A stretch of 62,504 nt of DNA, filler included, from Basidiobolus ranarum (lineage: Eukaryota), in the NCBI GenBank assembly GCA_040143965.1. It is 39 parts of 39 records of this genome, joined end to end, with 100 filler letters (N's around TTAATTAATTAA, not from the genome) between each part and the next. Parts side by side here need not be neighbours in the genome. Positions count along the whole stretch, not along the records: positions 3,222 to 4,731 come from JASJQH010004965.1; 38 more parts are not named here. One strand, 5' to 3'. The notes beneath the pieces are model-generated. The model had not been told where the DNA came from. It did not search any database and saw only the letters and a program-made list of their open reading frames with translations. Shown piece after piece: positions 1-62,504 of the stretch (position 1 is the stretch's first letter; the number at the start of each line of letters is the position of its first letter). The position numbers and the translations under genes were made by a program.

Positions 1-832
1 ACTGACATCAGATTGCCAAGAAGGGATGGCACAGTAGATATGATGTCATAATCTAATAATAGAAGAGTTCCATATGCAGTGGATCAGTATGCCAAGATCA
101 GAATCATGACACTGTGAAAATATCAAGAGGACAACATAAATAGCAGAAGCACATCAGCATGTACTGCTTCAAACTTGAGCAACTGCTGAATGCTCTTGTT
201 AACACTTACATTGTCCTATCTTTACTGTTTAGCATATCATGCAAAATTGATATGAATTGCTGTTAAGTACAGCATAAATTGCTTTAGTTGGATCATGATT
301 GCTTATGTCTTTATCAAGCACTGATAGTGTGAAATTTTCATGTATCAAAAAAATCAATGTAAGCCTGTTAATACAAGCAATTTCACTACAATTAAATGAA
401 AAATGTCTGTTAATAAGAAGCTTGTGTAGCTGTATTGGCTTGATAAGGCTCAATCATTTCACATTTTCACCCTATTAGAAGCTTACATGATTGAATGAAT
501 AACTTGCTGATCCAAAGATAATGGATTAAGTAATCCTGATCATTACTATTATACTGCAAACTGATCCATCATTGGGTGCTATGATTTGTTGCTGGTGTGC
601 CAAAACTAATAGTGATTCACAATGCAGGAGCCATTGGGCCCTATTGAAAATCAGGATATTGTGTTACTGAGGGACATATGATTGCCCTAAAACATGGTAA
701 TGTCTTGGTTATACATTTGATTGGGTAAGTTTCAGTATAAATTGATTATTGTCACACATTCAGTAATTGGCAAGTTATAAACTAGGGGATGAACTGGCAT
801 TGTTACTCACCCAAAGTCTTATTTTGACAATA

Positions 833-1400
833 CCCTAACAAAAATAAAATAAATTTGAACCAGGTTGGATCCACCCTTCTAAATCACAAAACTGTCAGAG
901 AACCATCACTATATTGGTGGCTTACATTCTAGCAGGGATTTTGATGGTGCAATGGCAGTTTCCTGATGGTATTCTGATGATATTCATACATGTTAAAATA
1001 TTGATCCTCTTATTGGCATGCTTTATTAATTTCTGGCAATTTTTGCAAAAAAAAATAATTTTCAAAATGCAAATTACTGGGCTTTCTGCTGCACACCTTT
1101 GAATTAGTATGCATGCCTTGATTTAGTTATTTCAGGATCTGTGTTCCAGCCATAATGAGAATCAAAAAATACAAGAATCACATTTTGTTTAGTCTCTACA
1201 TATGCACATGCCTGACTGATCAGACATAACTCAACAATATCAATATGCTTTACCACCAAATTAATTGTGTCAAAATTGCTAAACATCTGAAATTTCAAAC
1301 AGCAAAGATACTTGGCAAATAGCTGACTCTTGTTACTGTTCACAATTAGAATAAGCTATTGGATTTTGACAAATTCCATAAAGAATTCAGCCAATATATC
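833..1400 (-). mobile_element. CMC/CACTA-type DNA transposon right end plus transposase C-terminus
   Basis: Starts CCCTAACAAAAATAAAAT, as at 1401 and 39366; ORF 1104-1343 matches 35473-35676, which is contiguous with transposase sequence. Confidence 0.75.
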
Positions 1401-1511
1401 CCCTAACAAAAATAAAATCGATTTGATCCGGATCGGATCCACCCTCCAAAATAGCAAAACTGTCAGAGAACCGTCACAATATTGTTGGCTTGCATTCTGC
1501 CAGGGATTTTG
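1401..1511 (-). mobile_element. Younger copy of the same terminus inserted into the older copy
   Basis: Repeat of 833-945 that retains CpGs; uninterrupted target sequence seen at ~35581. Confidence 0.75.
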
Positions 1512-1611
1512 NNNNNNNNNNNNNNNNNNNNNNNNNNNNNNNNNNNNNNNNNNNNTTAATTAATTAANNNNNNNNNNNNNNNNNNNNNNNNNNNNNNNNN
1601 NNNNNNNNNNN
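1512..1611. other. Artificial contig linker (first of ~38; recurs every ~1.6 kb)
   Basis: N44-TTAATTAATTAA-N44 (stops in all six frames); contig lengths decrease monotonically. Confidence 0.98.
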
Positions 1612-3222
1612 TACCTCAAGACTAGACTGTTCATCAGGATTTGCAAGAGTCAGAACCCTCTGATTAAGTCCTGGAGAAGCTCCCACTTGACTGATTCTTC
1701 TTCTTGCTGGAGAATACTGCTATATTTGTTTGAAATAAAGATTTCACCTGTTGGTGACTGTCTCCCCCCTAACCCTGAAGTTAACAGAAGAGAGCCTTCA
1801 CCAAGCTGTTTCCGCGTTTACTCATTTACTAAGACCGAGGCCCACTGATGAGGACAGGCTCAAGTAACCATGAATTACCTAAGGCATTATCAACAAGCAT
1901 TAGTAAAGATGGTGAGTAAAATGTTTATGGCATTATCGGCATGTAATGCCAAAAAAGTGACACGAAAGAGATAATTAAGATTTATTTTGAATCAGAAAGT
2001 CATTGAAAATGTGAATGCACTTGTTTAGATTAGTAAGCCTGCCAAAACTTTGGATCTGAAACACCTCTCATTATTTCGACCTTCGTGATCAAGATGATTA
2101 GAAAGTGTACACAAACTGCTTGACTGATGGAACCACGGCTGTGCTCACATTACCATCTGCATATAACCAATGCACTTTCGATATAAATATCCCCTTATGT
2201 CTTTTCACATTTCTCCAGTTTACAACAGACTGTGAATCACCCTCACTCTTTTATTAGCACTACCACTAAAAAATTAGATGCACCGATAGCTACGGTACCA
2301 CTCATGCTGGGTTTAAAGCTCATAAATATGACTGATTCTAGATTTGATATTCCATTAGAGAGGTATTTTCCGATCGACTTCAATCACCGGCTTATACTAC
2401 ATCTTGAAATCAATAAACTTTACCTTTCATATTTTGCTAGGCGTAAGATAAACTTGCTCCAATTCAAGGGTCATGTCTGAAAACTTAGGTATCCAATGTT
2501 ATAAAATGAACACTCCTTATGTTGAATATCTTGAGGATTGTGAGGATAAGATACGGGAAGTGTAAAGTATACTTGGTGATTTCTTCGATTTATGTTGTAA
2601 CTGTGTAGAAATATATGTACTTATATATTCCTCTAAGAATAAGCCCTCTTAGATTGTTTCTTGATTAGCGAGTGACATCAAGCCACCAATCTGTATCACT
2701 TAATCTAGCCGAATACTATTTTCTATTAGAGTAGACTTAATCCTACATCAACACACACATCTGAAGATTTGCTTAACCACTACATATTGTATTTATTGGC
2801 AAACTCTCACACCGCAAATGAGCTTCATTTTGAATTCAACTACCAGATAATCTTTGGTTTCTCTCAGTGCTTCATCAGCAATGATAGTTATAAACCGAGT
2901 ATCTAGTTAGAAGGCAAAAGTCACATTATGACTCATATATACTTTTAGATAGATAAATTAATCGGTCATTCTCTTCAAGTGATTCCAATTCCAGATTCTA
3001 AGTTTATGCCCAAGAGAAAAGTGATAATCGAGTATGAGGTATAGAATTATCTAGACAGTAGATATTCACTGAATCAATGCAGACAAATAAGAGTATTGAG
3101 AATAGCAGTCTCTCTGGAGGCNNNNNNNNNNNNNNNNNNNNNNNNNNNNNNNNNNNNNNNNNNNNTTAATTAATTAANNNNNNNNNNNNNNNNNNNNNNN
3201 NNNNNNNNNNNNNNNNNNNNNA

Positions 3223-3530
3223 CTAAATATTCATATATCTTAATCCTAACTTAAATCTTAATTCTTCAAATTTAGGCTTGGGTAATGGTTTGGTAAGGAT
3301 GTCAGCAATCATGTCCTCAGTTGGACAGTACTGTAGTTGGATGTGCTTATTCTCAATAGCTTCCCTAACAAAGTGATGTTGAATATCAATGTGCTTACTT
3401 CTAGCATGAAATTTGGGATTTTTAGCTAAAGAAATACAACTTTGGTTATCCTTGAAAATTATGATGGGTGAACTTTGAATAATACCCAAGTCTTTGAACA
3501 GCTACCTTAACCACATAGCCTTTACAAAAA
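3223..3530 (-). pseudogene. Ty1/copia RNase H C-terminus
   Basis: DNQSCISLAKNPKFHARSKHIDIQHHFVRE...MIADILTKPL. Confidence 0.92.
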
Positions 3531-3717
3531 ATCTGTTTTCAATTGGAGCAATTGAAAAGAAACATTATGATGTCAAATCAGCCAAGGAAAAGCAACCATA
3601 TACCAATCAAAGGACTTGATAGTACCAACTGGAACAAATACTGGGAATCTATATTGCCTGGATATTGCACTAACAACTGAGACTGTTTGTAACTTTGCAA
3701 CAATTACTTCTGGAAAC

Positions 3718-3998
3718 TGTTGAAATTATTGAGGGAGAAATATTGGTCTGGCCAGATTTGAACCTGGGACCTCCTTCACTCTAGCAAGGTGCTCTAACAA
3801 CTGAGCTACCAGTCCTTGTATGCTATGCCTACATTGCTAGGGAACCTTAACCTAGTCTGTCAATGTTTTGCAATTTGGCATTTCAGCTTTACAAGCAACT
3901 GATTGGCCTTGGACTTTGTGTTCAAATGCAGTCACCTTACTCCATATTTTCCTCTTTGGGAATTACTGCTTGTACCACAAGTCACCAGACTTTCAACA
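3718..3998. mobile_element. Complete 281-bp solo LTR containing a tRNA-like module
   Basis: TGTTGAAA...TTTCAACA termini; 5-bp TSD GAAAC at 3713-3717 and 3999-4003; interrupts copia GAG-pre-integrase sequence. Confidence 0.9.
3744..3815 (-). tRNA. tRNA-like sequence within LTR (nominal anticodon AGA; probably pseudo-tRNA)
   Basis: A box TAGCTCAGT, B box GGTTCAAATC; one base deleted relative to other copies. Confidence 0.6.
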
Positions 3999-4731
3999 GA
4001 AACTTGATGACTTGGCATCAGCACTTGGGGCATCTAAACTACAATAGTGTTAAACTATTATATAAAAATAGCATATATACTGGAATGGATCTTGAGCCCT
4101 CAGATATCACTAAATGTGAAAGCTGTATTCAAGGGAAATTCACCTGAAAACCATTTCCAAAAGAAGGAGCTAACAAAGCCAAAGATTTATTGGATATTAT
4201 TCATACAGACTTATGTGGCCCATTGCAAACACTGACACCAAGTAAGTGACAATATTTACTCTTCTTTATTGATGATAAATCTGACTTCATAGTTTCATAT
4301 CTTCTGATGAGCAAAGGAGAAGTGTTTCAATATTTCAAGATATATGAAGCAATGGTCACTACTATAACAGAAAGAAAAATCAAATACCTACAAAGTGATA
4401 ATGGAACTGAATTTAGCAATGAAGCCACGACTAGCTTTTGTCAAGAAAAGAGAATTCATCAGCAATTTACTATTCCAAATAGTGCAGAACAAAATGGAGT
4501 TGCAGAAAGGATGAATAGGACTTTAGTAGAGAAAGCACATACAATGCTGATTGATTCAGATTTGCCTAAGACCTATTGGGGTGAAGCTATTTTAACAGCT
4601 ACATATCTCCAAAATAGAAGTCCAACACATAGCAACCATGACTCTAAAACTCCTATTGAAATCTGGACTGGAAACAAGCCTAATCTGAATCACCTCAGAA
4701 TTTTTGGATCAATAGTATATGCTCATATTCC
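3999..4731 (+). pseudogene. Ty1/copia GAG-pre-integrase and integrase (rve) fragment
   Basis: WHQHLGHLN...CESCIQGK; LQSDNGTEF; EQNGVAERMNRTL. Confidence 0.92.
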
Positions 4732-4832
4732 NNNNNNNNNNNNNNNNNNNNNNNNNNNNNNNNNNNNNNNNNNNNTTAATTAATTAANNNNNNNNNNNNN
4801 NNNNNNNNNNNNNNNNNNNNNNNNNNNNNNNT

Positions 4833-5400
4833 TCTTTTGGTTGGATATTGATTTGCATAAAGCTTGATCCAGAAGTCTGCCAAATACATAATTTAAGGTG
4901 AAATTTTCAATACTTGTGTGGCAGGCTATTCAGGACTGTAATCATGATATCTTGATTAGTAGTAGATACTCCAATGCATTCCATTTCATCCACTAAAATA
5001 GTGACTCTGTTAATTAGTGATTTAATATCTTCTCCTGGCTTCATCTTTAAGTTGAAGAATTGTCCTCTTAGAAACATCATTTTGGCAGCAGAACTTGTTT
5101 GTTAGGTGTCTTCCAAGGCTTTCCATACCTTCTTGGCAGTTTTAGCTCTTGAACATTGAGTTAGCAATCTGTCTCTAACATTAAGACAAATGGTGTTAAA
5201 GGTACTTTGTTCTGTTTTAACCTGGAGTAATACTTTGGTTTCAGATAGTTTTGCATTGTTTTCTACTCCTACAACAGTGTGCCAATGTCCTTTTTCTTGC
5301 TGCAGCATCTTTATTTCAACTTTCCAAACTTGATAATTGGTTTCATCCAATTTTCAGAAGAGGGAAAAGTTCCAAAGATTTGAGAAGCAGACATTACATA
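4833..5400 (-). pseudogene. Ty1/copia gag remnant
   Basis: Homologous to 45662-46260; follows LTR and PBS on minus strand. Confidence 0.8.
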
Positions 5401-5414
5401 GAGTGCAAGCTTGA

Positions 5415-5745
5415 GGCTCATAACCTGTTAAAGTATTTAGGAGCCTATTGGAAGTGGTTTGGAGAATTAGAGAAATTGGAGGGTTTCACTTGTAAATTTA
5501 TTGAGTAAAAAGCTTACATTTATAGTTTTGTCAAGATGTAAACAGACTAACTTGTAGAATGCGTTAAGTAAGGTTCCCGGAACATGTGTGCAAAGTTTAG
5601 GGCTTGTTTGAAAAATCTACACATCTGAGAACTCCTAAGTGAATTGCAATTGAGAATAATGGATAATATCTTAGTGAAATATAAGATAACTAAGTACTAA
5701 GCAATATATGACAATATAAGTGCTTAGGCAATGCTAATTTCAACA
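5415..5745 (-). mobile_element. Copia LTR family A (5426-5745) plus PBS GGTTATGAGCC (5415-5425)
   Basis: TGTTGAAATTAGCATTGC...CTTTAACA; matches 45283-45642. Confidence 0.85.
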
Positions 5746-6441
5746 AAAACTATAAATGTCAGCTTAACACTCAACAAATCAATAAGTGAACTACTTTCAA
5801 CAGGCTCCCAAATACTTTAACATATTTCAGTGGTATACTAAAGAGATACTTACCCAATATATACTGGAAGCATTGGGAACTCTTTGTAGAGATTGCCAAC
5901 ATATTATCAAGACATTTACTGACCATTGCAGACTTGAGTCAGATTCATTGGTCTTGCAAACAATTTGTGATGGAGCTTGAGCCATTGTTTTATAGACACT
6001 ACCACAATTGAAACAAACTTTGTCAATATTTTGTTTATGCTTTGCTTCATTTATGATAGTGTTAGTTGATGGACTCCTCCAGATATAAATCCTAGGTGTG
6101 AACAAGCTGAAAATGCTATGGACAAGAGATTACAGTAGTGTGCTGGATACTTATCTAATGAATTTCTAGTTTACCATGAAATAAAACAATTTGACAAGCT
6201 AGATCAAAATTAACATGCTTACGGAATATGTGTAACAAAACAAGTACAGGATAATAAACATACTTAAACCGGCCACCAGATCATAAGTAAAGTCCAGTTT
6301 CCAGTTATACTTTGGTAACCATTCAAGTAAAGGCACCCATCNNNNNNNNNNNNNNNNNNNNNNNNNNNNNNNNNNNNNNNNNNNNTTAATTAATTAANNN
6401 NNNNNNNNNNNNNNNNNNNNNNNNNNNNNNNNNNNNNNNNN

Positions 6442-6759
6442 TACAAGATCCCAGGCTTCCGTGATATCCCCCAGAGCTTCCGAGTGGATCTATTGGACGG
6501 GGTCGAGTACAATCAGCTCAAGACCATTCATGGCAGTAAGGGCATCGGAGAGCCACCATTCTTCCTGGGTACCTCTGTCTACTATGCCATTCGAGACGCA
6601 GTTGCAGCCTCTCGTAAGGAGAATGGCAACACTGCACCATTCACTCTTCCACACCCGGCCACTGCTGAGCAGATTCGCATGTCGTGTGTTGACGAGATCG
6701 CCACTCTATCGAAAATTGAGCGTAAGGAGGGGGAGAAGCCTTGGGCTATCCGAGTCTAA
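6442..6759 (+). CDS. XDH: Xanthine dehydrogenase, C-terminal fragment
   Basis: YKIPGFRDIP...SKGIGEPPFFLGTSVYYAIRDAV...HPATAEQIRMSC. Confidence 0.92.
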   Translation, partial: YKIPGFRDIPQSFRVDLLDGVEYNQLKTIHGSKGIGEPPFFLGTSVYYAIRDAVAASRKENGNTAPFTLPHPATAEQIRMSCVDEIATLSKIERKEGEKPWAIRV

Positions 6760-8051
6760 GTAGTTACAAGTACTAAGCACTTATTCCAGTGGTGATTGCA
6801 TGAGAACTTAGTTAACATCTCCATACATTGAAGACATATAGCGTTAAACTAGTCAGCATGTTTTCCTTTACAATGGCAATGTACTTCTAGCCTGCAGCTC
6901 TCAACTTTATATTTATCCAAACAATAAATTATAATTTGATCTCAAATTCTGGTATTCCTTGATGCAAGGTGTCACAATTGTGAATAACTGCTAGATATAG
7001 GTAGGATGAGAATAATCTACTATCATATGAGGTTATGTTGGTCAAATAGAAAATGATTGGAAATTCCGATAATTAATTCATTGGCGAAAATCTCAAATTC
7101 AAACATCAGTTTTCATGTGTATTGATATTGGGTTAGATAGGCAAACTCCGCCTCAGATATTTTAAATTAATCACGTTCACCTGAAAGCATCCTACTGGTG
7201 TGCTATCGCACTGATCTACTGCGGATCCTTACTAATCACTATTATGGTAGTTTTGAGAACCCCGTAAGAATGGACTGGTATACTCCTCATCAGCCATCAG
7301 CTACTACCAATGATATATTTCCTGTATATATTGAAAGTGTATATAATTTGCTTGTCTAAAGTGTTGCTGTGCAACGGGATTTGGGGTTGCTACATGTAAC
7401 ACCATTGTTTTACTAATAATCAACGTTCAACACTCAACGATTGAAAGTAATTTTATAGCTGCCCTTCGATTCGTAGTAGTTTGAGTTCGATGTGTTTGAG
7501 CAGCCAACTCTTGTTTACTCTAATGATTTCAAATACTAAAGCCACATATTAAGAGTGGCAATAAAGACTCTTTTGATGGCTCATCTCTATTTGATTTGGC
7601 TAGTAGATTGGTTCGTACACGATGTAGAGCTTAGCTACTTTTTTAATTTGTCTTCTGTCCTTATTGGTCTAGATCATATTTCCCTGACTTTTGCTCCGAT
7701 GGTATCCTTTTGGGGCTTTTCATTCACAAGGACGATTGGTTTAGGTCTTTCTCCAAAAGTAGGGCCCCACTATTCAGATACCCTATTTGCGATGCCAATT
7801 CATTCTCAATAATGTTTCATTTTCTTTCTTCCAAACATATACAAAAATAGCCGTTGCAAAACATTTAACCCTTTTCTCTACACACCGCATTGAAGCTTTG
7901 CAAACCGCTCCTTCTATGGAGGTACTGATTTAATGTATATTTGTACTGTGTNNNNNNNNNNNNNNNNNNNNNNNNNNNNNNNNNNNNNNNNNNNNTTAAT
8001 TAATTAANNNNNNNNNNNNNNNNNNNNNNNNNNNNNNNNNNNNNNNNNNNN

Positions 8052-9291
8052 CAGTGACCTCTGAACAAGACTGTAGGTTGTGGTATATTGATTCTGGAGC
8101 CTCTCAACATTTCTCTAATCAAAAAAACTGGTTTAAAACACTCAAAACTGACATAAACAAGAAGGTTTATATGGGAGATGACCGGCCACTAGAAGCTCTG
8201 GGAGTGGGAGAAATTGAAGTGGATCTTGGGGACATCTCTGGGGACATGTGTTTGACACTGAAAAATGTGCTATATGTGCCTGGGATAGCAAAAAATTTGT
8301 TATCAGTGAGTAAAGCTACATCTGAGGGATATAGCTTTAATTTTGATCAAAATGGCTGTACAATCAGGGATCAAAAAGGGAATTACATAGCTTCTGGAGC
8401 TAAGCAAAATAACTTGTATAAGCTTCATTATATTAGGCCAATATATGAACAAGTTAATACAGCCACAGCTGAAGAGATAGACTAGAAAATATGGCATAGG
8501 AGATTGGGTCATCTTGGAGCTGAAAAAATGAGAAATTGAATCAAAAACAAGATGGTTTTGGGACTAAATGTTGTAATTCCATCAGATTTGGAAATATGTG
8601 AAAGTAGCCTATTTGGTAGGCAAAACTGACAGCCATTTCTGAGCCCTGGAATGAGCAAAGTCAAACACAAATTGAGCCTGATACACTCAGATCTGTGTGG
8701 CCCAATGCAGACAAAATCCTTAGGTGGAAAAAGGTATTTTATGACCATTATTGATGATAAGACAAAGTATACTTGGGTGTACTTTCTGGCCAGTAAGGAT
8801 GAAGCCTTTGATACCTTCAAGAAATTCAAAGCAATGGTGGAGACTGAAACAGGTCTAAAGATTAAGATTATCCGTACTGATATTGGAGGGGAATATACCT
8901 CAAAACTCTTCTCTAACTTCTGCTCAACACATGGGATAAAACAGCTGACTACAGTGCCATATTCTCCACAGCAGAATCAAGTAGTAGAATGTGCAAACAG
9001 ATCAATAATAGAAAAGGCAAGATCAATGCTTCATGATCAAGATTTACCAAAACAGTTCTTGGCTGAATTGGATGCAACTGCAGTATATATTAGAAATATA
9101 TGTCCTTCTAGGTCTATTGGCTGTGACACCATATCAAGCTTGGTTTGGAAGTAAACCTGATGTGGCTAATCTCAGAGTTTTTGGAAGTACCATATATGCA
9201 GTGATTCTAGACCAGAAGAGATCAAAATTGGAACAAAAAAGCCAAAAATGTCTGTTTCTGGGATATTGTGATGGAATAAAAGGGTACCGGC
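8052..9291 (+). pseudogene. Ty1/copia protease, GAG-pre-integrase and integrase
   Basis: WYIDSGASQH; NVLYVPGIAKNLLSVS; LIHSDLCGPM; internal stops. Confidence 0.93.
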
Positions 9292-9560
9292 TGTTGAAAG
9301 TCTGGTGACTTGTGGTACAAGCAGTAATTCCCAAAGAGGAAAATATGGGGTGTGGTGGCTGCATCTGAACACAAAGTCTAAGGCCAATCAGTTGCTTGTA
9401 AAGCTGAAATGCCAAAGTACCATACATTGACAGACTAGGTTAAGGTTTGCTAGCAATATAGGCATAGCATACAAGGACTGGTAGCTCAGTGGTTAGAGCA
9501 CCTTGCTAGAGTGAAGGAGGTCCCAGGTTCAATTCCTGGCCAGACCAATATTTCTCCCTA
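9292..9560. mobile_element. tRNA-containing LTR, second copy (opposite orientation, cut by gap)
   Basis: Reverse complement of 3718-3998; begins TGTTGAAAG and interrupts the copia KGYRL region. Confidence 0.88.
9475..9547 (+). tRNA. 73-nt tRNA-like sequence in LTR (nominal anticodon AGA, short variable loop)
   Basis: GGACTGG/CCAGACC acceptor (one mismatch), GCTC/GAGC D stem, CCTTG-CTAGAGT-GAAGG anticodon arm, CCAGG-TTCAATT-CCTGG T arm. Confidence 0.7.
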
Positions 9561-9660
9561 NNNNNNNNNNNNNNNNNNNNNNNNNNNNNNNNNNNNNNNN
9601 NNNNTTAATTAATTAANNNNNNNNNNNNNNNNNNNNNNNNNNNNNNNNNNNNNNNNNNNN

Positions 9661-11169
9661 GGATCAACTTTGAAATTTGGCACTCTACCAACTGGTGTAC
9701 CCAGTTCTATGGTGAAATTAAGCTTTTTTGCCAGTATATCTGACTCTGGATATGCAGATCTATGTAATGGTGTGAAGAATTTGGTAAGTGGGACAGTAGA
9801 GCCTAAACTCCTGGGCTCCTTTGCTTATCCCTTGGGTTTACTAACTTTCTGCTCCTTCAGTACTTCTTTAGCCGCTTTTCTTTCTTCTCTAATTTGATAA
9901 TTGCATACATTTTGGAGATGTTTCATGAATAGGCCTATACTAGCCCAATTGCCATTTGCTTGCAAAACCCAGGATAAACCACATGAAATAAGTCAAGAAC
10001 CTTCAGAGTAATGCCTGGTTTTTGGTTTTCCCACAATTGGCTCAAATCCAGGTGATTTTGGGCAAGATTCCACACGGTTTCCAAAATGTTAAACCACTCA
10101 TCATCAGAGCAAGTGATGGCAGCTCTGACATTCAGGGTCTTTTGGTTTGCCGGTTTTCCTACAAGATTTCTACTTTCATGTGCCCAAGCAATTTTTGGTC
10201 ATTGTGTAGGCTTAATGGTCCAACACATATATTGCTTGGCTAGATTGTCACAGTGATGTTCATATGTATTATTTGGGATTGATTCAAATCCCATATGAGA
10301 ATGGACAGATGGAGCAGCATGTTGCTGTAGCTCAAGTACAGCATTCGGAAGGTCTTGTATCATTGTTGAGTGACTCTCTAACTGTTGACTGGTTGCTTCC
10401 AAATGCTGCATTATTTGCAATATTGCAGCGTTATTGCTTGTCATGGCCTGTATAGCAACTTTGTAGTTTTTACTTATGATTGCATACAAATCATTATGGT
10501 GTTCTGCCTGCAATTCCCTTGTTGTAATAATTCTATCCAAATTTTCCACGGAGGGTTGTTCAATAGTGGGCAAAGTAGCCATTTTGGAAGTTGATGGTCT
10601 TGACAGTGTTTTGGTTGAACTTTGCTCAACTATTGATTTACTTTATAATTGGGGTATTACAATCTCTTCACTTGCACTATAGCTGGAAATGAACACATCT
10701 GGTAAATTGATGAATGCTTCTTCATTACTTGAGTTAGCTTCTGGCCTGTTAATGCCTTCCAAAGTGGATAGTGGATTGCTAGACTGCTTATGAATTCAGC
10801 CCTTGATTTTGCTGGTTTTTTTCCTTTCATGCCAGCAGGTTTTGGCTTGGAAGCCAATTTTGATTTATATTTTCAATGGTTTTTGAATGGCATTGAAATT
10901 TTCAGATGGTAAACTTGGTGTAATAAAATTGGTTATAAACAGCTTATAACAAACCAAAATTGCCATCCACTACTGGAAATATCTTGTAAATACCCTGATG
11001 ACTCACCTGTGACACCATCTCAGAATCAGCTTATGATATTGATAGCTATACCTAAAGTACCACTCTTACATAGGAGGTGTTTTTTTTCTACAATATCCTT
11101 CTCATGCTGCAACACAAATGTTTAAAGAAGCCATGCTATTATTGTCGCAAATTCTTGTGCTATGAAAGC
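9661..11169 (-). mobile_element. CACTA-type element: accessory ORF, central promoter and transposase start
   Basis: MATLPTIEQPS...QAEHHNDLYAIISKNY repeated at ~23400, ~41500 and 55576. Confidence 0.8.
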
Positions 11170-11269
11170 NNNNNNNNNNNNNNNNNNNNNNNNNNNNNNN
11201 NNNNNNNNNNNNNTTAATTAATTAANNNNNNNNNNNNNNNNNNNNNNNNNNNNNNNNNNNNNNNNNNNN

Positions 11270-11380
11270 AGATATTCCTATTTAGAATATAGGGGCTATA
11301 GATACATTGCTTTCTGTTTCTGATATATGTATCATAACTAAAGTTAACTATGATGTTGAATAAAGATTAATTATCCAACA
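11270..11380 (-). repeat. LTR family E fragment
   Basis: Reverse complement of 61789 onward; also at 39979 and 61006. Confidence 0.75.
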
Positions 11381-11769
11381 ATAATATTACTCACAATAAA
11401 ATATTCCAGTATTGAATTTAGTTTCCACTTTAGCATGCAAACCATGTTTAGTTAATATCAATCCAAATAGGTTAACTTTTGAGGATAGGATCAGAATACT
11501 CTATTCCATCATGTACATATTCACAAAAGGAAATACTGGTCATCATACCAAATTATTCATAGATTTTCATGAGGATTTATTTAAAGACAGATTGCTTTTT
11601 ACTGATTGGCAATTGTTCATACATGTCACTGATGACATTATCACAGTTCCTATTTCATTATGCAAGTGATGTGCACATCAATATCAGATTGCAATTTTGT
11701 GTCTGCAGAGAATGGATTGCAGACTCATAAAATTCCTTCACATGTATTCTCTGCTAGACATTGGAAACA

Positions 11770-12543
11770 TTGGGAGGAGGATAGATCCTCACCTAGATAT
11801 GAGCATAGACACCATAATATTGAGTCTGAAGATAGATCATGAGAACCCAACAGAAGGCTTCAGGATGCTCAACTGGAAAATCAAGGTCACAACAGTTCCT
11901 CATGCAGACATGGGAGAAGACATTGTGGTTCTAAATCTGAAGACTGATCCCCACCCAGACACTGGAGAAGGCACTGTGGCATTGAATTAGAGGGTAGGCA
12001 TGAAGAAAGATCCCCATGCAGAAATGGTAGAAGACATCAAGACATCAAGCCTGAAGGCAGTTTTGCTTGAAGATGTAGGAGAAGACAGAGAGATCATCAA
12101 CCTGAATCCCTACCAAGACACAGGAGAAGACACTAGGACACTGGACTAGAAGACAAACATGAAGTGAGTTCCCCATGCAGATACAAGAGAAGACATCAAG
12201 ACACTGAGCCTGAAGGTACATTTGCCCCTGGATATGGGAGAAGGCAATGAGATTGTAAACCTGAAAACAGGTCCACACACAGACATGGGAGAGGACATCA
12301 AGGTCCTGGACCTGAAGTCAGATCCCCACCAAGACACAGGAGAAGACATTGGGATGCTGGAGTAGAAGAAGAACATGAAGAGAAATCCCCATGCAGACAC
12401 AAGAGAAGACATCAAAATACTAAGCCTAAAGGAAAATTTGCCCCTAGATATGGGAGAAGGTATCAAGATTGTAGACCTGAAGACAGGTCCCCACACAGAC
12501 ATGGGAGAAGACATTGAGATCCTGGACCTTAAGACAGATCCCC
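11770..12543 (+). repeat. Degenerate 51/63-bp tandem repeat with a 216-bp higher-order unit; decayed Arg/His-rich ORF
   Basis: Recurrent GATCCCCA..AGACA.GGGAGAAGACAT; units at ~12115 and ~12331 are 216 bp apart. Confidence 0.75.
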
Positions 12544-12778
12544 TATTGAAGTTATTTAGGGAGACATATTGGTCTGGCCAGGATTTGAACCTGGGGCCTC
12601 CTTCACTCTAGCAAGGTGCTCTAACCACTGAGCTACCAGTCCTTGTATGCTATGCCTATATTCCTAGGGAACCTTAACCTAGTCTGTCAATGTATGGTAC
12701 TTTGGCATTTCAGCTATACAAGCAACTGATTGGCCTTAGACTTTGTGTTCAGATGCAGTCACCATACTCCATATTTTC
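12544..12778. mobile_element. tRNA-containing LTR, third copy (tRNA-like 12570-12642, minus strand)
   Basis: Near-identical to 3718-3950. Confidence 0.88.
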
Positions 12779-12878
12779 NNNNNNNNNNNNNNNNNNNNNN
12801 NNNNNNNNNNNNNNNNNNNNNNTTAATTAATTAANNNNNNNNNNNNNNNNNNNNNNNNNNNNNNNNNNNNNNNNNNNN

Positions 12879-13439
12879 TATGCAGCAGTTAAGCAGATTT
12901 TCAGATGTTTGAAGGGGACAATTGATCTGGGATTAAGATACTCATATTCTTATGAGAATAAGGATCTAATTGGGTTTAGTGATGCAGATTGGGGACATGA
13001 TATTGAGGACAAAAGATCCATCATTGGATATATCTTTCTCTATAGTGAAGCAGCCATATCTTGGAATAGCAAGAAACAACCCACCACAGCACTTTCAACA
13101 ACTGAAGCAGAGTATATGGCAGCATCACATACAACAAAGGAGACTATGTGGTTAAGGAAACTGTTCAAAGACTTAGGCATTTTTAAAAGGTCACCCATCA
13201 AAATTTTCAAGGTTAATCAAAGTTAAATTTCTTTAGCTAAAAACCCAGAATTTCATGCTAGAAGTAGGCACATTGATATTCAACATCACTTTGTGTGGGA
13301 AGCTATTGAGAATAAGCATGTCCAATTAGAGTAAAGTCCAACTGGGGACATGATTACTGCTATTCTTACCAAACCATTACCAAAGCCAAAATTTGAAGAA
13401 TCAAGATTTAAGTTAGGATTAAGATATATGAATATTTAG
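12879..13439 (+). pseudogene. Ty1/copia RT C-terminus and RNase H
   Basis: GFSDADWG...ISWNSKKQPTTALSTTEAEY. Confidence 0.92.
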
Positions 13440-13440
13440 T

Positions 13441-13980
13441 TGAGTGGGAGTGTTGAAGTATATTGTCTTTATGATATTTGTTAACTCTATCTTTATATAC
13501 CCAACTATTTTATATATCACATATAAGTTAGTTATGATTACTTAGTCATATATCACTTGACTGCAAATTGGAGCATATAATACATATATGTGAATAATGT
13601 GAGAATTAGCAATTCCATATTGGAAAATTCAAACTTGTCCAAATTGCTTGAAAGATAGCCCATTTTACTCCCACTTATGTTCTGAACACAACCCCAGTGA
13701 TAGTTTTCTGTATTTGCACCAAAATGTATAAATGCTTCATTTCTGGACAATAAATAATTATCTCACAGAGCTATTCAAAACTCCACTTTTCTAAAGTTCC
13801 TCCAAACAGCCCATATTTTCCCTATAGTTGCAAGCTGACCTAAAAAATGATAATTACCAGATACAAGCCAGTTTAGCAATTGGCTAAGAATTGGGCATCT
13901 GTACTTTGCCTTTAGTTGACCAGCAGTATTGTGAACATGTATTTTGCTTAATGCCAGTATGAACATATTTTTACACACTA
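13441..13980 (+). mobile_element. Polypurine tract (GAGTGGGAG) and 3' LTR family B starting 13451; end approximate
   Basis: TGTTGAAG directly after the PPT; copies at 39884, ~43655 and 49270-49676 (reverse). Confidence 0.75.
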
Positions 13981-14785
13981 GTTAGCAATTAGTGTTTACA
14001 ACATAAAGATAAGGATATCAAATGTGATATAAGCAATAAATTTCAATAACAAATGCTATATATCATCTGCCACTCTCCAATAACTATCCCATGGTGAGTA
14101 TGCACCAAAGTTTCAGAGGTTTTAGAGTGATGTTATGTAAATGGAACCTTCCTTAGCACATTCTACACGTTAGTTTGCTTACATCGGGATAAAAGTTTAA
14201 ATGACAATTTTCTACTCAATAAATCAATAAGTGAAAACCACCAATTTCTCTAATTATCCAAACCACTTCCAACAGGCTCCCAAATACTTTAACATATACC
14301 AGTGAAGAAAATTTTAAAATCAAAGGATTCTATTTAGAATAATTATATGATGAAAAAGGCTGACAAAAAGGAAGCTCTAATGGCAGGNNNNNNNNNNNNN
14401 NNNNNNNNNNNNNNNNNNNNNNNNNNNNNNNTTAATTAATTAANNNNNNNNNNNNNNNNNNNNNNNNNNNNNNNNNNNNNNNNNNNNGAAGAGAAACAAC
14501 CAGAGGAAGTATTTCTTGCTGACCAGGAAGAAAATAATTGAATGGTAGAGGATCCAACATTTGTGAGAAGCTTTATAAGAATAAAAATGTTCTCTAAATA
14601 ATCGCAGCTAGTGTCAGCTACTCGACTTTAAATAGTCTAGGAAATAGAATTATCTTCATAATAAAAGACATTGTATGCTACTGAACGTGGTTTAGTAGTT
14701 GTGATGAATGAAATAGAATTATACATATATGCAGTAGAATTTTCAAGACATGATATGAATTGTGTGAAGTGAGTTCCTAAGCTAA

Positions 14786-15239
14786 TCAACGACCGAATAA
14801 GCGGACAAAAAGATTCTTGGGATCTTTGTCAGCTTTGCTCAAGGCATCGAGACTAACCAATAGACGTTCGTAGTAACTTGGGTTTCCTGCGGGCGTTAAG
14901 ATGGATTCTGAGAGCTTATTCTACATTTTATAAAGAATGTTCAGCAAGTTGACAAAATAAACTTGAGACAAATTTAGGTTAAAAGCTCACCTCTTTCTTA
15001 TAGTCATTTCCAAGAACCTTTTTTAAAGCCTCTAGTTGGCTTCTAGTTTCTTGAAGAGTAGCTTCAACCTCAGCCTCAGTAGAGGCATTGAGTGGCTTAC
15101 GAAAATCTTCTACAAGGCGAGTATGTAGAGAAGTGCGGAAGTTACGAGTAGGACGGATGGGATCAGCAGGCCATTTAGCGGCGAGGCGAAGGAAGGTTCT
15201 GTAAAGAGAGACAACCTCTTGACGTTGTTGAGGATTCAT
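14786..15239 (-). CDS. CBP6: Cbp6/UQCC2-like mitochondrial complex III assembly factor, 127 aa; exons 15239-14991 and 14920-14786
   Basis: LYRTFLRLAAKWPAD...NDYKKE|NKLSESILTPAGNPSYYERL; 70-nt GT-AG intron joins in frame. Confidence 0.8.
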
Positions 15240-15731
15240 GAATTATGGTTTTTTTAATGGAGAAGGAGGTTGCTGAGTGAATTAATGGCAATCATTCATT
15301 GTTCACAACGTATACCAAGTATCCCAAAACCCTTCCATGAAATTCAAATTTTTTTGTAAAAATTGGATAGTCAGGTTTGATCATGTTGACATGACCAACT
15401 AACAACCAATGCTACAAAATGGGGATATTTGCGAATAATTTAAACAGAATCCAGCTCAAGATCAATTTATATTCATAGCTAGTCTCCATAAACTCAGCGT
15501 TGTTATGAAGATCATTAAGTCAATGATGCTTTTGTGATTACTGTGATCCTTGTTGCGCGGTATTGACGCGCGAATGTGACGAAAAAAAGAAAAATCTTGG
15601 AACGAATTATTTTGGGTAAACAAAAAACTACGAATATTTCCAAGTTTAAGTGCATTTAACCGACATAGGTGGTTTGTTCAACTTTTACATATAGGCTTCC
15701 AGGGTTGCGCCTGTCACACTACTTTTTCATT

Positions 15732-15932
15732 ATGGTGCAGTCAATGTTTGATGATCAGTTTCAATCTTCAGAAGTACCTCTTAATCCAACAATCAATGCC
15801 ACTTCTGCTGAAGCATACCACAATATGTTAAATACAGCAGCAAAGGCTCTAGATGCACAGTTGATAAGTGATATCAAATTCCCCGCTGTGTTACAAATTT
15901 TTTTTGTTGGCCAAGAAACTTTTCGGGTTTGA
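15732..15932 (+). CDS. Possible Nup170/Nup155 nucleoporin N-terminal fragment
   Basis: LNTAAKALDAQLISDIKFPAV resembles the Nup155 N-terminal motif as I recall it; divergent from the CBP6-like gene; exon structure unresolved. Confidence 0.45.
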   Translation: MVQSMFDDQFQSSEVPLNPTINATSAEAYHNMLNTAAKALDAQLISDIKFPAVLQIFFVGQETFRV

Positions 15933-16559
15933 GATTAAATTTGTTCTAATTTTTATTTCATAGAAACCTTTTTAGTTCGAGGTTAAATCTTTGAGANNNN
16001 NNNNNNNNNNNNNNNNNNNNNNNNNNNNNNNNNNNNNNNNTTAATTAATTAANNNNNNNNNNNNNNNNNNNNNNNNNNNNNNNNNNNNNNNNNNNNTGTA
16101 TCTACGATTTAGGCGAAAAAAATCACCAATGAGGAATAGTAACCCTTCTTTATTTTAGTTCCCATTTTCGAATAGCTTTCTACGATTGAAATTAGTATAC
16201 GCCCACGGAAAGTATCGGATTCAAACAGAGATTACTGGCTAGAAACTCTCAGTAAAACGCTGTTTAAACTATTGCTTATCAAATTCTTACATTACTTCCA
16301 ACAACTTCAGCTAAACTCGAATGCGCATCGTTGATTAAGACTGTCAGAACCACCAAAGTAGTAAAGGCAGCCCCAAGCCAGCAAATATGGAGGATAGCGG
16401 TAGTTGAAAATGAACCTCAGCTGCGTAAATGTAATACGATATGTGAGAAGAGATGCGACATGTGGCAAGAGATGTGATATGTGAGAAGAGATTCATTTCA
16501 ATAATAAACCTTGGATAAACCTTCATATAATGATCAACAAAGAGAGTCGACCTCCGTCT

Positions 16560-17192
16560 CCACATTCGTAACTAAACAAGTTACCAGAAAGATTGAGCAA
16601 GACCTATGACTCTATTAGATGTTGTTTCTTAATACCTTTGGTAAACACTGAGCTCATAACAACCCGTTCTGATTTGTCAACGGATTGTACTGGTGGATTT
16701 TCAGTATCAAGTAGAATATCTCTTAAGAGTGGTTATCCGGAGAACCCAAAGAGCTTGAGGAATAATGCACTACTGTGAATGCTTGTGAGCCCATCCAGAA
16801 ACTGTTCGAACTCGGGGCTTAATTCATCGTAAAGGGCATACGAATTGGACTACAACATGCTTCCCCTGGTTACTCATACTTCTTTCCTTTGCAGAATGGT
16901 GGATCGACTGGTTGTTCTTCGAAAGAGATATCAGTGTGCCAGGTACCCTTTAAGTTTAACATACCCTGAATTTGTTTGGAAGTCGCAACTGCCGATGAAA
17001 ATCCAATTTGTGGATAAGCATCTGGATCTCGAGTAGGAACGAATGAGTAGATATGAAGCTTGTCAAGTCGTCGGTCTAATGCCACCTGGTTATCGTGATC
17101 GAATTCTTGATCTCGAAGAGTGCAACACTGCGTTCAGTAATCAAAGCTAAAAACTCATCAGTCCGTTTTGTCAATTGTGAATTCGGTCCCAT
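16560..17192 (-). pseudogene. TauD/JLP1-like 2-oxoglutarate sulfonate dioxygenase pseudogene
   Basis: DEFLALITERSVALF/RDQEFD; WHTDISFEEQP (HxD); YALYDELSPEFEQFLDGLTSIHS; frameshifts and stops. Confidence 0.75.
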
Positions 17193-18641
17193 ATTTAATA
17201 ATCATTATGTCATTGATAGAATTACGGCCATTTTATTCAGAGGAAACATATTTGTACAAGTTTTTACACGAGATCTAATCAATACTTAGGCTAGGCTCTA
17301 CTAAGTACTAGATTGTCTGTACTAGAATATTATTGATAAAATACGAATTTACAACCATCAGCAATTTCCGTAATACCTCAAATGCAGTTGCTACATTGGT
17401 GCTTAATTGGATTTATAGACTAAAACCCCTGCTTACAATAGATGAATACGCTGCAGTACACAGGAAGCCTCCATGCATATGGAAGTATCTTCGATCAAGA
17501 AACACAATTAAAACTTAATAGATAATGGAGTGTGGGGTGCGGGGTGAGAAGAAAATAACTGCTCCGATTTGAATCTTACCCCACGCATAGACATCACTGA
17601 ATAGNNNNNNNNNNNNNNNNNNNNNNNNNNNNNNNNNNNNNNNNNNNNTTAATTAATTAANNNNNNNNNNNNNNNNNNNNNNNNNNNNNNNNNNNNNNNN
17701 NNNNCTAAAGACAACTTGGACTGGCTCCGGCTTGGATAGATATTTCCCTGGCATGGACAGGCTAGTATCCTGGGTTGAGGGATTCATTAGTTCTGCTATG
17801 AATGTTGAATTGATTAGGTGAAATTAAATGATGACTGAAATAAGTGTAACGCGCTCAACTTATATAGTTTGATCTTTGAGGTGTTCATTACTGAGCACCT
17901 CATATCCGATCGATAACTAAGGGGTCGACTCGATGGAGAAACGGGTAAAAGGACAAATGGACAAAATGAGTGTTTGAGTTCACTCACAAGTGCCAATCAC
18001 ATTATTGGTTAATAATAGTGGTGGTGAATTGAGTTTTACATACAATTGATGTGTAGTACCAAAAGGAACCTCCGTGATATCTCAGGTTTTGTTGTATTAT
18101 TGGCTAACATTATCCAACTGGAGTTAGGTCCGCAGCTTATAAGTGGATTTAACCTTATATTTAATACTATTAGAACTATTAGAACCTGGCAATAACCTGT
18201 TGGATCGGTTTCATCTATTTGGATGGCCACACGCATTCTAAGGGTTGTTAGAAGAGCAGCAGCAATTTCAACTACTAACGACTTTATTTCTGGCTAAGTG
18301 CTCACATGTCAGTTCACTTCAATACAAGACTTTGCTTTTCTATACGACTGAGTACGATCTCTATACTTTGTCCATGTTCCTTCACAGTTGTGATTTGAAA
18401 TCAGTAAGGAGAGCTATGGCAATAGATCCGAGAATGTCGGATTCACTAGGCGTTATTTATGGAAATATAACACTACCTGACAAGTCCTGACAACAAAAAC
18501 CTTAACCTTAGTCGAATGAAACCGTGACTAGATAGGTATTTCAATCCGCTAGATATTATTTCAGACAACATTGTGTCACTAGGATGATTACAGATGGCTA
18601 TTGGCTGAATGAAACTCTGATCATGATTACAAAAAAGGATG

Positions 18642-18717
18642 GTAATGCTGCTTCCAAGATATCAACTGGTGATAATATAGTAATGCTGCTTCCAAGATAT
18701 CAACTGGTGATAATATA
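18642..18717. repeat. Perfect 38-bp tandem duplication
   Basis: GTAATGCTGCTTCCAAGATATCAACTGGTGATAATATA x2. Confidence 0.9.
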
Positions 18718-19357
18718 GGAACCAGACTTGGGGTATACAACATTGCTCTTGCTAGATGTAGCTCATCCTACGGTAACTTTTAGAGTTAAGATTACCAAAC
18801 TATTTCACGTAATTAGAATCAACACATTAGGAAAATACAAGTGTGGTTTTCAAGCAGTTCAGGAATTACCACATATATCATCATATCTATATATTATTAC
18901 CGAAAGGATTTGTTGTTTGGTTTGTTGCTAAAATGCTTTGTTGCCTATCTCTTTCCCTGGTATAAACAATGTCACTACCAATAACTAAAGGCTTTTAGTC
19001 GTATTCATGAGACTACACAAGTTGAAACTAGTACAAGAATTAAGCTTATGTACTAAATATAGTAGTATTTATTCGTGTAATTAGTAGATATACATGCAAG
19101 CGGAATACAGATGAAGTCGTATGATAAAAATGAAGAATGCTGAATGCCATGAAAATGATTAAATAGAAATTACAGTATGCTTGACTTCTACTTCGTGTTT
19201 GCTTCCGAAGAGNNNNNNNNNNNNNNNNNNNNNNNNNNNNNNNNNNNNNNNNNNNNTTAATTAATTAANNNNNNNNNNNNNNNNNNNNNNNNNNNNNNNN
19301 NNNNNNNNNNNNTAAAGATAGGGATAACATGTATGATAAAGACAATAAACTTCAACA

Positions 19358-19552
19358 GTTCCTGCCTTACAGTCTTCTGTCTTATTAGCCCAGTCTGCAT
19401 CAGCATATCCTTCCAAAATAAGTAACATGTTGTACTGCTTACTAAATTGAATTCCATGATGTATTGTTCCTTGCAGATAGCATATTATATGTTTCACAGC
19501 TATCCAATGTTCCATTACAGGATTTTCCATATATTTGCTTACTATGCTTACA
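19358..19552 (-). pseudogene. Ty1/copia RT/RNase H fragment
   Basis: MENPVMEHWIAVKHIICYLQGT...GYADADWA. Confidence 0.85.
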
Positions 19553-20160
19553 CCCTAATAGAAATTTGATAATTGTTACTGTAGGAAAACTGTCACAATT
19601 TTAATCCATTTGGGGTTGACTGTTTACTTACTGTCATAAAATTGTCAAGTTAGATTTGATTTTAATCAATATTATCAGTTTCAGGAGTGAAATTTCAAGA
19701 TCTCACAAAATAGTTGCATATGATTGGCTACAATCTCAGAGAACTATGGATCAGCACATGTGTGAAAAACTTTACTCAAATTTTACATAATTACCACTTG
19801 AATGCTAATTTGTTACCTTTGAAATCCCTGGTCTCTTTGATATATTCTCCCAAATATTTTTATAGAGTTCTTCATACCCAAGGTTTAGCTCATACCCAAC
19901 ACAAGTTTGTATCAATATCTCCATCAAAGCCCACCATTGTATTAATGTTGATGAATCAACATTCTTCCAGCTATCTGGCAGATACCCTCCAATATTATGC
20001 CACTCTGTATTAAGTTCATCCCAGATATCTGCATGATCAACACCAGACTGAATGTCAAGTTGAATGTTCTTCTTCTGAAGCCACTTTCTGCATACTTGCA
20101 CTGCATTTTTCCCTTCATACTTTTGAAAATACTCCTCAAGCACTTTGACTTTTTTTATAC
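19553..20160. mobile_element. CACTA-type element left end plus accessory ORF C-terminus (minus strand)
   Basis: CCCTAATAGAAATTTG terminus also at 23543, 32030, 42272 and ~44577. Confidence 0.8.
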
Positions 20161-21261
20161 CTATTAGTCACTCGTGGGACAAATACTGAGGTATGTGTGA
20201 TTTTTGCCTCCGTATTTGATACAAGATAGGACTATTAACTCTCAAAGGGAAAAGTATGCTCACCAAACAGGTAAGATCAGTATTCAAACTGTACCGGGTG
20301 AGTGTATCGGCAATAATACTCATGTGGATAAAATTCAATATTATTTTCCATAATACGCAATTGATCTTCAGATATGACTGCATTGCTAGAATGTATCATG
20401 AGAAAAATATAACGCATCAATATCCCATCGAAACATAAACTTATAACTTACCTGGGAAGATACCAAGACAATTAAATGCCGGGAATAGTTTCATTTTCAT
20501 ATTTCGTAAACCACTAATTTAGAAATGATTAACCCGAACATCAGGATTTAGGGGAAATATATGGGATTAATATAGAACTAACAATATTTTTAGTAAACGC
20601 TATATTAAGCCTTATTATTACTTCATCAATAACACATTTGGAATACCTGAGTGCTTCTCATCAGGAGAAACCAGTTAGTTGATGAGAAGAGGCAGCAATG
20701 GGTAACGGAATTTTGTGTAGCAACAATGGTGCAAGCTGCGTGTGAAGTGTTGTTATAGTGACTGGCTTTTGCCTGAGAATAATACCCAGTTACTCTTCGT
20801 GAATAGAGCCCAACAGGGAANNNNNNNNNNNNNNNNNNNNNNNNNNNNNNNNNNNNNNNNNNNNTTAATTAATTAANNNNNNNNNNNNNNNNNNNNNNNN
20901 NNNNNNNNNNNNNNNNNNNNTAGGTCTTTAGCGAGCAGAATATAGAATATTAATTTGAATGTGAGAGATACCCAATCTGGAATACTAACTGGTTCCCTCC
21001 TTGCGAAGTCAAAGAAAAGTCCAAGGTTAGGCCTGAATGTTAATGTAGAGTTAATAACAAGTCGTTACGTAAAGCTTTTTTGTCTTTTGCAAATTCTACG
21101 AAAATATTGCCAATTGTATTTGGTAATATCATTCAGATCAGTGGCTTGGCCTAACATTTGATTAACTAAGCCACATTTTTCTTATAAAAACCTACAATAC
21201 GCCTAAACATTGCTACATCAGACGAACAATAAGCACAGAAATCTTCTCTTTGATACTTAAT

Positions 21262-21606
21262 ATGTCCCAATATCACGAACTCTCATCCACAAACACTGGA
21301 AAGCATAGCCAGAAGCACCCTTCTCATTCTCACCATGACCGTTAACATAAGACAAGTGGTTTGACCGGAAGACGCGGCCAACAAAACTATCCTCGTTCCC
21401 CCTACGGCCGTCAATATGATGATGAGGAAGATAGTGAGTATGAAAGAGGCTGGGCTGGTAGACGTGGCCAACAAAATTATCCTCGTTCCCGCTACGGCGG
21501 TCAATACGATGAGGAAGAAGAGGATAGTGAGTACGAAAGAGGCTGGGCTGGTAGACGTGGCCAACAAAACTACCCTCGCCCTAGCTATGGCCGTCAGTAT
21601 GAATAA
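21262..21606 (+). CDS. Small tandem-repeat peptide gene (GRRGQQNYPR..YG.QY x3) with one in-frame TAA at 21343-21345
   Basis: TATAAAAA at ~21184; ATG 21262 in frame with ORF 21361-21606; repeats differ largely at synonymous sites. Confidence 0.6.
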
Positions 21607-22226
21607 GTTAACAATTACAGTTGAATGAATTTGTAAACAGAGCATAATTAAACTCCAATATTTGCCAAACTTTAGAGAGTGACTTTAGTTTGGATTCAGA
21701 TAAGATAGTATCCTTGAGCATAGGGTTAACCAAAACAAAATCTATGAAAAAACTATTACGATACAATATTTTGTTCATTGTAACTTTCCTGGGACTTAAG
21801 TTACCACCACATCATTAAATAGTTAATGCTAGGCGAGTGAGATCCAACAATAAGAAATAAGAAAAAATTCATATTCCGTAAGTATTGAACAGGTGTTCAT
21901 CTAGTATACTTTCGGTCCTAACTAGAGGTAGCATAAATAATGCTGCATATGGCGAATCCAATTGATTCAATGAAAGTTGAGCGACAGACTTTTCTTCGTT
22001 AGAAAAGTTGAGTTCCTGAACATGAAACACTTCCGCAGAGAACTAATTAACAATGTCTAGATTACGAAAAACCTCGATAATCCGAGCATGAATGCCTAAT
22101 ACTTACTTGGTCTTGTATGAGTATTCTGATAGATAGTCTAATTCGATTTTATTTCACCATTTGATGTATATCTCAGGTATATATTTGCAGAAACTATATA
22201 GTTTCATCGGTTCAACGATGTTATAC

Positions 22227-22427
22227 CTAATATTTATAGGCTGATCCACCACTTCCACCACCATTGCCTCCATAATCACCGCCTGATCCACCACCGCTAC
22301 CACCTCCGTATTTTCCTCCGCTTCCACCGCCATTGCCCCCATAATCACCACCTGATCCACCACCGCTACCACCTCCGTATTTTCCTCCGCTTCCACCGCC
22401 ATTGCCCCCATAATCACCACCTGATCC
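22227..22427 (-). CDS. Gly-rich protein C-terminus (66-bp/22-aa repeat GGSGGDYGGNGGGSGGKYGGGS)
   Basis: Open frame from contig edge to ...GGSAYKY-TAG; GGN codon periodicity. Confidence 0.75.
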   Translation of the reverse strand, partial: GSGGDYGGNGGGSGGKYGGGSGGGSGGDYGGNGGGSGGKYGGGSGGGSGGDYGGNGGGSGGSAYKY

Positions 22428-22528
22428 ANNNNNNNNNNNNNNNNNNNNNNNNNNNNNNNNNNNNNNNNNNNNTTAATTAATTAANNNNNNNNNNNNNNNN
22501 NNNNNNNNNNNNNNNNNNNNNNNNNNNN

Positions 22529-24035
22529 ATCAGTACTGGAATAACCAAGGTCAACATCTAGCAGCAAGTCCTCAAAGTTGGCTAGCCTCACTGGTTTGAC
22601 TGAAGCTGCATTTCTACCCGCACCATTTGGGTCATAAAACTGTAGTAACTCCATGGTATCTTGACTTTTGGCAGTGTTACCAAAACCTTGAGGCAAAGTA
22701 CCCTCAGTGGACTCAATGGGCAAAACTAAAGCTCATTAAGTGCACTTATTACTGTTGTTGTACACCAGGCTTTTTACAGTGACCATGCTTGTTGTTATTT
22801 TTCCTATGAAGCCTCCAGCTCTCATAGCACAAGAATTTGTGACAATAATAGACAGGCTTCTTTAAATGTCTGTGTTGTGCTACAAGAAGGATATTGTAGA
22901 AAAAACAACACTTGCTACACAAGGGTGGTGTTTTAGGTATAGCCCATCAACATCATCAGCAGATTCTCAGATGATGTCACAGATGAGTCATCAGGGGATT
23001 TACAAAATATTTCTAGTAATGGATTGCAATTTTTGTTTATTATAAGTTGTTTCTAAGGAATTTCATTACACCAAGTTTACCATCTGAAAATTTCAATGTC
23101 ATTCAAAGAGCATTCAAAATCTAAATCAGAATTGGCTTCCAAGCCAAAGCCTGCTTGCACAAGAGGAAAAAAAACAGAAAGAATAGAGAACTTAATTGAT
23201 GAGTAGTCTAGCAATCCACAACCACTTTGGAAGGCATTAACATGCCGGAAACTAACTAAAGTAATGATAAAGCATTAATCAATTTACCAGATGTGTTCTT
23301 TTCCAGCAATACTGCAAGTGAGGAGATTGTAATCCCACAATTACATATTGAATCAATGGTGGAGCAAAGTCAACCAAAACACTATCAAGACTATCAACTT
23401 TCAAAATAGCTACTTTGCCCACTATTGAACAACACTCCATAGAGAATTTGGATAGAGTTATTACAACAAGGGAATTGCAAGCAGAACACCATCATGATTT
23501 GTATGCAAGCATAAGTAAAAACTATGAAGTTGGTATACAGGCCCCTGACAAAAATTTGAGGATTGTTATCGTAGGAAAACAGTCACAATTTTAATCCATT
23601 TGGGATTGACTGTTTACTTACCATCATAAGAGCATCAAGTTAGATTTGATTTTAATCAATTTTTTCAGTTTCAGGAGTGAAATTTACGATCTTGCAAAAT
23701 AGTTGCAAATGATTGGCTAAAATCTCAGAGAACTATGGATCAACACATGAGCAAAAAATGTAACTCAAATTTTACACACTTACTACTTGAACGCTAATTT
23801 GTCACCTTCGAAATCCCTAGTCTCTTTGATCTAATCTCCTGAATATTTTTATAGGATTCTTCATACCCAAGGTTTAGCTCATACCCAACACGAGTTTGTG
23901 TCAATATCTCCATCAAAGCCTACCATTGTATTAACGTTACTGAATCAACAATCTTCCAGCTATCTGGCGGATACCCTGCAATATTGTGCCACTCTGTATT
24001 AAGTTCTTCCCAGATATCTGCATGGTCAACACCAG
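22529..24035. mobile_element. CACTA-type element centre with a second copy's left end inserted at 23543
   Basis: Homology to 31250-32030 and 19553-20050. Confidence 0.8.
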
Positions 24036-24136
24036 NNNNNNNNNNNNNNNNNNNNNNNNNNNNNNNNNNNNNNNNNNNNTTAATTAATTAANNNNNNNNN
24101 NNNNNNNNNNNNNNNNNNNNNNNNNNNNNNNNNNNT

Positions 24137-25642
24137 GGATCCCAAGAAGGTTGAGTCTGTTCTGTCTTAGGATACTCCCAAGAATGTAAAAGATGTGCAA
24201 TCATCCCTTGGTTTTGCAAATTTTACCAATGGTTTGTGAAGAACTACTCCAAATATGTGCTCCATAAGCAAACCTTACCAAAAAAGAACTCCCATATGAC
24301 TGGAACCTATCTTGCCCAGAAGCATTTTTAACTTTAAAGAATGCTTCTACCTTAGCATCAATCCTGGCACACCCCAAACTAGACAAACCATTGATTGTGA
24401 AACTGATGCATCTGACTTTGCTCTAGGAGCAGAACTATCAAAGTATGTTGATGACAACATACTGCACCCTATTTACTCAAGAAAGTTCTCTGTAGCAGAG
24501 ATCAACTATGACATCCAAGACAAGGAGCTTCTATCCATTATTGCTGCATTTGTACAATGGCAACAGTACTTGGATGGAGCAAATCACACAATTAGAGTCT
24601 ACTATGATCACTAGAATCTTCAGAACTTTAGTAAAGCCAAAGTTCTTAACCACTGTCCAGAAAGAGGGTCATTATTTCTTGCCAGGTTGGATAATGTGAT
24701 TATATATTGCTCAGGTAGCCAGCAAGGAAAACCTGACACCTTATCACATAGAGCAGAATATCAGCCTACAGAAGGGGATGAGGTCCTTGGCTAACAAAAT
24801 ACTTCCTTTTCGAAGCCTCACCAACTTGAAATTAGTGCTACTGCTATTTATCTGCCTAGTTCAAGGACATTCCATGAAGAAGTCTGCAAACTTTAATCAG
24901 AAGACCCATTGGTAAACTCAATCACAAAAGCCCAAGATATATTCAAAGGCCTCTCAAGCTTGAACATGTACTACCATTTCTCCATCATCTAAGATCTCTT
25001 GTTTTATAAGAAGCATATTTATATTCCAGACCACACTTTTAGACTCAAAACATGAAAGAAAGACATGACTGACCACTTGCAGGACATTTTGGTACTGCTA
25101 TATCATATATGTTGGTCTCCAGGGATTATTGATAGCCCATAATGTTTGCATTTGTCAAGACCTGTGTTTCCACCTATGATATATGTGCTCAAGCCAAGAA
25201 TCCAAGACATCAACCCTATGGCCTTCTATGGCCACTTCCAATCCCTGACTAGCAGTGGAAATCTATATCCATGGACTTCATCACTGACCTAACCTTGTTT
25301 GCCAAATATAATTCAATTTTGGTAACTTTTGACTTTCTTACACAGATGGCCCACCTTGTGCCCTGCAACATGTTGATTAATGCAAATCAAATGGCTGCAT
25401 TGGTAACTTAAAAAATCTTCTGCCTACATGGACTTCCTGAAACAATCTTCTCTGACCAAGGTCCTCAGTTTGCTTTCAAATTTTGGAAAAGTCTTCTCCA
25501 AACCTTGGGTATCTCTGCCAATCTCTCCACTGCCTTCCATCCCCAATCTGATGGCCAAACAGAAAGAGTCAACCAAGTTTTGGAACAATATTTGCTATGC
25601 ACCATTAGCTATTATCAAGAAAACTGAACACAACTCTTGCCT
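24137..25642 (+). pseudogene. Ty3/gypsy RT-RNase H-integrase remnant
   Basis: ETDASDFALGAELS; NYDIQDKELLSII; ISMDFITDL; FHPQSDGQTERVNQVLEQYL. Confidence 0.92.
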
Positions 25643-25742
25643 NNNNNNNNNNNNNNNNNNNNNNNNNNNNNNNNNNNNNNNNNNNNTTAATTAATTAANN
25701 NNNNNNNNNNNNNNNNNNNNNNNNNNNNNNNNNNNNNNNNNN

Positions 25743-26430
25743 CAGTATCTACCCCAATGGAGACAAATCTTAATTTGACCAAAAATGGCTCAAATCAGAT
25801 GTTCTTGGATTCAAATGAAAGCCAGAAATTTCCTTATCAATCTATGGTTGGTAGTTTGATGTATATCATAGTTAGAACATGGCCTGATATTGCATATTCT
25901 GTGGGAGTTATGTGCCAATATCTTCAAAATTATGGATCTGATCAATTCATAGCAGTTAAGTGGATATTCATATATTTGAAAGGTACTGTGGATCTATGCT
26001 TTAAATACACATGTTCTGAATCAAATCTTGTTCTGATGAGATATTCAGATGCAAATTTAGGAAGAGATATCAAAGACAGGAGATCTACAATAGGATACTT
26101 ATTTCTCTGCTGTAATGGAGCTATTTCTTGGAACTCAGAGAAACAACCTACCATAGCACTTTCAAAAACAGAAGCCAAATACATGGCTGCCTATGAGGCA
26201 ACAAAAGAAGCAATATTGTTAAGAAAACTCTTAACAGATTTGGGTTATTCTCAAAATTCCCCAAGTACAATATTTCAAGATAATCAAAGTTGTAACAAAT
26301 TAGCTAAAAATTCCTTCTTTCATAATAGAAGCAAACTCATAGATATTAAGAATCACTTCATTAGAGAAACTATGGAGAATGAGTTTATTGACTTCACTTT
26401 TTGTTTTATAGAAACATGATTGCTGATATA
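25743..26430 (+). pseudogene. Ty1/copia RT/RNase H
   Basis: PYQSMVGSLMY; ISWNSEKQPTIALSKTEAKY. Confidence 0.92.
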
Positions 26431-26518
26431 TTTGTTGAAATTAGCATTGCCTAAACAGCAATATTGTCATATATAACTTAGTACTTAGTTATCTTAAAAA
26501 AAGCTTGCACTCTCTTTA

Positions 26519-26899
26519 ATGTCTACTTCTCAATTTTATGGAACTTTTCCTTCTTCTGAAAAATTGGATGGAACCATTTATTGAGTTTAGAAATTAAAAT
26601 GAAAAAGCTGCTGCAAGAAAAAGGACTTTGGGACACTGTTGTAGGAGAAGAAAACAATGCAAAACTATCTGAAATCAAAGTTTTACACCAGGTTAGAAAA
26701 GAACAAAGTGCCTTCAACACAATTTGTCTTAATGTAAAAGACAAATTGCTAATTCAATGTTCAAGAGCTAAAATGCCAAGAAGGTATGGAAAGCCTTGGA
26801 TGACACCTACCAAACAAGTTCTGCTGCCAGCAAGATGTTTCTAAGAAGACAATTCTTTAACCTAAAGATGAAGCCACAAGAAGACATTAAATCACTAAT
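26519..26899 (+). pseudogene. Copia gag fragment after a deleted LTR-A
   Basis: Matches 45662-46040. Confidence 0.8.
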
Positions 26900-27248
26900 T
26901 GTTGTGTCCAAGAGAAAAGTGGATAAAAAGTCTTGAACTTTACTGAACCAAAGAAACAGTTAAGTGCAGAATCTTAGAACTGTTTAAGCAGGATATATCA
27001 GCAGAGCAGATCTAACTAATATATGTCTTGGGAATAGCAGTGGGTTGCTATGTTACGGTAGAGAGTAGGTTTGCTAGGCAGCTAGGCTTGGTGTTCTATA
27101 GGTGCTAGTGGATACTAGGCTTGGATAGAAATGAGATGGGAATATTGAATTTGTTGAGGAACACTGAGAAGTGTTGAGATCCTATATTCGTTGAGACACA
27201 CACTAAACCAAAAGGTTCAGTTAGCTTTATTTATACTTTTTGATAGCA
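26900..27248 (-). mobile_element. Gypsy (chromovirus) LTR family C, partial
   Basis: TGTTGTGTCCAAGAG end; overlaps 59407-60019; also at 42177 and 56212. Confidence 0.8.
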
Positions 27249-27348
27249 NNNNNNNNNNNNNNNNNNNNNNNNNNNNNNNNNNNNNNNNNNNNTTAATTAA
27301 TTAANNNNNNNNNNNNNNNNNNNNNNNNNNNNNNNNNNNNNNNNNNNN

Positions 27349-27680
27349 ATCCTTTCATGTGGTTGGTGGGTATTCCAAGCACGGATTTACTTACTGTCGC
27401 TCGCTTGATGGCTACCAAGATGTTCGTTAATGAATTCGCAGCATTTGCCGAACTGGCCAGATTAACCACGTCAGGTGTACTTCAGGAGCGAACCGCATCT
27501 TTGGGCATTTATTGCCTCTGTGGATTTGCCAATTTCGGATCCATTGGTATTCAAATTGGCGCCTTGGGAGCCATGGCACCTTCTCGCAAAAAGGATCTTG
27601 CTGAGTTGGCCTTTTCTGCTATGCTGTGCGGTACCATGTCTACTTTGATGAGTGCAACTATTGCTGGTATGCTGCTTTAA
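27349..27680 (+). CDS. Concentrative nucleoside transporter (CNT/SLC28), C-terminal fragment
   Basis: KMFVNEFAAF...YCLCGFANFGSIGIQIGALGAMAPSR. Confidence 0.93.
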
Positions 27681-28329
27681 ACACTCACTCTCTGAGCATA
27701 GAATGCATATTGGAGTTTCAGCCCAACAACACACTGGTTCGACTTATTAACTACATTCATTTGCATCTAATCATTTTCCACACATCATTTTTTGTACAGT
27801 TTGAAAGTTTGTCTTTAATAAATCAGCCTTTGGTAATACAATGCCTATGCTACAACTGCCACGATCTGAATGAGATTACTCAATTATCGAACCAATATAT
27901 ATGGGATCAAGTACATGAGAGGATTTGGTAAGAACGTATACTCTTTTTGGAATTGCCAACCTATTAATAAATAACTTTATAGTTCATCTATGGATTATAT
28001 TTGTATGCTTATTATGCCAAGTAAATTGGATTGGGTATTAATATGTTGGGCTTAAATAAGTTGGTAACATTATAATTATTTCTTGCATGTACCTAACTAA
28101 TCCACTCATGGCATCAATTTGAAAAATATATATATTTGAGAACTTTCAAGTTAGTAAAAATATTCTAAATAAATTCCTTTTGAGAATAATGGATAATATC
28201 TTAGTGAAATATAAGATAACTAAGTACTAAGCTATATATGACTATATGTATGTTATGCAATGCTAATTTTAACAATTTCAAAACTCTCTCTCAACTTAAG
28301 AACCATATAAACTAATCCTAAGGAAGGTC

Positions 28330-28854
28330 TAAATTTCTCAAATTTCTGTCTAGCTAGTGGTTTAGTTGATATATCAGCAATCATGTCTTCGTAGAACAAT
28401 AATTTTAGTCTATAAACTTATTCTCCATAGTTTCTCTGATGAAGTGATGCCTAATATCTATGTGTTTGCTTCCATTATGAAACATGGGATTTTTAGCTAA
28501 TTTGATACAACTTTGATTTTCTTGATATATTGTAGTTGGTGAATTTTGAGAATAACCTAAATCTGTTAAGTGTTTTTATAACCATATTTTTTCTTTTGTT
28601 ATTTCATAGGCAGCAATGTATTCTGCTTCTGTAGTTGAAAATTCTGTTGAAATTCGCATTGCCTAAACACCTATATAGTCATATATAGCTTAGTACTTAG
28701 TTATCTTATAATTCACTAAGATATTATCAATTATTCTCAATCGGAATTTACTTAGAATATTTTTACCAACTTAGAAGTTCTCAGATATATAGATTTTTTC
28801 AAACTTGTGCTAGAAGCCCCAAACTTTGCACACATGTTCCTGGGACCTTCCTTA
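28330..28854. mobile_element. Copia RNase H remnant (minus) with LTR-A inserted at ~28645
   Basis: Homology to 50850-51150 and 45283 onward. Confidence 0.75.
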
Positions 28855-28934
28855 NNNNNNNNNNNNNNNNNNNNNNNNNNNNNNNNNNNNNNNNNNNNTT
28901 AATTAATTAANNNNNNNNNNNNNNNNNNNNNNNN

Positions 28935-30460
28935 NNNNNNNNNNNNNNNNNNNNGCTAGATGTTGACCTTGGTTATTCCAGTACCAATGGTAGTATATCA
29001 GAAGTTAAAGAAGAAGAAGATGTTTTTGTAACAGACTCTTTGTTATTAGCAGACATTAGTCCACTCATGTCACTTACTGTGAAGGAAGCAGCTTTGATTA
29101 TTGAGGAGCGGAGAGTTCAATCCAATCTTAGCAACCAGGTGTTTGTTGGTTTTCTTACACTTTTACCACAGTTGATTGGCAACTGCTGCTTGCCACTGAC
29201 CTGGTACAAGTTGAAAACACTTGTCAATTGTACAACTTATAATCCTTCATTAATTAAGCTACCTTCATGTCCAAATGGTCATTTGGCTTTCACCGGTGAT
29301 CTGAAAAACATGAAGTCACGTACTGTTTGCACACAAATGGCAATCACTGAATCAGGTAAATATTGTTCATATTCAGCTTACATATTGTTGATTCCCTATC
29401 TGAGAGTTTTGATGAAAACACCCAAATATAGATCATTGATCCAATACCAAAGTACTCACCATAAAACTGATGGTATTACCAACATACCTGATGGATATCA
29501 CTACCAGAATCTGAAAAGTCAAGGTTTCTTTGAGAACATGTATGATCATGCATTTACATTGGCTCTGGATGGTTTCTCACTAAACAAATATACCATTGGA
29601 AAGGCTTGCTGGCCAATTATTTCAATTAACTTAAATGTTCCTCCTTCTGTATGGTATAAGAGTCATAATATTTTGATACTATCCATCATATCTGGACCTA
29701 AATCACCAGTGCTTATAGATAGCTTCTTGGAGCCTTTGATTGTGGAATTTGAATGGTTATCTAATGGGGTTCAGATGGGTGAATATTTTATTAAAGCTAA
29801 TATCATTGTATGTATTGGTGACACTCCTGCCATCAGTAAACTTGGAGGTTTTTGCGGGCACAATGCACTATCTTGCTGTAGATTTTGTCAAATCAATGGA
29901 GTTTACTCTAACAGGCATATGCATTACTACTATCCAAATACAACACTAAACTTCATGATTTTACCATTGAGAGCCCGGTCTGATTACAATATGATCACTG
30001 ATATCAATTCACCAAATAGTCAGTCTAACATCAAACTAGGTATTAGCCGTTAACCTAAGATTATATTACTAAAGGCAATCAGCTGGAGCCAGAGCTTCCC
30101 ATCCGGCACTATGCACTTACTATTCATCAGCATTCCAAGACTACTTACTCAGCTATATAGTGGAAAATTCAATATGAATGAGCCATTTGAGATAGGATCA
30201 AAGTTTGAATCAATTAGGAAAATGCTTGAAAACATCAAGATACCATAATATTTTACCAGGATTCCCATCAATATCCACTTGTCTAGGCATTCATTCAAAT
30301 GCAAAGACCAGAATTATTGGATTTGTATATATTCAAGTGGAATTTTGCAAAGATTTATGCCTGAGAAGTGTTGGCAACATTGGGAGTTGTCCTTGTGGAT
30401 TTCGATATTTTCAACAGGTACCTTAGTAGAGCTGAAGTTTTTTCAAATTAAACATTTATG
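28935..30460 (+). pseudogene. CMC/CACTA (Tnp2/Transposase_21-like) transposase, 337-aa open stretch then stops
   Basis: LALDGF...WPIISINLNVPPS..Y...NILILSIISGPKSP..IDSFLEPLIVE...GDTPAISKLGGFCGHNALSCCRFC. Confidence 0.88.
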
Positions 30461-30560
30461 NNNNNNNNNNNNNNNNNNNNNNNNNNNNNNNNNNNNNNNN
30501 NNNNTTAATTAATTAANNNNNNNNNNNNNNNNNNNNNNNNNNNNNNNNNNNNNNNNNNNN

Positions 30561-32065
30561 TGGTGATATAGGTCCAGATATGATTGATAGTATCAAAATA
30601 TCATGACTCCTATACCGTTTGGAAGGAGGAAGATTTAAGTTGATTAAAATTATTGGCCAGCCAGCCTTTCCAATGGTATATTTGTTTAGTGAGAAACCAT
30701 CCAGAGCCAATGCAAATGCATGATCATACATGTTCTCATAGAAACCTTGACTTTTCAAATTCTGGTAGTCATATCCTTCAAGTATATTGGTAATGCCATC
30801 AGCTTTATGGTGAGTACTTTGGTATTCAATCAATGATCTATATTTGGGTGTTTACATCAAAACTTTAAGATGGGGAATCAATGGTATGTAAGCCAAATAT
30901 GAATGATATTTACCTGATTCAGTGATTGCCAATTGTGTGCAAACAGCACATGACCTCAGGTTTTACAGATCACTGGTGAAAGCCAAACAACCATTTGGAC
31001 ATGGAGGTAGTTTAATTACTGAAGGATTATAAGTCATATGATTTACAAGGGTTTTCCACTTGTACCAGGTCTGTGGCAAGCAACAGTTGCCAATCAACTT
31101 TGGTAAAAGTGTAAGAAAACCAATAAACATCTGGTTGCTAAGATTAGATTGAACTCTCCACTCCTCAATAATCAAAGCTGCTTCCTTTACTGTACGTGTT
31201 ATGAGTGGACTAATATTTGCCAATAACAAAGAGTCTATAACAAAACCATTGTCCTCTTCTTCAACTTCTGATATACTAACATTGGAACTGGAAAATCAAA
31301 GTCAACATCTAACAGCAAGTCCTCAAAGTAGTATGGACTTACTGGTTTGACTAAAGTTGCATTTTGACTTATATCATTCTGGTCATATAACTGTGGTAAC
31401 TCCATGGTGTCTTGACTGTGGCAGTGTTACCAAAACTTTGAGGTAAACTACACTCAGTGGATTCAATGGGCAAAACTAAAGTTGATTTAGTGTACTTATT
31501 ACTGTTGTTATACACCAGGCTCTGTGCAGCTGGTGATTTGTACAGTCACTGTGCTTGTGATTATTTTTCTATAAAGCCTCCAGCTTTCATCACACAAGCA
31601 TTTGTGACAATAATAGCAGAGATTCTCTAAATGTTTATGTTGTGGCATGAGAAGGATATTATGGAAAAAAGAACACCTCCCATATAAGGGTGGTATTTTA
31701 GGTATAGCCCATCAATATCATCAGCTGATTCTGAGATGGTGTCACAAATGAGTCATCAGGGGATTTACAAGATATTTCTGGTAATGGATGGCAATTTTGG
31801 TATATTATAAGCTGTGTCTAAGCAATTTCAGTACACCAAGTTTACCATCTGAAAATTTCAATGCCACTCAAAAAGTGCTCAAAATCTAAGTCAAAATCAG
31901 CTTCCAAGCCAAAGCCTGCTGGCACAAGAGGAAAAAAACCAGCAAGAACAGAGGACTTAATTGATGAGCAGTCTAGCAATTCACTATCCACTTTGGAAGG
32001 CACTAACATTCTGGAAGCTTACTCAAGTACCCTAGCAGAAATTTGAGGATTGTTATTTTAGGAAA
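30561..32065. mobile_element. CACTA-type element: transposase (minus, ATG ~31648) and accessory ORF (plus, ATG 31861), divergent
   Basis: Homology to 28935-29720; MPLKKCSKSKSK ORF; nested left end at 32030. Confidence 0.82.
31749..31755. promoter_or_regulatory. AP-1/Gcn4-type TGAGTCA in the element's bidirectional intergenic region
   Basis: Present in all six visible copies (~10999, ~22984, 31749, ~32331, ~41231, ~44515). Confidence 0.45.
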
Positions 32066-32165
32066 NNNNNNNNNNNNNNNNNNNNNNNNNNNNNNNNNNN
32101 NNNNNNNNNTTAATTAATTAANNNNNNNNNNNNNNNNNNNNNNNNNNNNNNNNNNNNNNNNNNNN

Positions 32166-33670
32166 GCCAACAGGCTATACCTGAAAGCCCATTTTCACTT
32201 AGAATATGAATGCTTTTTGGTGGCATTGGAGTTTTCAGATGTAAACCAGGTGTAATGAAACTGCTTAGAAACAACTGAGGATGAACCAAAATTGCCATCC
32301 ATAATCAGATAAATCATGTAAATCCCCTGATGACTCATCTGTGACATTATCTTAGAATCATCTGCTGATAGTGATGGATATACCTGAAATTCTGCCCCTA
32401 CATAGTGGTTGTTTTTTTCCATAATATCTTTCTCATGCCACAATACAAATGTTCAAACAAGCTCTGCTATTACGGTCATAAATTCTTGTGCCTTGAAAGC
32501 CAGAGGCTTCATTGAAAAAATAATCACAAGCACAGTCATGGTACAAAGCTACCAGCTGCCCAAAGCCTGGTGAATATTATTAGTAATAAGTGCACAATAT
32601 TGACCTTAGTTTAGCTCACTGGATCCATTGGTCTATACCACAGAGTTTGGATAATAATGCTGAAAGATACCATTCAAACACCATAGTTATATGACCAAAG
32701 TGATGTGGGCAGAAGTGCAAGTGTGGTCAAGCCAGTAAGTCCAGCAAACTTAGAGGACATGTTGCTAGATGCTGATCTTGGCTATTTGCATGCTGCAGGC
32801 AGTTTATCCAAAGAGCAAGAACACAATGGTTTTGTGATGAACTCTTTGTTATCAGCAAGCATTGAATCAACTCATAACACTCATGGTAAAGGAAGCAGCT
32901 TTGATTATTGAGGAGTGGCAAGTTCAATCCAATCCGAGCAAGCAGGTGTTATTGGCTTTCTTTAACTCTTATCACAGTTGATTGGCAATTGTTGCTTGCC
33001 ACAAACATAGTACAAGTGGAAAACACTTTAAGTTGTATGACTTACAGTCCTTTAGTGACTCTAAAGCCTCCATGTCCAAATGGTTGTTTGGCCTTTACCA
33101 GCTATCTGAAAAATGCATCTGCAATGGCTCTGGATAGTTTCACACTAAACAAACATACCATTCAAAAGGCTTGCTGGCTGTGTGCCCTGGAAGGGTGTAT
33201 CCAATCCTGATCAAATAGATTTAAACTTTGCCGCAATATCCTTCTTTTGCCCCAACACACACATTTAAAGAAGTCTTGCTATTGTTTTGACATGTTCTTC
33301 TGCCACAAGGGTTGAAGGCTGTATAGAATAATAATCCCAAACATGATCTCTGTACAAAGCCTTAAGCTGGGAGCTTGCTGGCCAATAATTTTAATTAACT
33401 TAAATTTGTCTCCTTATGAACAGTTAGAGAGTGATATCATTTGATTCTATTCATCACATCTGGATTTAAATCATCAGTACCTATAGATAGCTACTTGGAG
33501 CCTCTAATCAAGGAATATGAATGGTCAGCTAATGGTGTTCATATAAGTGAATATTTTAAAAAGTTTATATCATTAAATATATTGATATCCCCCCTGCCAG
33601 TAGTAAACATGGAGGTCTTATTGGGCATAATAACTATAATGCTGAAGATTCCATCCAATTAAAGGAATTT
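32166..33670 (+). mobile_element. Diverged, rearranged copy of the CACTA-type transposase region
   Basis: Weaker homology to 28935-29850. Confidence 0.7.
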
Positions 33671-33770
33671 NNNNNNNNNNNNNNNNNNNNNNNNNNNNNN
33701 NNNNNNNNNNNNNNTTAATTAATTAANNNNNNNNNNNNNNNNNNNNNNNNNNNNNNNNNNNNNNNNNNNN

Positions 33771-35275
33771 GTGTAGACGTTCATGCAAAGATCTTTCCAA
33801 GGAAATATCAAGGAGACATCAAAAATAAAAGAAACAAATGAGCATATACTTCTTCAACCCTGGGCAACTGCTGAATGCTCTGGTTAATACTTACATTATC
33901 TTATCTTTACTGTTTAGTGCATCATGCATAATTGATATGGATTGAGGTTAATTATAGTATAAACTGCTTCAGTTGCATTACAATTGCTTATGTCTTTATG
34001 AAACACTGATAGCATGATATCTCATATATCAAAAAATCAATGATAGCTTATTGATACAAGCAATTTCATTACAATTAAATGAAAAATGTCTGTCAATAAA
34101 AAGCTTGTGTAGCCATATTGTCTCAATATAGCTTAATCCATTCATATTCTCGCCCAATTAGAAGCTCACATGATTGAATGAGTAATTTACAAATCTAAAA
34201 ATGATGAATTAAGCAATCCTGATGACTACTATCATACTGCAGATCAATCCATCATTGAGTGCTGTGATTTGTCACAAGGGTGCCAAAACTACTGGTATTT
34301 TGTGATGCAGGAGCCATTAAGCCCAATTGAAAATCAGGATACTATGTTAGTGAGGGACAAATGATTGGCTTAAAAGCATTTAAATGTCTTGGTTATACAT
34401 TTGATTGGATAAGTTACAGTAAAAATTGCTTATTGTTACCCATTCAATAATTTGTAAGCTACAAACTAGGGGATGAACTTGCTTTGTCAGTCACCCAAAT
34501 CTTAATTTGACAATGCTAAATTGGGTAACTGGTATGGGCTGGCACAATATCTCCAAAAAAATCATTATGTCCAATTGTAGTGGGATAATGCCCTATTGTT
34601 CCTTATAGTGTCTGATTCAGTGTTATAAGACCTAGCCATTGTAATTGACAGATCATGCCAGAAGGTGTGATAGCAGGTTGGATTGAGCGGCACAATCTCA
34701 CCTGGTCCAATGAAACAAATCTTATCTTGCCCAAAATCACTTTGAGTTGAGCCAACAATAGGAAAACCAAAGACTGAGCATTACTCAGAAGGTTCCTGAC
34801 TTATTTCACATGGCTATCCCATGTTTTTATAAGCAAATAGCAATTGGACAAGTTTAGGACTACTCATGAAATATCTCAACACTGTATGCAATAGTTAACT
34901 TGGAAAAGAAACAGAAACACTAAAGATGTACTAAATGAGCAGGAAGTTAGTAAACCCAAGGGAAAAGCAAAGGAGCCTGTGAGCCTAGGCTCTACTGTCC
35001 CACTTACCAAGTTCTTCACCCCATCATAAAGATTGGTATTGCCGGAGTAAGATATTTCAGTAGAGATTCTGACAAAAAGGCCAAATATTGCCATGCAGCC
35101 AAGTACACCAGTGGCAGGGGTGCAAAGTTGGAAGTTTATCCAACACCTGGCATCCCTCAACAAGCTAAAGCACCAGCAAATAAAACTCATGACTCACCAA
35201 CCTCAACTGGTACATTTGAAGTTGTTGAAATTAGCCCCAAACTTAAAAGTAAGAAAAAAGCTGCCCAAATATTGC
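33771..35275 (+). mobile_element. Repeat homologous to 120-830, followed by a diverged CACTA accessory ORF segment
   Basis: 33800-34515 matches 120-830; 34760-35260 matches the reverse of 9661-10030 and 42950-43290. Confidence 0.6.
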
Positions 35276-35375
35276 NNNNNNNNNNNNNNNNNNNNNNNNN
35301 NNNNNNNNNNNNNNNNNNNTTAATTAATTAANNNNNNNNNNNNNNNNNNNNNNNNNNNNNNNNNNNNNNNNNNNN

Positions 35376-36480
35376 TAGTCTCTACATATGCACATGGTTG
35401 ACTGATTGGACATAACTCAACAACATCAATATGCTATACCGGCAAACTAACATTGAAAAATTTGCTAAATATCTAAAATTTTGAATAGCACTGACACTTG
35501 GCAAATAGCTGACTCTTGTTACCATTCACAATGAGAATAAGCTCTTCAATTTTGGCAAATTTCCATAAAGAATTCAGCCAAAATATCCCCAACTTGTGGT
35601 CAAAACATGTTCTGCCACAAGTAGATGTTTCATTGCTTGAATAGATAACCCCATGGCTAAAACAATTATACTGCATATCTTGATCTACCTCACCAAGAAA
35701 TTTGACTTGCAGCTTTCCTAAAAATACTTTAGATTATCACACAAACAAATTAGTGCAAATTGTAGAGGTACTTACTCTGTGTCCATGGATTGGGCTTTGT
35801 TGCTGTTATTGTGTGCAAAAAATGCAAAAACCCATGAGCACATTGAAAAGGGCCCTTTGTTGAAAGGTTAATATACTCTGGAGTGTCATTAACCCAATGC
35901 ATTTCATCTATCACTGATTGTGCTGATATATTGTTAAGCAGATTAGCATATGGTAATACTGACAATCTTACACAGATTGTCATTTCACCACAGGTACATT
36001 GCATTGTGGACTCCCAGAATGTATACTAAGGGCCTATAATCTCTAAGCATTGTGAAAGAAGCAGCAGGGAATGTATTGAATACTGGCATAGATTCAGTCC
36101 ATCTTCTTTAAACCTGTAGTAAAGTTTTTCATATCCATTTATAAAATCTTTGCACAGTTGCTGTATCTAGCTTAGATCTGCCAATGTGAGTTGATGCCCT
36201 AAGACTATATTCACAATATCAACTAACAACTCCAAATGTTGCCATCATTTATCAGGCAGAAATCTTTTTGAAATTACACTTCAATATATACATATTCAAT
36301 ACTTCCAGTCTTTGCATTTGAATAAATGCCTAGATGAGTGGATATTGATGGGAGTCTTGGTAAAATATGAAGGTATCTTGATGTTTCAAGCATTTTCCCA
36401 ATCAATTTAAACTTTGATCCTATCTCAAATGGCTCATTCATATTGAATTTTCTACTATATAGCTGAGTAAGTAGTATTGG
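35376..36480 (-). pseudogene. CACTA-type transposase C-terminal half
   Basis: Overlaps 30130-30440 at one end and 1190-1400 at the other. Confidence 0.75.
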
Positions 36481-37407
36481 AATGTTAGACTCATTCCATT
36501 TTATTGAGCCACATCAGGCCAGCTAAAAAGTGTGCCTGCACAAATTGGCATGATTGGGCACAATCTGGCATGATGTTATTAACCATTTTGGAAACAGTTT
36601 ATTTTACTTATGTGGTATGTTTAAGAAAAGTACTTTTAGACATTATTGCAAATTCAAAAGATGATGAAAGCTTTATTCATAGTGTCTTAAGTCTGGAGCT
36701 CTCAATGGATATCTTTGAGTATGGATGTATTGAGAATTAATCAAGATTTTGACTACTTTGCCTGACTTTGATTGCGGCCCACAAAATGATTTTCCTCTAT
36801 ACTCTCCTGCTACAATGCTATATCTCTTTAGGAAACCAAAGCTATGTTCTACTCTTGCTCTAAAATGGGAAAAAATGTCANNNNNNNNNNNNNNNNNNNN
36901 NNNNNNNNNNNNNNNNNNNNNNNNTTAATTAATTAANNNNNNNNNNNNNNNNNNNNNNNNNNNNNNNNNNNNNNNNNNNNTTGAGGTGCACTTGGATAAC
37001 AACCATGACCATATAAAGCAAACACGACAATAGGAATGTCTATGTTGGGATTATCTCTCATATGTAAGGGTTGGTATAGTTCAAGATCCCTTAGCACATT
37101 TCATATATATTAGGTAATTTGGCATCCAGAGTTTGTGGCAGAACAGTTTATAGGGTTAGCTAAATTTAACTTGTGTATAACATAAGCAACTATGCACACC
37201 ATCTAAATACCGACAATTATTGAAAACAAATTTTTCCACGGTATCAAGATCTGAAATTGTGGATATCGGGTATCTCAATCTAGATCCCGAAAATATGTTA
37301 AACAGAGTGGGGGGGTATCTCAATCTAGATTCTGAGAGTACGTTGTACAGAGTTGGGGGTATCCAAATGCAACAATGGCAACCGAACAAGTTGCACTAAT
37401 GATGCTG

Positions 37408-37518
37408 ACATTAGTTGTGTGGTTTAAAACATTAGTTGTGTGGTTTAAAATACTAGTTGTGTGGTTTAAAATATTAGTTGTGTGGTTTAAAACATTAGTT
37501 GTGTGGTTTAAAACATTA
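37408..37518. repeat. 21-bp minisatellite x5 (ACATTAGTTGTGTGGTTTAAA)
   Basis: Direct reading; minus strand encodes NVLNHTT repeats. Confidence 0.9.
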
Positions 37519-37921
37519 AGCCAGACTCTCACATGATTATTTCCATTTGCCAACTAATACCGATGATGTTAGCATCATTCTACTATTGGGTTCAGAGAGT
37601 CAGATAGAAAGATTACGTTGGTAAGCTTTCGAAAGGCATCTTCATTTGAGGTCTGCCATATTATGAAGCAACCTTATCATTGTGATATTGCCATCATAGT
37701 AAATGGAGGCTGGCTCCTCACAAATTTCTGGTGTTGCCACAAGATGCTATTTGATCTATATAACCAACCATATTGTAATTATCAATATATACAAGGTTAG
37801 GCTAATGTGAGATAGTAGCTTTATTGAAGTTGGAAGTTGTTAATTAAAGCCATTTCCTAATTAGATGTTGTTGCAAAAGTTAGGTAGATTGCATATCCTT
37901 AATATGCCAGATTCAATGGTA

Positions 37922-38482
37922 TTACTTGCGAGCATTAGTAGAGTTTACCCAGCGAGATGGTGTGACCGTAACCATCGAATATATGCCTGGACCTTGCTTA
38001 AGTTGCGATACATCCCCAAAACCCGCAAGAATATCAGTACCTCCAGCAGTCCTTCCTTTTATCTGGGAGGAGTTGGAACCATCAAGCATGATACCACTGT
38101 TGCAGCCAATATAGGCTTTCATGAGACTTCTCACTTTGCCAGGAGTTGCCGATCTCATAGTGACAAGTATGATTTTGTTATCGGCACTTCTGTATCCAAT
38201 AGCTGTCCTTGCTGAAGTTTTATCGGCTTCCATTGCGCCAACACCACCCGAGCCTTCATATTTTGCTATATCAGCTAACCACTCTTGCTCGGTGTATATT
38301 TTATCCAGATGTAAGCTCAAGCCACCGACTGCCCAATTGATACTCTCCTTTGGATAGCTAGAAAGATCACTTATCACGTCGGTAGATATGAACAAATTTC
38401 CATTAGAGTTTTTGGTACATATCATGGTTCCCCTGGTGAGCTTCCCATAGTTATGGGCACCTCCTCCATTTCTTACTGGTAC
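37922..38482 (-). CDS. Phosphodiester glycosidase (NAGPA-like) family protein, 5'-truncated, intronless
   Basis: TRGTM...WAVGGLSL...ARTAIGY...IILVT...GCNSGIMLDGSNSSQI resembles the family's RTAIG and LDGGGS motifs. Confidence 0.72.
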   Translation of the reverse strand, partial: VPVRNGGGAHNYGKLTRGTMICTKNSNGNLFISTDVISDLSSYPKESINWAVGGLSLHLDKIYTEQEWLADIAKYEGSGGVGAMEADKTSARTAIGYRSADNKIILVTMRSATPGKVRSLMKAYIGCNSGIMLDGSNSSQIKGRTAGGTDILAGFGDVSQLKQGPGIYSMVTVTPSRWVNSTNARK

Positions 38483-38584
38483 ACNNNNNNNNNNNNNNNN
38501 NNNNNNNNNNNNNNNNNNNNNNNNNNNNTTAATTAATTAANNNNNNNNNNNNNNNNNNNNNNNNNNNNNNNNNNNNNNNNNNNN

Positions 38585-38788
38585 TAACCACTGAGCTACC
38601 AGTCCTTGTATGCTATGCCTATATTGCTAGGGAACCTTAACCTAGTCTGTCAATGTATGGTACTTTGGCATTTCAGCTATACAAGCAACTGATTGTCTTT
38701 AGACTTTGTGTTCAGATGCAGTCACCATACTCCATATTTTCCTCTTTGGGAATTACTGCTTGTACTACAAGTCACCAGACTTTCAACA
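38585..38788. mobile_element. tRNA-containing LTR, fourth copy (partial)
   Basis: Matches 3795-3998; ends TTTCAACA. Confidence 0.88.
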
Positions 38789-39365
38789 TATATATCATAT
38801 TGGATAAAGTATTCTAAAATTTATGTGGCATCATTTGGCACTATCCAGCACCCACTAGCATGATGAATTTCAATCACATTTACTCAAATTTATTGATCCA
38901 AGGTCTGATTAATCCTGGCACAATGGAACAAGTCCATTGGACATTTTGAGCCAAGACAGAAAGTATTCATTCTCCATGTGATGACTTGAATGGCAAAGTA
39001 GCTATCTTTGATGTAAAGTGATACATCAGCACCACTGTGTGTATCATGGCTCTCCTATTCAATATGAGAATTTCTATCTCTACTAGTCTTAGTTTTGGGT
39101 AGATTTTTTACTTTTCCCTCAAGCATAGCCAAAGACAGTGTCAACTTGTTGTCTGGAGAGTTACCACTGTTGGTGGCTAGATATTGGATGTAACCTGCTG
39201 GCTTGTGGATTTTTTTCTTGATAAGGGAAAGAGCAGCAGCAGCAACTTATTCATAGTATATGGCATTTGCCATTACCCTGACAGGATTGGAGGAGAGTGA
39301 TTTAGCATAGTGTCAGCCAAATCTGATCCCCAGAGTCTCAAATCTATCTGGTGCTGTCTCAATAC

Positions 39366-39883
39366 CCCTAACAAAAATAAAATCAATTTGATCTGGATTG
39401 AATCCACTCTCCAAAATAGCAAAACCATTGGAGAACCATCATAATATTGGTGGCTTGCATTCTGCCAGCAATTTTGATGGTGTAACAATGGTTTCTTGAT
39501 GGTATTGTGATGGTATTCATACATGTTAAAATATTGATCCTCAAATTTGGCATGCATTATTCAATATCTAGCAATTTTTGCAAAAAAATAATTTTTGAAT
39601 GGCAAATTACTGGGTTTACTGCTGTAGGAATTCTAATTAATATGCATGCCTTTATTTAGATATTTTAGGCTTTGTATTCCAGCCATAATAAGAATCAAAA
39701 AATACAAGAATCTTGTTGTGTTTAGTCTCTACATGTGCACATACTTGACTGATTAGACATAACTCAACAACATCAATATGCTTTACCAGCAAACTAAAGG
39801 TGGAAAAATTGCTAAACATCTGAAATTTGAATAGCACTGACACTTGGCAAATAGCTGACTCTTGTTACCATTCACAATGAGAA
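39366..39883 (-). mobile_element. CACTA-type right end, interrupted by LTR-B (39884) and LTR-E (39979)
   Basis: Homology to 833-1350. Confidence 0.78.
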
Positions 39884-40188
39884 TGTTGAAGTTTATTGTC
39901 TTTATCATATTTGTTATCTCTATCTTTATACACCTAACTATTTCATATATCACATATAAGTTTGTTAACATTACTTAGTGTTGGATAATTAATCTTTATT
40001 CAACATCATAGTTAACTTTAGTTATGATACATATATCAGAAACAGAAAGCAACGTATCTATAGCCCCTATATTCTAAATAGGAATATCNNNNNNNNNNNN
40101 NNNNNNNNNNNNNNNNNNNNNNNNNNNNNNNNTTAATTAATTAANNNNNNNNNNNNNNNNNNNNNNNNNNNNNNNNNNNNNNNNNNNN

Positions 40189-41691
40189 CCCCCCAAATGC
40201 ATGATCATACATGTTCTCAAAGAAACCTTGACTTTTCAGATTCTGGTAGTGCTATCCATCAAGTATATTGGTAATACCATCAGCTTTATGGTGGGTACTT
40301 TGGTATTGGATCAATAATCTATATTTGAGTGATTTCATCATAACTTTAAGATGGGAATCAATGATATGTAAGCCACATATGAATAATATATACCTGATTC
40401 AGTTATTGCCAATCATGTGCAAACAGTACATGACTTCAAGTTTTTCAGATCACTGGTGAAAGCCAAACAACCATTTGGACATGAAGGTAGTTTAATTACT
40501 GAAGGATTATAAGTCATACAATTGACAAGTGTTTTTCACTTGTACCAGGTCTGTGGCAAACAACAGTTGCCAATCAATTGTGGTAAAAGTGTAAGAAAAC
40601 CTATAAACACCTGGTTGCTAGGATTGGATTGATGTCTCCACTCCTCAATAATCAAAGCTGCTTCCTTTTCTGTAAGTGTTATGAGTGGACTAATGTTTGC
40701 CAATAACAAACAGTTTGTAACAAAACCATTGTCTTCTTCTTCAACTTCTGATATATTACCATTGGTATTAGAAAAACCAAGGTCAACATCTGGCAGAAAG
40801 TCCCCAAAGTTGTCTGCAATTACTGGTTCAACTAAAGTTGCATTTTGACCTACATCATTCTGGTCATATAACTGGGTAACTCCATGGTATCTTCACTTTT
40901 TGCAGTGTTAATAAAACTTTGAGGCAAACTACATTAAGTGGACTCCATAGGAAAAGCAAAAGTTGATTTAGTGCACTTATTACTGTTATTATACACCAGG
41001 CTTTGTGCAGCTGGTGGCTTTGTACAGTGACTGTGCTTGTGATTATTTTTCTATCAAGCCTCTGGCTCTCATAGCACAAGAGTTGGCAACAATAATAGCA
41101 GGGCATCTTTAAATGTTTGTGTTGTGGCATGAGAAGGATATTGTAGAAAAAGGAACACCTCCCATGCAAGGGTTGTATTTTAGATATAGCCCATCAATAT
41201 CATGAGCTGATTCTAAGACAGTGTCACAGATGAGTCATCAGGGGATTTACAAGATATTTCAGGTATTGGATGGCAATTTTGGTTTATTATAAGCTGTTTC
41301 TATGCAGTTTCATTACACCAAATTTACCATCTGAAAATTCCAATGCCATTCAAAAGCATTCAAAATCTAAGTCAAAATTGGCATGCAAGCCAAAACCTGC
41401 TGGCACAATAGTGCAAGTAAAGTGATTGTAGTCCCCCAATTACATAGTAAATCATTAGTTGAGCAAAGTACAACCAAAACACCATCCAGACCATCAACTT
41501 CCAAAATGGCTTCTTTATCCACTATTGAACAACCCTCCATGGAAAATTTGGATAGAATTATTAAAATAAGAGAATCTCAGGCAGAACACCATAATGATTT
41601 GTATGCAATCATAAGTAAAAACTATGAAGTTGCTATACAGGCCATGACAAGCAATAACGCCACAATATTGCAATTAATGCAGCATTTGGAA
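40189..41691. mobile_element. CACTA-type element centre (divergent ORFs)
   Basis: Homology to 30700-31930 and 55560-55760. Confidence 0.8.
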
Positions 41692-41791
41692 NNNNNNNNN
41701 NNNNNNNNNNNNNNNNNNNNNNNNNNNNNNNNNNNTTAATTAATTAANNNNNNNNNNNNNNNNNNNNNNNNNNNNNNNNNNNNNNNNNNNN

Positions 41792-43294
41792 AAGTTGATA
41801 ATTGTGTACATTTTTGAGATGTTTCATGAATAGGCATATACTAGCCCAATTGCCATTTGCTTACAACAACCCAGGATAAGCCACATGAAATAAGTCAATA
41901 ACCTTTAGAGTAATGCATTGTTTTTGGTTTTTCCTCAACTGGCTCAAATCCAGGTGATTTTGAGCCAGATTCCACACAGTTTCCAAAATGTTAACCCACT
42001 CTTCATCAGAGCAAGTGATGGCGCTCTGACATTCAGAGTCTTTTGGTTTGCCGGTTTTCTTATGAGATATCTGCTTTGATGTGCCCAAGCAATTGTGGCA
42101 CATTATGTAGGCTTAATTGTCCAGCATCTATTCTGCTCTGCTAGATGGTCATGGTGACATTCATATGTATGGTGTGTGTTGTGTCTAAGAGAAAAGTGGA
42201 TAAAAAGTCATGAACGTTACTGAGCCATAGAAACAGTCAAGTGAAGAATCCTAGAACTGTTCAAGTAAATACCCTACCAGAAATTTGAGCATTGTTATTG
42301 TAGGAAAACAGTCACAATTTTAATCCATTTGGGATTGACCATTTACTAACCATTATAAAATTGTCAAGTTAGATTTGATTTCAATCAATTTTTTTCAGTT
42401 TCAGGTGTGATATTTCAAGATCTTGCAAAATAGTTGCACATGATTGGTTACAATCTCAGAGAACTATGGATCAACACATGTACAAAAAGTGTAACTCAAA
42501 TATTACACAAGTACCAATTGAAGGCTAATTTGTCACTTTCAAAATCCCTAGTCTCTTTGATATACTCTCCTGAATATATTTATAGAGTTCTTCATACCCA
42601 AGGCTTAGCTCATGCCCAACACCAGTGTGTATCAATATCTCCATCAAAGCCCACCATTATATTAATGTTGCTGAATCAATATTCTTCCAGCTATCTGGTG
42701 GATACCCTGCATTATTGTACCACTCTGCACTAAGTTCTTCCAAGATATCTGCATGGTCAACACAAGACTGAATGCCAAGTTGAATGTTCTTCTTGTGGAG
42801 GCACTTTCTGGATACTTGCACTACATTTTTCCCTTAATACTTTTGAAAATACTCCTCAAGAACTTTGACTATTTTTGTAAGTCCTTGTAGTGTGACACTA
42901 CTGAAGGTGCTTTGTGATGTTTGTGTGGCTCTTTGCTTGCCTTTAACTTTGGGGCTTAATTCAACACTTTGAAATGTACCAGTTGAGGTTTGAGAGCTGT
43001 GAGTTTTATTGGCGGGTATTTAGGCTTGTTGAGAGGTGCCAGGTGTTGGATAAACTTCCAAATTTAGCACTCTTCCAACTGGTGTACCTGGTTTCATGGC
43101 AAAAGCTAGCTTTTTGCCAGCATATCTGACTCTGGAAAAGCAGATCTTTGTCAAAATTTGGTAAGTGGGACAGTGGAGCCTAAACTCACTGGATCCCTTG
43201 CTTTTCCCTTGGTCTTACTAACTTCCTGCTCCTTCAGTACTTCTTTAGCTGCTTTTCTTTCTTTTCAAAGTTGATAATTGCAAACATTTTGGAG
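41792..43294. mobile_element. Nested CACTA accessory ORF / LTR-C (42177) / CACTA left end (42272)
   Basis: Homologies to 9890-10270, 26900 and 19553. Confidence 0.78.
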
Positions 43295-43394
43295 NNNNNN
43301 NNNNNNNNNNNNNNNNNNNNNNNNNNNNNNNNNNNNNNTTAATTAATTAANNNNNNNNNNNNNNNNNNNNNNNNNNNNNNNNNNNNNNNNNNNN

Positions 43395-44897
43395 TATTGG
43401 AAATGTAAAATCTTGGGCAAAACAACTGGAATATATTGGTGCAACTTTACAGGAAGAAGAGGCCATTCTGACTCTTCTAAGTAGTCTACCAGAACAGTAT
43501 TCAAACTTGGTCACAGCTTTGGAAGCAAGATCTGACAAGTTGTCTTTGGAGTTTGTGGCAGCAAGGCTAATGGATCATCATCTCAGAAGTAGGAATTTGG
43601 AAAAAAATCTGAGGAAGTGGCTCTTTTTGGAGCTGGCAAACATAGCTTTGGCAAGTTAGTTAACATTACTTAGTCAAATATCACTTAGCTGAAAATTGGA
43701 ACACATATTATATACATATGTGAATAATGTGAAAATTAGCAATTCCATATTAGAAATTTCAAACTCCTCCAAATTGCCCCAAAGATAGCTCATTTTACTC
43801 CAACAGATGTTCTGAACACAACACCAGTATTAGTTTTCTGTATTTCCACCACAAAGTATAAATGCTTTATTTCTGGACAATAAACAATTATCTCATAAAG
43901 CTATTCACAACTCCACTTTTCTAAAGTTCCTACAAATAGCCCATATTATCCCAATAGTAAGTGTTATGAATGGGCTAATGTTTGGCAATAACAAAGAGTT
44001 GGTAATAAACCATAGTCTTCTTCTTTAACTTCTGATATACTACCATTGGTACTGGAATAACCAAGGTCAACATCTACCAGCAAGTCCTCAAAGTTGTCTG
44101 GGCATACTGGTTTGACCAAAGTTGCATTTCTACCTATATCATTCTGGTCATAAAACTGCGGTAACTCCACAGTATCTTGACTTTTGGCAGTGTTACCAAA
44201 ACTTTGAGGCAAAGTACAGTCAGTAGACTCAGTGGGCAAAACTAAAGTCAACTTTGTTTACTTATTACTGTTGATATTCACCAGGCTTTGTGCAGCTGGT
44301 GGCTTTGTATAGTGATTGTGCTTGTGATTATTTTTTCTATGAAACCTTCAACTTTATAGCACAAGAATTTATGACAATATTAGCAGGGCTTCTTTAAACA
44401 TTTATGTTGTGGCATGAGAAGGATATTGTGAAAAAAGAGCACCTCCTATGTAAGGGTGGTATTTTGGGTATAACCCATCAATATCATCAGCTGACTCTGA
44501 GATGGTGTCACCGATGAGTCATCAGGGGATTTACAAGATATTTCTGGTAATGAACGGCAATTTTGGTTTATTCTAAGCCTAATAGAAATTTGAGGATTGT
44601 TATTGTAGGAAAACCATGACAATTTTAATCCATTTAAGCTTGACCATTCACTTACCATCATAAAATTATCAAGTTAGATTTGAATTTAATCAATTTTTTC
44701 AGTTTCTGGAGTGAAATTTCAAGATATCACAAAATAGTTGCACATGATTGGCTACCATCTCAGAGAACTATGAATCAACACATGTGTAAAAAACATAACT
44801 CAAATTTTACACATTTACCACTTGAATGCTAATTTGTCACCTTTGAAATACCTAGTTTCTTTGATATATTCTCCTGAATATTTTTATAGGGTTCTTC
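43395..44897. mobile_element. Nest of copia gag, LTR-B, CACTA centre and CACTA left end (~44577)
   Basis: LTLLSSLPEQYSNLVTALE gag motif; internal homologies. Confidence 0.75.
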
Positions 44898-45282
44898 NNN
44901 NNNNNNNNNNNNNNNNNNNNNNNNNNNNNNNNNNNNNNNNNTTAATTAATTAANNNNNNNNNNNNNNNNNNNNNNNNNNNNNNNNNNNNNNNNNNNNAGC
45001 CTCTTGTTGTTGTTTCCAGTCCTTGTCCAGTTCCTTATTGTGACAACATCTAAAATACTACCATCAGTGCTGGAATAACCAAGGTCAACATCTAGCAGCA
45101 AGTCCTCAAAGTTGTCTGGACTTACTGGTTTGACCAAAGTTGCATTTCTACCTACATCATTCTGGTCATATAGCTGTGGTAACTCCACAATATCTTAACT
45201 TTTGGCAGTGTTACCAAAACTTTGAGGCAAAGTACAGTCAGTAGACTGAATGGGCAAAACTAAAGTCAATTTAGTGCACTTT

Positions 45283-45642
45283 TGTTGAAATTAGCATTGC
45301 ATAAACACCTATATAGTAAAATATAACTTTGTACTTAGTTATCTTATAACTCATTAAGATATTATCAATTATTCTCAATTGGAATTTACTTGGAATATTT
45401 TTACCAACTTAGGAGTTCTCAGATATATAGATTCTTCAAACTTGTGCTAGAAGCCCCAAACTGTGCACACATGTTCCTGGGACCTTCCTTATCATATTCT
45501 ACACATTAGTTTGCTTACATTGTGACAAAACTATAAATGTCAACTTTCTACTCAATTAATCAATAAGTAAAAAACACCAATTCCACTAATTCTCCGACCC
45601 ACTTCCAACAGGCTCCCAAATACTTTAACAGGTTATGAGCCC
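45283..45642 (+). mobile_element. Copia 5' LTR-A (45283-45630) plus PBS GGTTATGAGCCC
   Basis: TG...CA termini; PBS of the half-tRNAiMet (Ty5/Drosophila copia) type. Confidence 0.88.
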
Positions 45643-45661
45643 CATGCTTGCACTCTCTGTA

Positions 45662-46499
45662 ATGTCTACTTCTCAAATTTATGGAACTTTTCCCTCTTCT
45701 GAAAAATTTGATGGAACCAATTATCAAGTTTGGATAATTAAAATGAAAATGCTGCTGCAAGAAAAGGACTTTGAGACACTGTTGTAGGGGAAGAAAACAA
45801 TGCAAAACTAGCAGAAACCAAAGTTTTACTCCTGGTTAAAAAAAACAAAGTGCCTTTAACATAATTGGTCTTAATATTAAAGACAAATTGCAAATTCAAT
45901 GTTCAAGAGCTAAAACTGCCAGGAAGGAATGGAAAGCCTTGGAAGACACCTACCAAACAAGTTCTGCTGCCAATAAGATGTTTCTAAGAAGACAATTCCT
46001 TAACTTAAAGATGAAGCCAGGAGAAGACATTAAATAACTAATTAATAGAGTTGCTATTTTAGTGGATGAAATAGAATGCATTGGAGTACCTACTACTGAT
46101 CAAGATATCATAGTTATAGTCCTGAATAGGCTGCCAAATGAGTTTCAGAGCCTAGTAATTGCTCTAGAATCAAGAGCTGAAAATTTGACCTTTAGTTGTG
46201 TATTTGGCAGACTTCTGGATGAAGATTTACTCAAATCAGGATCCAACCAAAAGAATGAAGAAAATGCATTAATAGGCTATGGTAACCTTCCTATAAAGGT
46301 CAAAAGCATGTTAAGAAGAAAAGTAACACATTCTGTGATTACTGTAAAAGAACTGGCCATTTAAGCAAAGATTGCTTCAAAAGAATTACAAAAGAAGAAA
46401 AACATACTGAATCTGGAAATGTGATTACAACAGAAGATCACTTGTTCATATCTGCTCTATCTATGACTACCAACAAGGATTCTCAGATGTGGTATATTG
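45662..46499 (+). pseudogene. Copia gag (UBN2, CCHC knuckle) to protease start
   Basis: VLNRLPNEFQSLVIALE; CDYCKRTGHLSKDC; QMWYI. Confidence 0.88.
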
Positions 46500-46599
46500 N
46501 NNNNNNNNNNNNNNNNNNNNNNNNNNNNNNNNNNNNNNNNNNNTTAATTAATTAANNNNNNNNNNNNNNNNNNNNNNNNNNNNNNNNNNNNNNNNNNNN

Positions 46600-48101
46600 T
46601 GCTCATAAGAATAATTGTATCTTGATCCCAGATCAATTGTTCCCTTCTAATATCTGAAAATCCACTTAACTACTGCATAATGCTCAGATCCTATGTTTTG
46701 CACATGTTGGCTAACTACTCCAACTGCAAAAGAGATATCTGGCCAGGTTCCAGTCGTAGCATAGATCAAACTACCTACCATAGATTGATAAGGGAACTCA
46801 GGGCTTTCAAATGATATGTTTTGAGCCATATTTGGCCAATTTTCATCATTTTGAAGGGATTTTTGACTAGTGTCACACCTGACTCCATGGGAGTTGCTAC
46901 TGGCTTACAATTCTCCATCCTATAATGTCTGAGAATATCTGAGATATATTTAGATTAATTCAGAGTGATAGATTTGCTCAATATATATGTAGGGATCTAT
47001 AGGCCTAAAAAATATGTAAGCTCACCTAACAATCTTCTTGAATTGGACTGATAGATCTCTTTTGGAGTTCCTGAGAGCTTCATCATTATTGGTAGCTTTA
47101 ATCAGATCATCTACATACAAGGCAAGTATCACCCTACTGTCCTTACCCTTCTTGAAGTAGATCCCAAAATCCACTGTACTCTTTTGGAAATCATGTGATT
47201 CCAAGTGTGTGTCTATCTTAGTGTACCAGGCCCTGGGAGATTGTTTAAGTACATAAAGTGATTTGTGTAGCTTACACACATTCTGAGGGTGCTCAGGATC
47301 CACAAAACCATCTGGTTGATCCATGAATATATCCTCTTCCAAGTCCCCATACAAAAAAGCCATTTTAACATCCATTTGATGGATTTTAAAGCTGTGTTTT
47401 GCTGCTACTGCTAGTATGATTCTGATGGAATTAAACTTTGCTACAGGAGCAAATGTTTCATTGAAGTCCACTCCTTTGATTTGAGAGTATCCCTTAGCCA
47501 CAAGTCTGGCTTCATATCTTTTTACAGATCCTTCAGCTTGCTGTTCAACCTTAAACACCCATTTGCATCCAATCGATTTTTGGTCATCACATAACTTAAC
47601 CAAAGTCCAAGTTTGGTTATCTATGAGTTACTAATACTCCTCTGCCATTGCAGCACTTCAAACTTTGTTTTGGAACTCTCCATAGCCTCCTGTATTGATT
47701 TGGGCTCATCAGAAAAGGCTAAATTAGCACTAGGTTCCTTTAGTCTTGTGGGAGAGTAGTAATCAGGTGGAGATCTCAATTGATTGGATCTCTTAAGATG
47801 GGAAATTGGCACTATAACTTCTGGTACCAACTTAGGCAATGAAACCACCTCAGGCTTGGTTGAGGAGACTGTAGGTGAAAAGTTTTCAAAGCTTTTCTCA
47901 CTGATCAAGATCAGGTGAGAGGAAGAGGAATTTTCATCAATTTTTAGTTGTTTTTGTTGATACTCAATTGTTTTGATTGAGAATCTTTCTTCTTCAGCAA
48001 ATTCCACATCCCTTGACTTGTTTAGCCACTTATTTACAGTGTCATACAGTCTCTACCCTTTTGTCCCATTACAATATCCCAAAAAAATATATTTTGTCTT
48101 T
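46600..48101 (-). pseudogene. Ty1/copia reverse transcriptase
   Basis: IGCKWVFK...[26 protein letters not shown]. Confidence 0.93.
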
Positions 48102-48201
48102 NNNNNNNNNNNNNNNNNNNNNNNNNNNNNNNNNNNNNNNNNNNNTTAATTAATTAANNNNNNNNNNNNNNNNNNNNNNNNNNNNNNNNNNNNNNNNNNN
48201 N

Positions 48202-49200
48202 AGCAAATGTTTCATTGTAGTCCACTCCTTCCATTTGAGAGTATCCTTTAGCCACAAGTCTGGCTTTATATCATTCTACAGATCCATCAGCTTGCTGTTT
48301 AACCTTAGACACCCATTTGCATCCAATTAAATTTTGATCAACAGGTAACCTAACCAAACTTCAAGTTTGGTTATCTATGAGTGACTGATACTTCTCTGCA
48401 ATTGCAGCACTCCAAAACTTTGTGCAGGACTCTCAGTAGCCTCCTATACTGTTTGGGGTCATCAAAGAAGGCTAAATTAGCACTAGGCTCCTTTTGTCTA
48501 GTGTGAGAGTAGTAACCAGGTGGAGATCTCATCTGATTGGATCTTGGAGCACCAACTCCTAAGTCTTGCAATAACTTGCTTAATTACACAGCTTCTTGTG
48601 TAGTAGCAAAGGCAGCTATATACTCCGCCTCTCTAATGGAAAGTGCTATGGTTGGTTTTTTTTACTATTCCTGGTTATGGCTCCATTACAATAGAGAAAA
48701 GTGTACCCTGTTTTTGATCTTCTATCATCAAGGTTTTTTTCCAGTATGAATCACTGCAGCCATCAGAAATTTTTGCATCAGAAGTACCAGAGTATTGCAG
48801 AACTAGATCTATGGTTCCTCTCAAATATTTGAACCTTTGTTTACTGCAGTTTTGTGCACATATCCCGGATTTTTGAGATATAGGCTGACAGTTCCCACAG
48901 CCACAGCAATTTCAGGACATGTTATGAGCATTACACACATTGGCAAATACATATGGATTGGTAAGGGAACTCCTGGCTTTGATTTGAGTCAAATTGGGCC
49001 AAATCCAATGATATTCTGATTAACTTCATCTTGGGACTTACTGGTGTTGATAGAGGCTTGCTGTTCTCCATGTTGAAGTCTTTTAAGATGTCTAGGATGT
49101 ATCTAGACTGATTCAGCACAATTTGCTGATGGGGTATTTCTCTCTTGATTCAAATATCAGGGATATAACTGATATTCCCCTATCAGTTACTTAGTATGGG
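48202..49200 (-). pseudogene. Rearranged copia RT fragments
   Basis: Homology to 47450-47790; LNQSRYILDILKDFNMENSKPLSTP. Confidence 0.8.
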
Positions 49201-49802
49201 TTTGATAAGCTGCTTTTTGCCTGATTAAGTGCTTCTAAATAATTTGTGGTGTTGATAAAGTAATCTTTGTTTAGTGCCAGTTTATGGAGCCTATTTCTAT
49301 TGCAGAAATATGGGCTGTTTAGAGGAACTTTAGAAAAGTGGAGTTGTGAATAGCTTTGTAAGATAATTATTTATTGTCCAGAAATAAAGCATTTATTTCA
49401 TTTTTGTGGAAATACAGAAAACTAACACTGGGGTTGTGTTCAGAACTTCCGTGGGAGTAAGATGAGCTATCTTTGGGGCAATTTGGATGAGTTTGAAATT
49501 TCCAATATGGAATTGCTAATTCTCACATTATTCACATATATATATAACATATGTTCCAATTTTCAGCTAAGTGATATTTGACTTAGTTATATTAACTAAC
49601 TTGTATGTGATATATGAAATAGTTAGGTGTATAAAGATAGAGATAACAAATATGATAAAGACAATACACTTCAACACTGCCACTCACCAAAATATTCATA
49701 TANNNNNNNNNNNNNNNNNNNNNNNNNNNNNNNNNNNNNNNNNNNNTTAATTAATTAANNNNNNNNNNNNNNNNNNNNNNNNNNNNNNNNNNNNNNNNNN
49801 NN

Positions 49803-51150
49803 ATATAGAAAAGTACAAGGCTAGACTAGTAGCCAAAGGATATTCCCAAACACCAGGAATAAATTATACAGAAACTTTTGCTCTTGTAGCAAAGTTTAAT
49901 TCAATTAGATTGATTTTAGCAATTTTAGCTACATTTTGGTTTATTATATATCAAATGAACATTAAAGCTGCTGTTTTGAATGGTGAGCTTGCTGAGGAGA
50001 TCTATATGGACCAGTCAGATGGATTTGTGGACCTAAAAAACCCTAAAAAAGTTTCCAGACTCTGCAAAAACACTCTATGGCTTAAAATAATCTCCAAGAG
50101 CTTGAAAAAGCAAGATAGATGCTTTTTTGGAAACATTCAAATTTCAAAAGAGTAATGCTGACTATAGTATCTACTTCAGGCCAGATAAGACAAACCCAGC
50201 TTTATTAGCCTTATATGTAGATGACCTTATTATAGCAACCAATGACTTGAAGACTTTGGAGAAAACCAAATCCTGCTTATCTGCCAAATTCAAAATGACT
50301 GATCTTGGTGAACTGATGTATTATCTTGGAATCCAAATTAAGATAGATAGGACTACCACAACCATAACTTTAAACCAGTCTAAGTATATCCTGGATATAC
50401 TAAAGAGGTTTAAAATGGAAGAATGTAATCTAGTATCTACCCCACTGGAGACAAATCTTAACTTGACCAAAAATGGCTCAAATCAGACATTTTTGGATTC
50501 AAATGAAAGCCAGAAATTTCCTTAACAATCTATGGTTGGTAGTTTGATGTATATCATTGTTGGAACATGGCCAGATATTACATATTCTGTGGGAATTATG
50601 TGCCAATATCTTCAAAATTATGGATCTGATCAAATCATGGTAGTTAAGCAGAATTTACAGATATTTGAAAGCTACTGTGGATCTGTGCTTAAAATACACA
50701 TATTCTGGATCAAACTTTGATCTGATGAGGTATTCAGATGCAAATTGAGGAAGAGATTTTGAAGACAGAACATCTACAACAGGATACTTATTTCTTTGTT
50801 GTAATGGAGCTATTTCTTGGAATTCAAAGAAACAACCTACCATAGCCCTTTCAACAATAGAAGCTGAATATATGGCTGCCTGTGAAGCAACAAAAGAAGC
50901 AATATGGTTAAGAAAATTCTTAACAGATTTGGGTTGTTCACAAAATTCACCGACTACAATATTTCAAGATAATCAAGGTTGTATCAAATTAGCTAAAAAT
51001 CCCACATTTCATAATAGAAGCAAACATATAGATATTAAGCATCACTTCATTAGAGAGACTATAGAGAATAAGTTTATTGACTTTACCTATTGTTCTACAG
51101 AAAACATGATTGCTGATATATTAACCAAACCATTAGCTAGACAGAAATTT
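49803..51150 (+). pseudogene. Ty1/copia RT-RNase H
   Basis: [38 protein letters not shown]. Confidence 0.93.
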
Positions 51151-51245
51151 GAGAAAATTTCAACATTTCCCAGGATCTAAAATTCTCATAATAAGTTATT
51201 TGTTAGATAATGAGATAATTGTAGGAAGTATTTTTTGACAAATGT

Positions 51246-51303
51246 TACTCTGGCCAGGAACTGTACCTAGGACCCCTCAACTCTAGCAAGATACTCTAGC
51301 CAC
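51246..51303 (-). tRNA. Diverged partial tRNA-like module in a different flank (possible second LTR from 51201)
   Basis: GTGGCTAGAGTATCTTGCTAGAGTTGAGGGGTCCTAGGTACAGTTCCTGGCCAGAG aligns to 9489-9545. Confidence 0.55.
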
Positions 51304-53004
51304 NNNNNNNNNNNNNNNNNNNNNNNNNNNNNNNNNNNNNNNNNNNNTTAATTAATTAANNNNNNNNNNNNNNNNNNNNNNNNNNNNNNNNNNNNNNNNN
51401 NNNTGTGCCATCCCTTCTTGGCAATCTGGTGTCAGTTCATCCAGATTACCTTATATGGAAGTCATGTTCTTTGGAACATTCCATGAAACCTAACCAATCA
51501 TGCCATCCCACACATAGTGTATTTCCGCCAAGACCTTCCATGGAAGGTCACCTGATCATCCTTACACCATCCCTCTTTGTATTGGTCCTTGTAGTCCCAA
51601 ACACCCCAACTCTTGAACTTGCCACATTATATTCCCTATTCAGTATATTATGTTTCACCTTGCAATTTCTATATAAGCCCCATGTATTCCTTGATCAGAC
51701 CTCAGTCTGATCAATGCCAGTTATCAATAAAGATTCTTGCCAAAGTATCTTCCTTTGGAATTTTGCTTAAAATATTGTTACCAACTTAGAAGCTGTCAGC
51801 TAGATAGATTTATCAAGCTTTTGCTAGAAGCTTCAAACTTTGCACACATGTTCATGGGACCTTCCTAAACACATTCTACATGTTAGTGTGCTTACATCTG
51901 GACAAAACTATAAATACCAACTTTCAAGTCAATACATCTACTGGTGAAAATCACCAATTTCTCTAATTCTCCAAGCCACTTCCAACAGGCCCCAAAATAC
52001 TTAAACAGAGGAGTCATAAAATACAATGATGAAATCTTTATATTTATATCATGGTTTGGTTCACCATGATGCATATAAGGCGATTTATAAACACAGGGAT
52101 TATGATTTTTTATTGCTACTTGTATGTATCGGAGTGACTCATGTACCATATTGCTAGTAGCTTAGATGATTAGTAAAATATAGTTACATCCTAAATATAT
52201 AGATTCCAACTCAATACCAAGGAATAATTACATGGCTGCATTAATTATAAAAATCCATGTTCTAAGGAATATACCAGTCGCTCAAATAACCTCACGTATT
52301 TCAAAGGCTTGAAATGTTCATCGGTATCGCGATACTATGAGATATCGCGGAGTATGAGCACTCAATATTTCCAAGTTGAGATTAATCAGCGAGATCTAGA
52401 GTAGAATGACGAGCCTGGTCAAATCAGTGAATTGTATTGTACTTTTCTGATGATAATTTGGATGGGTTGGAGATATGTGCACTAAAATTAAAGTGAGTTG
52501 GAGATACATGCACTAACATTAAGGATGATATGTTTTAGTGATATTGGAATATTGGACTCGATATATAAAATGGCTGGACTCGTCAGAATAAGGGAACTAA
52601 AGTAGCAATAAGCATCCACATATGTATTTACATTTGGGGGCCGAACTGTTATCTGAAACGTCCATAACTGTACTTGAAATCAACACCATGGCCAACTATA
52701 TCCACTACAATACCTAAAAATTTCTCAATTCTATTTCTAAAGCCAGTATCACTGATAACCAATGTGCAGAAGTTGGTGTATCATTCCTTTGACAGCAGAA
52801 ATCAGTCTCTGGATCCATATGGTTGATATCTTCTGCATTTGTCATCATTCACCAGAATCTAGGTTTCAATAGTCCATGCAAATCTAGAATACATTACCAA
52901 TACGNNNNNNNNNNNNNNNNNNNNNNNNNNNNNNNNNNNNNNNNNNNNTTAATTAATTAANNNNNNNNNNNNNNNNNNNNNNNNNNNNNNNNNNNNNNNN
53001 NNNN

Positions 53005-54342
53005 GGACAGGACTCGCGTCGCTTGATGCTTGCACTGAGCCTGTGTTTGGGGTTCTTTTTTGTTGAGTGACCGGGTGGAATAGTTGCTGGCTCATTAGCA
53101 TTAGTTGGAGATGCTGTTCATCTTTTGACGGGTATAGTCCTTTTTGTGACAATATAACTACGTATTACTTCTCACATTTATTACAGATGTAATTAGCCTT
53201 GCAATTTCTCTCTCTGCAATATATTTGGCAAAACAACCACCCACCAAAAGTACGTTCACTAGACAATTCAGATATTCTCTTTGAAACAAAGAGTTAACCA
53301 TCTGTATGTAATTTGTAGGGTTCACGTATGGCTTCTATCGTGCAGAGGTGTTGGGAGTGCTGGCTTCTATATTGGTCCTTTGGGTGCTAACCATTGGTTT
53401 GATTCGTGAAGCTTTAACAAGGATTGAAAATCCCACAGACATAGATGGAAAATCCATGTTGCTATTTGGATGTATAGGGCTCTTGATTAATATCGGGTAT
53501 GTTTAGGTGCTCTGTTATATATTTGATTTATATACTGATAGCATCTTAGATTGGCAATTACTTTAACCTATGATACAGAAGCAGAGAAATGCAACCAAAA
53601 CGTTGAAAATAATGCAGCCCTGATATCTACCCAACATCCACCCAAGAAGGTTTGAATTTTGATATACCATTATTGAGCAATTGCTAAATCCCTGTACTAC
53701 GATTATATAGGGAATGAACCTTGTTGTTAATGCTGCTTTTCTTCACGTTCTTGGCGACCTACTTTTTTCTATTGGAGTGATTTGTTCGTCTTTGGTATTG
53801 ATGTGGGATCCAAGTAAGGTGTGGGTTGATCCCTTTTGCACTTTTCTTTTCTCCGGAATCGTGTTCTTTACTAGCGGGCGTCTATTTAAGCACAGTCTGG
53901 GTGTCCTGATGACAGGTTATATATATACATCCTGCATAATACATGAAAGTTCTCTAAATCCCTTACCTTATGAACAGCCTCACCAATAGATGTTGATACA
54001 GACATGCTAAAGAGCCAACTTCAGCGACTAGAATATGTTTGTGGAATACGCGATTTTCATGGTACGCCTGAAACTTGATTTATCTTGAGGTTGTTACTGA
54101 TAGTTTTTATTTCTTTAGTGTGGAGCTTGACTTCGAGCAAGGTATTTAAATTGATTCATAGCTATTAGACATGCAAATGAAACTTACCCTCCATTTTGGG
54201 CTAGTATATCATGACACTTCATCTTGAAATTCTGGACCAGAGCTGGCATGCAATTACACTCGGCCAAGTTCAAGATATTGCTAAACAATACGGCATTCAA
54301 GCACAAGATCTGACTGTTCAGATTGAATATGTTGAGACTTGA
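53005..54342 (+). CDS. CDF/SLC30 zinc transporter, multi-exon, 5'-truncated; one in-frame TGA at 53068
   Basis: SLALVGDAVHLLT|D; FTYGFYRAEVLG; AAFLHVLGDLL; DFH|VWSLT; short GT-AG introns. Confidence 0.88.
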
Positions 54343-54649
54343 GAACAACAGTGGATTCATGCTGTACTTCACCGCTCCAGCCGCCCTAGATTCATTAGAA
54401 GCGCCACCCAATTGTAATCGTATAGATGATTGTTTGACTACAGATGTCTGGCTGAGTATTTTATGTAACTTAATAATTATTGCATGAGGGTTGATCATCG
54501 TGTGTNNNNNNNNNNNNNNNNNNNNNNNNNNNNNNNNNNNNNNNNNNNNTTAATTAATTAANNNNNNNNNNNNNNNNNNNNNNNNNNNNNNNNNNNNNNN
54601 NNNNNACATAGTAAATCAATAGTTGAGCAAAGTTCAACCAAAACACCAT

Positions 54650-55551
54650 TGTAGTTGTTTTAGGGTGTAAGCAGCAACTATAACTGTAATATCCTAAGGG
54701 TTTTGTGAGGTGTCCAAAGGGTGCAATAACCACGATTGAATAACTCTGGGATGTACTGTAATATGGGTGTGTCTCTTGCCTCTTGGGTCTTTGTGAAAGG
54801 GAATCAAGCCTCTAGACATGTCTAAGGACTGATAAACCACAATGCAATGTCCAGCTGTCTCTTGAATAATATACTGTATCAGAAATATAACACCTACCTG
54901 TCAGTACTTCCTTTGAGCTGGTCAAGGCCTTTCTAGTCACACAGTAGCCTGCAACTGCCTCTAGTAGTCTCTCTTGAGCTTCCTCTTCAAAGGTCTTGTA
55001 AGCAGTGGTGAAAATAAGAGGTGATCTCAAGTAGTAATTGTTGGTTGAAAACCAGGATGATTTTTGTTTGAAAAGATATGGCTCCTATTTATACTTTTCT
55101 GAAGGTAGATATAATTACTAATGAGAATTTCTGGAGAGTTCCAGCAAATTCTATTGGTGGGGATCTGGGGTTATAATATCATCATAAATCATAAGATTAG
55201 TAATTCATGGAATGTTCTGGAAGGTTGTAGAATAATCCAGAAAGTCATGGAATGTTCCGGCAAAGTCACGTTTTGATTGGTCAAAACTTAATCAATCATC
55301 AAATATTCCAAAAATCTTGTGGAATGTTCCGGAAGATTGTAGAATTTTCCAGAAAATTATAGGGCTAATGTGGGTTAATACTGATAAATCTGAAGTAATA
55401 GGGGATAATACCAATAGTGTGCTATGATTGGCTAGAAAATATGGGTATGTCAAATAAGGATAATAAGATAGAAATTGTGCAATAGTAATATTATGAGCAT
55501 GGAGTGGAAATCAGTCAACCTGCCAGTGGGTAGCAATGCTACCCCACTACA
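54650..55551. mobile_element. Complete 902-bp solo LTR (family D) inserted in the CACTA accessory ORF
   Basis: TGTAGT...ACTACA termini; 4-bp TSD CCAT confirmed against the empty sites at ~41475 and ~23380. Confidence 0.85.
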
Positions 55552-56106
55552 CCATCAAGACCATCAACTTCCAAAATGGCTACTTTGCCCACTATTGAAC
55601 AACCCTCCATAGAAAATTTGGATAGAATTATTACAATAAGGGAATTGCAGGCAGAACACCATAATGATTTGTATGCAATCATAAGTAAAAACTATGAAGT
55701 TGCTATACAGGCCATGACAAGCAATAATGCCGCAATATTGCAATTAATGCAGTGTTTGGAAGCAACTAGTCAACAGTTAGAGAGTCACTCAACAATGATA
55801 CAAGACCTTCAGAATGCTGTTCTTGAGCTACAGCAACATGCTGCTCCCTCCATCCATTCTCATATGGGATTTCAGTCAATCCCACACCATACATATGAAT
55901 GTCACCATGACAATCTAGCAGAGCAGAATATGTGTTGGACCATTAAGCCTACACAATGACCCAAAATTGCTTGGGCACATGAAAGTAGAAATCTCATAGG
56001 AAAACTGGCAAACCAAAAGACTCTGAATGTCAGAGCTGCCATCACTTGCTCTGATGATGAGTGGTTTAACATTTTGGAAACTGTGTGGAATCTTGCCCAA
56101 AATCAC
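55552..56106 (+). mobile_element. CACTA accessory ORF segment (coiled-coil-like)
   Basis: ORF 55576-55959 nearly identical to 10199-10582. Confidence 0.8.
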
Positions 56107-56725
56107 NNNNNNNNNNNNNNNNNNNNNNNNNNNNNNNNNNNNNNNNNNNNTTAATTAATTAANNNNNNNNNNNNNNNNNNNNNNNNNNNNNNNNNNNNNN
56201 NNNNNNAAAAATGTTGTGTCCAAGAGAAAAGTGGATAAAAAGTCTTGAACTTTACTGAACCAAAGAAACAGTTAAGTGCAGAATCTTAGAACTGTTTAAG
56301 CAGGATATATAAGCAGACCAGATTTAACTAATATATGTCTTGGGAATAGCAGTGGGTTGCTATGTTATGGTAGAGAGTAGGTTTGCTAGGCAGCTAGGCT
56401 TGGTATTCTGTAGGTGCTAGTGGATACTAGGCTTGGATAGAAATGAGAGGGGAATATTGAATTTGTTGAGAAACACTGAGAAGATTGATGTCCTAAATGT
56501 CACTTCGCTTAGATTAGTATATAAGCTGAATAAAGTTTGTACCACCTGGTGTTTTTGATCCCCCCGCTAAGCATAGGATTTTCAAAGTGCTAAGGATTAA
56601 CTTAACTTACATAGTTAACTTTATTTAAGTAGCATTACTATCAATGTACAAACCATTAAGGCAGTTGAAGATATAGATGTACATATTTTGCTCCTACTAC
56701 CAAGTATAACTCCCGCTGTATCTTC

Positions 56726-57192
56726 TTAGCAGCTAGTACCAGTATCAAAAGAGGGGCTCAAGTCGTAATCGTTATGGCTTGAGCTATAACTATGGCTAAT
56801 ATCGTGGTTGTGGCTATGGTCATGACTGTGGTGGTTGTCGTGGTGATATCCAATGCGATGGTTGTGGTCATTATGGTGACTACCAGAATTACGGCAACCA
56901 TCATCTGAACTTGAAGGAAAAGCTGGAGGTGTGATAGTTATTGCTACATCGTAAGGTGGAGGCGATGCTGCCCAAGTGTCACCACTACGAGTTGTAGTAA
57001 CGGGTTGTTGTCTCTGCGACAAGGACTGCGCCTCAGCTAAGTATTCAAAGATCTCAATAAGTATTGCATATAAGCATTCAGAGGATGAAACAAGAACTTA
57101 CCTTGATTGCAGGTACATACTTTCCAGATTACCAATATAGCCACAAGAAGTCCAAAAGCACTGAATATATACAACATACCATCGTCTCCCAT
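56726..57192 (-). CDS. 133-aa single-pass membrane protein with PPPY motif and His-rich tail; exons 57192-57102 and 57036-56726
   Basis: MGDDGMLYIFSAFGLLVAILVIWKVCTCNQ|AEAQ...SPPPYDV...HHNDHNH; 65-nt GTAAG...TAG intron joins in frame. Confidence 0.72.
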
Positions 57193-58111
57193 TGTTACGG
57201 GTTTATCACTAGAAATGTGAATATTTGCTATGTTTCAATGATCAAAGATGCATAGAAATGGATGGATTGAACTATAGACTTACGTGGATTTAGGAAATGA
57301 TTAATAGTTAGACTAGAATGCTCCTGCGTTAGCGGAGAGCAAGAACTCTAAGGCAATGGTTGGCGTTACTAGATCTACGTATCTTTCGCACTATTTTTTG
57401 AAGCAGTATCCGAAAGAGTGCAGCAGTAATTCGTTACTTTGTTGTTATGATACTCCAAGATTGCTATAGTCGAGAATAATATATATCTTTCGAAAAAAGG
57501 ATTTGTGCTACCAACCCTAATTCTATTCGTCGTCTGATCAATTGCCAAGATGTTGCACAATATATCATTCATATGATTTCTGGTTGTAGTGACTCCAAGA
57601 TATTTTGGTAGATAGGCGTGATGTGAGATCATTCAGACGTTTGGCAGTTCTGTTCGATTAGCGATGTCAATAGGCTGCATTAGTAAGATGAAGACGCCTC
57701 CAAACANNNNNNNNNNNNNNNNNNNNNNNNNNNNNNNNNNNNNNNNNNNNTTAATTAATTAANNNNNNNNNNNNNNNNNNNNNNNNNNNNNNNNNNNNNN
57801 NNNNNNCAATGTATGTATATGGTAATCCGGATATAGTTGCTTCTATAAAAGAAGTGTTGAATTTCGACCGAAGATGTGAAGTACATTATGTTGTTACTGA
57901 CTATGAACCAAACCAATGGTGTAGTTAGTTGGAACTGAGCGAATTGGAACCGAATATTGTGGAATTAGTGAGGTTTATTAATCTTAAACTGTACATATAG
58001 TGATGCCGTTTAGGGTTAGGGCTTAGGGTTCAATGTAAACACAAACACAGATGCAAATGGTCAATTGTTGGAACCAGCACATCGAAAAGTGCTGGAAATG
58101 AGTGATTGGTA

Positions 58112-59306
58112 TCAAAGTAACATGCCAGCAATGGTAGCACTCATCAAGGTAGACATAGTACCGCACAACATGGCAGAGAATGCAAGCTCAGCAAGATCCT
58201 TTTTACGAGAGGGTGCCATAGCTCCCAAGGCACCAATTTGAATACCAATAGATCCAAAATTAGCGAATCCACAGAGACAATAAATCCCCAAAGACGCAGT
58301 TCTTTCCTGAAGTACTCCTGAGGTGGTTAATCTAGCTAGTTCTGCGAAGGCTGCGAACTCATTAACGAACATCTTAGTGGCCATCAAACGAGCGACAGTA
58401 AGTAAATCCGTGTTTGGAATACCCACTAACCACATGAAAGGATAGAACAAATAACCAACAATAAGTTCAAGTGTAAGGGAATCTATGTTGAAGAAGTTTC
58501 CTATCCAAGTAAGGAATGAATTGACCAAGGCTAAAAGTGAAATAAATGATATAACAGTAGCAAGAATCAATAAAGCCAATTCTATGCCTTGTGCGGCTCC
58601 GTTAGAGGCAGCATGGAGAAAGTTGGCCTCCTTGTCTTCACTCTCGGGAATTCGGACCTCACCCTTGGTGACTGGCTCACCAGTTTCCGGGTAACGAATC
58701 TTGGATATGGCTAGACCACAAGGAACTGACATCACACAAGAAGTAATCAATGTTTGTGCATCCACCTTCATTGAAATAAATGCAACTAAAACAGAGCCTG
58801 AAATGGTAGCAAATCCTGAGGTCATGGCAGAGTGAAGTTCACTACGGGTCATAGTTGCTAAAAATGGAAGGACAAGCAACGAGGATTCGCCCATGCCGAC
58901 GAAAGGAGAGGCAGCAGCAACAACAGACTCAGCTCCACTAGTACCCATAAGTCTAACCATTAGCCAAGCGAATTTACGGACAATCCATTGCATACCACCA
59001 AGATAGTACACAACCTTCACAATGGCAGCGAAGAATATAACCGCAGGTAAGACAGTGAAGACAAAAATACCGATATCGGCGATATCATCACTTGTTACAA
59101 ATGCCAAGCCTGATTTGGAGAAATGGAGCAGTGTGGAGCACATATTTGATAACCAGCTGAAAATGTCGTATCCGACAGATGTCTTGAGAATAAATAAGCC
59201 AAGGAGGAATTGTAATAAAACCCCAACAACAACTGTTCTCCAGGGAATATTTTTGCGATTGTCGGATGTAGCATATAGTACCACAATAAATACAACGAGA
59301 CCAAAG
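58112..59306 (-). CDS. Concentrative nucleoside transporter (CNT/SLC28), 5'-truncated
   Basis: 390-aa ORF: IPWRTVVVG; SGAESVVAAASPFVG; MTSGFATISGS; CGFANFGS. Confidence 0.95.
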
Positions 59307-59406
59307 NNNNNNNNNNNNNNNNNNNNNNNNNNNNNNNNNNNNNNNNNNNNTTAATTAATTAANNNNNNNNNNNNNNNNNNNNNNNNNNNNNNNNNNNNNN
59401 NNNNNN

Positions 59407-60355
59407 CTTGGGAATAGCAGTGGGTTGCTATGTTACAGTAGAGAGTAGGTTTGCTAGGCAGCTAGGCTTGGTGTTCTGTAGGTGCTAGTGGATACTAGGC
59501 TTGGATAGAAATGAGAGAGGAATATTGAATTTGTTGAGAAACACTGAGAAGTGTTAAGATCCTATATTTGTTGAGACATACACTAAACCAAAAGGTTCAG
59601 TTAGCTTTATTTATACATTTTGATAGCAAAGAGAATTAGTCAGCACCAAGATATTAGATGACTAATTCTGATAAGAGAAAATGTGATTGGACAGATAGAT
59701 AGATAGATGAGTGAGTCATGCATCAGCTGAAGTATTGGCAGTGAAAGATCATTGGTTATGAATCTTGTTATTCATAGTTACTTGTGTCTAGGCAGATGAC
59801 TCAGAGGTTAATACTAATTGGATAATGAACATGTGATTGGTCATATGATCTGATAGAAGGGATAAGCAAATAGATAGTTAGTAAGGTGATAGGTCAAATG
59901 CTAAAGTCACTAGAGAAGGTCAGGTGACTAGTTAGTGATGATGATAAACTAAACAGATATTCAATCAAGGTGTATAGATATGGTGTAAGTTTAAACAACT
60001 CTGTATGTGGTGCACAACATCATTCCCTCCCTGGATAAGGACTCTTCTTAGTAGGTGATCCTCTATGTTTCCAATATTGGTGGATGATAGAGATATCATC
60101 AAAGTGGCTATAGGGCTCCCAGGTATTGTGTTTGGCATTGTAACCTTTCCACTTCACTAAGTAAAGGCAGTTGGGTTCTTCACCATCATGATCAACTATG
60201 GCTTCTACTTCATATGATTCTGTAGATATTGGATCTTGTGAAATAAGTATAAGGGAAGATGATAGAAAGTTCTTGGGTAGTAAGGCTCCAGTGTTTTCTT
60301 GAAGTACATAAGTTCCTCCAGTGGTTCTTCTGATGATCTTGAAGGGACCTTCATT
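59407..60355 (-). mobile_element. Chromovirus (Ty3/gypsy) 3' end: integrase C-terminus and chromodomain, PPT, LTR-C (59407-60019)
   Basis: YEVEAIVDH...YLVKWKGYNAKHNTWEP; purine tract GGGAGGGAA next to TGTTGTGCAC. Confidence 0.9.
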
Positions 60356-61005
60356 TAGGGGGGAGACAGTCACCAAAAGGTGAAATCTTTATTTCAAACA
60401 AAACAAAGAAGCCATAACTACTTTTGTAGTTTCTTAACTAATGTATGGAGATCTGGAGTATTTGTATGAATGTTGCAAAGCAGAAAAGTTAAGTCAGTAG
60501 AATCTAAGACACTGTTAAGTGGAGTGGGAGGGAGTAACAAAGGTAAAAATGGTTTGTCAACAATGGAAATTAGTGGAATGAGACTAGGATTAACATAAAG
60601 CATAAAGGGAGTATGTTTCTGAAGATATTGTTGCTAACCCAAGTATTCCTTGTAGGCAAGGGAGGGCTTCTCAGCTTGTTCTATAAAGGAAGCAAATTTT
60701 CTGACTTCATGATCTCCTAGCAGTATTCTCCAGCAAGAAGAAGAATTAGTCAAGTGGGAGCTTCTCCAGGACTTAATCAGAGGGTTCTGACTCTTGCAAA
60801 TTCTGATGAACAGTCTAGTCTTGAGGTAGAGAATTCTAAGACTATATGGAAGTAAACCAAAAGCCCCAAGAATGGCATGTCTGTAAGGGCACTCAGGCAG
60901 ATGAGNNNNNNNNNNNNNNNNNNNNNNNNNNNNNNNNNNNNNNNNNNNNTTAATTAATTAANNNNNNNNNNNNNNNNNNNNNNNNNNNNNNNNNNNNNNN
61001 NNNNN

Positions 61006-61788
61006 ATTCCTATTTAGAATATAGGGGCTATAGATACGTTGCTTTCTGTTTCTGATATATGTATCATAACTAAAGTTAACTATGATGTTGAATAAAGATT
61101 AATTATCCAACAGTTACCTACTTAGAGGTTCTTGCTAAAGTATTTGGGAGTCTGTTGGAAGTGGTTTGGAGAATTAGAGAAATTGGTGGTTTTCACTTAT
61201 TGAGTAGAAAGTGGGCATTTATTCTTTTGTCATGATGTAAACAAACTAATGTGTTGAGTGTGTTATGGAAGGCCCCAGGAACATGTGTGTAAAGTTTGGG
61301 GCTTCTAGCACAAGTTTGAAAAATCTATATTTCCAAGAACTTCTAAGTTGGTAAACATTTTCTGAGTAAATTCCCTATGAGAACAATGGGTAATATCTTA
61401 GCTCAATATAGGATAACCAAATACTAAGCTATATATGCCTATATAGGTATTTAAGCAATGCCAAATTTTGTTGAAATCAGTATCCTTTAATAGTGTAAAT
61501 AAAACTATGATGACAGATTTCTTGGGTTGACACATCTAAGATGCTATGTATCTTAACAAAATTTGCATACATACTTGTAGGAACTTCCTTGATACATTCT
61601 ACATGTTTGTTTGCTTACCTCTTGTCAAAACTATAGATGTCAACTTCCTCCTCAATAAATCAATAAGTGAAAACTGTTGAAATCAGCATCACCTAAACAC
61701 CTATATAGTCATATATGGCTTAGTATTTAGTTATCCTATATTGAGCTAAGATATTACCCATTATTCTCAATTGGAATTTACTTAGAAT
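61006..61788. repeat. Stack of nested LTR-A and LTR-E fragments
   Basis: Multiple TGTTG starts with homology to 45283-45630 and 39979. Confidence 0.75.
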
Positions 61789-62116
61789 TGTTGGATAATT
61801 AATCCTTATTCAATATCTTAGTTAACTTTAGTTTTGAAACATATATCAGAAACACAAAGCAACATATCTATAGCCCTTATATTCTAAATAGGAATATCTC
61901 TATATCTATATAACAAGTATGTCTTATTACCCCCACTTATCTATTATATATTATTATACAAACTTCTGAATATCTCAAACATTTGATTTACTTTTCTACT
62001 GTATAAGTCACCCCATATTCTTAAGAATAAAGTAACTATAAACACACTATCATAAGTTGCTTCTAATATACAAAGTCTACTCCCATTATGTCAAGATCCT
62101 CCAACATGGTAGCAGC
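61789..62116 (+). mobile_element. Copia 5' LTR-E (61789-62106) plus PBS TGGTAGCAGC
   Basis: TGTTGGA...TCCAACA; TGG-starting PBS followed by gag. Confidence 0.82.
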
Positions 62117-62139
62117 AAGTGAATTTGAGTCTTCTTCCA

Positions 62140-62504
62140 TAAAGGAGATTACTAATATTCCAGCATTCAATAGGGAAGATTTCCATGGATGGAAATTCTA
62201 GATGCAACCTGGGCTACAAGGCAAACATGTCTGGGAACAAGTTCAACCAGATGAAGAAGAAACTTCTGAAGAAGAAAGTACAGATTCTGACACTGAAACC
62301 AGGAAGCAAACACATTAAGAAGCCAGGGCAACCTTCAAAGAAAAAGACAGATTGGCATTTGGGGAAATATGTCTAAGATTGGGATCACAACATCTTATGC
62401 TAGTCAGATATGCTGACTCTGCCAAGAATGCATGGGAAATCCTAGTGGAACATCATGAGCAAAAAGGGCTTGCTCACTTGATGATGTGACAAATAAAATT
62501 CTTA
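62140..62504 (+). pseudogene. Copia gag N-terminal remnant
   Basis: IPAFNREDFHGWKF*MQ...VWEQV; SAKNAWEILVEHHE. Confidence 0.75.

Follow-up and report, generated by a model that had tools for sequence, protein, structure and literature searches.

A solo LTR with a built-in tRNA-derived module, probably of the Helenus kind, in a Basidiobolus-like fungus

The LTR insertion at 3718-3998 and its further copies

At positions 3718 to 3998 of the DNA analysed here, a complete LTR, which we call LTR-T, interrupts a copia reading frame and carries within it a module derived from a tRNA. The window, by which we mean the whole stretch of 62,504 nucleotides, is not one locus, being made up of 39 contigs of 1499-1511 bp that are ordered by length and separated by spacers of the form N44-TTAATTAATTAA-N44; by arithmetic, 58,704 bases (58.7 kb) of it are real sequence. 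Comparison between the pieces of the window showed repeats common to nearly all of them, and for this reason the material has the look of a fragmented assembly's repeat fraction. Judged from its sequence, the host is a Basidiobolus-like zoopagomycete fungus, in line with the fungal origin assumed in the sequence-only reading. One of the pieces also holds an unbroken 397-aa ORF encoding a concentrative nucleoside transporter; its best matches, at 92% identity, are proteins of Basidiobolus meristosporus, and the next best are in other Zoopagomycota. The host is, however, distinct from the B. meristosporus strain that has been sequenced. The features at the insertion are as follows.

3713..3717, no strand: left copy of the TSD, GAAAC, 5 bp (flank comparison and excision test)
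3718..3998, plus strand: LTR-T copy 1, complete solo LTR of 281 bp, TGTTGAAA...TTTCAACA, with the module antisense on the given strand
3744..3815, minus strand: tRNA-derived module of copy 1, 72 nt, anticodon AGA, short variable arm (ARAGORN; Rfam, 46.1 bits; our own model, 100 bits)
3999..4003, no strand: right copy of the TSD, GAAAC (flank comparison and excision test)

Copy 1 has TG...CA ends, 8-bp perfect inverted termini and a 5-bp TSD, and its insertion site is a copia gag/integrase reading frame. When the LTR and one GAAAC were excised in a script, a single open copia frame resulted (...TSGNLMTWHQHLGHLNYNSV...), and the copia reference protein P0166 (aa 391-678) aligned in one piece across the excision junction. 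Since excision restores the copia frame, the 281 bp, including the tRNA part, were inserted as one unit, and the sequence-only reading of this locus as a copia-like TG...CA solo LTR with a GAAAC TSD is upheld. No A-rich or simple-repeat tail is present on copy 1, and no separate duplication flanks the module. A protein-level search with a 49-aa pseudo-ORF reaching the end of LTR-T gave no candidates, and public metagenome contigs yielded 0 exact matches to either a 21-nt pattern from the LTR-T body or a 26-nt pattern from the module.

Searches with blastn and nhmmer found three more copies, 93-94% identical to copy 1, with blastn limits of 9292-9559, 12546-12778 and 38585-38788, each of which is cut by a contig end; the TSD is accordingly seen in the one complete copy (1/1), the other three of the four being truncated.

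9292..9560, minus strand: LTR-T copy 2 (LTR positions 15-281), cut by a contig end; its TTTCAACA end adjoins a copia integrase frame
9475..9547, plus strand: tRNA-derived module of copy 2, 73 nt (ARAGORN; Rfam, 57.8 bits; our own model)
12544..12778, plus strand: LTR-T copy 3 (LTR positions 1-234), terminus mutated to TATTGAAG, cut by a contig end (blastn, nhmmer)
12570..12642, minus strand: tRNA-derived module of copy 3, 73 nt (ARAGORN; Rfam, 58.6 bits; our own model)
38585..38788, plus strand: LTR-T copy 4 (LTR positions 78-281), cut at the contig start, with only the last 21 nt of the module

As the window consists of joined, unlinked contigs, the four copies in 62 kb come from four short contigs that are separate from one another, one copy on each. 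Copies 1 and 2 sit at about aa 417 and about aa 697 of the reference, in two different copia elements that have no other nucleotide similarity to each other, and copy 3 is inserted in a 216/51-bp minisatellite. Copy 4 has a flank that finds no match elsewhere in the window, so that of the proposal that all copies are inserted in other repeats, three of four are borne out (copies 1 and 2 in copia, copy 3 in the minisatellite) and the fourth is not. The sequence before copy 3 was considered as a PBS or PPT and rejected, as it is a unit of the minisatellite.

The tRNA-derived module

ARAGORN called a tRNA of 72-73 nt, labelled 'Ser AGA', in each of the three full modules (3/3), and the Rfam tRNA scores of 46.1, 57.8 and 58.6 bits compare with a gathering score of 29, in agreement with the cloverleaf with boxes A and B, some 26 bp from one end, that had been recognized from the sequence alone. 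Box A (TAGCTCAGTGG) and box B (GGTTCAAATCC) were read off the Rfam alignments and are intact in all three full modules, lying at about 3797-3808 and about 3754-3764, respectively, in copy 1, whose module also has a 1-base deletion in the T arm. We take these motifs to be boxes A and B on the basis of the usual consensus forms. Genuine tRNA-Ser belongs to class II, with a long variable arm and stems that pair throughout, whereas the variable region of the module is 5 nt long, and the Rfam alignments place the non-standard pairs A3/A70 and G31/G39 in all three full modules. Given the short variable arm and these two mismatches, the module is, on sequence criteria, a tRNA-derived pseudo-gene and no working tRNA-Ser.

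The module of copy 1 lies 183 nt from one end of LTR-T and 26 nt from the other. Copies 1 (3718 to 3744) and 3 (12544 to 12570) both show a spacing of 26 nt between the 3' end of the module and the LTR-T terminus, which is fixed in every copy where that terminus is visible. The notion of four copies with the module at one position is to this extent sustained, with four copies present and the same 26 nt in two of them, but only copy 1 is complete, and copy 4 keeps no more than 21 nt of the module.

A covariance model was built from the three full modules and run over the whole window with filters off. Apart from the three full copies, the only place where it found the module was a diverged relative, T2, that is described below; the other five matches listed had E values of 0.48-7.9. 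No free-standing, SINE-like module was found with this model in the 58.7 kb of real sequence. Matches to the Rfam family 'Plastid-ycf2' opposite the modules scored 27-32 bits, with a gathering score of 65.7, and were rejected as the antisense of the tRNA shape. After the module, no T-run terminator was seen. The tRNA-sense strand of LTR-T holds no T4 run, which is not significant, about 0.8 runs being expected by chance. We lean slightly towards a module that is, or once was, active with Pol III.

If the module were retained for a function, lower variation than in the remainder of the LTR might be seen, and a comparison of this sort, for the A and B boxes, had been proposed with the sequence-only reading. 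Among copies 1-3, 4 of the 73 module columns vary and 15 of the 136 body columns do (Fisher p = 0.22), and in pairwise comparison these copies are 97% identical over the module and 90-95% over the body. The last 47 nt of LTR-T are 98-100% identical in pairs among copies 1, 2 and 4. The variation is indeed lower in the module, but as a non-significant trend in the sequences and no proof of selection.

Resident copia LTRs, the T2 stretch and module orientation

Two LTR families of copia elements resident in the window, X and Y, were available for comparison with LTR-T, and a further contig (piece 32) carries T2 behind a copia pol.

45283..45630, plus strand: copia LTR X, 348 bp (TGTTGAAATTAGC...ACTTTAACA), followed by the PBS and then gag
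45631-45642, plus strand: PBS GGTTATGAGCCC after LTR X, with gag next
49805..51180, plus strand: copia pol (RT and the end of RNase H) with frameshifts, piece 32, aligned to P0170 aa 908-1355
51220..51303, plus strand: T2, diverged relative of LTR-T, with the terminus-like TGTAGGAAG, then 26 nt, then the module; contig-cut (LTR-T positions 4-84, nhmmer E 4.7e-8)
51246..51303, minus strand: degenerate tRNA-derived module of T2 (our own model, 22 bits, E 7.5e-4)

LTR X is also present on another piece, behind the end of pol and after a GAGAGAGAG tract, and LTR Y starts with TGTTGAAG right after the purine-rich GAGTGGGAG behind pol. The termini of LTR-T, TGTTGAAATTA... and ...ACTTTCAACA, resemble those of these PPT- or PBS-adjoining LTRs. 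In global alignments of LTR-T with X and Y the scores were not significant (z 1.6 and 2.2), with no similarity outside the termini. A motif scan located TATAAA in both X and Y and AATAAA in Y, and neither motif in LTR-T. The PBS GGTTATGAGCCC of the resident copia appears to be of the anticodon-loop type, and we take it to be complementary to tRNA-iMet. With up to 2 mismatches allowed it had 4 matches, where 2.7 are expected, none of them adjoining LTR-T, and the meaningful ones are only the two beside the LTR X copies. The 5-bp TSD, together with termini like those of copia LTRs that adjoin a PPT or PBS, supports, at the level of sequence, the view that LTR-T behaves as a copia-type solo LTR. 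Because its termini match copia LTRs and because the module is never free in the window, the module is best read as part of the LTR and not as a SINE; the same conclusion had been reached before, and the lack of a free module in 58.7 kb, of a tail and of a separate duplication agrees with it.

T2 is regarded as a diverged relative of LTR-T by virtue of the nhmmer alignment, and blastn gave 78% identity to the LTR-T module region over 51237-51298. In its module the anticodon loop is unchanged and box B has decayed to GGTACAGTTCC. No paired LTRs, internal region, PBS or PPT were found beside the four LTR-T copies and T2, of which three copies and T2 are contig-cut.

With the module in sense orientation, the tRNA +1 would lie 98 nt before the end of LTR-T, and the TATAAA of LTR X lies at the same distance. 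This is the layout of a normal LTR and, with the lack of a T4 run on that strand, favours sense. Comparison of the termini with X and Y gave identity at 9-13 of the 20 terminal bases either way, and body alignments to X and Y did not discriminate (z -0.4 to 1.2). The only orientation clue among the LTR-T relatives is the T2 contig, and it points to antisense: the T2 terminus lies 39 nt after the stop codon of the copia pol (51180), with the module antisense to pol. Taken at face value, T2 may be an autonomous copia's 3' LTR whose module sits in antisense at the 5' edge of U3. A module sense to the element, as the Helenus model needs, seems to us to have slightly less than an even chance.

Comparison with Helenus and alternative explanations

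Elements of this kind have been described under the name Helenus, for TRIMs with tRNA-derived sequence in their LTRs (Kojima 2024, Biology 13:119, PMC10886601). According to the available part of that paper, they comprise 113 families in rust fungi (Pucciniales) and a few in Agaricomycetes, and are also found in animals and Selaginella; the fungal ones have a 5-bp TSD, are mobilised by copia, and in many families are found only as solo LTRs (PMC10886601). The total length is 311-1263 bp, consisting of two LTRs of 120-323 bp each and a short non-coding interior with PBS and PPT, and tRNA predictors label them Ser-AGA, Thr-AGT or Sup-CTA, with the anticodon at odds with the isotype (PMC10886601). 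Helenus is grouped with Cassandra (5S) and Ajax as TRIMp3, and its tRNA part was proposed, without experiment, as the Pol III promoter of the element (PMC10886601). The claim in the sequence-only reading that no fungal tRNA-in-LTR family was known therefore fails, Helenus (TRIMp3) having been published in 2024. The same reading had allowed for the family being already described, and here the answer is divided: the kind is described, as Helenus, but the LTR-T family and its host lineage are not. The available text of PMC10886601 makes no mention of Zoopagomycota, Mucoromycota or Basidiobolus. That study took its seeds from Repbase and widened the screen no further than relatives of the seed genomes, and so this absence is no tested negative. 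In the literature on tRNA-in-LTR elements in early-diverging fungi we found no report beyond Kojima 2024, and the accessible portion of the Entomophthora genome paper does not mention 'SINE', 'Copia' or 'solo'. The tRNA-in-LTR kind is thus already described, and what is new is the LTR-T family and the Zoopagomycota host lineage.

LTR-T is like Helenus in that its LTR, too, contains sequence of tRNA origin with boxes A and B, in that it has the 5-bp TSD, the copia-type partners and the occurrence as a solo LTR in common with the fungal families, and in that its 281 bp fall within the range of 120-323 bp and its Ser-AGA call misfits the isotype. It differs in its host, a Basidiobolus-like zoopagomycete and not a member of the Pucciniales or Agaricomycetes, in having no paired LTRs, PBS or PPT beside it, the comparison being with the published description of Helenus, and in the hint from one contig, that of T2, that the module may be antisense and attached to an autonomous copia. 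The plant TRIM Cassandra, as summarised in PMC10886601, also places a small-RNA gene with an internal Pol III promoter inside an LTR; it differs in carrying 5S, in being found in plants and in having a known Pol III start and terminator in the 5S part with an 18-bp R (PMC10886601), whereas no terminator is visible in LTR-T. Ordinary Ty1/copia solo LTRs have the TG...CA ends, the short inverted terminal repeat, the 5-bp TSD and the X/Y-like termini in common with LTR-T, but not the full tRNA-like cloverleaf, and LTR-T is without TATAAA and AATAAA. To tRNA-derived SINEs (SINE2) it is similar in its module with boxes A and B and its high copy number, and different in that the module is not 5'-terminal, that no tail and no free copies are seen and that the TSD and ends are of the LTR/integrase type.

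Considering these comparisons, we judge it likely from the sequence that LTR-T is an LTR of the Helenus kind, the tRNA-derived module being an integral part of it, and the segment 3718-3998 is probably the solo LTR of a Ty1/copia-dependent family of Helenus (TRIMp3) architecture, with a tRNA pseudo-gene built in. It can be envisioned that a copia integrase would insert such an element and that LTR-LTR recombination would then leave the solo LTR. The module could bind TFIIIC and TFIIIB and so act as an internal Pol III promoter. Pol III transcription, a TFIIIC boundary and a primer or decoy are the roles put forward in the sequence-only reading, each as a candidate. Under the Helenus model, the module in the 5' LTR would be where Pol III starts, 98 nt short of the LTR end; transcription would continue through the PBS, the short interior and the PPT into the 3' LTR, and the RNA would be reverse-transcribed and integrated in trans by copia proteins.

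The alternative that survives best, a possibility that we hold as tentative, is that the tRNA-carrying LTR belongs to an autonomous copia or is descended from one. Its module would be antisense and 26 nt in from the 5' edge of U3, and LTR-T would be a derivative of that lineage with a short LTR. An antisense module would not drive the element's own RNA; it may instead be an outward-firing Pol III unit or a TFIIIC site, which might serve as a boundary, give rise to antisense RNA or act as a beacon for integration. The argument comes from piece 32, where the plus-strand copia pol ends at 51180, TGTAGGAAG follows 39 nt on and the module, antisense, comes after a further 26 nt. LTRs X and Y, in two further copia copies, begin about 30 nt past the point where the pol alignment stops, with a purine tract in front, which puts T2 approximately where a 3' LTR would be expected, and we estimate that an unrelated insertion would fall within about 20 nt of that boundary by chance in about 0.4% of cases per insertion. 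The basis for this is one contig-cut, degenerate T2 stretch, and the tract before its terminus (AGATAATGAGATAAT) is a poor PPT beside GAGAGAGAG and GAGTGGGAG. The closest pol relative (piece 18, 87% identity) has LTR X instead. A motif resembling an LTR start, TGTT..., lies 19 nt upstream of the T2 terminus, so that T2 could be nested in the LTR that belongs to this copia, inserted within its first bases. LTR-T also has neither the TATAAA nor the AATAAA seen in LTRs X and/or Y. To our knowledge, there is no published autonomous precedent for a tRNA-in-LTR copia. The case is made in Kojima 2024 that autonomous partners have to rely on Pol II (PMC10886601, as far as its available text goes). A more specific version of the alternative, in which an autonomous Ty1/copia lineage of an early-diverging fungus plants a Pol III/TFIIIC unit at the insertion border by means of its antisense module, with LTR-T as an abundant short-LTR offshoot, is rather unlikely in our view. 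Such a unit would face outward and, unlike the modules of Cassandra or Helenus, would not promote the element's transcription; it could act, for example, as a chromatin barrier, yield antisense RNA or attract further Pol III-targeted copia integration.

The Helenus-type reading has also to be weighed against a neutral passenger, in which a tRNA gene, a tRNA cDNA or the head of a SINE was inserted once in an ancestral LTR and copied along with it, with no role of its own. The excess conservation of the module is not significant, T2, the older copy, has a decayed box B, the module is not followed by a terminator and two stem mismatches are common to all full copies, each of which would be consistent with a passenger. 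Boxes A and B are nevertheless intact in three of three full modules, where the identity is 97% as against 90-95% in the body, and the module with its 26-nt spacing has been kept in the T2 lineage, which is only 78% identical. Dozens of Helenus families, moreover, retain boxes A and B (PMC10886601, in the part available). On balance, we think a mere passenger unlikely.

Still less can be said for an element that is not an LTR at all, whether a SINE of tRNA origin or a MITE whose inverted ends are 8 bp long. The perfect 8-bp inverted termini, the fact that all copies seen are single units and the lack of any internal region would fit such an element. The tRNA part, though, is 183 nt and 26 nt from the ends and is no 5' head, there is no tail, and the combination of TG...CA, a 5-bp TSD and termini like those of PBS/PPT-adjoining copia LTRs fits a copia integrase. 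Few DNA transposon superfamilies are known to give 5-bp TSDs, and none was linked here to the LTR-T termini, which leaves this reading very improbable. The last alternative, a genuine host tRNA gene beside a Pol III-targeted insertion and outside the mobile unit, would recall the copia- and gypsy-type elements of yeasts and amoebae that target tRNA genes, according to the available parts of the published accounts, but we set it aside as having next to no probability, since in copy 1 the module lies inside the limits set by the TSD and the restored copia frame, the module has the same flanks in four unrelated contexts, and a Ser anticodon with a short variable arm makes no working tRNA.

For a probable element of the Helenus kind, the orientation of the module is the one point that could lift the finding above a new host record. 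Predictors of tRNAs will count such LTRs as 'tRNA-Ser(AGA)' and thereby inflate tRNA counts in large, repeat-rich genomes, as documented for rusts in the available text of PMC10886601. If LTR-T is confirmed genome-wide, tRNA-in-LTR elements (Helenus/TRIMp3) would extend from Basidiomycota to Zoopagomycota, and this wider host range would support either an old origin or repeated independent births of the design in fungi.

Contig order and spacers

The 39 contigs of the window are ordered by size, from 1511 down to 1499 bp, and are joined by spacers of the form N44-TTAATTAATTAA-N44. These contigs are unlinked; distances between pieces and the neighbourhoods they appear to form are meaningless.

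Repeats and LTR-associated sites

Several further sites and repeats lie in the window, among them the primer-binding site (PBS) of LTR X, the resident copia LTR that precedes gag, and the minisatellite into which copy 3 of LTR-T, the LTR family with the tRNA-derived module, breaks:

45631-45642, PBS of LTR X, GGTTATGAGCCC
5414-5425 (-), second LTR X PBS site, one mismatch to GGTTATGAGCCC
12106-12543, minisatellite with a 216-bp period and ~51-bp subunits
39979-40088, 11270-11384, 61006-61112 and 61786-61895, terminus-like repeat that starts TGTTGGATAATTAATC
28956-30050 (+), Transposase_21 (tnp2)/DUF1258 protein-coding repeat

The repeat starting with TGTTGGATAATTAATC, which may be either an LTR or the TIR of a transposon, cuts off a copy of LTR Y, the second resident copia LTR family, and its two copies in piece 39 (61006-61112 and 61786-61895) are inverted and ~110 bp long. 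The commonest repeat by spread in the window is the Transposase_21/DUF1258 repeat, a DNA transposon family, CACTA- or KDZ-like, with relatives on at least five pieces (15, 20, 21, 26 and 28).

Open reading frames

Two further ORFs lie on the minus strand:

58115-59305 (-), concentrative nucleoside transporter ORF, 397 aa, uninterrupted but truncated at the contig end
37925-38482 (-), ORF whose similarity to the NAGPA (phosphodiester glycosidase) domain is weak, at E 2.2e-7

The transporter ORF has 92% identity to proteins of Basidiobolus meristosporus, with ~10 paralogues from that species among the matches listed, and the C-terminal 330 nt recur on another piece (27349-27678, 88% identical), where they adjoin copia debris. 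The NAGPA-like ORF is possibly a piece of a host gene.
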